Origin: a virus
Taxonomy: Duplodnaviria > Caudoviricetes
Length of the DNA stretch: 43,934 nt
Reading direction: 5' to 3' (one strand)
IMG/VR virus record: IMGVR_UViG_3300049070_000043
Span: 1 to 43,934 of that record
Below, in pieces: positions 1 through 43,934 of the stretch. The notes under the pieces were generated by a model that searched no databases, had not been told where the DNA came from, and saw only the letters and a program-made list of their open reading frames with translations. Positions within the stretch are counted from its first letter, which is position 1; each line of letters begins with the position of its first letter. The position numbers and the translations under genes are program-made.

Positions 1-124
1 TGTGGTGACTGTGCTTGTTAAAGTCTAGTTCAAATTGAACTGATGCATGGGGGATCGAGGGTCCGTGATACTCTGCACCTACGAGGAATGATTGGGTGAC
101 CCCTGCTTTTTCACGTTTTTGGAG

Positions 125-728
125 GCTGAAATATAGGCGATAGGGCTATGTTTACTAGGGTTTGAATCGGTTGTAAACTTCATCGTCGCGATTTTTCACC
201 CTATGTTTACTAGAGTATCGAAATATGTTCGAAAGTTGGAAAACGTCAAAATGAAGTATGAAGTTGCCAAAGTGCGTTGGAAAAAGTTTTCACCCTATGT
301 TTGAATATGTTCAAATGAGTGTGAACTGGAAGTTGCCTGGTAGGGTGTTCAATGGGTATAGGCACGATATTGCAACACCCTAGCAATTACTATGAGATAT
401 GAGCGGCAAGGTCTAGTGCTGGCGATTTTGGATTGCGGTTTGACGAGTGATCATCGCAAAAAAATGGGTAACAGGCTCACGATTTTTGCTAGTTTAGGGT
501 GAAAAATTGCGGCAAGTGAAGATATAAGTTGTAGCAATTGCTATGAGATAGGGTCCGATTGACCCCCAGGTTTGAATAGAGGGTATTCAAAATCCACGCT
601 GAAATATGTTAGGCGATAGCTGTTACTAGGGTGTTACAAAGTATCGGCGCAAATGGGGTGGGGTCAATCGTCGAACCTATTTCGGTTCCACGTCGAACAC
701 GTTCGAACCATAGTAAAAATAGGGTGAA
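125..728. repeat. Cluster of degenerate direct and inverted repeats in a long non-coding region
   Basis: TTTTCACCCTATGTTT at 193-208 and 287-302; inverted TAGGGTGAA at 495 and 720; TAGCAATT(A/G)CTATGAGATA at 381-399 and 532-550; GCTGAAATAT..AGGCGATAG..TTACTAGGGT at 125-161 and 598-632; 11-bp inverted repeat at 556-566/660-670. Confidence 0.75.
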
Positions 729-1011
729 TAAATATCGACGACGTAAACGTCACTAGGGCTTTGCCTGTTGGTTTCGGGTTCTGTTTGAAATAGGTGCAAT
801 TGGGTGTTGGCTACTGGGATCGGGGGAGGTGAGGCCCATGTCGCATGGATACCAGTGGCCTGTGCTTGTTCTTAGGAGCACTAGTCCATGCCTTCAGCTT
901 GATGCAATCCGAGTCATGGACCAATGGCCACGCAATCGCGCAAGAATGGACTAAGGCACGTCCAAATGGGTCGACCTATAGGTAGGTATAGGCCAGTCGG
1001 TCAAAGGCACG

Positions 1012-1041
1012 AAAAAGGCCACTGGTGTGTGCCAGTGGCCT
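1012..1041 (-). terminator. Rho-independent terminator after the 1058-1531 gene
   Basis: Minus strand AGGCCACTGG-cacaca-CCAGTGGCCT followed by TTTT. Confidence 0.8.
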
Positions 1042-1057
1042 ATGGCTGAGTGTGATG

Positions 1058-1531
1058 CTATTTCTTCTTACCCTTGCTAGGTTGCTCGCCTACCAGTGGT
1101 GCGATGCACTGAGCCAGCGTAGACAATTCCGTGCGACTGGCTGTCTTGGCCCAGGCAATCACCCTATCCAGGCTCATCAGGAAGCCATTGGCAGAGGGTT
1201 TGTAGCCTACAGTGTATAGGGGTTTGCCATCTTCGCCCACCTTTTTCTCTAGCAATTGCTTGCGGGTTTGTATGCGCTTGATCTCCGCCGCTCTATCCTT
1301 GCCAGTGATATTCCCACTGACAATCTTGTCAGCCTGTAACGCAGCTAGGATATCGCCAGTGCTGTGATTGAACTCCGTGCCTGTTCTCTCCTGTAACATC
1401 CTGTCCACCAGCTTGTTCCAGGCATCGCGGTCGCCAGACCTTTGTTTTTGTTCGGCTTTCATCTGTTTGCGCAGTTCCGCAATCTGCTCCGGAGTTAGTT
1501 GCGCTAGGCTGATTGTCGTCTGTTCACTCAT
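1058..1531 (-). CDS. Early hypothetical protein, paralog of 43202-43711; possibly DNA-binding
   Basis: 157 aa ORF with its own promoter and terminator; shares LAxLTPEQ, EIKxIQxRKQxLEK and GYKxSAxGF with 43202-43711. Confidence 0.8.
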   Translation of the reverse strand: MSEQTTISLAQLTPEQIAELRKQMKAEQKQRSGDRDAWNKLVDRMLQERTGTEFNHSTGDILAALQADKIVSGNITGKDRAAEIKRIQTRKQLLEKKVGEDGKPLYTVGYKPSANGFLMSLDRVIAWAKTASRTELSTLAQCIAPLVGEQPSKGKKK

Positions 1532-1601
1532 ATGTTCTTCGCTTTCTACGGTTTGTGCAGCTAGTGGCGTGTTTGCCCTATGTCTGCTAACCTATGCGAG
1601 C

Positions 1602-1630
1602 ATTGTCGACCTATACGTGCGACATGTCAA
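1602..1630 (-). promoter_or_regulatory. Sigma70-like promoter for the 1058-1531 gene
   Basis: Minus strand TTGACA-17 nt-GACAAT. Confidence 0.6.
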
Positions 1631-1884
1631 CAACAAACTGCATGGCACATGCTAACGTGTAGCAATGACTATCGAATATAGTTGCGTGTGGCATGGCCCG
1701 TGTATCCTGGTGTATGGGTCAAGGCGAACACGCGGCCATGCGGAAAGAATTCTTTGGCCGATGGGTGGGGGCAGAGGGGAAAACGCGACTAGGCCCGGCT
1801 TGCGGTAGCCCCTGCTCCCCATTGCGTGAGCCAAGTTGAGTGGCCCATCTTCCAAGTAGAAAATTCTACCTCCGTCCATTTTTC

Positions 1885-1906
1885 GCTTGACAGGATCGAG
1901 AATCTC
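1885..1906 (+). promoter_or_regulatory. Putative late promoter motif GCTTGAC-N9-AATCTC upstream of terS
   Basis: Same motif and spacing at 6896-6917 upstream of the capsid genes; contains a TTGAC -35 element. Confidence 0.45.
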
Positions 1907-1936
1907 AGTCCTCATCCCGCGTGAATCGGTTGGCAT

Positions 1937-2359
1937 ATGGCGAAGCCTACATCCAAGAACCAGCTACGTGGGAAACTAACTCCCACGGAGGTTCGTTCCG
2001 CTATCCACGAGATCTGCGAGAATAACAACTACGACCCATTCGAAGACCTCATCGAGATGGCAGTAGGCAGGGAAACCATCACCATTAACGGAAAAGACAA
2101 GGAGGTGCCTCTATGCACAGTTGATCAACGAATCGCAATAGCGAGGGAATTAGCTCAATATCTGGCTCCTAAACTCAAGTCTATTGAGGTTGGGGGCCAG
2201 ATTGATCACGACTTCGTAATTAACGTTAAGAAGTTTGGGGAAGTGGAAGATAAGGTTCAGGCAGCTAAAGAAGCAGAGCGCGCCCTCTTGCAGTCTTCTC
2301 TGGCCACCGCGAAGCAGATCCCTGTTAAGGTAATCGAGAGTGAGGAAGACAATGGCTGA
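1937..2359 (+). CDS. terS: Putative terminase small subunit
   Basis: Directly upstream of and overlapping terL; helical ARELAQYLAPKLKSIEV motif typical of small terminase-like proteins. Confidence 0.6.
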   Translation: MAKPTSKNQLRGKLTPTEVRSAIHEICENNNYDPFEDLIEMAVGRETITINGKDKEVPLCTVDQRIAIARELAQYLAPKLKSIEVGGQIDHDFVINVKKFGEVEDKVQAAKEAERALLQSSLATAKQIPVKVIESEEDNG

Positions 2360-3665
2360 GATTACAATACCTCACGAGTTCGAACCAAGGTGGTATCAGA
2401 GACCACTCTGGAACTACATGCAGGATGGCGAAGGATTTAGGAATAAAAGAGCAGTATGCGTCTGGCATAGACGTGGAGGAAAAGATCTCAGTTCCATCCA
2501 CCTCTGCGCCACCGCTATGATGGAACGGATTGGGCTTTACTGGCATCTGTTTCCGTTTTATGCCCAGGGAAAGAAGATTGCATGGGATGGGAAGACAGCC
2601 GCCGGAAGACCGTTTATTGATGCTTTCCCGAAACAGCTTAGGGCTGGCATTAATAACACGGAGATGAAGCTCACATTAAAAACGGGATCAATCTACCAGG
2701 TGGTAGGAGCAGATAAGATCGATTCTCTGGTTGGTGCTAACCCCCTGGGCATCATACTGTCTGAGTGGTCTCTTATGTCTCCTGCCATCTGGGAGTTCCT
2801 TCTGCCCATCCTGGCTGAAAACCATGGGTGGGCAATTTTTATTTACACCCCTCGCGGAAAGAACCATGGGTGGAAAACCTTGAAGGATGCCCAGAAAGAC
2901 CCAAGATGGTTCTGGCAGGTGCTACCTAACAGCCAGACAAAGGTAGTGTCTGAGCAGGGTATCGAGGAGATGAAGCGGGACGGTATGAGCGATGAGATGA
3001 TCGCTCAGGAAATGGAGGTTTCGTTTGAAGCCCCGGTAGCAGGAAGCTACTATGGCAAGCTGATCAATGACGCGGAAAATTCGGGGAGGGTTACTAATGT
3101 TCCCTGGGAATCTCGCCTGCCGGTCCACACAGCCTGGGATTTGGGTATTGGTGACTACATGTCCATCTGGTTCTACCAAGTGTATGGGATGGAGATTAGA
3201 ATTATAGACTTTTATGAAAACTGCGGAGAAGGTTTGGCCCATTACGCAAAGAAGATTGGTGAAAAGCCTTATGTTTATGGCCGGCATCATGCTCCTCACG
3301 ACATCGAGGTCCGAGAGCTTGGGACTGGGAAGTCGAGGCTTGAGGTGGGCAGAGACCTGGGTATACGATTTATTCCTGGCAAGAAGCTACCCGTGGACGA
3401 AGGCATCGAGGCAGTTAGGGGATTGCTTCCTCGATGCTGGTTTGATCGGGATAAGACTGAGTCCGGCAGGGAAGCACTTAAGCAGTATCATAAGGAGTTT
3501 GATGAAGATAAAAGAACCTATCGTGACAAACCGGATCACGACTGGTCATCACATGCCGCAGACGCTTTTAGAGAACTTGCTCAGAGCATCAAACGGCAGC
3601 CAAAGGTTCGGGAAAGAACGCAGGAGCGGGCTGAGGCAGATTATGACCCCCTAGCTCATACCTAA
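2352..3665 (+). CDS. terL: Terminase large subunit
   Basis: Walker A variant HRRGGKD, Walker B IILSE, coupling motif YTPRG, RNase H-like nuclease motifs AWDLG..D and HDWSSHAADAFR; ATG 2352 preferred to GTG 2340. Confidence 0.95.
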   Translation: MAEITIPHEFEPRWYQRPLWNYMQDGEGFRNKRAVCVWHRRGGKDLSSIHLCATAMMERIGLYWHLFPFYAQGKKIAWDGKTAAGRPFIDAFPKQLRAGINNTEMKLTLKTGSIYQVVGADKIDSLVGANPLGIILSEWSLMSPAIWEFLLPILAENHGWAIFIYTPRGKNHGWKTLKDAQKDPRWFWQVLPNSQTKVVSEQGIEEMKRDGMSDEMIAQEMEVSFEAPVAGSYYGKLINDAENSGRVTNVPWESRLPVHTAWDLGIGDYMSIWFYQVYGMEIRIIDFYENCGEGLAHYAKKIGEKPYVYGRHHAPHDIEVRELGTGKSRLEVGRDLGIRFIPGKKLPVDEGIEAVRGLLPRCWFDRDKTESGREALKQYHKEFDEDKRTYRDKPDHDWSSHAADAFRELAQSIKRQPKVRERTQERAEADYDPLAHT

Positions 3666-3666
3666 C

Positions 3667-3960
3667 ATGACAGCTTGGGAACAAGCTAAGAGAATGTATG
3701 AAAAGAAGGGTTGGGACATGGACGATGATCTGGCGACTTATTGTCGTTATCATTACGTGCATATTACTCCCGATAGCCTTATCCTGGCTCGTCTACATAC
3801 TGACCATTGGTATGTTCATGCTGCGGTTGGTGCTGGTTCTCTTCGTCTATGGATGTCTATTATGCCTGTATATCGTCCTTATGTCGCGTGGGCAAGAGGA
3901 CTCAGAGACGGACAACTTAAATACTATCAAACAGAAAGGCTCAAAAGGTTATTACTATGA
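3667..3960 (+). CDS. Hypothetical protein (possibly minimal GNAT-like)
   Basis: 97 aa ORF tightly packed between terL and the next gene (ATGA overlap at 3957). Confidence 0.65.
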   Translation: MTAWEQAKRMYEKKGWDMDDDLATYCRYHYVHITPDSLILARLHTDHWYVHAAVGAGSLRLWMSIMPVYRPYVAWARGLRDGQLKYYQTERLKRLLL

Positions 3961-4190
3961 TTAGCGTAACTCGGTCTCCTGAACTACTTGTGCGATGCTA
4001 CTTCGGCGGCGGTGCCCCCAAAGCACCCCCGCCTCCCGTTCCGCCACCCTCCAATCTGGATGCAGCCTCGAATGTGAAAAGGCAGACCAATGTGTATAAG
4101 AAAGGTCGCGCGTCCACCATCCTGGGCGGAGCTACTCCTGGTGGAGCTGGCTCTGTTCAAACTGATAAGAAAACTCTCCTAGGAGGTTGA
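3957..4190 (+). CDS. Small pre-portal virion/tail assembly protein
   Basis: Pro-rich PKAPPPPVPPP, GRASTILGG and C-terminal KTLLGG, typical of the small gene before the portal in BPP-1/T7-like podophages. Confidence 0.75.
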   Translation: MISVTRSPELLVRCYFGGGAPKAPPPPVPPPSNLDAASNVKRQTNVYKKGRASTILGGATPGGAGSVQTDKKTLLGG

Positions 4191-4191
4191 T

Positions 4192-5823
4192 ATGGCAGAT
4201 ACCATCCTTGATCAGTTGTGCCACCGGCACAACGGCATGGTGACTGCCCGTCGGACCTGGGAGTCTCATTGGCAGGAGATAAGGGATCTAGTCAATCCCA
4301 ATGCTTCTGACTTTAACCGTGTCGCCTCAGACGGTGACAGGCGAACGGATAAGATCATGGATGGCACTGCTCCCTGGGCATTGGAGCTACTCGCTTCTGG
4401 TCTTCACACCTTTAACACCTCTCCCACAGACCGATGGTTCAATCTCTGTGTGGTCGATGAGCGTAATCCTGCTATCGCTCTCGACCCATCGTATCTGGAT
4501 TCTCCTACTCTGGCTTGGTTGGAAACCGTCTCTGACCTGATCTACAAAGAGTATGCCAAACCTTCCTCAAATAACAATAACAGCCTCCATGAGTGCTATC
4601 TTGATCTGGGATCGTTTGGAACGGCGGTTGAGTATCAAGAATGGAACGCTAAAGAGCAATGCATTCGTTTTAGAGTGTACCCTCTTGCGGATTGCTGGAT
4701 TCTCGAGAATAGCGAGGGTAAGGTTGATACTGTTCATCGTAAGTGTTTGATGACGACACGACAGATCGAACAGAAGTGGCCCAACCATGGTTCCAAGAAG
4801 ATTCTCGAATGCAAGGAGCCAGATCGCATGTGGGAGGTCATCCATGCTGTCTTCCCGAGGTCTGACCGGGATACCAGTAAGCTTACTAATACGAGTAAGC
4901 CTTTTGCCTCTTTCTACTTCTGCAAGGAGGCTCAGGCTATCTTCAGTAAGTCCGGGTTTGATGAACTTCCGTTCGCTGTTCCTCGTTGGCTCAAGCGAGC
5001 AGGTGAGGTTTACGGACGGTCACCGGCCATGAACTGTCTCCCCGATATTCGCCTGGTGAATGCCATGGAACGGGTCCAACTCAAGTCCCTTCAGAAGATC
5101 GTGGACCCTCCGTTGATGCTTCCCGATGACGGCTTCATGATGCCAATTCGGACGGCTCCATCGTCGCTCATCTTCTACGATTCAACGATGAATCCGAACC
5201 AGATGATTCAGCCTCTCGAGACGAAGGGTCGTGTGGATGTTGGAGAGGAGAAGCTCGAACAGAAGCGCCAGCATATCATGCGTGCCTTCTACGCTGACTG
5301 GATTACCAGGATGAAGAAGCGAGAAAGGCAGACTGCTACGGAGGTCATGGATGAACGTGAGGAGATGCTGCAAATGATGTCTCCTATCCTGGGTAGGCTT
5401 CAGTCTGAGCTACTTGGACCCAGGCTGGAGCGGACCTACAGGATTCTGCTCAGGCAGGACTTGATTCCGCCGGCACCTCCGAGTCTGGAATCTCGCACTC
5501 TCATGATCGAATATGTGTCTCCCGCGGCCAAAGCTCAGGTTGCCAGGAAGGGGATCAACATTCGCAGATTCACAGAGGAGCTTCTTCCTCTGGCCCAGGT
5601 CGATCCGTCAATCATGGATGCTATCCATCCGGATCGTTACGTCGAACAGATGGCCATTATTCAAGATGTGAGCCGCAAGGTGCTTCGCACTCCTGAAGAA
5701 CTGGAAGAAATCAGAGCACAGCGATCTGAGCAGCAACAGGCTGCTACGATGGCGGCGGTAGCCGAGCCAGCCTCTAATGCTCTGAAGAACGTGGCAACGG
5801 CTCGTGAGAAGGGACTCGTGTGA
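4192..5823 (+). CDS. Portal (head-tail connector) protein, T7 gp8/BPP-1-like
   Basis: 543 aa; PRW..GEVYGRSPAM, TATEV..REE, LGRLQSELLGP and IEYVSP motifs. Confidence 0.93.
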   Translation: MADTILDQLCHRHNGMVTARRTWESHWQEIRDLVNPNASDFNRVASDGDRRTDKIMDGTAPWALELLASGLHTFNTSPTDRWFNLCVVDERNPAIALDPSYLDSPTLAWLETVSDLIYKEYAKPSSNNNNSLHECYLDLGSFGTAVEYQEWNAKEQCIRFRVYPLADCWILENSEGKVDTVHRKCLMTTRQIEQKWPNHGSKKILECKEPDRMWEVIHAVFPRSDRDTSKLTNTSKPFASFYFCKEAQAIFSKSGFDELPFAVPRWLKRAGEVYGRSPAMNCLPDIRLVNAMERVQLKSLQKIVDPPLMLPDDGFMMPIRTAPSSLIFYDSTMNPNQMIQPLETKGRVDVGEEKLEQKRQHIMRAFYADWITRMKKRERQTATEVMDEREEMLQMMSPILGRLQSELLGPRLERTYRILLRQDLIPPAPPSLESRTLMIEYVSPAAKAQVARKGINIRRFTEELLPLAQVDPSIMDAIHPDRYVEQMAIIQDVSRKVLRTPEELEEIRAQRSEQQQAATMAAVAEPASNALKNVATAREKGLV

Positions 5824-6092
5824 ACTCAGATTTAATTCAGAGGCTTAAGAACAGGCTACGGCTTCATCAGGCGTATAAGTCAATATTCAATACGCCTGAT
5901 GGGGAGTTGGTTCTGGAACACCTGATGAGAGAATCAGGTATTCTCAGTCCCAAGATCACTGTGGACTTCAATTCGCTTCTGGTTAAAGAAGGTCAAAAAC
6001 ATATCGTCCTGTCTATCCTTCGAATCTTAGGCAGGGACGTCAACAAACTAACCAAACAGATACAAGAAAGTATGGCCCATGAAGATGAATAA
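5820..6092 (+). CDS. Bbp19-like small protein
   Basis: YKSIFNTPDGELVLEHL...EGQKHIV pattern; sits between portal and scaffold. Confidence 0.75.
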   Translation: MNSDLIQRLKNRLRLHQAYKSIFNTPDGELVLEHLMRESGILSPKITVDFNSLLVKEGQKHIVLSILRILGRDVNKLTKQIQESMAHEDE

Positions 6093-6894
6093 CGTATTAC
6101 GAATACCTGACCCTGGTGAGGGAGGCGGCGCTCCAGCTCTCGACCTGTCTATTCTACCGGAAGACCTTAGGGGAGAAGCCTCATTGTCGCAGATCAAGAC
6201 AATTCCTGATCTGGCAAAGAGCTATGTCAATGCTCAGAAGCTCATTGGGGCTGAAAAGATTGCCAAACCCCAGAAGAACTGGAAGCCGGAACAGTGGAAT
6301 GAGTTCTACAATAACCTCGGACGGCCCCAAGACATCACCGGATACACATTCAAGCCGGAAAATCTCCCTCCGGACATGGGCGTCAACGACGAAAAGCTCG
6401 GTGAAGCTCGGAAAGTATTGCACGAAGCCGGTCTTTCTGACTCCCAGGCCACCAAGGTTCTGAAGTATTACTTCGAATCTGCGACGAAGAACTACCAGGA
6501 TGGTGTCAGAGACTCTGAAAACAAGAAGGTTGCCGCCATTTCTCAGCTGAAAACTGACTGGGGCGACAAGTTTGACACCAAACTCAACCTGGCTCAGTCG
6601 GTTGTGAAGAAATTCGGTGGGGAAGAGATCAAGGAGTTCTTGGAAAAGCACGGAAATGACCCACAGGTCATCAAGTTGTTCTCCTCGATCGGTGAATCCA
6701 TGCTGGAAGACAGCGCCGAGGGTGCAGGAAATGACCTTATGGTGGGTGATCCGGCCCAGGCTCAGGCGGAAATCAACACGCTGAAGAGTGATAAGGAGTT
6801 CATGGAGGCGTTCCTCACGAAAAATCATCCCGGCCACAAGGTTGCTGTGGAAAGATGGTCAGCCTTACACGAAAAGGCGTTTCCGTCAAAATAA
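6079..6894 (+). CDS. Capsid scaffolding protein
   Basis: LAKSYVNAQKLIG, FYNNLGRP, LKTDWG and C-terminal HPGHKVAV motifs; upstream of the major capsid gene. Confidence 0.8.
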   Translation: MKMNNVLRIPDPGEGGGAPALDLSILPEDLRGEASLSQIKTIPDLAKSYVNAQKLIGAEKIAKPQKNWKPEQWNEFYNNLGRPQDITGYTFKPENLPPDMGVNDEKLGEARKVLHEAGLSDSQATKVLKYYFESATKNYQDGVRDSENKKVAAISQLKTDWGDKFDTKLNLAQSVVKKFGGEEIKEFLEKHGNDPQVIKLFSSIGESMLEDSAEGAGNDLMVGDPAQAQAEINTLKSDKEFMEAFLTKNHPGHKVAVERWSALHEKAFPSK

Positions 6895-6895
6895 T

Positions 6896-6926
6896 GCTTG
6901 ACTTCTTTGGAAATCTCGCATATGGA
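6896..6926 (+). promoter_or_regulatory. Putative promoter for the capsid genes
   Basis: TTGACT-17 nt-TATGGA; carries GCTTGAC-N9-AATCTC shared with the terS upstream region. Confidence 0.45.
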
Positions 6927-7143
6927 ATGTGCCAGCATGAGTGAATCTGCTGGCCATTCCTCAAGTTTCGCGCACATGGACCAGCTTCGTCGATTGAAAC
7001 AAGCAATTAACGACGGAATCAAGAATTTCGCTGAGGCAAAGAATATTTGCCAAGCAAATGCACTCCCGGATGTCGAAATTGCCATCCGAAGTGTGCTGAC
7101 GAGTGCTGAAATAGCTCAGCACTTGATGAAAATTTATCCCTAG
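6922..7143 (+). CDS. Hypothetical protein (start uncertain: 6898, 6922 or 6937)
   Basis: Helical-looking ORF filling the gap between scaffold and capsid leader. Confidence 0.45.
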   Translation: MECASMSESAGHSSSFAHMDQLRRLKQAINDGIKNFAEAKNICQANALPDVEIAIRSVLTSAEIAQHLMKIYP

Positions 7144-7233
7144 GCAACCTTCACCGGTCTAGGGGACAATGGTCGGTATGGCCATTCGCCACACGACGAT
7201 GTTCGTGAGGTAGAGTCCGACGAGGACAACTCT
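7138..7233 (+). promoter_or_regulatory. Structured RNA leader of the major capsid gene
   Basis: Four consecutive hairpins (7138-7164, 7168-7186, 7188-7211, 7212-7233), two carrying a CAA bulge. Confidence 0.5.
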
Positions 7234-7267
7234 CCCGCAATGCAGAAACGTTCGAATCGTAACAACT

Positions 7268-8158
7268 ATGAGTTCACAGATCGACAAGGCATTAGTCCAG
7301 ACCTATCGATCCAACATAGAGGTTCAGTTTCAGCAAAGAGGCTCTCGTCTTCGTGGCACTGTCACGAATGAGACTCAAAATGCGGAATTCGACTTCTATG
7401 ATCGGATTGGTCCGGTCGATGCCCAAAAGGTCACCACTCGCCATGGTGACACACCCCTAAACGAAACTCCTCATGACCGGCGTCGGATTTCGTTGGAGGA
7501 CTATGACTGGGCGGATTTGATTGACCGCAAGGACAAAATCCGCATGTTGGCAGACCCGACCGCAGCTTACACTCAGAACGCAGTTTACGCAATGGGTCGT
7601 GCGATTGATCGCGCGATTATTGCGGCTGCCACTGGGACGGCGTATACCGGAAAGACTGGCGCTACGGCAGTCACCTTCCCGGCAGCGTCGGAAGTCGCAG
7701 TCAACTACGTGGAGTCCGGTGGCGCAACCAATTCGAATCTTACCGTTGGTAAGCTTCGTCGAGTTCGCTTCCTGCTGGAATCCACGGAGGCCATTGCTGA
7801 CGGTGAAGAGGCGTTTGCGGTAGTTACTGCATCTCAGGTGCAGTCTCTTCTGCGAACGACTGAGGTCACCTCGGCTGATTACAACACCGTCAAGGCGTTG
7901 GTCAACGGCACTGTCGACACCTTCATGGGCTTCAAGTTCGTGAGAACTGAGTTGCTCGCGAAGTCAGGCAACAATCGCGAGTGTCTCTTTTACCCTCGCA
8001 GCGGCATCACTCTCGCTATGGCCATGGAATTGGCCGTCGAGGTTGATAGGCTTCCTGGCAAGCGTTACTCTGTCCAGGTCTATGTGTGCGGCTCCTTCGG
8101 AGCATCGCGCATGTGGGAGGAAAAGGTTATTCGCGTGAAGTGCGACGAGACGCTGTAA
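7268..8158 (+). CDS. Major capsid protein
   Basis: 296 aa; QQRGSRLR, RHGDTP, DWADLID, AMGRAID, LVNGTVDTFMGFKF and GASRMWEEKV motifs of the BPP-1-like capsid family. Confidence 0.92.
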   Translation: MSSQIDKALVQTYRSNIEVQFQQRGSRLRGTVTNETQNAEFDFYDRIGPVDAQKVTTRHGDTPLNETPHDRRRISLEDYDWADLIDRKDKIRMLADPTAAYTQNAVYAMGRAIDRAIIAAATGTAYTGKTGATAVTFPAASEVAVNYVESGGATNSNLTVGKLRRVRFLLESTEAIADGEEAFAVVTASQVQSLLRTTEVTSADYNTVKALVNGTVDTFMGFKFVRTELLAKSGNNRECLFYPRSGITLAMAMELAVEVDRLPGKRYSVQVYVCGSFGASRMWEEKVIRVKCDETL

Positions 8159-8162
8159 TCAC

Positions 8163-8402
8163 ATGAAAGCATATAAGATCCAAATTCAACCCTTCTCCCA
8201 GGGTCTGACCCTGGAGACTGGAGTAGTAAGGGCTGGTTTAGGTCAGGGTATGTTCACTCCTAGCCTTGACCCTAGCCGTGGCATTGTGGTGTCTGGCAAC
8301 TTCTCGAATGCTCAAATCAAAGGGATTCAGGACTACGTGGCTCTGATTCTCAATGGTTCGGACACTTCGACGGTTGAAACCGCCATCAATGCCTTAACGT
8401 AA
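8163..8402 (+). CDS. Hypothetical structural-module protein
   Basis: 79 aa ORF starting 4 nt after the capsid stop. Confidence 0.65.
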   Translation: MKAYKIQIQPFSQGLTLETGVVRAGLGQGMFTPSLDPSRGIVVSGNFSNAQIKGIQDYVALILNGSDTSTVETAINALT

Positions 8403-8449
8403 CTGGATCTGAAGTGCATCAACACCTCACGAAACAAAGGAAATAACAT

Positions 8450-8965
8450 ATGGCAGTTACAACGATAAACGCCTATAGTGACGAGATTACGGCAAACCTG
8501 CCTCCTCTCTATAAGCCTCTCAAACCCAACGTATACGAAGGCCGTGTTCGTATCGCTGACTGGACCCTGACCCTGGCAAGCCAGGTTGCTGGCACCAACT
8601 TCGCGTTGTGCCGACTTCCCAAGGGTGCTCGTATCATTACCGGAGTCATCTCCGCCTCTGCTACATTGGCTAACTCCGCTCAGATCTCTATTGGTCTGGC
8701 GGCAGTCGATGGCTCAGGCTTGATCGACGCCGGTCTGACAATCCAGCCCGACGGCGGTGCTGCAACAGGAACCCCCGAATCTGATCAGGTCGCATGCCTC
8801 AAAGCTGCGGCTGTTCAAGGTACGACTCAGGTTCCGTTTGCAATCACGCAGGCGCTCGGGTATCTCTACGAGACCGCCAAGGAAGTGTTCGTGACGATGA
8901 CCACCAGCGTCGGAACGGTGGCTACCGAAGTTGTTCGGGGCCATGTCTTATACGTGGTGGACTAA
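8450..8965 (+). CDS. Putative capsid cement/decoration protein
   Basis: Beta-rich 171 aa with GRVR and LPKGARI..G motifs, ending YVVD; post-capsid position. Confidence 0.6.
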   Translation: MAVTTINAYSDEITANLPPLYKPLKPNVYEGRVRIADWTLTLASQVAGTNFALCRLPKGARIITGVISASATLANSAQISIGLAAVDGSGLIDAGLTIQPDGGAATGTPESDQVACLKAAAVQGTTQVPFAITQALGYLYETAKEVFVTMTTSVGTVATEVVRGHVLYVVD

Positions 8966-8976
8966 CCCTCCAACTG

Positions 8977-9005
8977 CCCGCCTACAGGTGAGTCCTGTAG
9001 GCGGG
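8977..9005 (+). terminator. Strong hairpin after the head genes (terminator/attenuator or stability element)
   Basis: CCCGCCTACAGG-tgagt-CCTGTAGGCGGG, 12-bp perfect stem; no U tract. Confidence 0.55.
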
Positions 9006-9013
9006 TAACACTT

Positions 9014-9640
9014 ATGGTAGCAGATAAATTCGTTCTCTGCAACCTGGCTCTGTCCAGGGTGGGTGCTTCTCCGATTACAGCTTTCGATGGTTCTACACAA
9101 GGCGCTATTTCCTGCGCACTAGCCTACGATCTTAGTAGGCGAGCCATCTTACGACTTCATCCTTGGAACTGTGCGATCGACAGGGTCATCTTGGAACCCA
9201 AGGAATCTGCTCCCGATGTTCCGGTTGAGCCTGCTTTCGGATACGGATTTGTTTACGATCTTCCGGCTACATGCCTGAGGGTTCTTTCAGTTAACGACAA
9301 CCTCGATAGTTTCTCTGTCGAAGCTCTAAGGCTGCTATATACTGATGACTCCACTGTTGAGCTTGTCTTCATAAAGGATGAAGAAGACACGACTAAATTT
9401 GACTCTCTGATCGATGAGTTAATTGCGGCTCATCTGGCTTGGTCAATCTGCTATCGGATCACTCAATCGAACTCTCTCCGGAAGATTCTCTGGGATGAGT
9501 TCAAGGAGATCAAGCGTCAGGTCAAATCCATCGACGGTCAAGAAGGACCGGTTCAGCAACTTGAGGCTGATTACTTTATCGAGGCACGGTTGTTTGGTGG
9601 GGACAGTGCAGTTCCAATGCGTAATTACCCCGAGGTGTAA
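9014..9640 (+). CDS. Tail adaptor / tail tubular protein A (T7 gp11-like)
   Basis: CNLALSRVG, LRLHPWNCA and YDLPATCLRV motifs. Confidence 0.85.
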   Translation: MVADKFVLCNLALSRVGASPITAFDGSTQGAISCALAYDLSRRAILRLHPWNCAIDRVILEPKESAPDVPVEPAFGYGFVYDLPATCLRVLSVNDNLDSFSVEALRLLYTDDSTVELVFIKDEEDTTKFDSLIDELIAAHLAWSICYRITQSNSLRKILWDEFKEIKRQVKSIDGQEGPVQQLEADYFIEARLFGGDSAVPMRNYPEV

Positions 9641-12108
9641 TGGGCGATGGATACCCAATTCAAACCAACTTTACTTCCGGAGAGCTATCACCGCTCTTAA
9701 GGGGTAGGGTTGACATCACTCGCTACTTCAATGGAGCGAGCAAGCTTCGCAATTTCATCGTAAAGCCACAAGGCGGTCTTGTTCGTCGACCTGGAACCAG
9801 GTTTATGAACACGACCAAGAACATGAATGAGGATGTCATTCTTGTTCGATTTGAGTTCTCGAGAACCCAGGTATACATGTTGGCTTTCGGTCCCTTATAC
9901 GTTAGGGTGATCAAAAATGGAGCTTACATTACCTCTGGTGGCTCTCCTATCGAATTCGTAACTCCATACACCGCAGGAGATCTTCGAGACCTATATTTTG
10001 CTCAATCAGCTGATGTTCTATACATCACGCATCCCAACTATCATCCTCGAACGTTAACTAGAGCATCGGATACTAGCTGGACTTTTGCCTTCTTCAATAA
10101 CGAGGATGGCCCCTATCTGGACGTGGATGAGCGTAACTATACCATGTCTTTGACGAACATCTTGAACAGAGGCAGTCTGATATCTACTCAGCCTGACTTC
10201 AATGTTGCAGATGTCAATAAATATGTAGAATTTCAATATGGCAACCAGACCACTATAGGTCAAATCAAGGCATTTATCTCAGCCTTCGAGGTTACGATTG
10301 AACCGTTCAATGAGAGGACTATTGACGTTAGCGGTTTTGATAGTCGAGCAGTTCTGGAATATGCAGCTTCCGGAAGTGGCTGGAGTAATCGTATTAGGTC
10401 CAACATAGCTATCTGGACAAGGGAGATGGAGGATTCTTTCATCAAGGTTGGCAGCACATGGTATCAGACCACTACTCATTATATACAGCCTGAGCTAGTA
10501 GACTACGACCCAGGTGGTCAAGTGTCCAACGATGTCATGGCCGTTGCCGGCTTGACTGTCCTCGCTACTACAGGAGTTCTATCGTTTAAGAACCATGTCA
10601 TCAGTGCTACGCTGAATTGCTCTGACGATATCTTCATTCCTCCTGATACTCATAATACTCGATGCTTCCGTCTTCAGTTCAATAATGAGCAAGTGTGGGG
10701 TAAGATTATCACTTGGACCAATGCCAAGACTGTATCGGTTCAGTTAGGTAGAATGATGCCGCCTGATCCTAACCGACCTGCTACATTCTTGATGAATGCC
10801 ACCACCAGAATCTGGAGGCTTGGTGCATGGTATTTCCAGAATTATCCTGCTTGTATGACGTTGCATGAGGAACGAACGGTGTTTGCCGGCACTCCTACTC
10901 AGCCGATGAGGGTATGGATGAGTAAGTCAGCTGACTACACTAACTTTGCTCCTACGGATGAGGAGTCCAGAGTTCTGGATGACTCAGCCATTACGTATGA
11001 GATTACGTCTGGTCAGGTCAATCCGATCGTCTGGCTCCAGTCCTCTAAGGTTCTGCTTATTGGCACCACCGGAGGTGAATGGCAGACCAAGGCATCTAGC
11101 ATTACAGAGCCGATTACTCCTACCAATCTTGTTGTGATCGAGCAGACTCCTTTTGGCTCGAACACATACACTAGACCGCAAAAGGTGGGGACGGCGGTCC
11201 TGTTCATACAGAGATCAGGGAATAAGGTAAGGGAGCTAGCGTATGACTTTCAAGAGGATTCGTATCTGGCTAAAGACCTCACTATTGTATCCGAGCACAT
11301 ACTCAGGGAACGTGGAGGCGGTATATCATCGGCATACCAAAAGGAGCCTAATTCGATTTACTGGGTGGCCACGACAGATGGGAAGCTGGTAGGGCTTACC
11401 TACGAGAAGGACCAGGAGGTCTATGCGTGGCATGTTCATGAGCTAGGCGGTAATGGACAAGTAGTCTCAGTTGCTACTATTCCGTCTACAGACGGTAAGT
11501 CTGACTTGGTATACATGGTAGTCCGTAGGGACATCAATTTCCAACTCAGGACATATATCGAATACATGGAGGTTGAGCATGCACCAGCAGACTCCACCGA
11601 CAAGGACGAGATGTTCTATGTTGACTCTGGTCTTAGCTACCATGGTGCGCCTACTGGGAGTGTTACTGGTCTTACTCATCTGGCTAGCACCAACGTTTCT
11701 GTTGTGGCTGATGGCACTCAAAGGAATGACGTGGTGGTCACCGGATTAGGTGTCGCATCAGTCTCTGGCTCTCCGGCTGAGGTCATCCATGTTGGTCTGC
11801 CTTATAGCTCCATTGCTACCTCGATGCCGCTTGAGTCTGGCTCAGAATCCGGAACAGCCCAGGGTAAGCTCAAGAGAATTCAGCGTCTAATCTTTCGTAT
11901 CCATAACTCTCTGGCCTTTAAGGTTGGTCCTACTGAGTCTAGTCTTTTGACGGTTCAGATGCCTCATCCGAACAACCTAATAACTGGAGACGTAGTTCAT
12001 GATTTCCATGGCAGCTATGAGCTTCAGGGATCGTATAGTATAGTCCAGAATAATGCTTTAGCTCTGAACATTATAGCAGTGATGCCTCAGATGCAAACCA
12101 ACATATGA
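9640..12108 (+). CDS. Tail nozzle / tail tubular protein B (T7 gp12-like)
   Basis: NFTSGELSP, QGGLVRRPGT, AQSADVLY, YPAC..HEERTVFAG and AWHVH motifs; 822 aa. Confidence 0.9.
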   Translation: MGDGYPIQTNFTSGELSPLLRGRVDITRYFNGASKLRNFIVKPQGGLVRRPGTRFMNTTKNMNEDVILVRFEFSRTQVYMLAFGPLYVRVIKNGAYITSGGSPIEFVTPYTAGDLRDLYFAQSADVLYITHPNYHPRTLTRASDTSWTFAFFNNEDGPYLDVDERNYTMSLTNILNRGSLISTQPDFNVADVNKYVEFQYGNQTTIGQIKAFISAFEVTIEPFNERTIDVSGFDSRAVLEYAASGSGWSNRIRSNIAIWTREMEDSFIKVGSTWYQTTTHYIQPELVDYDPGGQVSNDVMAVAGLTVLATTGVLSFKNHVISATLNCSDDIFIPPDTHNTRCFRLQFNNEQVWGKIITWTNAKTVSVQLGRMMPPDPNRPATFLMNATTRIWRLGAWYFQNYPACMTLHEERTVFAGTPTQPMRVWMSKSADYTNFAPTDEESRVLDDSAITYEITSGQVNPIVWLQSSKVLLIGTTGGEWQTKASSITEPITPTNLVVIEQTPFGSNTYTRPQKVGTAVLFIQRSGNKVRELAYDFQEDSYLAKDLTIVSEHILRERGGGISSAYQKEPNSIYWVATTDGKLVGLTYEKDQEVYAWHVHELGGNGQVVSVATIPSTDGKSDLVYMVVRRDINFQLRTYIEYMEVEHAPADSTDKDEMFYVDSGLSYHGAPTGSVTGLTHLASTNVSVVADGTQRNDVVVTGLGVASVSGSPAEVIHVGLPYSSIATSMPLESGSESGTAQGKLKRIQRLIFRIHNSLAFKVGPTESSLLTVQMPHPNNLITGDVVHDFHGSYELQGSYSIVQNNALALNIIAVMPQMQTNI

Positions 12109-12557
12109 TATTTCCAATACAGGTCTCTGAGCTACCTGGATTGAAAGATCGATTCAGTGTAGGTGACTTCTTCGAGAAGTGTGGCGTTACTGGTGGGTTC
12201 AAGTATGACCACTTCATAGCTAACTGGGAGTCATTCCTGACCAAAGACCTTGGAGCAATGTGGAAAGCAGTGGATGACAACTTCAGGATTATTGGTCTAT
12301 TCGGTGGACTGATCACTCCTGACCTGTTCTCTGGTGAGCCTGTTGCTATGGGAGTATTCTGGTATGTGCTTCCTGAGCATCGCAACAAGATCTCCGGAGC
12401 AAGGCTCTTATTCACTTTTGAGGTCTGGGCCAAGCGGATGGAGGCCAAGGCTATAGTCATGGCTCATCTGTTGAACACGTTGCCGGCCCAGGTTGAGTCA
12501 TATTATGAAGCACGGGGCTATCGACCATTAGAGATTCATTATGTCAAGAGAATTTGA
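12105..12557 (+). CDS. GNAT-family acetyltransferase-like protein
   Basis: WYVLPEHRNKISGARLL...YYEARGY motifs; T7 gp13-like position. Confidence 0.8.
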   Translation: MIFPIQVSELPGLKDRFSVGDFFEKCGVTGGFKYDHFIANWESFLTKDLGAMWKAVDDNFRIIGLFGGLITPDLFSGEPVAMGVFWYVLPEHRNKISGARLLFTFEVWAKRMEAKAIVMAHLLNTLPAQVESYYEARGYRPLEIHYVKRI

Positions 12558-13128
12558 ACTCTGCTTAAAGCAGGCTGAATTGATCGTTAAGTCCTATCGG
12601 GACCAAGCTCCTGAGGGCTATGACGTTTACAACTATCAGGCTGTCGGTATCATAGTGGCTGTCCTTGCTGTAGCTGGTGCGGCTGTCTCCGCAACGGCGT
12701 CTTATCAGCAAGGTAAAACTCAAAGAAAGATAGGTGAATACAATGCTAACCTGGCTAAGAACCAAGCTGTTGCGGCTCGCTACGCTGCTGAAGCTCAAGC
12801 GCAGAAAGTCAGGGAAAGGGCGAAGAGGCTCCAGGCGAGCCAGGTAGTTGGAGCTTCTAAGTCGGGGCTAACCCTCAGCGGGTCCGTTAGTGACGTGATG
12901 TATGACTCATCAGTTGAGTCTGAGATTGATGCTCTGACGTCACTCTACAAAGGCCAGCGTGGAGCGGAATCAGGATACGCTGAAGCTGCGTTGGAACGAT
13001 ATCGAGGTCGATCAGCGCAGCTTCAAGGAAATCTGGCTGCTGCCGGCACTTTGCTGGAGGGAGGATCATCGGCGGTGGATGCATACTATTCCTATAAACC
13101 GAAGAACTATCCCACAATAAATGGCTAA
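12541..13128 (+). CDS. Internal virion (ejection) protein, T7 gp14-like position
   Basis: Ala/Gly-rich hydrophobic segment followed by coiled coil; ASKSGLTLSGS motif. Confidence 0.75.
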   Translation: MSREFELCLKQAELIVKSYRDQAPEGYDVYNYQAVGIIVAVLAVAGAAVSATASYQQGKTQRKIGEYNANLAKNQAVAARYAAEAQAQKVRERAKRLQASQVVGASKSGLTLSGSVSDVMYDSSVESEIDALTSLYKGQRGAESGYAEAALERYRGRSAQLQGNLAAAGTLLEGGSSAVDAYYSYKPKNYPTING

Positions 13129-15397
13129 GATTCCAACATACGTATCGGACGCGAATCCGGCTGTCCCTCTTCCGGACTTCCAAAGGAAGTATGCTGCTGA
13201 AGGAGCAGGTCTGGGAAGTCTCGGTCACAGCATAGGTAATGCTGGCCATCATGTAGGTCATGCGGTAGCTACGGAACGAGACCGACAGCTGGACATAGCT
13301 GAAGCTACGAAGAGGCAGAATATAGCCATCAGTCAGCTTGAAGCTCGTAAGCTGGAGCAGAAGATGAAACTTGAGGTCACAGAGAAGACCTCTCAGCTTC
13401 GCACTGACTGGAACATGAGGCTGATTGAATATCAGCAGAACCCCGAGCTAGCCACTCTGGATAATGCTAGCAAGGAGTATGACGACTACACGTCCAAGAT
13501 GGTCAACGAGGCAGGATATGACGTAGTCAAGCAAGAGCTTGCTCTGAGTGCAGCCAGCCTGAGGATTGACTTCATCAATCACGTTTATGCTATCCAGTCT
13601 CAGCACCAGCTTCAGAAGTTTGGGGCGACTTTCGACAAGATGATGTCGAACGCTGAAGATTCGATCTTCGCCAACAAGACCCTGACTGAGCTTGCAATCC
13701 ATCAGGACTTACTCAACAAGACTGTTGATGATGCAGTCGAGACCGGTCAGATCAAGAATCCTGAAGTCGCTCAGAACCTCAGGGACAAGGTCAATCTTCT
13801 GGGCGTTGCTTGGGCTGAATCAGTGATGTCCACCAATCCTGAGATGGTGCAGGCTGCCATCAGTGAGGGCGTTCTCGAGGGTGTCTCTGCCCACCAGAAA
13901 TACATCTTGTTGGAGAAGGCTAGCGAAGTTGCTCGCACCAAGGACTCCCAATACAAGGTGCTCCTCAAGGATGCTCTCAAGTCTGATATCATCCAGCGAG
14001 TCGAGACCGGTGAAGGCTCATCTCTGAACCTCGATGAATATGAGAGGCAGTTTGGTAAAGAGGAACGATCGTTGGCTGAGAGGAAGCTGAACGATGCGAC
14101 CAAGCTCCATCGGGCCACTGAGTCTTCCAAAGGTGCCTCCGGTGACACCCTTATACGTCTTCAGGAAAGCTATAAGCCTCAGGCTAACCCGACCTCTCCT
14201 GAATATGGTCATCAGGCTGAGCTTTACGATGATGTCCAGAAAGTAATCAAGCATGCTCTGAATGATCGAGCCACTAATACCTTTAACTACTATGCCTCTC
14301 ATCCTTCGGTGAAGGATTTGGATTTGAGGCTGGTAGGCGAGGAGACTCCTGAGAGCCGGAAGATTCTGCAGGAAGCTGTGCTGGAGCAACAGAAGCTCGA
14401 TGAGAGTCTGCCATCCTACCAGTATCAGATCATGCCTACCGGTGAGGCTGAATCCTTTATTGAGAATTTCAACAAGATGGTAGAGGTCGGCGGCAAGGGT
14501 GACAGTGGTGGTGTCCTGCAACTACTCAACAGCTTCCACGAAAGGTTCGATAAGAACATGCACGTGGCGGTGAACCAGATTAACGAGACCAAGGGTGGGG
14601 ACAAGGTTACGTCCAAGATGAATCCACTCCTGTGGCATCTCAGAAATCCGTCTACGTTCAGGCTCATCGTTGATGCAATTCGCAAAGACCCACAGGAGGT
14701 CAACGCCAGGTTCAAGAGCGAGAAGGAACTGAAGAATTTCATGGCCGATGTCAGAACTGACCCTGGCCTGATGAGCTACCAGTCTTCCGTGCTTGGAGCC
14801 AACAATGGTGCTGAAGCTCAGAGGCTGGTCACCGGAGTCAATGAGGCATACACAGCCTTCACCAAAGACTGGGTTTTGAATGGTGGTCGTATGAAGGATG
14901 CTGCCTCAGTGTTCTTTGCCCCATATACCTTTGGAACTGTGAACGGAGCTACGTATGCCAGACCAATCAACTATGCTGATGCTTCTGGTAAGCCCCATAC
15001 GATGTCTGAAGATCAGATCAACCTGAGCAATGGCTACCTGGAATGGTTTCCCAAGCGCCTGGACCCCTCCACCATCGACCCGGCTACGGTGGTCAATACC
15101 ATCGGCTACTTTACCTCCGAGCAGATCACTCAAGATGTCAAGAATGCTTTAAGCAGCAACGCCTTCTGGTCCACCACGGAGGATGAAACCGGGGTCTACA
15201 TGTTCGTTAAGGGTTCCATCTTTGGAGCACCTAAGCAGGTGTTCTACAAGAACGGCAAGCCTGTGCGTGTCAATTTCGCGGACACCATGGTCTCTGTTCC
15301 CAAGGTTCCGTTTGGCGAGAAGCCTCAGCACTACCAGGAAGAAACAGGTGACTCGGCTCTTGATCGAGTTGCTAACATGCTGCTGAGGTCGCACTAA
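13121..15397 (+). CDS. Internal virion (ejection) protein
   Basis: 758 aa alpha-helical protein beginning MAKIPTY; in the ejection gene series. Confidence 0.65.
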   Translation: MAKIPTYVSDANPAVPLPDFQRKYAAEGAGLGSLGHSIGNAGHHVGHAVATERDRQLDIAEATKRQNIAISQLEARKLEQKMKLEVTEKTSQLRTDWNMRLIEYQQNPELATLDNASKEYDDYTSKMVNEAGYDVVKQELALSAASLRIDFINHVYAIQSQHQLQKFGATFDKMMSNAEDSIFANKTLTELAIHQDLLNKTVDDAVETGQIKNPEVAQNLRDKVNLLGVAWAESVMSTNPEMVQAAISEGVLEGVSAHQKYILLEKASEVARTKDSQYKVLLKDALKSDIIQRVETGEGSSLNLDEYERQFGKEERSLAERKLNDATKLHRATESSKGASGDTLIRLQESYKPQANPTSPEYGHQAELYDDVQKVIKHALNDRATNTFNYYASHPSVKDLDLRLVGEETPESRKILQEAVLEQQKLDESLPSYQYQIMPTGEAESFIENFNKMVEVGGKGDSGGVLQLLNSFHERFDKNMHVAVNQINETKGGDKVTSKMNPLLWHLRNPSTFRLIVDAIRKDPQEVNARFKSEKELKNFMADVRTDPGLMSYQSSVLGANNGAEAQRLVTGVNEAYTAFTKDWVLNGGRMKDAASVFFAPYTFGTVNGATYARPINYADASGKPHTMSEDQINLSNGYLEWFPKRLDPSTIDPATVVNTIGYFTSEQITQDVKNALSSNAFWSTTEDETGVYMFVKGSIFGAPKQVFYKNGKPVRVNFADTMVSVPKVPFGEKPQHYQEETGDSALDRVANMLLRSH

Positions 15398-18300
15398 TGC
15401 CAGCTATTCGTTTAGCACCTAGGACTACCGACTTCGAGACTCCTGCTCTAGGAGATACATCGTTCGTAGACTTCGCTTCTACACTGGTGTATGACAGCCT
15501 CTACCATTCCCCAGTAGGCACACTCGGTATTGGTGATGGTCCAAAGGGAGGTATCTATCGGTTTAGTGAGGCCATGCAGGAAAAGAAGTATGGCACTGGA
15601 GCGATCATTGAGCCTGAAGAAGCAAATAAGGTCTATGGGTTGGAAGGTGAGCTAACGTTCAAGGAGCCTGTCTACGAGACCTATGCTCAACTCCTGCATG
15701 ATCGGAAGCTGGCTGAGATACGGCGTGACTACGAGCTTTCCTCTGGCACCTACAATCATTGGGGACGTAGGATAACCGGATTTGGTGTCTCGATGGCTTC
15801 TACCATTCTGGACCCGGTCAACCTGGCGTCTATGTTCGTTCCGATAGTCGGGGAGTCCCGTCTTTTGTCAGGGGCGTCAAGGGCCAGATCGATATTTTCT
15901 AAGGGCCTAATTTCGCCAAAAACCCTCGCCAGGGGCGTCGGGACGTCCCCGGCTAGCTATCGCCTAGCCAAAGGTGCAATTGAAGGCGTTGTGGGCGCAG
16001 GACTAGTCGAGCCATTCAACCTAATCCCTGCCATACAGGAGCAAGCTGACTATGGATACAAAGATTCGCTTCTCAACCTGTTGTTTGGTGGTGCTATTGG
16101 CGGCACTATATATACTGTCGGTGGATATATCGGTGATAAGTTTAAGTCATTACGTCAGGGTTTGCAGAACGTGGACCCTCAGACTCATGAAGCAGCTACG
16201 ATGGCGGCTGTCAGTGATCTTGCACAGAATAATCCGGTAACCTCTCCGGCAGATGTTGTTTCGGTTGACTCCAGCGTAGTTAAGGTCGATCTTGAGCAAG
16301 TGAATGTGCAGAACCTGATTCTGATTGCTCAGGAACATTTGGATCGATTGGAGCAGCTTTACCTCCAAGGCAGGATTACACCTCAGCAGGATATCCGTAG
16401 GAAGCTTATTGGAGCTATGCTACGCAATCCTACGGCTGCAACTCCTGAGAACCTGGCGGCAATGTTCGAGTTGAAACTCAACAATGAAATGGAGAGGATG
16501 CCTAGTGGCTACTCGTTCGTGAAGCCAGAGGATTCAGTCAAGGTGCCTGACAAAGCCAAGATTCCAGATAATCCAGTTCCATTCGACGAGGCTAAGTTCG
16601 ATCAAGTTATCCAGAAGATTGAATCTATTGCCAATGAGAACTCAGCAGCCGAGTTTGTTCCTGACCCAGATAATAGGAAAGCATTCAAGACTATAGTCAA
16701 GAAGCTCTTGACTAAGGGATACGACCTATGGAATGCGGAGGTCAGAGCAGGTGGTGAGTCGGTCGTATTCCTTACAGAAAACAAGGCAATCAAGATTGCC
16801 ATGGAGAATTTTAAGACTGTCAAAGGTATCAGTCTTACTCCTGAATACAAAACCAAATCTGGCCCGTTCTATGTCAGAGTAGTGGACAGGGTTAATCAGC
16901 TTCCTGACATCGATACTCCTGCTATTAGGGATGCTTTCTTAGCTCTGGCTGAACGTTATGGATTAGCTGCTGATGACTTTGGTAACTATAACCTTGGAGT
17001 TAAGGATGGTAAGCTTGTCGTCCTGGATGAGGGAGCCATGTCCAAGATTGATAGGATGCGCAAGGTTAATACTAGCACCTTATCTCCTGAAGCTCAGGCT
17101 GTATATCAATCTCTGATACGCCAAATCGAAGAAGCCAAGGCCAAAGAGAAACAGCACACCAAGGACAAGCTTGATGAGATGATCAAGCGTAGCCAGCAGA
17201 AGAAGCCTGAGGTCACCAAGGTTCCTTCTGACAAGGCTGTTGGCCTACCTGACCCTGTTAAGAAGGAAGCCGAGCCTATTCCACCTACTCTATCTCCTGA
17301 GGAGAAGGCTGCTGAGCAAAAGATGCTGGCTGACATGCAGGAGCAGTCTGACGAGATGCAAGCTAAAGATGAAGAGCTTGCGGCGTTACAGGAAGAACTA
17401 GGTGAGGATCAACCTGAAGAACTGTCCAAGATCAAGAAGATTCAAGAGGGATTGGTCAACTGGGCTAATAAGGTCATCAAGGAACAGAACACCAAGATGA
17501 GCCTTAACGTTGACCCTCGTATCCTGGCGGCTGCTATCATACGTGGTGCCGACCTCCTGTATAAAGGAGTCGAAGACGTAGCAGAATGGTCCAAGGTTCT
17601 AGTTGCTGAGTTTGGCGACTGGATTAAGGATCACGTATCCACTCTCCACAAGTCTTTCTTCATCGAGGATGCTCCTGATGAGGTTGATATTCCAGCCAAG
17701 CTCTATCAGAAGGGCAAGCAGGGTGCCAAAGATCTGACTGAGGAATACCATAGGGCATATACCAAGTCTGCTACACGTAAGCAGATTAAGGATCGAATTG
17801 ACGATATTGTAAATGATCCGTTCATTGATGACATTATTGTAAGCCGATTCAAAGAAAAGCTGAATCGGGCTGAGGCTTTGAGGATTGTTAAGGGCACCAG
17901 AGGTATTAGCACCGGGGGTTCTACAGTTACTGGTGGATGGAATATAGTAGATAGAAGCGGCCATGTTGTATTTTACGGATTCTCCACCAAGAAGGATGCT
18001 CTCAACAGACTAAGCGAATACTTAGTCAATACCAGAAGAAATATCGAGTTTGCCATCAATCCTACGGCTGAGACAGGACCGGTGGGATGGTCCTCAACTG
18101 ACAACAGTAGTGCAGGATGGGCCAGGATGGATGGGCCATGGAAACGTAAATGGCTCTATGGTTTGCTTTCAGGAAAGTATGTAAGCGAGAAGCTTCAGAA
18201 CAAGTTGTGGGATAGATACCCTGACCTGAAGCCACTTGCTCAGACTCTATACGATCCTAAGAGAAGTCGTGGCGGTAACAACATGGGTGGTAACCGAGCT

Positions 18301-18867
18301 ACCCAAATCGATACTGCCAAGGAATTTGCAATCAAGCACATGGTTGAAGAGCTTGATATGGATACGGCAGGTGCCAGACAAATCCTTGATGATTGGAAGA
18401 ATGAGCGTGTAGACATGTATCATCAGGATGCTGCCCTCGCGTTCTTTATCGATCAGAATGTTGAGGGTATTGGAGGCCAATTCAAGAGCCTCCAGTATCT
18501 GGAAGCTCAGTTAGCCGATCCTGAGTTCACATACAAAATTGAGCAGAAATTCAAAGAGAAGCTTGCTAAGGTAATCGAAGAACAGAATGATGATGGCAGA
18601 ACATTTGATGATATTATTAACATGTCCACAGATGACATGATTGGCTGGATAAAGGACAACACTGGTAGGGATATGTCCAAAGATCTTCAGAAAATGATTG
18701 ATAACAAGATCAAGAATCAGATTCCTGGAACCCACTATGATCTAGTCATGGCTCAAGTTGAACGTCAGATTGCAATAGCAGCGGCTGATCAGGAAGCTAA
18801 GTTGATCAAGCAGATCACCCCAGCCATCGAAAACGGAGTCTCCTGTATCCTGAGAAAGATGATCTAA
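15397..18867 (+). CDS. Large internal virion protein with an embedded protein-kinase-like domain
   Basis: N-terminal DPVNLASMFVP and Gly-rich hydrophobic helices of ejection proteins; internal AGGESVVF / KAIKI / DFGNYN / LDEG kinase-like motifs. Confidence 0.7.
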   Translation: MPAIRLAPRTTDFETPALGDTSFVDFASTLVYDSLYHSPVGTLGIGDGPKGGIYRFSEAMQEKKYGTGAIIEPEEANKVYGLEGELTFKEPVYETYAQLLHDRKLAEIRRDYELSSGTYNHWGRRITGFGVSMASTILDPVNLASMFVPIVGESRLLSGASRARSIFSKGLISPKTLARGVGTSPASYRLAKGAIEGVVGAGLVEPFNLIPAIQEQADYGYKDSLLNLLFGGAIGGTIYTVGGYIGDKFKSLRQGLQNVDPQTHEAATMAAVSDLAQNNPVTSPADVVSVDSSVVKVDLEQVNVQNLILIAQEHLDRLEQLYLQGRITPQQDIRRKLIGAMLRNPTAATPENLAAMFELKLNNEMERMPSGYSFVKPEDSVKVPDKAKIPDNPVPFDEAKFDQVIQKIESIANENSAAEFVPDPDNRKAFKTIVKKLLTKGYDLWNAEVRAGGESVVFLTENKAIKIAMENFKTVKGISLTPEYKTKSGPFYVRVVDRVNQLPDIDTPAIRDAFLALAERYGLAADDFGNYNLGVKDGKLVVLDEGAMSKIDRMRKVNTSTLSPEAQAVYQSLIRQIEEAKAKEKQHTKDKLDEMIKRSQQKKPEVTKVPSDKAVGLPDPVKKEAEPIPPTLSPEEKAAEQKMLADMQEQSDEMQAKDEELAALQEELGEDQPEELSKIKKIQEGLVNWANKVIKEQNTKMSLNVDPRILAAAIIRGADLLYKGVEDVAEWSKVLVAEFGDWIKDHVSTLHKSFFIEDAPDEVDIPAKLYQKGKQGAKDLTEEYHRAYTKSATRKQIKDRIDDIVNDPFIDDIIVSRFKEKLNRAEALRIVKGTRGISTGGSTVTGGWNIVDRSGHVVFYGFSTKKDALNRLSEYLVNTRRNIEFAINPTAETGPVGWSSTDNSSAGWARMDGPWKRKWLYGLLSGKYVSEKLQNKLWDRYPDLKPLAQTLYDPKRSRGGNNMGGNRATQIDTAKEFAIKHMVEELDMDTAGARQILDDWKNERVDMYHQDAALAFFIDQNVEGIGGQFKSLQYLEAQLADPEFTYKIEQKFKEKLAKVIEEQNDDGRTFDDIINMSTDDMIGWIKDNTGRDMSKDLQKMIDNKIKNQIPGTHYDLVMAQVERQIAIAAADQEAKLIKQITPAIENGVSCILRKMI

Positions 18868-21509
18868 TGGCTCGTAAGGCAAATCTCAAAGGCTGTAAGG
18901 ATGCAATCATGCAGATTGCAGGAGAAGTCCTTACGGATGAAGACGCTCAGGCTTTCGTTCAAGCCTTGGAGCACCGTATTGGCAACGTGAACCAGGCCAA
19001 CCTGGAGAACCTTGATCAGAGAATAGCTAGGGCTGGACAGGAGCTTACGGCTGATCTGACCAAGATTGCTATACTCAACAAGCGTAATGCTATCCTGGCT
19101 CTCAATGCTGACAGCCAGCTTGATAAGCACGTCAAGCCGTGGGCATCACCCACTGATGGCTACTTAGCATATCTGGATGACTCTCGTCGAGGAGACATGG
19201 AAGGGGCTGGCAAGGGTGTTAATGCTCTAGTTGAAGGATACAAGGCTAAATATCTGGGTGAGCTTAAGGCCAGACTCTCCAAAGCCAACCTCCTCGATGT
19301 CTTCAGGAAGGATCTCTTGACGAAAGAGATCTTTATGGAATTCTATGAGCCAGGAAGTTCCGGCTCTGCTGACGCTAAGGCCATCAGGGATATCATGACT
19401 GCTCTTAAGCAGGATGCTGTGATTCGACAGAACCTGTGGGGTTCCTACATTCACTTCCTTCCTGAGCATGTCAAGCGTCAGACCTACAGCATCAATCTGA
19501 TCAAGAAGAATTTCGGTCCTGAGAGGTTCAAGAAGAAGCTCAATTTCCAGCGCTATCTGACTCCTGACGAATACGATCAAACCTTTCAGCAGTGGGCTGA
19601 CTTCATCATGCCTCTCCTTGACCACGAGAGAACGTTCAAGGATGAGGACAAGATGCTGTTCCTCCGTGGAGCTTTCGACGGTATCATGAACGGTAAGCGT
19701 CATGGTCATATGCAGTCGGCTGATGGGGCAGAGATCAACGTCAACTTCTTCAAGGCAGGATCACTTGCTAAGAAGGCTTCTGCCCAGCGTCTCTTTCACT
19801 TCAAGGATGGTGCCTCTGCCTTTGCTGCCCATCAGATGTTCTCCCCTGAGCCTCTGTCCAAGGGATTCATTGTCGAGCTAGAACATGCCGCAACTAACAT
19901 TGCTCTGATGCAGCAACTTGGACCGAATCCACGTGGAACTCTCGAGAACCACATGAAGAAGACGGAGTATCTTTACAACCGTCAAGGGGATGAGAAGAAG
20001 ATGCGAGATCTTCAAGCCGGCAGGCATCGGATTATGTCGGCTCTCAGCTATCTCGATCGTAGCATCAACATACCAGAGAATCCGACAATGCAGACGGTAA
20101 CAGCGTCTGTAATATCCCTGCTCTCCCAAGCGAAGCTGGGTAAGCTACTGTTCTTCGCTTTGCCTGATAAAGCATTGATTCAGTCGGTATTGACTCGAAA
20201 CGGTATACGTGGCCTGGATGCCTTAGGTAAGGCGCTGAAGCTTACCAAGCCATCTAACAAGGATGAACGCCTCAGGCTCATGATGCTGGGTGGGGAGATC
20301 AAGTCCTTCATCAATGCGGTTAATACTCGGTTCTCTACCGGCTCTGAGTCAGGTGTGCCTACAGCCATCTTCAACTCTCAGAAGCATTTCTTTAACCTGA
20401 CCGGTATTAACTGGATGGATGATATCGGAACAGATGCCATCGTGGGTGCCCTACCCAGGCACATTGGAGCAATGGCAGACCGCACCTTTGATGAGCTTAT
20501 CCCTCAGATGAAGCAGATGTTTAGGACGTATGACATCTCTTCTAAGGAGTGGGATGCCTGGAGAAGCACTGTTTACTCTGTAGATAGTAATGGGCAGATC
20601 AAAGATGGCATGCACGGCCATGACATCTGGATCACTCCAGACAGGTTTGCCTTGATACCAGATGAAGTGATTGACGGACTGGTCACAGATCGAGGACTCA
20701 AGCCTACTACACAGAACCGTGCAAGAGTGAGAGACCAGCTAGAAGGAAAATTTCGTGCCTGGTTGATTGCTCAACGTGATGAAGGAGTGCTCATGCCCGG
20801 TAGTCGTGAGCATAGGTTGGCCACGTTTGGGACACAATCAGGCACGTTAGCTGGCTCAGTAGCACGTCTAGTAATGATGTTCAAGACCTTCCCTATTACG
20901 GTCTACACGAAGATCATGGAACGGGAGATGCATGGCAACGGAGCCAGAACATTCTTGGACTGGATCAAGGCAGAGAAGAACAGCAACTTTCACACCACTC
21001 AGTTGATTGCTCTGTCTACCATTGCTGGCTATTTGTCACTCACCATTGACGAGCTACTCCAGGGTAAGAACCCTCGCAAGTTTACCAATAGCTACGGTGA
21101 CATCGACACTGATGCCTCTTTGAAGATCCTCAAGGACTCATTCCTTCGAGGTAACTCGGCTAGCATCATGGGTGACCTGATACTGAGAGAATTTGATACA
21201 GGTTACGACAACATTATTTCCCAATTGGGAGGCCCGGCAACCAGTGAGTTAATAAAGGCATCGGCCTTGGCTTCACAGGCTATACGCGGTGAAGCCAAGG
21301 CGAAGGATGCTGTTGAGTTCTTACATAGGAATCTACCTTGGGTGAACCTGTTCTACATCAAGCCTGCTCTGGACCACCTGGTGTGGTTCAATATTCAAGA
21401 GATGCTTGACCCAGGAACACTCAGGGAGCGGGAACTGAAACACAAACAGGAGTTCAACCAAGACTATTGGCTCGCACCAAGCGACGTCAACGAGGAAATA
21501 CACAACTAA
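18867..21509 (+). CDS. Large internal virion (ejection) protein, T7 gp16-like position
   Basis: 880 aa; RLFHFKD, LGPNP, GTQSGT..G...R..FKTFP and LPWVNLFY motifs. Confidence 0.75.
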   Translation: MARKANLKGCKDAIMQIAGEVLTDEDAQAFVQALEHRIGNVNQANLENLDQRIARAGQELTADLTKIAILNKRNAILALNADSQLDKHVKPWASPTDGYLAYLDDSRRGDMEGAGKGVNALVEGYKAKYLGELKARLSKANLLDVFRKDLLTKEIFMEFYEPGSSGSADAKAIRDIMTALKQDAVIRQNLWGSYIHFLPEHVKRQTYSINLIKKNFGPERFKKKLNFQRYLTPDEYDQTFQQWADFIMPLLDHERTFKDEDKMLFLRGAFDGIMNGKRHGHMQSADGAEINVNFFKAGSLAKKASAQRLFHFKDGASAFAAHQMFSPEPLSKGFIVELEHAATNIALMQQLGPNPRGTLENHMKKTEYLYNRQGDEKKMRDLQAGRHRIMSALSYLDRSINIPENPTMQTVTASVISLLSQAKLGKLLFFALPDKALIQSVLTRNGIRGLDALGKALKLTKPSNKDERLRLMMLGGEIKSFINAVNTRFSTGSESGVPTAIFNSQKHFFNLTGINWMDDIGTDAIVGALPRHIGAMADRTFDELIPQMKQMFRTYDISSKEWDAWRSTVYSVDSNGQIKDGMHGHDIWITPDRFALIPDEVIDGLVTDRGLKPTTQNRARVRDQLEGKFRAWLIAQRDEGVLMPGSREHRLATFGTQSGTLAGSVARLVMMFKTFPITVYTKIMEREMHGNGARTFLDWIKAEKNSNFHTTQLIALSTIAGYLSLTIDELLQGKNPRKFTNSYGDIDTDASLKILKDSFLRGNSASIMGDLILREFDTGYDNIISQLGGPATSELIKASALASQAIRGEAKAKDAVEFLHRNLPWVNLFYIKPALDHLVWFNIQEMLDPGTLRERELKHKQEFNQDYWLAPSDVNEEIHN

Positions 21510-21510
21510 T

Positions 21511-21753
21511 ATGCCTATAAGCACAACACTAAAGCGTCTTGATGGCGGCATCTACATCAACGCCGATGGTCTTAGAACAGATGCCGACGGTATCCCTCTG
21601 TCCTCTGGCTCGTCAGAGATCACAGTAGCACCTGGTGACCCTGAGGGTGTTATTTCAGCTAACCCTGGGGTCTTCAGATACGACGCAACGGCCAAGGCTC
21701 TTTACATCAAGGAGACTGGTGTTGGGAACACTGGCTGGGTCCGACTGATCTAA
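21511..21753 (+). CDS. Small tail-fibre-motif protein
   Basis: GDPEGVISANPG...LYIKETGVGNTGW, a motif usually embedded in phage tail fibres/spikes. Confidence 0.7.
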   Translation: MPISTTLKRLDGGIYINADGLRTDADGIPLSSGSSEITVAPGDPEGVISANPGVFRYDATAKALYIKETGVGNTGWVRLI

Positions 21754-21757
21754 TCAT

Positions 21758-24586
21758 ATGAGAAACCTACTAACTACACTACTGCTACTTATCGGTCTGG
21801 GAGCTATGGCTGCTGAGCCTGTTGCTCTCAGAGGAACAAACGGATTCGGTAAAGACCTAAAGGTCGACAACTCCTTAGTCATCAAGGGACACGGTGGTGG
21901 CTTCGATGACCCTGACCTGAACCTTGGGGTAGTTACTCCAGGCAAGTCAGGTATCGGTGTCCCCTTCGATGAGATGATCGTTCAAGGTGGTGGTGCTCAC
22001 GGTATCGGGCTGTATGGAACTAACCGTCAGCCATACATTTACTTTGGCGCGAAGGACAGTGGTGGCAATAACTGGCTCGGGCCACGTGGAGCATGGCACA
22101 ACTACCCCAGCGGCAATAAGCTTCCTGGACAAACAGCAACCTACCTGCCTGGGTTCCGTAGAACAGGAGCGGCGGCGGATGTATACTTCAATCAGATCGG
22201 TGGCGGTGGCTCGGCCTTGGCTGACCTTCCTCCTCGATCAGGCGAGGTATGGGTCAATATGCAGCGTCCATTCATGGTTCTATCTACCAGGGATATTGGC
22301 ACTGGCAATAATCTGGTAAACTGCACATGGGTCACAGTATCCAATGGTGTAGCAGCATTCAAGACCAACGGATACCTAGCCTACATGCAGTCCAGGAATG
22401 TCAACATGGCCTACATTCTCGAGAATGGTTTGCTTGCCACCCACCGTGATGCTAACCAGCAGCTACAGTGGAATAATACCAGGTTCCCTACTCTACTGCA
22501 CAATACGTATGGTATGACCAACGTAGCATCATTCCTCAATACCAATTATTTGGAAATGTGGATCATGATGTATGGATTGAACCGTGTCGCATCTCCGACT
22601 AATTGGGCTGACTCCGATGGCCCAGGAGAGATTGACATGGACCCTCTGAACAACGCCCCACTATTCTGGGAGTATCCCGGCGGGGGAGCCAATCCATTCG
22701 GGGCTAATGAGTTCCAGCCAGCCCTAACGATTGACTCTATCCATCAGGATATTAGCTTGCTATACCTAAACGGATTCAGAGGTATCTGTATTCAAGAGAA
22801 CCCTGAGGTGGTAGGCATAGGTGAGTTTGATCAAATGGCTCGTATCGTAACTGATGCTTCTCGAGCGCCATACTTCGCGCCAGGACAGGCAGGTCAGCTG
22901 AGGCTCGATGCTCAGTGGAACATGTGGTATCCATCTGTAGGGGTGCCTGTAGGTAAGTCACCACACGGTATGATCGTAGGGATGATGGCAGGCACACCTA
23001 ATAAACCGTGGCCACCACATCTAGGGATGAGCCTAAACCATCTGTTTGTGGAGTCCAATGGAGCAGACCCATTTGTCCCTGCATCATTTGCGATGGGCTA
23101 TCTGATGGCACAGATAAGCTTCCAAGCTCAATTCCTTAGCAACCACTTTGGTAGATGCTTCTGGTCACCATCTACTGACGGCCTGTCCCCAGGGGATGAG
23201 ACATATAAAACCTGGAAGGGATGGTTTGGTGGATTAGCAGTAACTAAGGCCAACATGTGGTTCACCGGCGGTCAGACCACAGGGTATGACTACACCACTA
23301 CTGCTGGCTTTGGATTACTGCTTACCAACAATCTGTTCGTTGACGTATGGCAAGACGTGGATGACGAGAGACCTCCTATCATTCATCGCATGGATGCTAC
23401 CAACCATGTTATATCCAAGTTCATGAAGGATGGATCGCATCTAGTCTGGATGGCTAACGTGGGGACAATCTCCACCAACCTTACTGTCTACTTCACAAAC
23501 CTAGCTATCCCTACCAACATGGTTTGTGCAGTAACTGAAATCTGGACCAATCAACCTATCGGCACCTACACGAACTCGATGACCCTGACTATCCCGGCCT
23601 TGGATTCATTCCTGGTCAAGATCGTCCCATCCCAGGGTAGTTCCGCCGGCACCAATCGTATCAGTCTAGTATACGATGGGACTGGTGGAGCAGGTGGTGG
23701 AGGCACTGGCTTCATTCGAGTCAACAACACTAACTCAATCCAGATGTCTCCAAACGGACCCGTAGGTATTGGAGTCTCTCCTCTGGCAGACGCAGCATTG
23801 GCCGTAGGAAAGAACGTCAACTCCCTGGTGCTGTATGACGGAGCTAACTACAAATTCGTCCGTGAGAATGCAGTGACAGGTCTGCTTAAGATCACTGGCG
23901 ACCAAGGTCAGGCAAACACTGGTCTACTGTTCTATAAGGATGGAGCAGGATCACCAGTGGAAATGTCCAGGTTGTTTGGAAATACCGTGCTAATGTGTGA
24001 TTCCAACAATCCGGCTACTTGGCCTACCGTGGCCAATTCCAGGGGCGGAATAGCTATCGTGACATCGAATCACGTCCCATACGTCCTAACCAGCACGCCG
24101 GGAAGTACGACCTGGGCCGAGACCAACTATCTCGGTGTTCGCTGGGTCAAGAACATAATCCAAGGCGGCGCGCTAACCTCAGTGTCCCTGGCTAGCGGCA
24201 ATAACTGGGCGGCACCAGCAGGATTCGCTACCCCTACTTCGAGTGGTGACCAGCGTATCCAGCTTAACTTCAATGGTGGATACTTGAGCAACCTGTGGGT
24301 GATGCGAACTAACACGTTCCCAAGCACCACTAACATCGTATTCACCATACAGACCAATACGATCGACGGAAGCGCAACGGCCATATCAGCGTTAGTAGAC
24401 TCTGCTCTAACCTGCACTATGGTGGGTAACACTGCCTGCACCACCAACTCTGGTAACACGTTCATAGCTCTACCGGCAGGAGACCGGAACTACTGGACGC
24501 TGAAGATGGCAGTGAACGGAGCAGCCTCCGGCATGGCAGGTCATCCGATAACCTGGTCCGTTGAGTGGTGGCATCAAGTTCCCTAA
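21758..24586 (+). CDS. Signal-peptide protein with degenerate GH27 alpha-galactosidase-like domain (putative receptor-binding or surface protein)
   Basis: MRNLLTTLLLLIGLGAMA/AEP signal peptide; RD..QLQWNNTRFP..GMTNVASFL, LLTN..V.VWQD and melibiase C-terminal beta-sandwich pattern; Gly-rich fibre-like flanks. Confidence 0.7.
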   Translation: MRNLLTTLLLLIGLGAMAAEPVALRGTNGFGKDLKVDNSLVIKGHGGGFDDPDLNLGVVTPGKSGIGVPFDEMIVQGGGAHGIGLYGTNRQPYIYFGAKDSGGNNWLGPRGAWHNYPSGNKLPGQTATYLPGFRRTGAAADVYFNQIGGGGSALADLPPRSGEVWVNMQRPFMVLSTRDIGTGNNLVNCTWVTVSNGVAAFKTNGYLAYMQSRNVNMAYILENGLLATHRDANQQLQWNNTRFPTLLHNTYGMTNVASFLNTNYLEMWIMMYGLNRVASPTNWADSDGPGEIDMDPLNNAPLFWEYPGGGANPFGANEFQPALTIDSIHQDISLLYLNGFRGICIQENPEVVGIGEFDQMARIVTDASRAPYFAPGQAGQLRLDAQWNMWYPSVGVPVGKSPHGMIVGMMAGTPNKPWPPHLGMSLNHLFVESNGADPFVPASFAMGYLMAQISFQAQFLSNHFGRCFWSPSTDGLSPGDETYKTWKGWFGGLAVTKANMWFTGGQTTGYDYTTTAGFGLLLTNNLFVDVWQDVDDERPPIIHRMDATNHVISKFMKDGSHLVWMANVGTISTNLTVYFTNLAIPTNMVCAVTEIWTNQPIGTYTNSMTLTIPALDSFLVKIVPSQGSSAGTNRISLVYDGTGGAGGGGTGFIRVNNTNSIQMSPNGPVGIGVSPLADAALAVGKNVNSLVLYDGANYKFVRENAVTGLLKITGDQGQANTGLLFYKDGAGSPVEMSRLFGNTVLMCDSNNPATWPTVANSRGGIAIVTSNHVPYVLTSTPGSTTWAETNYLGVRWVKNIIQGGALTSVSLASGNNWAAPAGFATPTSSGDQRIQLNFNGGYLSNLWVMRTNTFPSTTNIVFTIQTNTIDGSATAISALVDSALTCTMVGNTACTTNSGNTFIALPAGDRNYWTLKMAVNGAASGMAGHPITWSVEWWHQVP

Positions 24587-24587
24587 C

Positions 24588-24854
24588 ATGAACCTGAGCA
24601 TGGATCGAAAGGTAAACCTAAACTCACTGCTGCTCTTAGTGTTGACTGTAATGTCTACACTACTGGGCTGGACCCTGAAGCGAAGCATTGATGCAGTCGA
24701 TCGCAGACTGGAAGCAATGATGCCTCGCCAGGAGATCCAGTATCAACTCGAAGTGATGGCTCAGAACTATCGACGCATGGAGCAGGAGCATCTAGACTTT
24801 CGCGCGAGACTGGTTCGAATGGAAATCGACTTCGCGCGAGTAACCAAACCATGA
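24588..24854 (+). CDS. Single-TM membrane protein with coiled coil (holin-like position)
   Basis: LLLLVLTVMSTLLGWTL hydrophobic helix then heptad-like region; ATG 1 nt after the previous stop. Confidence 0.6.
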   Translation: MNLSMDRKVNLNSLLLLVLTVMSTLLGWTLKRSIDAVDRRLEAMMPRQEIQYQLEVMAQNYRRMEQEHLDFRARLVRMEIDFARVTKP

Positions 24855-25549
24855 AAGGAACCATGATCAGAAAGACCATACTACCACTAATGCTAATCGT
24901 CCTCTGTGGCTGTCAACTATTCAGCCCAGAAGCCGCGGCCCCACCAACCACGGCTGAGAAACACTTCTTCGATGTCTCGAATTCAGTTGTGGAACGAGTC
25001 GTCGTGAAGACTAACTACGTAACGGTAACAAACCTAAACATTGACTTCAAGTGGGTCACCAACGAGTTCAATGTTCCCAAGCCTGTGCTTGTTACCAACT
25101 TTGTCGAGGTGCCAATACCCACCCCGGTCTGGGAAACTCAGAAGGTAACCATACAGCAGCTTGTCCCTGGGGCTAAGATCGAGGCAGTTAAGGGCCTAGG
25201 CCAGATTATAGGCGACCTGTTTGGCGTAGGTGGCTTAGTTGCTGCATCCATAACAGGAGCGTATAGCATCTACCTTAAGATGAGGAACAGAGCACTGTCA
25301 GGAGAAGCTGACCATATGACTCTGGCTACTGGTGGGCTAGTGGAGACTACGGAGACTATACTTAACGTCCTTAAGCAAACTCCGCAAGGCCAACAGCTAA
25401 TGCCAGCGGTAGTCTCTTATCTCGAGAAGCACCAAGAGAAGCTTGGAACCATTCAGGAGATCAGAGATCTTCTGGCGGTCATCTCCAAGTCTCGGGCCAT
25501 AGATGATGCCACAGAGATCATCAATAAGGTCAAAGGACTCACCCAGTGA
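24851..25549 (+). CDS. Lipoprotein with an internal hydrophobic helix (spanin-like candidate)
   Basis: Lipobox LCGC; TN-rich beta region; GLGQIIGDLFGVGGLVAASITGAYSIYL hydrophobic segment. Confidence 0.65.
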   Translation: MKGTMIRKTILPLMLIVLCGCQLFSPEAAAPPTTAEKHFFDVSNSVVERVVVKTNYVTVTNLNIDFKWVTNEFNVPKPVLVTNFVEVPIPTPVWETQKVTIQQLVPGAKIEAVKGLGQIIGDLFGVGGLVAASITGAYSIYLKMRNRALSGEADHMTLATGGLVETTETILNVLKQTPQGQQLMPAVVSYLEKHQEKLGTIQEIRDLLAVISKSRAIDDATEIINKVKGLTQ

Positions 25550-25995
25550 GATACCTCCTACTCTTATTGGTTCTGCTCTCTGGATGCGTGAGCACCGGAC
25601 AGAGGACGGTAGTTAAGCCTCGACGCTATCTACCGTCCCAGCCTCCGCCACCACCTCCAGGACTTCGACTGAACTCGGCACAGATTCAGGATGATAACCT
25701 GCCTCCAGTGGCAAGTATCACGGTTGTCTCAACTAATGCAGTGATACCAGAGCCTACCGGAGTATCTGCCTCACGCTGGTTCATAACCAATAGTGTCCTC
25801 ACCATTCTGTATCATGCCAATTCAAACCAGTTCTATGGACTCCAATGGACCAGTAATCTGGTCAACTGGAGCTTCTTATCTGGGGCAATGTCAGATGGTG
25901 GAGAGCAGTCCTTTGGAGTAACAATAAACAACACCGTCGGCTTACCACCGACAGTGTTCCTCAGGATTGTGACTGGGCCAGCGCCTACGTTTTAG
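25546..25995 (+). CDS. Pro-rich lipoprotein with Verrucomicrobia-type C-terminal beta domain
   Basis: Lipobox LSGC, PPPPPP linker, YGLQWTSNLVNW...FLRIV motif. Confidence 0.65.
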   Translation: MRYLLLLLVLLSGCVSTGQRTVVKPRRYLPSQPPPPPPGLRLNSAQIQDDNLPPVASITVVSTNAVIPEPTGVSASRWFITNSVLTILYHANSNQFYGLQWTSNLVNWSFLSGAMSDGGEQSFGVTINNTVGLPPTVFLRIVTGPAPTF

Positions 25996-27452
25996 AACAT
26001 CAGACGCCAGTTATCCAACACCTCATCAGCAATGTTCTTCTTGCTGGTGAGGCTTTTCATTACATACTCATCCACCGTCTTGGGAATCACGATCGAGATG
26101 TAGGTAACGTTTCTGGTCTGACCTATGCGGTGGTTCCGGTCTTGAGACTGTAGCCAGGTTTCCAGGGAGTAGCTGTAAGAGTAGTAGATAGCGTATGCAG
26201 CCTGAATCAGAGTAAGTGCCTTACTACCAGTGACGTTAGAGACAAAATACTTGCACTTGGGATCTGTGTTGAACCTCAGCCGGTGTTCGTTTCTCTGCTC
26301 ATTGGTCGTATCCCCATAGTAATGAACCACACTATCTTCCCCAAACTCCTCACTCAGTGTCCTGCAAATCTGCCTGATGTCCTCCTTGAAGTGCGCCCAG
26401 ATAATCACCTTCTGGTCATACCCAATCTCCTCGATAATCTCCATCAGGGTGGATATACGTCTGTTGGGTATCGACACCAGACTGCCGGCATCATCGTGGA
26501 CATGCCCGCAGTTAATCTGGTGAAGCTTCATCAAGGTGGTTAAGGCAGAGGTCGAGCTTATCATCGACTTCTGGCTGAATTCCACCATCGCCTCTTCCTT
26601 AAGCTGTTCGTATATCTGGGCTTGTTCATCAGTGTGCTGGATATACCTGGTTTCGAATATCTTCTCCGGTAGGTCCAGGCACTCCACCTTAGTCTTCCGG
26701 TAGGAGAACTTCGAGATCTTCTCCTTTAGTTCATCAAGGCAGAGATACTTCTCTATCTTCTCATATCTGCGCGTCCCCAGGGTAATAACCCTGGTTGACG
26801 CATGATAGCACTTGAAGGACTGAAAGCTGGTGAATCCCAGGAGACCTTGCTGTAGGAACTCCGACTGTGCAAAGATGTCAAGTGGTCCATTGCTAAGCGG
26901 AGCACCACTCAGTATCCTCCGGTATTCACACCACCACCCTATCCTGGTGATGGCCTTGGTTCTCTTGGCCTTATGGTTCTTGATGCACGTAGACTCGTCA
27001 ACCACGCACATGGTATAGTGCATCTTGACAAACTGTTCTGCGAAGGCCACAGCCCTATCCAGGGTAAGAGCTTCTATGTTGATCAGGAATATATCAAGCA
27101 CATCATCCTTCGGAGTTAGCAGATTCTCTGCAATCCGACGCTCCAGTGTGGACCACCCTGAGTCCCAATATGCAATCCTGTATGGCATCCAGTCAGGCAT
27201 GTGAGCAGGTATCTCGTCAGTAAACCAGTTAAGGTATGCTGACTTGGGAGCCGTGATCAAGACTCCATCTATCTCTTGTTTCAGAAACAGATACACCATG
27301 TTATCAATGGTGACCTTGCTTTTGCCCAGTCCCATCTCCATTAGCAGAGCATGATACTTCTCGTCCTTACTCTGGTCTAGAGCTTCAACCTGGTGGGCGA
27401 ATGGTTTGTGCTTAGGTTCAAACTTGGGTAGCTTAGTTGGGTTTGTTAACAT
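25992..27452 (-). CDS. SNF2-family (SF2) helicase
   Basis: MEMGLGKS Walker A, VVDEST, LSGAP and QSQDRNHRIGQ motif VI. Confidence 0.92.
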   Translation of the reverse strand: MLTNPTKLPKFEPKHKPFAHQVEALDQSKDEKYHALLMEMGLGKSKVTIDNMVYLFLKQEIDGVLITAPKSAYLNWFTDEIPAHMPDWMPYRIAYWDSGWSTLERRIAENLLTPKDDVLDIFLINIEALTLDRAVAFAEQFVKMHYTMCVVDESTCIKNHKAKRTKAITRIGWWCEYRRILSGAPLSNGPLDIFAQSEFLQQGLLGFTSFQSFKCYHASTRVITLGTRRYEKIEKYLCLDELKEKISKFSYRKTKVECLDLPEKIFETRYIQHTDEQAQIYEQLKEEAMVEFSQKSMISSTSALTTLMKLHQINCGHVHDDAGSLVSIPNRRISTLMEIIEEIGYDQKVIIWAHFKEDIRQICRTLSEEFGEDSVVHYYGDTTNEQRNEHRLRFNTDPKCKYFVSNVTGSKALTLIQAAYAIYYSYSYSLETWLQSQDRNHRIGQTRNVTYISIVIPKTVDEYVMKSLTSKKNIADEVLDNWRLMF

Positions 27453-27457
27453 AAGAT

Positions 27458-27505
27458 TTGCTGATTTTTCTGTCCTATACTTTGACCCTCGCGACCAATC
27501 AAAAC
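27458..27505 (-). promoter_or_regulatory. Putative phage-specific promoter/operator, copy 1
   Basis: 25 of the first 30 nt match 42076-42105; minus-strand consensus GGTCGC-N3/4-GGTCAAA-N2-ATAGG-NCANAAAANTCAGCAA just upstream of a start codon. Confidence 0.6.
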
Positions 27506-27563
27506 CGTTTTTTGACCCATTTGCGGCGCACGTTTTAGGCCGGTTTTGGCGGAGTCTCGTATG

Positions 27564-29093
27564 TCACTGCGAAATATTAAAGAAATACGGAGTTTTAGGG
27601 TGAACAATATATAGGCGATGGCGCGACCTAGTGATGGCTACATACCAAACCCGGCACTCGTCATCCTCATTATTCGTGAACTCATTGAATGTTCTCTGAG
27701 CCATGTCAGTCATGAGGACCACATTGTCAGCTTCTCCTCCCTTGACTCCGTGGATGGTGTTGATCTTAATGCGAGGCTCCTGTCTGATGTCCTCGCCTTT
27801 TTGCAGCAGCATTCTGAAGTAAGCCTTGTCCTTATCGCTGATCATATCCAAGGAGGTCAGCCAGTTCTCAGTGGCCTTCAAACCATACTTAGTTCCCAGC
27901 GAGAACATATCGACATACTGGTCATCAGGCACCTGGTCTAGAATCTTCTTGCTGCCCCATATGATCATCTTCTTGGAGGACATATACTGGTAGATGATCT
28001 TAGCCATCGACGCTGGAATCTTCTCGCCTTTCCTCAAAGCCTCCCAATACTTAATAGCCATACCCACATTGAGATCAATTGCAGAGCCATATCGACTTTC
28101 AAAGTAGTATCCCTGGGACACGCAGTATCGGTCATAGTCTCCTAGCAGATACACGTTCCTGGCTAACAGCAGCCATGTGCCTGTTTCCTTACCCATGTCT
28201 ATGTGAGAGACCTCAGTAATGAACTGAACTTCACCAGGCTCCTTCTTGGGTATGTATGACTTGACCGCTCTAGTCTTAATTCTCTGCACAACCTTCTCTG
28301 CCAGCCTGTGCTGGTGGACAGGAACTCGGTAGCTCTGAGTCAGGACTTCGACCTTACCCTGTTGCTGTTGGAATTGCTTGACGTCTGCACCTGCCCAGGA
28401 GTAGATAGCTTGGTCGTCATCCCCGGCAATATACATTAACCGAGCCTTACGCTTGAGTATACCAATCATATCCCACTGGATAGGAGATAAGTCTTGACCC
28501 TCGTCAACCAGGAGAACCTGAATATCAGGCGCTACGTCCTTCTCAATGAAGTTAAGGATCATGTCGGTGAAGTCATACTTGTGATTAACCCTCTTATACT
28601 CTGTCAAAGTGGTGGACAGCAGCACTAGCTCCCTCATGTCAATGTCGTCATTAGGATGCATGGCGCACACGTCAGACAGAGACTTCTTTGTGCTCCTGGC
28701 CAGGTTCTCTAGGAACAGCAGCCGGTCTCCCTTGGTGTGGTAGTTCATGAACCCATCCACGTCTAGCTTCATGGAGGAGATCGTCAGACCCAGCATCTTA
28801 CAGAGAGTGATGTAGTCTGACCACCCCATCACGTGACTAGTCTCTAGCCCATGGAAATGGAAGGCCAGACTGTGGATTGTCCTGAAGTATTGCAGCTTGT
28901 TGTCAGAGAGCTTGAATTCCCTCTTGGCTCTGTCTCTGGCTTCATTAGCTGCCTTCCTGGTGAAGGATACATAGCATATCTCCTGAGCTTGTATCCCATC
29001 CTTTAGGTGCTGCATGACCTTGCCAAGCAGGTGAGTTGTCTTCCCTGTTCCTGGCGGTCCCAATACGATCTTAGTTAGGGTCTCTTGTTTCAT
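27564..29093 (-). CDS. UvrD/Rep-family (SF1) DNA helicase
   Basis: GPPGTGKT, SFTRKAA, VDEGQD, GDDDQAIY, QSYR, TIHGVKGGEADNV and YVAITR motifs. Confidence 0.93.
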   Translation of the reverse strand: MKQETLTKIVLGPPGTGKTTHLLGKVMQHLKDGIQAQEICYVSFTRKAANEARDRAKREFKLSDNKLQYFRTIHSLAFHFHGLETSHVMGWSDYITLCKMLGLTISSMKLDVDGFMNYHTKGDRLLFLENLARSTKKSLSDVCAMHPNDDIDMRELVLLSTTLTEYKRVNHKYDFTDMILNFIEKDVAPDIQVLLVDEGQDLSPIQWDMIGILKRKARLMYIAGDDDQAIYSWAGADVKQFQQQQGKVEVLTQSYRVPVHQHRLAEKVVQRIKTRAVKSYIPKKEPGEVQFITEVSHIDMGKETGTWLLLARNVYLLGDYDRYCVSQGYYFESRYGSAIDLNVGMAIKYWEALRKGEKIPASMAKIIYQYMSSKKMIIWGSKKILDQVPDDQYVDMFSLGTKYGLKATENWLTSLDMISDKDKAYFRMLLQKGEDIRQEPRIKINTIHGVKGGEADNVVLMTDMAQRTFNEFTNNEDDECRVWYVAITRSRHRLYIVHPKTPYFFNISQ

Positions 29094-29098
29094 ATGTT

Positions 29099-30679
29099 CT
29101 AGAATGGTATGTCTCCTGTCTGGGGCGGCGGTTCGAACTTATCTACGTCAGTAGTGAAGGCTTTGACAAAGTAGACATTCAGATACCTACCCTTGGTCAT
29201 GTGAATGCCTTTGTGCTTTACATCATTGTCCTTGAATATTGAATGAATCTGATGGATACGGAAAGCTATGAATCGTTTACGGTCAAGGTAGTCCACGAAG
29301 TCTTGTAGTCTGAAGTAATGGTAGCCCTCGTGATTATATACCAGCCCACGATGCAGACACTCAGCATCCTCTCCTCCAACTCTCTGTGTGCAGAAGTCTT
29401 GTAGATGCTGCATCAGTTGTCCCTTAGGTGTAGACTCGATCGGGACAGGTATTACATTGACTGTGGCCAGGAGTTCTGAGACGATAGACTGCCACATCTC
29501 CCTCTTCATGATGGGTGGCATGATGTTGATTGTCCTCATACAGAGCTTCTGGAAGAGCATTGGGCTAGCAAGATCGTCGGTAGTTAACTCGATACGCTTA
29601 GTTGTGTTGGTGTCCTCCACGTCAATGAACCAGATGGGAGGATCACTGTCGAGCTTGGTCAAGCTGCCTAAGACCGGCATACCAGAGCCAGCCTCCCCCA
29701 CACCATACTTCCTGGTTCTACATAATGACGCATTGCAATAGCTACAGATGGGTTGCTTCTTACACGGGTAATTATACTCTTTCTTGGCTAATGATCCGAT
29801 TACAGTTAGCACCTCTTTAGGTGATAGCTGTGGCTTCATGTAGCTAGAGTTGTAGGTCTCGAGAACCTCTTTCCATTTGTCCGGGTTTGCCTTCTGTGCG
29901 TAGACGCCAAGAGCAAATAGACCTTGGTTTCTTGTTCCCTCTGGGAATCCTTGCTGCACCAGTATCTGTAGGCAAGGTGGGCCGTGGGGTAGCTCCTCTT
30001 CTGACACCCCTATCTTGTAGTCCTTGAGTTCCTGAGCAGTGATAGTTCTAGTGTCTACGTAGTTGATGAACTCTCCAAGGTTCATCTCCTCATTATCCTC
30101 TGCTCTGATGGCAAATCTCTGAGTGTTGACAGCATCGAAGTAGGGCATATTAATCCACTGGCCTACGTCTCCTCGCTCCTTCAGAATGCGTGTCTGCTTA
30201 GGGAATATCTCTGAGTTGCCGTAGCCCACGATGGAAGCAAACTCCTTCAGCCGGCGCTGCATCAGTGCGGCAGAGGCATAGTCCTTCAGAAACAGGAACA
30301 GATGGGCACCACCAGACTTCGATCTGAACTGAACCAGAGGGAGTCTGAGCTTGTATATCCTTTCAGATATTAGCTTACGATCTACGTTATAGTCATCTAT
30401 GTCTATGGCTCCAAACTTGCATTGGTTCTCAGGGTTAATAGGAATGATTCCTAGCTGGGTCTTGCCAGCTAGGTGATCGTCCCATAATGAAGGAGTTACA
30501 GGTTTTCTTACGGTTATTCCGTGGCCTTTGACCTTGCCATCGTCTCTTACTTGCTCACTGTAGTGGAATTTCCCATAAGCTTCTTTGTTACCTTCGAATA
30601 GGGTTAACAGGGTGGGGGTGTATGGGTTCATTAAAGAGAGGGATGGCCCCCTTTGGAGCCATCCGTGCTCTTGAATCAA
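29099..30679 (-). CDS. AEP-superfamily primase with PriCT-like and Cys-rich domains (start 30679 TTG or 30631 ATG)
   Basis: AIDIDD, RSKSGGAHLFLF, PPCL..GTRNQGLF and YPC...C..C....C motifs. Confidence 0.8.
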   Translation of the reverse strand: MIQEHGWLQRGPSLSLMNPYTPTLLTLFEGNKEAYGKFHYSEQVRDDGKVKGHGITVRKPVTPSLWDDHLAGKTQLGIIPINPENQCKFGAIDIDDYNVDRKLISERIYKLRLPLVQFRSKSGGAHLFLFLKDYASAALMQRRLKEFASIVGYGNSEIFPKQTRILKERGDVGQWINMPYFDAVNTQRFAIRAEDNEEMNLGEFINYVDTRTITAQELKDYKIGVSEEELPHGPPCLQILVQQGFPEGTRNQGLFALGVYAQKANPDKWKEVLETYNSSYMKPQLSPKEVLTVIGSLAKKEYNYPCKKQPICSYCNASLCRTRKYGVGEAGSGMPVLGSLTKLDSDPPIWFIDVEDTNTTKRIELTTDDLASPMLFQKLCMRTINIMPPIMKREMWQSIVSELLATVNVIPVPIESTPKGQLMQHLQDFCTQRVGGEDAECLHRGLVYNHEGYHYFRLQDFVDYLDRKRFIAFRIHQIHSIFKDNDVKHKGIHMTKGRYLNVYFVKAFTTDVDKFEPPPQTGDIPF

Positions 30680-31575
30680 CGCCTCCGAGCGGCATGGGCA
30701 TCCGCGTCTTCATCCCCAGGCATTTGATCCTCACTGCCGCCATGTTCCTCCGGCGGTGGTGCAGTAAGGAGCTTGGTATTGTTGGCCATCTCGCCTGTCA
30801 ACTGCTTGGCAGTCTCAGCCAGATGGAGGTCACTCATCGTGAGCACTCGCTCGATCTCGACCTTCCAACCTTGCCAGTTGCCCTTCTCGTTGCTCTCAGG
30901 CACTGTGGTCAGCCGGTAGATGTGGCTATACATCGGTGGGGTCTTGCCACCAATCTTGATAGCCTGCATCATGTTGAGCCACGTCCGTGCCTTCTTCAAC
31001 TGAGTAGAGGTCATGGGGATGATGCAGCGTGCAGGACGCTTCGATTCATCCTCATGATTGACGTCAGTGTTGCCGTCTACGAGCATCAGAACCGAGAAGT
31101 AAGAGGTCGTCTTGATCTCGTTGCCGTTAGGCAAGATGTCCTGATTCTTGTCATTCCGCTTGGTCTTTGTCAGAATGACCGGGGACGGGTGGGATTGAAC
31201 AAACCCTCCACCTTGAGTCCGCGGTCTCCACTCCTGCCAGAGCCTCTGATGAAACACGGGTATCACCAAAAGAGAACTGTCGTCCCCCTTGTCATAGACG
31301 ATTTCCCTCGTGAGGGAATTGATAACCATGCCTGACTTGGCCCCATCAATCTGTCGTGTAGGATAGTCAGGGTGATCTTCGTCCACCTCAGGAGAACCCT
31401 TCTGAAGCAGAACTAGGAACGGTATCCCCAGGTCTTCGGCACGAGTGCCTTCAAACCCGGTTGCTCCTCCCTGTTCACCCCAATTGATGCCTTCGCTTTC
31501 AGCATTATGGGCTTGTTGACGAGCCTTCGGATCTTCAGCAGGCTCACTAGCTGGAGTAGTGCGTGTCTTCTTCAT
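30676..31575 (-). CDS. Putative single-stranded DNA-binding protein
   Basis: DLGIPFLVLLQKGSPEV, EWRPR..GGGF and NEKGNWQGW motifs; acidic C-terminal tail; within replication cluster. Confidence 0.65.
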   Translation of the reverse strand: MKKTRTTPASEPAEDPKARQQAHNAESEGINWGEQGGATGFEGTRAEDLGIPFLVLLQKGSPEVDEDHPDYPTRQIDGAKSGMVINSLTREIVYDKGDDSSLLVIPVFHQRLWQEWRPRTQGGGFVQSHPSPVILTKTKRNDKNQDILPNGNEIKTTSYFSVLMLVDGNTDVNHEDESKRPARCIIPMTSTQLKKARTWLNMMQAIKIGGKTPPMYSHIYRLTTVPESNEKGNWQGWKVEIERVLTMSDLHLAETAKQLTGEMANNTKLLTAPPPEEHGGSEDQMPGDEDADAHAARRR

Positions 31576-31598
31576 AACTAGTATTAGTGTTGTATTGT

Positions 31599-32108
31599 TT
31601 ACTTCTCCACATGGGTCTCCGTGGCTACGTAAACGCCAAAGAGATCATATGGAAAATTCTTCCCTTCCTCCATCATACGTTTGATGAAGGCTTTGAGGGT
31701 TTGAGAATGGACTGCCTCTTTCTCCTGGTAATCGATTGACAGGTCTCCCAAGTATTGCTTCAGAACCTTAAGATCAACCTGATCCTCCTGGCTGGGACCG
31801 AAGGCCATGTTGACCGCGGTCTTGATTAGTGCTCCCTCGCCATTCTGACGGAGCCACTGATGAGCTAGCTTCGATCTAGCCTCTGATATGTTACCGAAAT
31901 ACTTGGTGGCTAGCATCACTGTTTCACCAGTGTCGAGGGTAACTTCCTGGAGACCCAGGCTTACCAGGAACTCAGGTATGATGTCGTCCCTGAAGAATTC
32001 ATACTCTGCTTTCTTGGCCTTGTAGTCAGCCTCAGCTTCAGCAGCTAAGGCTCCGAGCTTCTGCATGTGCTGAACCAGCACCTTTAGGTCTGATAGTTCT
32101 TTACTCAT
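31599..32108 (-). CDS. Replication-module hypothetical protein
   Basis: Coiled-coil N-terminus; WLRQNGEGALIK and VHSQTLKAFIK motifs. Confidence 0.75.
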   Translation of the reverse strand: MSKELSDLKVLVQHMQKLGALAAEAEADYKAKKAEYEFFRDDIIPEFLVSLGLQEVTLDTGETVMLATKYFGNISEARSKLAHQWLRQNGEGALIKTAVNMAFGPSQEDQVDLKVLKQYLGDLSIDYQEKEAVHSQTLKAFIKRMMEEGKNFPYDLFGVYVATETHVEK

Positions 32109-32413
32109 AACTTGACGGAGATGTCCTCCTGATCATACTTCCATCTTTGCTTGTTCCACTTAAGAACACTGATCTTACCATCAGTCTTCTTGAGAGCTAC
32201 GGTGATGGCCAAACCGATAGCTACGGGATCACCTATTGGCAGGATGAAATCCCATGGTTGAATCTTGGTCATGACTCGACTGAGCTTATCAATCATATGC
32301 TCATGCCCACGTTGAAGATCATCCCTGGTAAACACCACGAACAGGTCACCGAACTCTTTGGCGGGATGCAGGTTATGATCTGTCTCTTGAACCACGTATA
32401 CTCGTGACTTCAT
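32105..32413 (-). CDS. Hypothetical protein
   Basis: VYVVQE, PAKEFG and IGDPVAIG motifs; ATGA overlaps at both ends. Confidence 0.75.
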   Translation of the reverse strand: MKSRVYVVQETDHNLHPAKEFGDLFVVFTRDDLQRGHEHMIDKLSRVMTKIQPWDFILPIGDPVAIGLAITVALKKTDGKISVLKWNKQRWKYDQEDISVKL

Positions 32414-32790
32414 AGGGTCAAATATTCTACTATTTCTTTGATATCTTTCTTGCCGAAGACCTTAGACGGGTCTCCTGTTAATCGTTGATACTCCGAGTTC
32501 AGCTTCTCTGTCTGTAACGGATGCTTGAATATGACAACCATCCTGGGCTTAGGCATCTCTATCACCACGAAGACTCTGCCTCCAGCATTGCTACGGCGTC
32601 GACCCCACACATTCTGCTCCTTCCTAACCTTGAAGAAATCCTCAAAGACCTTAAGCTCTAGCCAGGTCTCAATACCATTAAGACAAATGTTAACGTCGGG
32701 GAAACCGTTACTCACGGTGTTCTCTATCCTGACTACGTCGCCAGGAATGTATGGCCGTAGCCACTGCCAGAATCGTTGCTCGGGTCTCAT
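32410..32790 (-). CDS. VRR-NUC / PD-(D/E)XK nuclease (Holliday-junction resolvase-like)
   Basis: RIEN..GFPDV..WLELK..Q..W..GG motifs. Confidence 0.85.
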   Translation of the reverse strand: MRPEQRFWQWLRPYIPGDVVRIENTVSNGFPDVNICLNGIETWLELKVFEDFFKVRKEQNVWGRRRSNAGGRVFVVIEMPKPRMVVIFKHPLQTEKLNSEYQRLTGDPSKVFGKKDIKEIVEYLTL

Positions 32791-34667
32791 TTCCAGTGTT
32801 TACCTATGTATGGTTCGGCGTTGATAGGGATGGTTAAATTGACACAGTTCTCCATTCTGAACTGGATAAGGGCTGCATCCTTCTCCCCTCCGATGGAGTA
32901 ATCTAGCTCGTCATGGACTGTAAGGAGGGGAATCTTACCCATCTCCTTGTAAACCAGGACCATAGCAGCCTTGGTCATATCAGCAGCGGAACCTTGGATT
33001 AGAGCATTGAGAGCCTTGTAGGTGTAGGCACGCTTGAGAGGCACCTTGCCTTCCCACTTGCCGTGTGCTGCCTCCATGGGCAGAGGTGGCTCATACTCGC
33101 TATTCCTGCCCCACTTAGGTTCCCACAGGTCGAACCTTCGACGTCTTCCCAGGATGGTCTTGATGTATCCATTGTTCTCTGCCCTAGCCATGGCTAACTC
33201 CGCCATCATTGCTATGAATGGATTTGCATTACTGAAAGTCTCTTTGATCTGCATGGCTCTGTCCACAGACACACCTAAGTCTCTGGCCAGCTTCTCTTTA
33301 CCCTCGCCATACATAAGGCCCAGGCTGACTACCTTGGCTGGAATCCTCTCAAGGTTTGCTTCAGCACTAACCAGCTTGTAGAAATCTGTGGTCTTGTCAT
33401 TAAGGTAAGCATCCCTCATCTTTGATGCTCCCTGGAACTTCATGATGTAGGCAAAGTGAGTCAGTATTCGTGGCTCCTGCTGAGAGTAGTCAAGCTTGCC
33501 CCATAGCTCTCCCTCATTAGGCAGGAACAGTGACCTAATCTTAGGCGCAATAACCTTGTCCCTGGATGGAATCTGCTGGAGGTTGGGATTACTAGAGGCA
33601 AACCTACCAGACCTGGTCCCACCTTCCTCCCACCTTAGCTGCTGGAACTCAGCATGTATCCTGCCATTGACGTGATACTTGAAGATTAGATCATCTATGA
33701 AAAGGGTGCGCAGTCTGTTGATGTTCCTGACCTCTCTGATCTGCTTGAAGAACTTATGATCACTGTTAGCCAGGAACACCTTGTCGAAAGACGGGTTTCC
33801 CTTGAGTGTCCTCGGCACCGGGAGGTTTAGAAGGCTACATGCTCTCTCGATACTCTTGTTCGACCATACGTCCAGAGTAAAGCCAACAGACTTGCGAAGA
33901 GCATTGTATAGTTTGTCTTCCTCCTTCTTGAGTTCCTTCGACAGCAGAGACGCCTTCTCAAGATCAACACGGACTCCCTGTAGCCGCATGGCCAGGATGA
34001 TTTCAATAAGATCAGATTCGAGGTCGTGTATCTTCTCCAGCCCCTGCCTCTTAAGCTCCACCAGTTGCTTCTCGTAGATATCAAGGGTTAGCTTAGGGTC
34101 AGTCTCCCCATAGCTGCCCACATACTTCGAGTGGAGCATCCATAGTCCAGTCTTTGGGTCCGTGCCGTAGGCTGATGCTGCCTCCTTGAGTAGGCTCTCA
34201 TCCTTCTGTAGGCCCAGCCACTTCTTAGCTAGGCCATTCAGGTCGTAGCCATAGGGAGACTCCTCATCCAATAAAGCCTCTGCAATGCCGGTATCCCTGA
34301 GTCTGCCGGCCACACGTATTCCAAGGAAGGCCAGCCATTCAAGGTCGTAGTCGAGATGATGCCCAACTACCTCCAGGTCGTGCCTTGCCAGAACGTCCGT
34401 GAAGAATTGAATGACTGGCCCCCTAGGGACATTACCACCCATCTCGTGTGCGATAGGATAGTAGGCTTTGAAGCCGGTATCGGTAGCAAATCCGATACCT
34501 ACAGGGTAGCCATCCCGTCGTATTGACCCTGGTCCCAGATCAGTAAGATTCGGGTCTTTGGTTTCTAGATCAATACAGACTCTCTTCACGCCAGTCATAG
34601 CAGGGAAGTCCAGCCTGGGTTTCCAGGTGGCTTCTGGCTCAAAGAGAACTAGATTGATTCCGCTCAT
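32787..34667 (-). CDS. polA: Family A DNA polymerase with 3'-5' exonuclease, Leu762 variant
   Basis: Exonuclease DLET; SGRFASSNPNLQQIP; motif A DYSQQEPR; motif B AKVVSLGLMYG; motif C VHDE. Confidence 0.95.
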   Translation of the reverse strand: MSGINLVLFEPEATWKPRLDFPAMTGVKRVCIDLETKDPNLTDLGPGSIRRDGYPVGIGFATDTGFKAYYPIAHEMGGNVPRGPVIQFFTDVLARHDLEVVGHHLDYDLEWLAFLGIRVAGRLRDTGIAEALLDEESPYGYDLNGLAKKWLGLQKDESLLKEAASAYGTDPKTGLWMLHSKYVGSYGETDPKLTLDIYEKQLVELKRQGLEKIHDLESDLIEIILAMRLQGVRVDLEKASLLSKELKKEEDKLYNALRKSVGFTLDVWSNKSIERACSLLNLPVPRTLKGNPSFDKVFLANSDHKFFKQIREVRNINRLRTLFIDDLIFKYHVNGRIHAEFQQLRWEEGGTRSGRFASSNPNLQQIPSRDKVIAPKIRSLFLPNEGELWGKLDYSQQEPRILTHFAYIMKFQGASKMRDAYLNDKTTDFYKLVSAEANLERIPAKVVSLGLMYGEGKEKLARDLGVSVDRAMQIKETFSNANPFIAMMAELAMARAENNGYIKTILGRRRRFDLWEPKWGRNSEYEPPLPMEAAHGKWEGKVPLKRAYTYKALNALIQGSAADMTKAAMVLVYKEMGKIPLLTVHDELDYSIGGEKDAALIQFRMENCVNLTIPINAEPYIGKHWK

Positions 34668-35101
34668 TCGAAGTTGTATAAAACCCCATCCTTGTCAGGC
34701 ACCTGGTATACCTCGATGCCATAGAACTTGGCTACCTCGAAGGCATCCTTGTCCTTATCATACTTCTTCTCGAAGTATAGCTCCCTAATGTCCAGCCTAC
34801 CGAGGATGGTCATACAGTGAACGCATGGAAACAAAGTGATAACTACGGCTCTGGCCAACCTGCCTCTTAGATTTATAGCCAGGTCCACCTCTGCATGGAT
34901 CATGAACTTTCTCCTGGCGTCTCTGTCATACCAGAATGCTTCGTCCACAGTCTTGGTTCGGTTGAATCCACTGGCCATAAACTCTCCTCTCCAGTCGAGA
35001 GCTATACAGGCAACTTTCATGTATGGATCAGATGAGAAGTTGTCGGCAAACTTCTTCGCCCGATCCATGTATTTCGACTGACTATCGAGTGAGATGAGCA
35101 T
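34664..35101 (-). CDS. dCMP deaminase
   Basis: HAE and PCxxC zinc motifs, S.DP..KV and GFN. Confidence 0.88.
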   Translation of the reverse strand: MLISLDSQSKYMDRAKKFADNFSSDPYMKVACIALDWRGEFMASGFNRTKTVDEAFWYDRDARRKFMIHAEVDLAINLRGRLARAVVITLFPCVHCMTILGRLDIRELYFEKKYDKDKDAFEVAKFYGIEVYQVPDKDGVLYNFE

Positions 35102-35909
35102 ATACAGCCTTAAAGAAACGTGACTTTATCATACTGCTACCGTAGTCTGGGTAGTCCCTCATGATCCGAAGATCATCGATCAGCTCTGTAGTCTCATCCC
35201 ACTCTGCTGGGTCCAGGATGGGGCACTGCCAAGCTGGTTCAGGGTCTTTCAGAGTCATGGATGCTGCCTGTAGGTTCTTCAGATACAGATGCTGACTACC
35301 AGCAGACATCATGAACACACCTAGCTTGACTGGTCTAGCCCTTCTGTTCAGCCGGATGGCTATGCAGACGGCCACCATCACAAAACTGAATACGTCGTAG
35401 GGATACCCTAGCCAGATGTCAGAGCTACGCATGTTGTGAATCACATGCAAGAAGCCATCCCTGACTATGAACTGAGTAGATAGGGTGCAGGGTATATCCT
35501 TGGACGGCTGAGGTTTCCTGTTCCAGCAGGTCATTACTGCCTGCCGGCTGCTGAGGTCGTTCACCAGGGTATCGACTACGTAGCCAAACTGATCTACTAC
35601 GTTAGGCCCATAAGCTCCTGCCAGGGTTACCCCATCATCAGAGTATGCCGCGTAGCTGGGTGCATACTTCTCCAATTCAGATAGCTTGTTGCTGCCTGTT
35701 AGTATCCAGTATGCCTCAGCAAACATGAACCTGTAGCTGACGTTTCGACGCTCGACTGTGAGTATAGGCTGCTTCATCTCAATACATGTAGACATGCCTA
35801 GTATCTCAGTGGTAGCATTGCCCCGTGGCTCGACACGATGGCCAAGCTTGGTCAGGAGATCCAGCATTCTAACCCACACATCGTTCAGCGGGCTTCCAGA
35901 GATGTTCAT
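35082..35909 (-). CDS. Thymidylate-synthase-family enzyme with dCMP-type Asp (putative dCMP methylase/hydroxymethylase)
   Basis: AEAYW, YG, SSRQAV, DIPCT (Cys141), MRSSDIWLGYPYD (Asp172) and HLY. Confidence 0.85.
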   Translation of the reverse strand: MNISGSPLNDVWVRMLDLLTKLGHRVEPRGNATTEILGMSTCIEMKQPILTVERRNVSYRFMFAEAYWILTGSNKLSELEKYAPSYAAYSDDGVTLAGAYGPNVVDQFGYVVDTLVNDLSSRQAVMTCWNRKPQPSKDIPCTLSTQFIVRDGFLHVIHNMRSSDIWLGYPYDVFSFVMVAVCIAIRLNRRARPVKLGVFMMSAGSQHLYLKNLQAASMTLKDPEPAWQCPILDPAEWDETTELIDDLRIMRDYPDYGSSMIKSRFFKAVYAHLTR

Positions 35910-36426
35910 ATATCCTTTCGCATGCCTTGTCGAGGTCTTGTCCGTCAGTGTCGAGGTTATAGAGTAGCACCTTGTTGTAGTCTAACTCCTGAAACAGGTT
36001 CTTGTAGTTAGCATACACTTGGTAATACTGGTCCTTACTAAGAGCATGAGCCGGGTCTTCGTGTCCTGCACGATACCGGTCCCATCCCTTCGCTGAAAAG
36101 CAGAACACATACAGCCCACCCACCCTAGCCAGAGCTTCGTGGATGATAGCAGCCCTAAGTGTATAGTTGTTTCTAGGTCGCAGCAGCCAGCTACCATAGG
36201 CTACTTCTGATGGCCAGAAGCGATCGAGCACAAAGGTCTGTTCTGATTCTTGAATGTTGTCCAAGATGTTCTCGTGATAGTCAGCTAGTCCAGGAAATAG
36301 AGCCTTGGACGCCGTGCAATGCCAGTATATCCAGCCATACTTCTGGGCCAGATGTCGAGACAGTGTGGTCTTCCCACAACAGTCCGGTCCTTCAACGATC
36401 ACCGGTGGGTTCATAATGTTCGCCAT
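35869..36426 (-). CDS. dNMP kinase (thymidylate-kinase-like)
   Basis: IVEGPDCCGKTT P-loop and LDRFWPSE..YG motif. Confidence 0.85.
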   Translation of the reverse strand: MANIMNPPVIVEGPDCCGKTTLSRHLAQKYGWIYWHCTASKALFPGLADYHENILDNIQESEQTFVLDRFWPSEVAYGSWLLRPRNNYTLRAAIIHEALARVGGLYVFCFSAKGWDRYRAGHEDPAHALSKDQYYQVYANYKNLFQELDYNKVLLYNLDTDGQDLDKACERIYEHLWKPAERCVG

Positions 36427-36934
36427 GCTTACCGAATGCAGCTTTGAGTATCTTAACCAGATCAGGTGGAGTATAGGTCATGCCCTTGTGAACCGTGGCC
36501 CCAAATTTACCCTCTCCTGCCGGCACGCATTCCTTGGACATGTTTGACCGCTGTATCTCAGCCCATCCTTCCTGGGTGGGCAGACCCTGGAGATACAGTG
36601 TGCCAAACACAACATACGCAAGGTCGAGGAGAGCATCGAACTGCTTGACTAGGTCTCCCTCCTTAACTGCATCATTGTATTCCTTGAGTTCCTCCCTCAT
36701 GAATTTCGTCCTCCAGGCATACTCCTCTGGTAACGCTCTGGGTGGACCGTCATACACCTGATTGAAAGCCTCATGAAAGGTCTTTATATCAGATACGAAA
36801 TTATCTCCCGGTATGGAGGGCTTGCCGTTCAAGAGAACAGCAAGCCCCTGGGCAATGAATCCCTCGGGAGATACCTGCTCTTCGGAGTCCAGGACTTTAG
36901 CGAACTTCGCTCTTATCTCCTGCTCTTTATTCAT
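36392..36934 (-). CDS. MazG-like all-alpha dNTP pyrophosphohydrolase
   Basis: FHEAF, EELKEY, DALLDLAYV..G and EIQRSNMSK motifs. Confidence 0.85.
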   Translation of the reverse strand: MNKEQEIRAKFAKVLDSEEQVSPEGFIAQGLAVLLNGKPSIPGDNFVSDIKTFHEAFNQVYDGPPRALPEEYAWRTKFMREELKEYNDAVKEGDLVKQFDALLDLAYVVFGTLYLQGLPTQEGWAEIQRSNMSKECVPAGEGKFGATVHKGMTYTPPDLVKILKAAFGKHGEHYEPTGDR

Positions 36935-37581
36935 GCCACCATCCCTTCTGTGATCAGAACTTTCTCACCTGATGGCGACCCGATCTTCCAGTAGAAGTCG
37001 AGGCCTGCCTTAACATACTTCATTCTGTCCTTGGCGGCAGCCCACGAGTAGTTCCAGTTCTGAGGGAACTGCATCGCACTGCCACCACACATCATGAAGT
37101 CGATTACGTTCTCTGCACAGTCGTCAATGAGCAGATGCTCCGGCTTGGCCATCATGAACTTATGCTTGCCAAGCATGATGTTAGCCTTAGGTAAGGCTGG
37201 GAGGTTGTGCCTAAGCCATCGCACCTTCTGTTCGTAGCAGCCGGGGTGAAGGCCAGGAGAGGTTGAGACGATGACGTTACCCTTGGACACATCGAGGCAC
37301 ATGTTCAGTAACTCGACAGCCCAGGGATACATCGGTAGGTCGAACCAGAAGCCATGAGTGGAGTCAATGTCCTCCCATAAGTCCTCAGTAGTGTAAGGAT
37401 AGCCAAGAAGCTTGGCTACCCAGTCCTCTATCTTGTATGGCCACGGTTTCGGGTAGTCGTTAGGTATCTGAGACAGGCTCAGACCGTGTAGCCTAAAGAC
37501 TCCCGTGAAGAAGTCAGCCAGGACTCCGTCCATGTCCAGAAGTATCACTGGCTTGTGTTGATTGCTGCTCGGAGGTTTCAT
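36931..37581 (-). CDS. HAD-family 5'(3')-deoxyribonucleotidase (NT5C-like)
   Basis: LLDMDGVLADF, FWFDLP, TSP, K..WL and LLIDD motifs. Confidence 0.88.
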   Translation of the reverse strand: MKPPSSNQHKPVILLDMDGVLADFFTGVFRLHGLSLSQIPNDYPKPWPYKIEDWVAKLLGYPYTTEDLWEDIDSTHGFWFDLPMYPWAVELLNMCLDVSKGNVIVSTSPGLHPGCYEQKVRWLRHNLPALPKANIMLGKHKFMMAKPEHLLIDDCAENVIDFMMCGGSAMQFPQNWNYSWAAAKDRMKYVKAGLDFYWKIGSPSGEKVLITEGMVA

Positions 37582-37628
37582 ACTTGATTCGACTCTTGAG
37601 TATGAGTCGCTTTGGTTTGGTGGTCCAG

Positions 37629-38660
37629 TCAGAATTGTGGATCATTTTCTGGATTTGCTCCAGATGTGAGATCGTCGAATCTTCCTGGATTTTCGGATTC
37701 GAATGGTCCTGCATCTAGGTCTCCTGGTGGTCGAAACCCCAGGAAGACAGGACAACGAGGAGCAGTCTTGACGCCATGGGGTTGGTATTTGTATTTTACC
37801 TTTTGGTATAGATAGGTTTGCTGATTCCGCCATATGTCCTCTCTGGTGGCATCGTCGAAGCCGGTCCCAATGTTAAACTGTATACCATTGTGCCCGACTA
37901 CTTTGAGTGCTCCTAGTGTGCCTGCTGGCACCATGTTTTCTTGATAGTCTGATCTCTCCGATAGACCTAATGCGTTCTTGGTTTGTTCATTCTGGTTACG
38001 CATTAGCTCCTCGAAGCCAATGACTGTTGCCTCAGCATCCTGGAACCTCTTGAGCTTTAGCAGCCAGTGTTGCTTGAATGTAGAACGGCCAAACTTATAT
38101 GGCCCATCCACATGTCTAAGCATTACTCCCTCGAACCCTTGCAATAAGACTGCCTCCTCGTAGGCAAGCAGCGCAGCCTCATCCTGTATGAGAACAGGGA
38201 GTAGTTTCCTGAGTCGAGTGTCCTCCGGAAATTTCATCTCATCCTTGAGCCATGCCACTCTGTCCCAATGGGGTCGTGGCTCAATGAGATCGAAGACGTG
38301 ATAGTAGAAGTCAGGAGTGCCGGCTTCCGACATGACCTTGGATTGAACAGTGTTGTAGTTGTCCATCTGTCCGTCTGTGTAGGTCACGATCTCACCATCA
38401 AGGCCAGTCAGGTTATAGCTGGCCAGAGTCTGCTGTATGTGCAGATTAGGGATGGGCAGTAGAACCCTACTTACTGCCTCCACGTTGGTCTTTGCGAACA
38501 GATCGTATATCTGCTTTTCCCTTGTTATGCACCTTATCCCGTCTACCTTGGGTGTTGCAAGTAGAGGATACTGTAGCAGACCTAGCTCTTTTATTTTGGC
38601 TGCGAGCATTGGCCTGAAGTCGGGACTCATCACGAACTGATTTCTGACTGTCATTACCAT
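37629..38660 (-). CDS. lig: ATP-dependent DNA ligase
   Basis: PMLA, KVDGIR (adenylated Lys), LDGEI, FDL, EGVMLR, LLKLK, IGTGF and PVFLGFR motifs. Confidence 0.93.
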   Translation of the reverse strand: MVMTVRNQFVMSPDFRPMLAAKIKELGLLQYPLLATPKVDGIRCITREKQIYDLFAKTNVEAVSRVLLPIPNLHIQQTLASYNLTGLDGEIVTYTDGQMDNYNTVQSKVMSEAGTPDFYYHVFDLIEPRPHWDRVAWLKDEMKFPEDTRLRKLLPVLIQDEAALLAYEEAVLLQGFEGVMLRHVDGPYKFGRSTFKQHWLLKLKRFQDAEATVIGFEELMRNQNEQTKNALGLSERSDYQENMVPAGTLGALKVVGHNGIQFNIGTGFDDATREDIWRNQQTYLYQKVKYKYQPHGVKTAPRCPVFLGFRPPGDLDAGPFESENPGRFDDLTSGANPENDPQF

Positions 38661-38853
38661 AAAACAAACGTTCTCCTGGATTCTTGTGGATTTGAGGGTG
38701 TAGCACGTGAACCTCTACCGGGGTGATCTTGTTCAGTTTCAGCCCATCTATGTAAAGGCTACCATGTTCGGCTGCAATACCGATATTGTATTCGACGCAC
38801 ACAGCCACGAGTCGTCGAAGGAATTCTCTTTGTCTTGGAGTTGTTAGCTTCAT
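38467..38853 (-). CDS. Hypothetical protein overlapping the ligase 5' end
   Basis: Starts 1 nt after the upstream stop (taatATG); 3' part overlaps ligase in another frame. Confidence 0.5.
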   Translation of the reverse strand: MKLTTPRQREFLRRLVAVCVEYNIGIAAEHGSLYIDGLKLNKITPVEVHVLHPQIHKNPGERLFYGNDSQKSVRDESRLQANARSQNKRARSATVSSTCNTQGRRDKVHNKGKADIRSVRKDQRGGSK

Positions 38854-38854
38854 A

Positions 38855-39277
38855 TTACCGTGTCGGAGGTCGACGCCTGAGGGTTTTCACTCTGTTAGTC
38901 CTCGTTTCCACCCACTTGCCGCTCTTGTATCCAAGCTGCCTGGTGGGAGGAATGGCCAGCAGCAAGACCTTACAAGGTGCTGCCCTACCAGCGTGAGTGT
39001 CAAAGAAGTAGACCTGCTTCCTGGCCATCTGGCTCAGTCGATAGCGTCGAGCACGACTAGCAGTCTCTCCTATGAGGACTATCTCGCAGCCCACATCTAC
39101 CCACCTGGCATTACACTGTCTCTTGATGGCCCGAGCGATGACGCATTGCTGATGATCCTTGCAGACAGCATGCTTGATGTCTTCTGGATCGACCGTTATT
39201 ACTTTATCGTGGCGTGAGTCTTTGACCCTTACGCCACGTTGCTTATATACTATCGTTGCGTTTGTTCTTGGTTTCAT
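38855..39277 (-). CDS. Phage hypothetical protein
   Basis: ITVDPEDI..A..KD...CVIARAIKR..FFD pattern; start at 39277 chosen because the upstream part forms a long hairpin. Confidence 0.65.
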   Translation of the reverse strand: MKPRTNATIVYKQRGVRVKDSRHDKVITVDPEDIKHAVCKDHQQCVIARAIKRQCNARWVDVGCEIVLIGETASRARRYRLSQMARKQVYFFDTHAGRAAPCKVLLLAIPPTRQLGYKSGKWVETRTNRVKTLRRRPPTR

Positions 39278-39301
39278 AGTTCTATTTGGTTCTTTGGTGT
39301 T

Positions 39302-39415
39302 CATAACTGATGTCGCGCACTGTGTAGGGCTTGCTCCGTCTCCTCGTGATAGTGATTCGGACTTATCACAGGTGCTGACAAGCGTTCCCATATTCAGTGC
39401 GCGAAATTAGCTATG
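39302..39415 (-). other. Long rod-like intergenic RNA hairpin (RNase III site or ncRNA candidate)
   Basis: Nested inverted repeats 39313-39322/39395-39404, 39329-39333/39379-39383 and 39346-39351/39364-39369. Confidence 0.55.
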
Positions 39416-39827
39416 GTGAACTAGGTCGGTTAGTTGGTCCAGTCTGACCTCCACCAGTCGTGAAGCCATTAGTAATGTGCCAGCGATCATCATAGATGTT
39501 CGTGGACATACGGAATTGTGAGTCGTCGTTAGGATAATTACCATGGTAATGCCAGAACCAGTTCGTCGTATAGTTCACTGGATCAGCTTGGAGGATGCCC
39601 CGATAAGACCACGGAGTATCGTTACTCAGGTATGGACTGAACGAGTAAGTCCACTGCATGTAGACTGTAACGTTAGTCGGCATGGGTGGAAGCCAATATT
39701 TCATCCAGAAGTAGCCGCCGACCGGGTCGTTGGTTGCCAGCAGGAAGCCTCCACAGTTGGGAGTCTGCGCACGCAGTAGTAACGGAATCAACAGCACTAA
39801 CAGTAGACTGCATTTTGGTAGTTTCAT
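39411..39827 (-). CDS. Secreted TN-rich protein
   Basis: Start at 39827 (ATGA overlap) gives signal peptide MKLPKCSLLLVLLIPLLLRA/Q; 6 TN dipeptides in 138 aa. Confidence 0.7.
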   Translation of the reverse strand: MKLPKCSLLLVLLIPLLLRAQTPNCGGFLLATNDPVGGYFWMKYWLPPMPTNVTVYMQWTYSFSPYLSNDTPWSYRGILQADPVNYTTNWFWHYHGNYPNDDSQFRMSTNIYDDRWHITNGFTTGGGQTGPTNRPSSP

Positions 39828-40162
39828 GTTTCCTTTCTTTGTTGCTTTTCTTCCATGATGCTGTATAGCACCATGAAATCTGTTACGGTCTTGAGAGCCG
39901 GAGTGAGGATGGATTCCCACTTGGTGTGGACTTCCTGGACAAACGCCTGTATCTTGTCATTGTAACAGTCGAATGTTACTTTGGCAGGACTAGACGTGAC
40001 GGAGATGTTACAGAGGCAATGCTCTGTCTCGAATCTGAATGGTATTAGATCTGCTCTAACACCTATCTGTATCTTTTCAATCCATTCAGGATCAAACTGG
40101 TAGAGGAGTGTGACTCTGCTTGAATCACTGCCATGGCCCTCCACTTGGTATTGTAGTTTCAC
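39824..40162 (-). CDS. Hypothetical protein
   Basis: 112 aa ORF in the tightly packed minus-strand series. Confidence 0.6.
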   Translation of the reverse strand: MKLQYQVEGHGSDSSRVTLLYQFDPEWIEKIQIGVRADLIPFRFETEHCLCNISVTSSPAKVTFDCYNDKIQAFVQEVHTKWESILTPALKTVTDFMVLYSIMEEKQQRKET

Positions 40163-40595
40163 TTGGTTCCTTATCGAAGTGGCTAAGTTCGATGATTCTG
40201 ATTGCGTCTAATTCGGTGGGGTAATGGCCCACAGGTTCTTCACCATCGGTGGATATGCCCCATCCACCCATCCGATTTCGAACAGCTTTCGCCCTCATGA
40301 TCTTAGTTCTTCGTTCTTGTTCGATTCGTGCACGGTGCTCGCTAGGAGACTCGACCTGGATACACCCCAGTCGAACTAGTAGCCTTTGGTGATAGCTCAA
40401 GACCTTTGAGACCGTGCTCTTGGTTTCTAGAACCCTGGCTAAGGTCTTGATTAACTCGAAACGGTTGACCGGAGTGTGCCTCTCGACAGCATTAAGGATA
40501 GCTTGAGCTTGCGGCTCAAGGTCGCAGTCGGGGCGCTTCAGGAAAGTGTATATCCGGCGGTTCGCCTTATTGAATTTAGGCTGATCGTCTTCCAT
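40125..40595 (-). CDS. Hypothetical protein, possible winged-helix N-terminal domain
   Basis: 156 aa; helix-turn-helix-like QAILNAV..PVNRFELIKTL..SKVLSYHQRLLVRLGCI; promoter upstream. Confidence 0.6.
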   Translation of the reverse strand: MEDDQPKFNKANRRIYTFLKRPDCDLEPQAQAILNAVERHTPVNRFELIKTLARVLETKSTVSKVLSYHQRLLVRLGCIQVESPSEHRARIEQERRTKIMRAKAVRNRMGGWGISTDGEEPVGHYPTELDAIRIIELSHFDKEPSETTIPSGGPWQ

Positions 40596-40627
40596 ACGTT
40601 CTTCGTGTTCTGGCCAACATACGCGTG

Positions 40628-40656
40628 AGTTTGCCCCGTAAATCGCTCGAAGTCAA
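40628..40656 (-). promoter_or_regulatory. Sigma70-like promoter
   Basis: Minus strand TTGACT-17 nt-CAAACT with an AT-rich upstream element. Confidence 0.55.
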
Positions 40657-40691
40657 GCATTAAACAAAATTATTTTATCCGATTGCCGGAG

Positions 40692-40889
40692 CTAACTGAG
40701 AAGGTGATCATAGTTTAATAGTGTGGCATCTGAGATCAGGGAACTGACTTCATCCCGTATCTTTCTCGTGATGCGAGCGTCGATGAACAGAGAAGCTAAT
40801 CCAACACGCGCTGCTATCTGCCAGTGGACTGTGTGTTTGCAAACCTGGATTAGCTGGAGCAGGTGGATAATAGCCGTCTCTTTGTTCAT
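40692..40889 (-). CDS. Hypothetical protein
   Basis: 65 aa; ATGA overlap with upstream ORF. Confidence 0.6.
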   Translation of the reverse strand: MNKETAIIHLLQLIQVCKHTVHWQIAARVGLASLFIDARITRKIRDEVSSLISDATLLNYDHLLS

Positions 40890-41101
40890 AGGCTAGACAC
40901 TGTGAGGTTTGGTTTTGCCTGCTTGAGTAGATCAATGAACTCATCCTTTGCCTCCTCTGATGCAAAGTAGATGACGCAGGGATACTTGTTCATATCCTTA
41001 GGCAGACTGCCGGCCACCTTCTGTAGTTCGGCTACCTGGGCCTTGAGACGTTCGTTCTCCTCGCGGAGATAGTTCATTGCGTTGGCTTCTTTAGCGTTCA
41101 T
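40886..41101 (-). CDS. Hypothetical protein
   Basis: 71 aa; coiled-coil N-terminus; ATGA overlaps. Confidence 0.65.
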   Translation of the reverse strand: MNAKEANAMNYLREENERLKAQVAELQKVAGSLPKDMNKYPCVIYFASEEAKDEFIDLLKQAKPNLTVSSL

Positions 41102-41499
41102 AGTTTCACTCCTAATGCTCCAACAATCTCCTCTTTGTGATTCCAGGAGAGCTTGTCTATGTTCTTCTGTATTCTAAACCAGGAGACGATTGTCTCTGGC
41201 TCAACCTTTTCCAGGTCCAGTGGCTTCTTGCCTCTGGCCTGTTCCTTTAGTCCAACAGGGTATCCAGCCTTGCGCATACGCTGGTTGATACGCTGTATCT
41301 TTAGTATCACATACTTGCGAGACTCCATCCAATCCTGGTGCTTGTGATACAGTGATTCTTTGAACCAGGGAAACTGGACGATAAGATGTTCTAGTATCTC
41401 CTCGCTGGTGAACCTGGGCTTTGCCTGTTCGTCCAGTATGAGATGCTTTTCAATCTCCTCGTTTATTTTTCGGTTTTGCTGTCGTTCTATTGGTTTCAT
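41098..41499 (-). CDS. Hypothetical protein
   Basis: 133 aa basic ORF; atATG start; ATGA overlap. Confidence 0.65.
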   Translation of the reverse strand: MKPIERQQNRKINEEIEKHLILDEQAKPRFTSEEILEHLIVQFPWFKESLYHKHQDWMESRKYVILKIQRINQRMRKAGYPVGLKEQARGKKPLDLEKVEPETIVSWFRIQKNIDKLSWNHKEEIVGALGVKL

Positions 41500-41728
41500 A
41501 TATGTCCATTAGTGCTGCTACTCCTGATGGTAGCTGTGCTAGGTCCAGCCATTCTAGAGTCATAACCATTGCTCTTTCATCTACTGGTATACCAATAGGA
41601 ACATGTGACGCAACAAGCTGGTTACCTCCTCCCTCGAAGAACTGCCAGAAGCTCATGGTTAACAGGTCGGACCTGCTGTTGGGTCTGGATACTACCACCC
41701 ACCGTTTGACTAGCTTGGCCTGCTTCAT
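41450..41728 (-). CDS. Hypothetical protein
   Basis: 92 aa; ATGA overlap with upstream ORF. Confidence 0.55.
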   Translation of the reverse strand: MKQAKLVKRWVVVSRPNSRSDLLTMSFWQFFEGGGNQLVASHVPIGIPVDERAMVMTLEWLDLAQLPSGVAALMDIYETNRTTAKPKNKRGD

Positions 41729-42051
41729 TTGTGTGCCAGTAGTTCGTGTATTGCGGTTTCGCCCTTTGCCAACTGCATGTATACATCATATTTGATGTGT
41801 GCCGGGTCTGCCATCTGCAGTGACCAGATGATATCAATGAGACGGTCTCTCTTCTCCTCGACATTGGAGTAGACTCTGCGAATAAGCATTTCCTTGAGGT
41901 CGTGCTCGATGTAGTTCTTGGCATCTGGGTGCCTGTTTAATACGTGTGGTGCTACATGCATGGATGCCTGGAACTCGACGGTTGCCTGGGCTGTCCACTC
42001 CTTATTAGCTCCTTGTGTCCAAGTTACCTTAATGTCCTCTCTTCTGATCAT
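41725..42051 (-). CDS. Hypothetical protein
   Basis: 108 aa; first gene after the conserved 42076-42124 motif. Confidence 0.65.
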   Translation of the reverse strand: MIRREDIKVTWTQGANKEWTAQATVEFQASMHVAPHVLNRHPDAKNYIEHDLKEMLIRRVYSNVEEKRDRLIDIIWSLQMADPAHIKYDVYMQLAKGETAIHELLAHK

Positions 42052-42075
42052 ATAGTTCCTTTTCTCATGCTACGG

Positions 42076-42124
42076 TTGCTGACTTTTTTGGCCTATGGTT
42101 TGACCTAGGGCGACCCCTAAAAAC
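42076..42124 (-). promoter_or_regulatory. Putative phage-specific promoter/operator, copy 2
   Basis: Matches 27458-27505; both copies have several A/T tracts upstream. Confidence 0.6.
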
Positions 42125-42221
42125 TCCGCTTGGGCCAATTTTGCGCGATTTTTTGCGAGCCAAAAACGGGATGGGCTAGTGCGAGACTGCCAAATATAGT
42201 GAATCATAGTTCTGATAATGA

Positions 42222-42253
42222 AGATGCCCCGGATCACTAGACCCGAGGCATCT
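42222..42253 (-). terminator. Terminator-like hairpin ending the first early operon
   Basis: Minus strand AGATGCCTCGGGTC-tagt-GATCCGGGGCATCT (14 bp including 2 G-U) followed by TCATT. Confidence 0.65.
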
Positions 42254-42274
42254 GATGTTGTGTGTTAGTGGCTG

Positions 42275-42412
42275 CTAGTTATATCCGAACGTGGCTTCCA
42301 TGGCAACCTTCCATCCCATGTGGCACCAGTCCATGTCGACGAACCAGTTGGAACAATGGCCGCAGTTGCAGAGACTGAGGGTTAGATACGGCATAGGGAT
42401 GAGGCAGATCAT
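42275..42412 (-). CDS. Small Cys-rich protein (45 aa, not in ORF track)
   Basis: MICLIPMPYLTLSLCNCGHCSNWFVDMDWCHMGWKVAMEATFGYN; ATGA overlap with upstream gene; ends just before the terminator. Confidence 0.5.
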   Translation of the reverse strand: MICLIPMPYLTLSLCNCGHCSNWFVDMDWCHMGWKVAMEATFGYN

Positions 42413-42714
42413 ATCCACCCCATCTTGATGATACCTAGCCAGACTGAAAGCATGGCCAGGTCGCGTTGGTATTCTCGGTCACCATCAGCTGGCATGGGTT
42501 CCGAATTGACGAAGTCCCTGTGCTCCTTGGCTTGGTCGTAGGCTTTCTGAGCCACAATACCGATCCTGATGGAGCGATCAGAGCCAATCCTGTCCAGGCC
42601 AGCAATGGTCTTCTCGATGTGTGCTTCCAATTCTTCTACTGGTATGTCTGCCATGAAGCAGAGAGCCGTGAACTGGCTTACCAGAGTATCTACGGTAGTT
42701 GCGCGCGTGTTCAT
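42409..42714 (-). CDS. Hypothetical protein
   Basis: 101 aa; ATGA overlaps. Confidence 0.65.
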   Translation of the reverse strand: MNTRATTVDTLVSQFTALCFMADIPVEELEAHIEKTIAGLDRIGSDRSIRIGIVAQKAYDQAKEHRDFVNSEPMPADGDREYQRDLAMLSVWLGIIKMGWI

Positions 42715-42926
42715 ATGTCAATGTGTTTAGGGTTCACGTCGCAACGGACCTGGATACGGAGAGTAGGTGTGATGTATCGCACCTTGTGACCTTGTTCCTC
42801 CCAATGCCCCTGACCAAAAGAAAAAGAGGCAAACGTGGTCGTGAGAGCCTCTTCAATCAGGTCATATGCTGCCTTCTTGGCAGATGCCAGAGTTGATCTG
42901 GTTATGTGGACGCGGATCATTTTCAT
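42711..42926 (-). CDS. Hypothetical protein
   Basis: 71 aa in the early operon. Confidence 0.6.
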   Translation of the reverse strand: MKMIRVHITRSTLASAKKAAYDLIEEALTTTFASFSFGQGHWEEQGHKVRYITPTLRIQVRCDVNPKHIDI

Positions 42927-42931
42927 GGCTG

Positions 42932-43111
42932 TTAGAAATAGACCGAGATGAAATGGGCCACGCAGTTATTAACACAGTAATCCCTAAGCTGCTGGTCAGT
43001 GTAGGGGTCGAATGTGTGCTTGTCCACCGTAGTCCCATTGTGGGATATGGTGTGGCAGAATTCGGCAAACTCTACGAGTTGCCTACGGTCGAGGTCATAC
43101 AGTTTCTTCAT
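42932..43111 (-). CDS. Hypothetical protein (59 aa, not in ORF track)
   Basis: MKKLYDLDRRQLVEFAEFCHT...HFISVYF; agaacatATG start as in other genes; directly downstream of the ribozyme. Confidence 0.6.
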   Translation of the reverse strand: MKKLYDLDRRQLVEFAEFCHTISHNGTTVDKHTFDPYTDQQLRDYCVNNCVAHFISVYF

Positions 43112-43132
43112 ATGTTCTTTCTATGTTCTACA

Positions 43133-43200
43133 TCGAGCTTTCTCGTCAGTGACCCTTGCTCAAGGAGTCAGACAGCCCTTGGTAGGGCTGTTTCGAATTG
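43133..43200 (-). ncRNA. Type II hammerhead ribozyme
   Basis: Minus strand UUC-GAAA-CAGCCCU(ACCA)AGGGCUG-UC^-UGACUCCUU(GAGC)AAGGGUCA-CUGACGA-GAA: complete core, GUC triplet, stems I and III closed, stem II open. Confidence 0.85.
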
Positions 43201-43201
43201 G

Positions 43202-43711
43202 TTAGCTGAGGGCCTTCAGGATGGTGGTGCGCTGATCCCCGGTCAGGGACTCGATGTTTTCATCCTTGCCGAACCATTCCACGATGCGAGTGTTGGTCAG
43301 ATTGAAACCCTGGGCCGACGCCTTGTAACCGAACGTGCCTTTCGGGTGAACCAGAGCGCCTTTCTCGTTGGTGAGCTTCTCGAGATGCTGCTTGCGAGCC
43401 TGGATTTTCTTGATCTCGTTCTGGTCCCACTTGGGTTCAGTCTGGTCAACCAGGTTGTTCTCTGCCAGCCTGTTGCAGATGTCACGAGTGGTCCAGCGGA
43501 AACCCTTGCCGTCTTCGGCCTTTTCTTTGAGCATCGTGTCGATGATCAAGAACCGCTCATCCCGCTTGCCGACAGTCTCCTTGCGCTTCTCTTTGAGCTG
43601 TTTCTGGAGAGCCTGGAGCTGTTCAGGAGTGAGCTTGGCCAGGTCGATGCCGCCATTATCGGTGGATTTGGCAGGGGTCGCTGCGGTTTTGGTAGTTTTA
43701 GCTGTAGCCAT
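43202..43711 (-). CDS. Early hypothetical protein, paralog of 1058-1531
   Basis: 169 aa; Lys/Thr/Ala-rich N-terminal tail; shares motifs with 1058-1531. Confidence 0.85.
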   Translation of the reverse strand: MATAKTTKTAATPAKSTDNGGIDLAKLTPEQLQALQKQLKEKRKETVGKRDERFLIIDTMLKEKAEDGKGFRWTTRDICNRLAENNLVDQTEPKWDQNEIKKIQARKQHLEKLTNEKGALVHPKGTFGYKASAQGFNLTNTRIVEWFGKDENIESLTGDQRTTILKALS

Positions 43712-43883
43712 ATTATTCTGCTTTCTTTCAGTGTTCTGCGTTTATGTTCTTGGAGGTCTAGTCCAGGTCGTTCTGGCCCTAGTGCCCTCGATCGACCTAC
43801 CTTTGCTATAGTGTCGCGCAAAAGTCAAGTAAATAATGCAAAAAATGGGCTGAATCGGTGCATGGCTCGCGGAATCGTAGGTA

Positions 43884-43906
43884 AGGGTGAAAAATTGGGA
43901 AGTGAA
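43884..43906 (+). repeat. Copy of the left-end repeat motif
   Basis: AGGGTGAAAAATTGggAAGTGAA versus AGGGTGAAAAATTGcggcAAGTGAA at 496-520. Confidence 0.65.
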
Positions 43907-43934
43907 CCGTGGGAATTGCGACCTTTAATTGTGG

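Follow-up and report, generated by a model that had tools for sequence, protein, structure and literature searches.

The window, which is the whole stretch of 43,934 nucleotides analyzed here, is the 43.9-kb genome of a soil podovirus with a completeness rating of 100%. Between its DNA ligase and polA genes lies a packed set of five genes, encoding an NT5C-type HAD nucleotidase, a MazG-like (PRA-PH) pyrophosphatase, a dNMP kinase, a thymidylate synthase (TS) homolog, and a dCMP deaminase (Table 1). From the HAD gene through polA, every gene of the cassette is on the minus strand, with successive overlaps of 4, 35, 41, 20, and 4 nt when the deaminase is taken at its listed start. An earlier note on this DNA had described overlapping genes of these five kinds coupled to polA, and the overlaps and the Pfam and PHROG assignments bear this out. 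Four of the overlaps are confirmed, but that between the TS and deaminase genes is likely to be a gap. Indeed, the database form of the deaminase has 134 aa and a relative with 84% identity begins at the second Met, which is probably the true start judging from this comparison, so that a 13-nt gap to the TS gene would replace the 20-nt overlap.

Table 1. Features of the cassette and its flanks
Feature	Position	Strand	Basis
DNA ligase, ATP-dependent, upstream of cassette	37629..38660	-	PF01068, PF14743
HAD, NT5C-type 5'(3')-deoxyribonucleotidase, 216 aa, predicted, probably accessory	36931..37581	-	PF06941, E 1.7e-14
MazG-like (PRA-PH) pyrophosphatase, 180 aa, predicted dCTPase/dUTPase	36392..36934	-	PF01503, 9e-14; phrog_671
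dNMP kinase, 185 aa, predicted hmdCMP kinase	35869..36426	-	phrog_761 thymidylate kinase, 4.3e-15
TS homolog, 275 aa, predicted dCMP 5-hydroxymethylase	35082..35909	-	PF00303, 8.1e-22
Asp138 codon (E. coli L143 position), hydroxymethylase-type residue	35496..35498	-	alignment
Cys141 codon (E. coli ThyA C146)	35487..35489	-	alignment
Asp172 codon (E. coli N177 position), dCMP-specificity residue	35394..35396	-	alignment
dCMP/dCTP deaminase, likely start 35068 (134 aa)	34664..35101	-	PF00383, 4.5e-10; HAE and PCxxC motifs
Family A DNA polymerase, 4-nt overlap with deaminase	32787..34667	-	PF00476, PF01612

The gene order recurs among relatives at 33 to 58% protein identity, so the arrangement is not due to chance, and the ligase likewise keeps its position in the relatives G001, G002, and G005. 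All four core genes are present at 106 of 165 related TS loci, the kinase being found at 146 and the pyrophosphatase slot being retained at 129. The module is common and its neighborhood is already published: the cassette has a D177 TS and dCMP deaminase, PRA-PH, PolA, and ligase in common with the MetaGPA neighborhood, and in the portions of the sources available, the TS-deaminase-PRA-PH-PolA neighborhood is enriched in experimentally selected modified-C contigs (104/149 versus 17/277) (10.1101/2024.12.05.627091) and the 5mC deaminase and hmC carbamoyltransferase branches are characterized, with neither the homolog's clade nor the HAD being treated (10.1101/2024.12.05.627091; PMC8670742). Of the 18 substitutions listed for the TS gene of a variant contig, 17 are at third codon positions. 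No terminal repeat was found in the genome; contigs from three runs reach beyond its right end, and joining to base 1 was not seen. Matches in a promoter and terminator scan stayed at chance level, and a homolog search with the ORF at 25546-25995 returned only its own cluster as a host clue.

Active site and class of the TS homolog

The residues read in the TS homolog are E65, R122, D138, C141, T142, S162, D164, D172, H207, and Y209. As the earlier note had it, C141 and D172 align with C146 and N177 of E. coli ThyA, and the equivalents of the catalytic Cys (C146) and Glu (E58) are both present, as C141 and E65. All of the 119 homologs compared have D138, C141, T142, S162, D164, and D172. The homolog carries the hydroxymethylase signature, N177D plus L143D/E, in the form of D172 and D138, the L143 rule being a correlation as described in the same source that gives D169N as the 5-hydroxylase signature (PMC13326640).

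Other classes were considered and rejected. N177D, L143D, H147T, and the loss of W80 speak against a canonical ThyA, and the homolog scores below every NCBIfam ThyA cut-off. The dUMP hydroxymethylases SPO1 gp29 and PaMx11 gp51 both have Asn at 177, where the homolog has Asp, and a 5-hydroxy-dCMP synthase of the RB69 gp48 type would have Asn at 169, where D164 is kept. The ribo-CMP hydroxymethylases MilA and BcmA are set apart by Ala at S167 and Lys at R126 (Ala176 and Lys133 in MilA), whereas S162 and R122 of the homolog are of the deoxy type (PMC5175136). MilA, the CMP 5-hydroxymethylase of the mildiomycin pathway, likewise has Asp at the 143 and 177 positions (PMC13326640), and it is the best solved match both in sequence (E 2.6e-26, versus 1.9e-15 for the best TS) and in fold (Foldseek TM 0.82, versus at most 0.73 for others; model pLDDT 96.9). 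T4 gp42 shares D143, C146, T147, M165, S167, D169, and D177 (E. coli numbering) with the homolog, although overall similarity is remote (27% over 78 aa). In a quick tree of 45 randomly drawn TS rows and 16 references, MilA being absent, the Xp12 and PaMx74 enzymes cluster with ThyA/Td (SH-aLRT 99), separate from the homolog's clade; the branches of T4 gp42 and RB69 were flagged as unreliable. Altogether, the active-site residues support the earlier proposal that the TS homolog acts on dCMP within a set of base-substitution genes, and we consider the enzyme likely to be of the cytosine hydroxymethylase type.

Literature searches turned up no studies of this TS clade and no assay of any of its enzymes; the clade includes the TS homologs of Stenotrophomonas phage AXL3 (cassette gp27-31), PW916, ct3Et533, and ctUtU524 (39 to 49% identity, core order kept). 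The AXL3 TS is 41% identical to the homolog, with identical residues at the key sites. Of 37 enzymes tried on the DNA of AXL3, a cultured phage with an additional ThyX-type enzyme, only 2 cut it, and the sites of both consist of A and T alone (PMC7504290). Since AXL3 carries a SAM methyltransferase, which in its group sits in the slot of the cassette HAD, no case for plain hmC can be made from this resistance.

Partner enzymes and missing genes

The best solved match of the PRA-PH protein is DR2231 (E 7e-5), which we take to be a dUTPase rather than a dCTPase; dCTP, dUTP, or both are its predicted substrates, and hmdCMP is that of the kinase. In G005, the pyrophosphatase slot holds a different, 106-aa protein that is MazG-like by motif, Pfam giving no confirmation, and phages of the pelagiphage HTVC200P type have the kinase and TS only. 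The deaminase has the PBCV-1 deaminase 7fh4 as its best solved match (E 8e-7), is 25 to 26% identical to the Xp12 and PaMx74 deaminases, and combines the PF00383 domain with a D177 TS in cis, as the mSCD screening filter required; only 1 of 67 loci of its relatives is near any TS. The polymerase scores below the DpoZ cut-off (269 versus 500 bits).

The HAD protein has mammalian 5'(3')-deoxyribonucleotidases, which prefer dUMP and dTMP, as its best solved matches (E 3e-7). It occupies the slot held by a SAM methyltransferase in most relatives and is carried by three of the four compared genomes that lack the methyltransferase, being found in G001 and G005 and missing from G002, which keeps the cassette. 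By tblastn, it was found at none of 167 other TS loci, and just 2 of 80 loci of HAD relatives, both from one phage, are near the homolog's type of TS. The absence from these 167 loci and from G002 weakens the idea of a dedicated pathway enzyme, and the HAD protein is probably accessory. The nucleotidase had been counted among the pathway partners in the earlier note, a view that probably does not apply to the HAD.

No glycosyltransferase was found, in agreement with the earlier note, in Pfam scans of 58 protein entries of the window (not all distinct, short ORFs partly covered), in the PHROG scan, or with PF00534 in six frames, searches that remote families could escape. The genome has no family match for carbamoyltransferase, which is present in the MetaGPA hmC branch, for GT1, or for ThyX, controls being positive in each case, and no other TS was found in it. 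PF00186 gave no DHFR match in the genome (control positive in 10 of 14 genomes), and the Xp12 DHFR query matched at none of 167 related loci. The SAM methyltransferase, present at 86 of the 106 loci that hold all four core genes, had no six-frame profile match in the window at E<=1. No other conserved family neighbor was found hidden in the window, and a search for aGPT-Pplase3 gave no match anywhere, its controls being silent too. Since neither a glycosyltransferase nor a carbamoyltransferase was found, hmC would be undecorated here.

Predicted pathway, alternatives, and significance

In our best explanation, to which we give a probability of about 0.6, the phage replicates with undecorated 5hmC for most or all C and with ordinary T. 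We infer the steps from the genes, order, families, and active-site residues observed. The TS homolog would convert dCMP, methylene-THF, and water to 5hmdCMP with no need for DHFR, the cassette kinase would phosphorylate 5hmdCMP, and host kinases would complete the triphosphate. dCTP would be drained directly by the MazG-like enzyme, following the logic of T4 gp56, or alternatively by deamination to dUTP and hydrolysis to dUMP. The deaminase would route spare dCMP and dCTP to dUMP for the host thymidylate synthase, PolA would incorporate hmdCTP, and the HAD may be an optional pool-balancing nucleotidase. The T4 hmC pathway consists of the dCMP hydroxymethylase gp42, the dCTPase gp56, the kinase gp1, the deaminase Cd, and glucosyltransferases. 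The cassette has four predicted activities in common with it and, unlike T4, is a compact podovirus set that feeds a family A polymerase, with no glucosyltransferase found.

The purpose of the pathway would be a partial escape from type II restriction. In the window, GGATCC and GAGCTC are absent (0 versus 10.3 and 0 versus 9.0 in synonymous-codon shuffles) and CTGCAG and AGGCCT occur once each (versus 12.9 and 8.3), and G002 and G005 lack GGNNCC; T4gt hmC DNA resists the commercial enzymes that recognize these sites (PMC7653180). C-containing sites are therefore still under selection in the lineage, and since several of the avoided 6-mers are blocked by hmC, its protection would seem to be only partial. 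The window shows no avoidance of TCGA, a site still cut when C is replaced by hmC. GTAC is the one 4-mer nearly missing from the genome (3 versus ∼130 expected), which fits an hmC-tolerant restriction, this site being partly cut on hmC and 5mC DNA and uncut on glucosylated T4 DNA (PMC7653180, tables S1 to S3). The loss of GTAC tracks the subgroup that carries the ligase, whether the methyltransferase is present or not, and is thus probably host driven. At TS loci, a short palindromic site was strongly avoided less often (17/85) than at loci without such a TS (51/93), in favor of the 5hmC reading, although the latter were controls from other hosts with redundant entries kept; avoidance was not significantly stronger at loci lacking the methyltransferase (5/14 versus 12/71 with it; Fisher p=0.14).

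That hmC replaces only part of C, the MazG-like enzyme being merely a dUTPase and dCTP staying available, is unlikely yet deserves some weight: it would suit the avoidance of sites that hmC blocks in vitro, the kinship with DR2231, and the HTVC200P type with its kinase and TS alone. Nevertheless, the avoidance could be old or come from host enzymes that tolerate C5 groups, and the pyrophosphatase slot is widely retained, G005 filling it with another MazG-like protein. We regard as improbable the Xp12 route, in which the TS makes 5-methyl-dCMP, the DNA contains 5mC, and the deaminase converts 5mdCTP to dTTP. The deaminase does directly follow the TS, as in Xp12 and PaMx74, where a D177 TS likewise adjoins a deaminase and a PRA-PH protein; the genome has no other TS; and 7fh4 is the best structural match of mSCD-B5 as well, according to 10.1101/2024.12.05.627091. 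However, W80/N143/P147/L165 of the Xp12 and PaMx74 enzymes are Y/D/T/M in the homolog, identity is only 28% for the TS and 25 to 26% for the deaminase, and both 5mC phages encode the DHFR that is missing here and at the 167 related loci. As a caution for the hmC reading, the Asn of Xp12 at 143 is one residue class from Asp. Hence, of the 5mC or 5hmC DNA first proposed in the earlier note, the 5hmC form is the best reading and the 5mC form is disfavored by Asp/Thr at 143/147 and the lack of DHFR; for the same reasons, its second option, a conversion of 5-methyl-dCMP to dTMP, is unlikely, and this route is already known from Xp12 (10.1101/2024.12.05.627091).

The third option of the earlier note, 5hmU DNA, is a long shot, as is its elaboration into a double substitution, with part of the hmdC pool deaminated to hmdU, dTMP removed by the HAD, and DNA containing hmC and hmU. 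According to 10.1101/2024.12.05.627091, mSCD-B5 deaminates 5hmdCTP (65% in 30 min), mSCD-type enzymes place hmU in DNA in vivo, and the 5mC selectivity of mSCDs is polyphyletic with no residue signature stated; on the other hand, hmU came from only 7 of 90 TS-linked deaminases, 5 of the 7 beside confirmed 5mdCMP synthases. The resemblance of the HAD to mammalian deoxyribonucleotidases and its distribution among methyltransferase-less genomes agree with a removal of dTMP, but G002 has the cassette without it, and relatives of the HAD and of the deaminase rarely lie near a TS. A targeted literature search surfaced no genome with hmC and hmU from one hydroxymethylase. A decoration of hmC by an unrecognized phage or host enzyme has a comparably slim chance: decoration seems the family norm given the frequency of the methyltransferase, and about 20 small ORFs of the window have no family, but the methyltransferase profile finds nothing, and the unannotated ORFs are short, none being at least 150 aa, transferase-like, and common to G001, G002, and G005. 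Least probable is that the DNA is canonical and the operon simply supplies dTTP (dCMP to dUMP to dTMP to dTDP). The AXL3 genes were read in this way (PMC7504290), restriction-site avoidance is strong, and a T4-like gene annotated td (VR20) likewise has Asp at 177; the substitutions that separate the homolog from ThyA and its low NCBIfam scores count against it, as do the additional ThyX-type enzyme of AXL3 and the resistance of AXL3 DNA to enzymes with G/C in their sites.

The pathway itself is known, and the lineage is likely a further example of a known anti-restriction strategy, so the gain would be modest unless hmU also appears. If the plain 5hmC reading is true, this would be a natural phage with undecorated hmC, of which a narrow literature search surfaced none; such DNA usually comes from the mutant T4gt. 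Type IV enzymes target plain hmC, and the lineage would therefore be informative on host defenses. It would also provide a large phage family with a natural control that lacks the methyltransferase, and a comparison would show what this enzyme adds.

Active site and predicted product

The earlier note described five genes packed against polA (HAD nucleotidase, MazG-like PRA-PH pyrophosphatase, dNMP kinase, thymidylate synthase [TS] homolog and dCMP deaminase), with Cys141 and Asp172 in the TS; the window annotation confirms the genes, their families and packing, and both residues. The deaminase probably starts 11 codons downstream of its first ATG. The TS gene is under purifying selection, since 17 of the 18 listed differences from a variant contig fall at third codon positions.

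Three positions (E. coli ThyA numbering) are reported as diagnostic, N177D for dCMP, L143D/E for a hydroxymethyl rather than a methyl product, and D169N for 5-hydroxylases, the rule at 143 being a correlation (PMC13326640). Aligned with ThyA, T4 gp42, RB69 gp48, SPO1 gp29, PaMx11 gp51, Xp12 and PaMx74, the window TS has D143, T147, M165, S167, D169 and D177, exactly the set of T4 gp42, whereas the Xp12 and PaMx74 enzymes have W80, N143, P147 and L165, RB69 gp48 has N169, and SPO1 gp29 and PaMx11 gp51 have N177. The Ser and Arg described as selecting deoxyribose (PMC5175136) are both found. The active-site residues do not vary among the 119 homologs compared, and the D/D/D pattern occurs in 157 of 165 listed locus copies (7 not parsed, 1 mis-parsed). 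The best solved match, by sequence and by fold, is the CMP 5-hydroxymethylase MilA. We predict that the window TS is a dCMP hydroxymethylase.

Of the 5mC or 5hmC DNA suggested earlier, the hydroxymethyl form is thus favored by the T4-like residues, and 5mC is disfavored by the different residues of the Xp12 and PaMx74 enzymes. The latter also group with ThyA/Td (99% support), apart from the window clade, in a quick tree that contained no MilA and gave unreliable branches for T4 and RB69. Methylation is reported to consume folate, which hydroxymethylation spares (PMC5175136); Xp12 and PaMx74 encode a DHFR, whereas none was found in the window genome, and the Xp12 DHFR matched nothing among 167 related loci listed. 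The "unusual" route from dCMP through 5-methyl-dCMP to dTMP by the deaminase is described as that of Xp12 (Yang et al., 10.1101/2024.12.05.627091). Deamination of hmdCMP, which would yield 5hmU DNA, has a low prior, since only 7 of 90 TS-linked deaminases in that screen converted hmC to hmU. Separately, the T4-like phage VR20 has a gene annotated td beside DHFR; its product combines Asp at 177 with L143 and H147, as would be expected for a dCMP methylase.

The cassette in relatives

A TS-deaminase-PRA-PH-PolA neighborhood is reported in restriction-resistant contigs (Yang et al., 10.1101/2024.12.05.627091), and modified contigs have been linked to the same domains and D177 (PMC8670742). Of 37 enzymes, 2 are reported to cut DNA of the cultured Stenotrophomonas phage AXL3, whose TS belongs to the window clade, and each of the 2 recognizes an A/T-only site (PMC7504290); AXL3 also encodes a SAM methyltransferase, whereas none was found in the window.

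The TS family is large, with about 970 and 2000 stretches estimated from two scans. Among the 165 TS loci listed, many of them truncated, 146 have the kinase, 129 PRA-PH, 125 the deaminase, 108 PolA and 105 the SAM methyltransferase; all four core genes occur in 106, of which 86 also carry the methyltransferase. This conserved gene heads the cassette in most relatives (about 105 loci listed); a literature search for a methoxymethyl base in phage yielded no papers. In the window, HAD occupies its slot, as it does, with small intervening genes, in the related genomes G001 (97% complete) and G005 (73%); G002 (100%) has neither gene. These genomes have most core genes in common with the window, and the four are one methyltransferase-less lineage. 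Other HAD relatives lie near such a TS in 2 of 80 loci, from a single phage, a rarity that makes HAD read as an accessory nucleotidase.

Other variations were observed. In G005, a different 106-aa protein replaces PRA-PH; Pfam gave no MazG-type match, and its motif suggests that it is MazG-like. In many relatives (L019, L020 and others) the kinase is extended at its C terminus by a stretch that lacks annotation, for a length of about 330 aa; elsewhere it is fused to PRA-PH or separated from it by an unannotated 346-aa gene. Six T7-like loci of the pelagiphage HTVC200P type (L003, L027, L051, L091, L137, L146) have kinase and TS alone, with no pyrophosphatase or deaminase adjoining. The window PolA, whose motif B has Leu at the position of E. 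coli Pol I F762, scores best in NCBIfam with DpoZ, yet far under the cut-off; a PurZ gene was not found.

Features of the window and of compared loci
Feature	Location	Strand
Small basic genes, related to each other	1058-1531; 43202-43711	minus
GTAC sites (all)	4677; 8820; 24105	
Thr-Asn-rich, signal-peptide-like proteins	21758-25995; 39411-39920	
PolA	32787-34667	
SAM methyltransferase of relatives	L001:5668-6492; L063:5749-6603	
VR20 td (KP007360)	L255:562-1422	
106-aa protein of G005	L259:3314-3634	

Restriction-site avoidance

GTAC occurs 3 times in the window against about 130 expected (2 observed versus 96 in synonymous-codon shuffles). It is likewise lost from G001, G002, G005 and the loci L017 and L046, which suggests that a restriction system of the host acts on GTAC. 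RsaI and CviQI are reported to cut hmC (T4gt) and 5mC (Xp12) DNA partially and glucosylated T4 DNA not at all (PMC7653180), and PabI-family enzymes to target the adenine of GTAC (PMC10273834).

Strong site avoidance was found in 17 of 85 TS loci listed versus 51 of 93 loci without such a TS (duplicates kept in, other hosts), the latter avoiding mainly AGCT, CTNAG, TCNNGA, CCNGG, GCGC and GGCC; its lower frequency in TS loci fits modified C. Counting against modified C, the window has no or nearly no GGATCC, GAGCTC, CTGCAG and AGGCCT, and GGNNCC is absent from G002 and G005, all sites at which commercial enzymes are reported blocked on T4gt DNA (PMC7653180). Such avoidance may reflect either partial substitution, hmC-tolerant host enzymes or old avoidance.

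The phage and its proposed pathway

The window is a single contig of 43,934 bases rated 100% complete, in which no end repeats were found. The plus strand encodes a terminase, head-tail connector, capsid and nozzle, which together identify a podovirus, and replication genes lie on the minus strand. All 24 listed runs containing the region are soil metagenomes, and 3 of these may be where the record came from. The two small basic genes lie close to the ends of the record and are both matched in G001, G002 and G005. The Thr-Asn-rich proteins are reminiscent of Verrucomicrobia proteins; a homolog search with one of them gave no match beyond its own cluster.

We infer the substrates of all cassette enzymes. 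Most likely, dCMP would be hydroxymethylated, phosphorylated and polymerized, while dCTP would be drained by the MazG-like enzyme or via deamination and then dUTP hydrolysis. The best solved match of the deaminase is the PBCV-1 enzyme, described as using both dCMP and dCTP (10.1101/2024.12.05.627091). As neither ThyX nor a second TS was found in the window genome, dUMP would pass to the thymidylate synthase of the host. What distinguishes this phage is its predicted undecorated hmC, together with the putative accessory HAD and the loss of GTAC.
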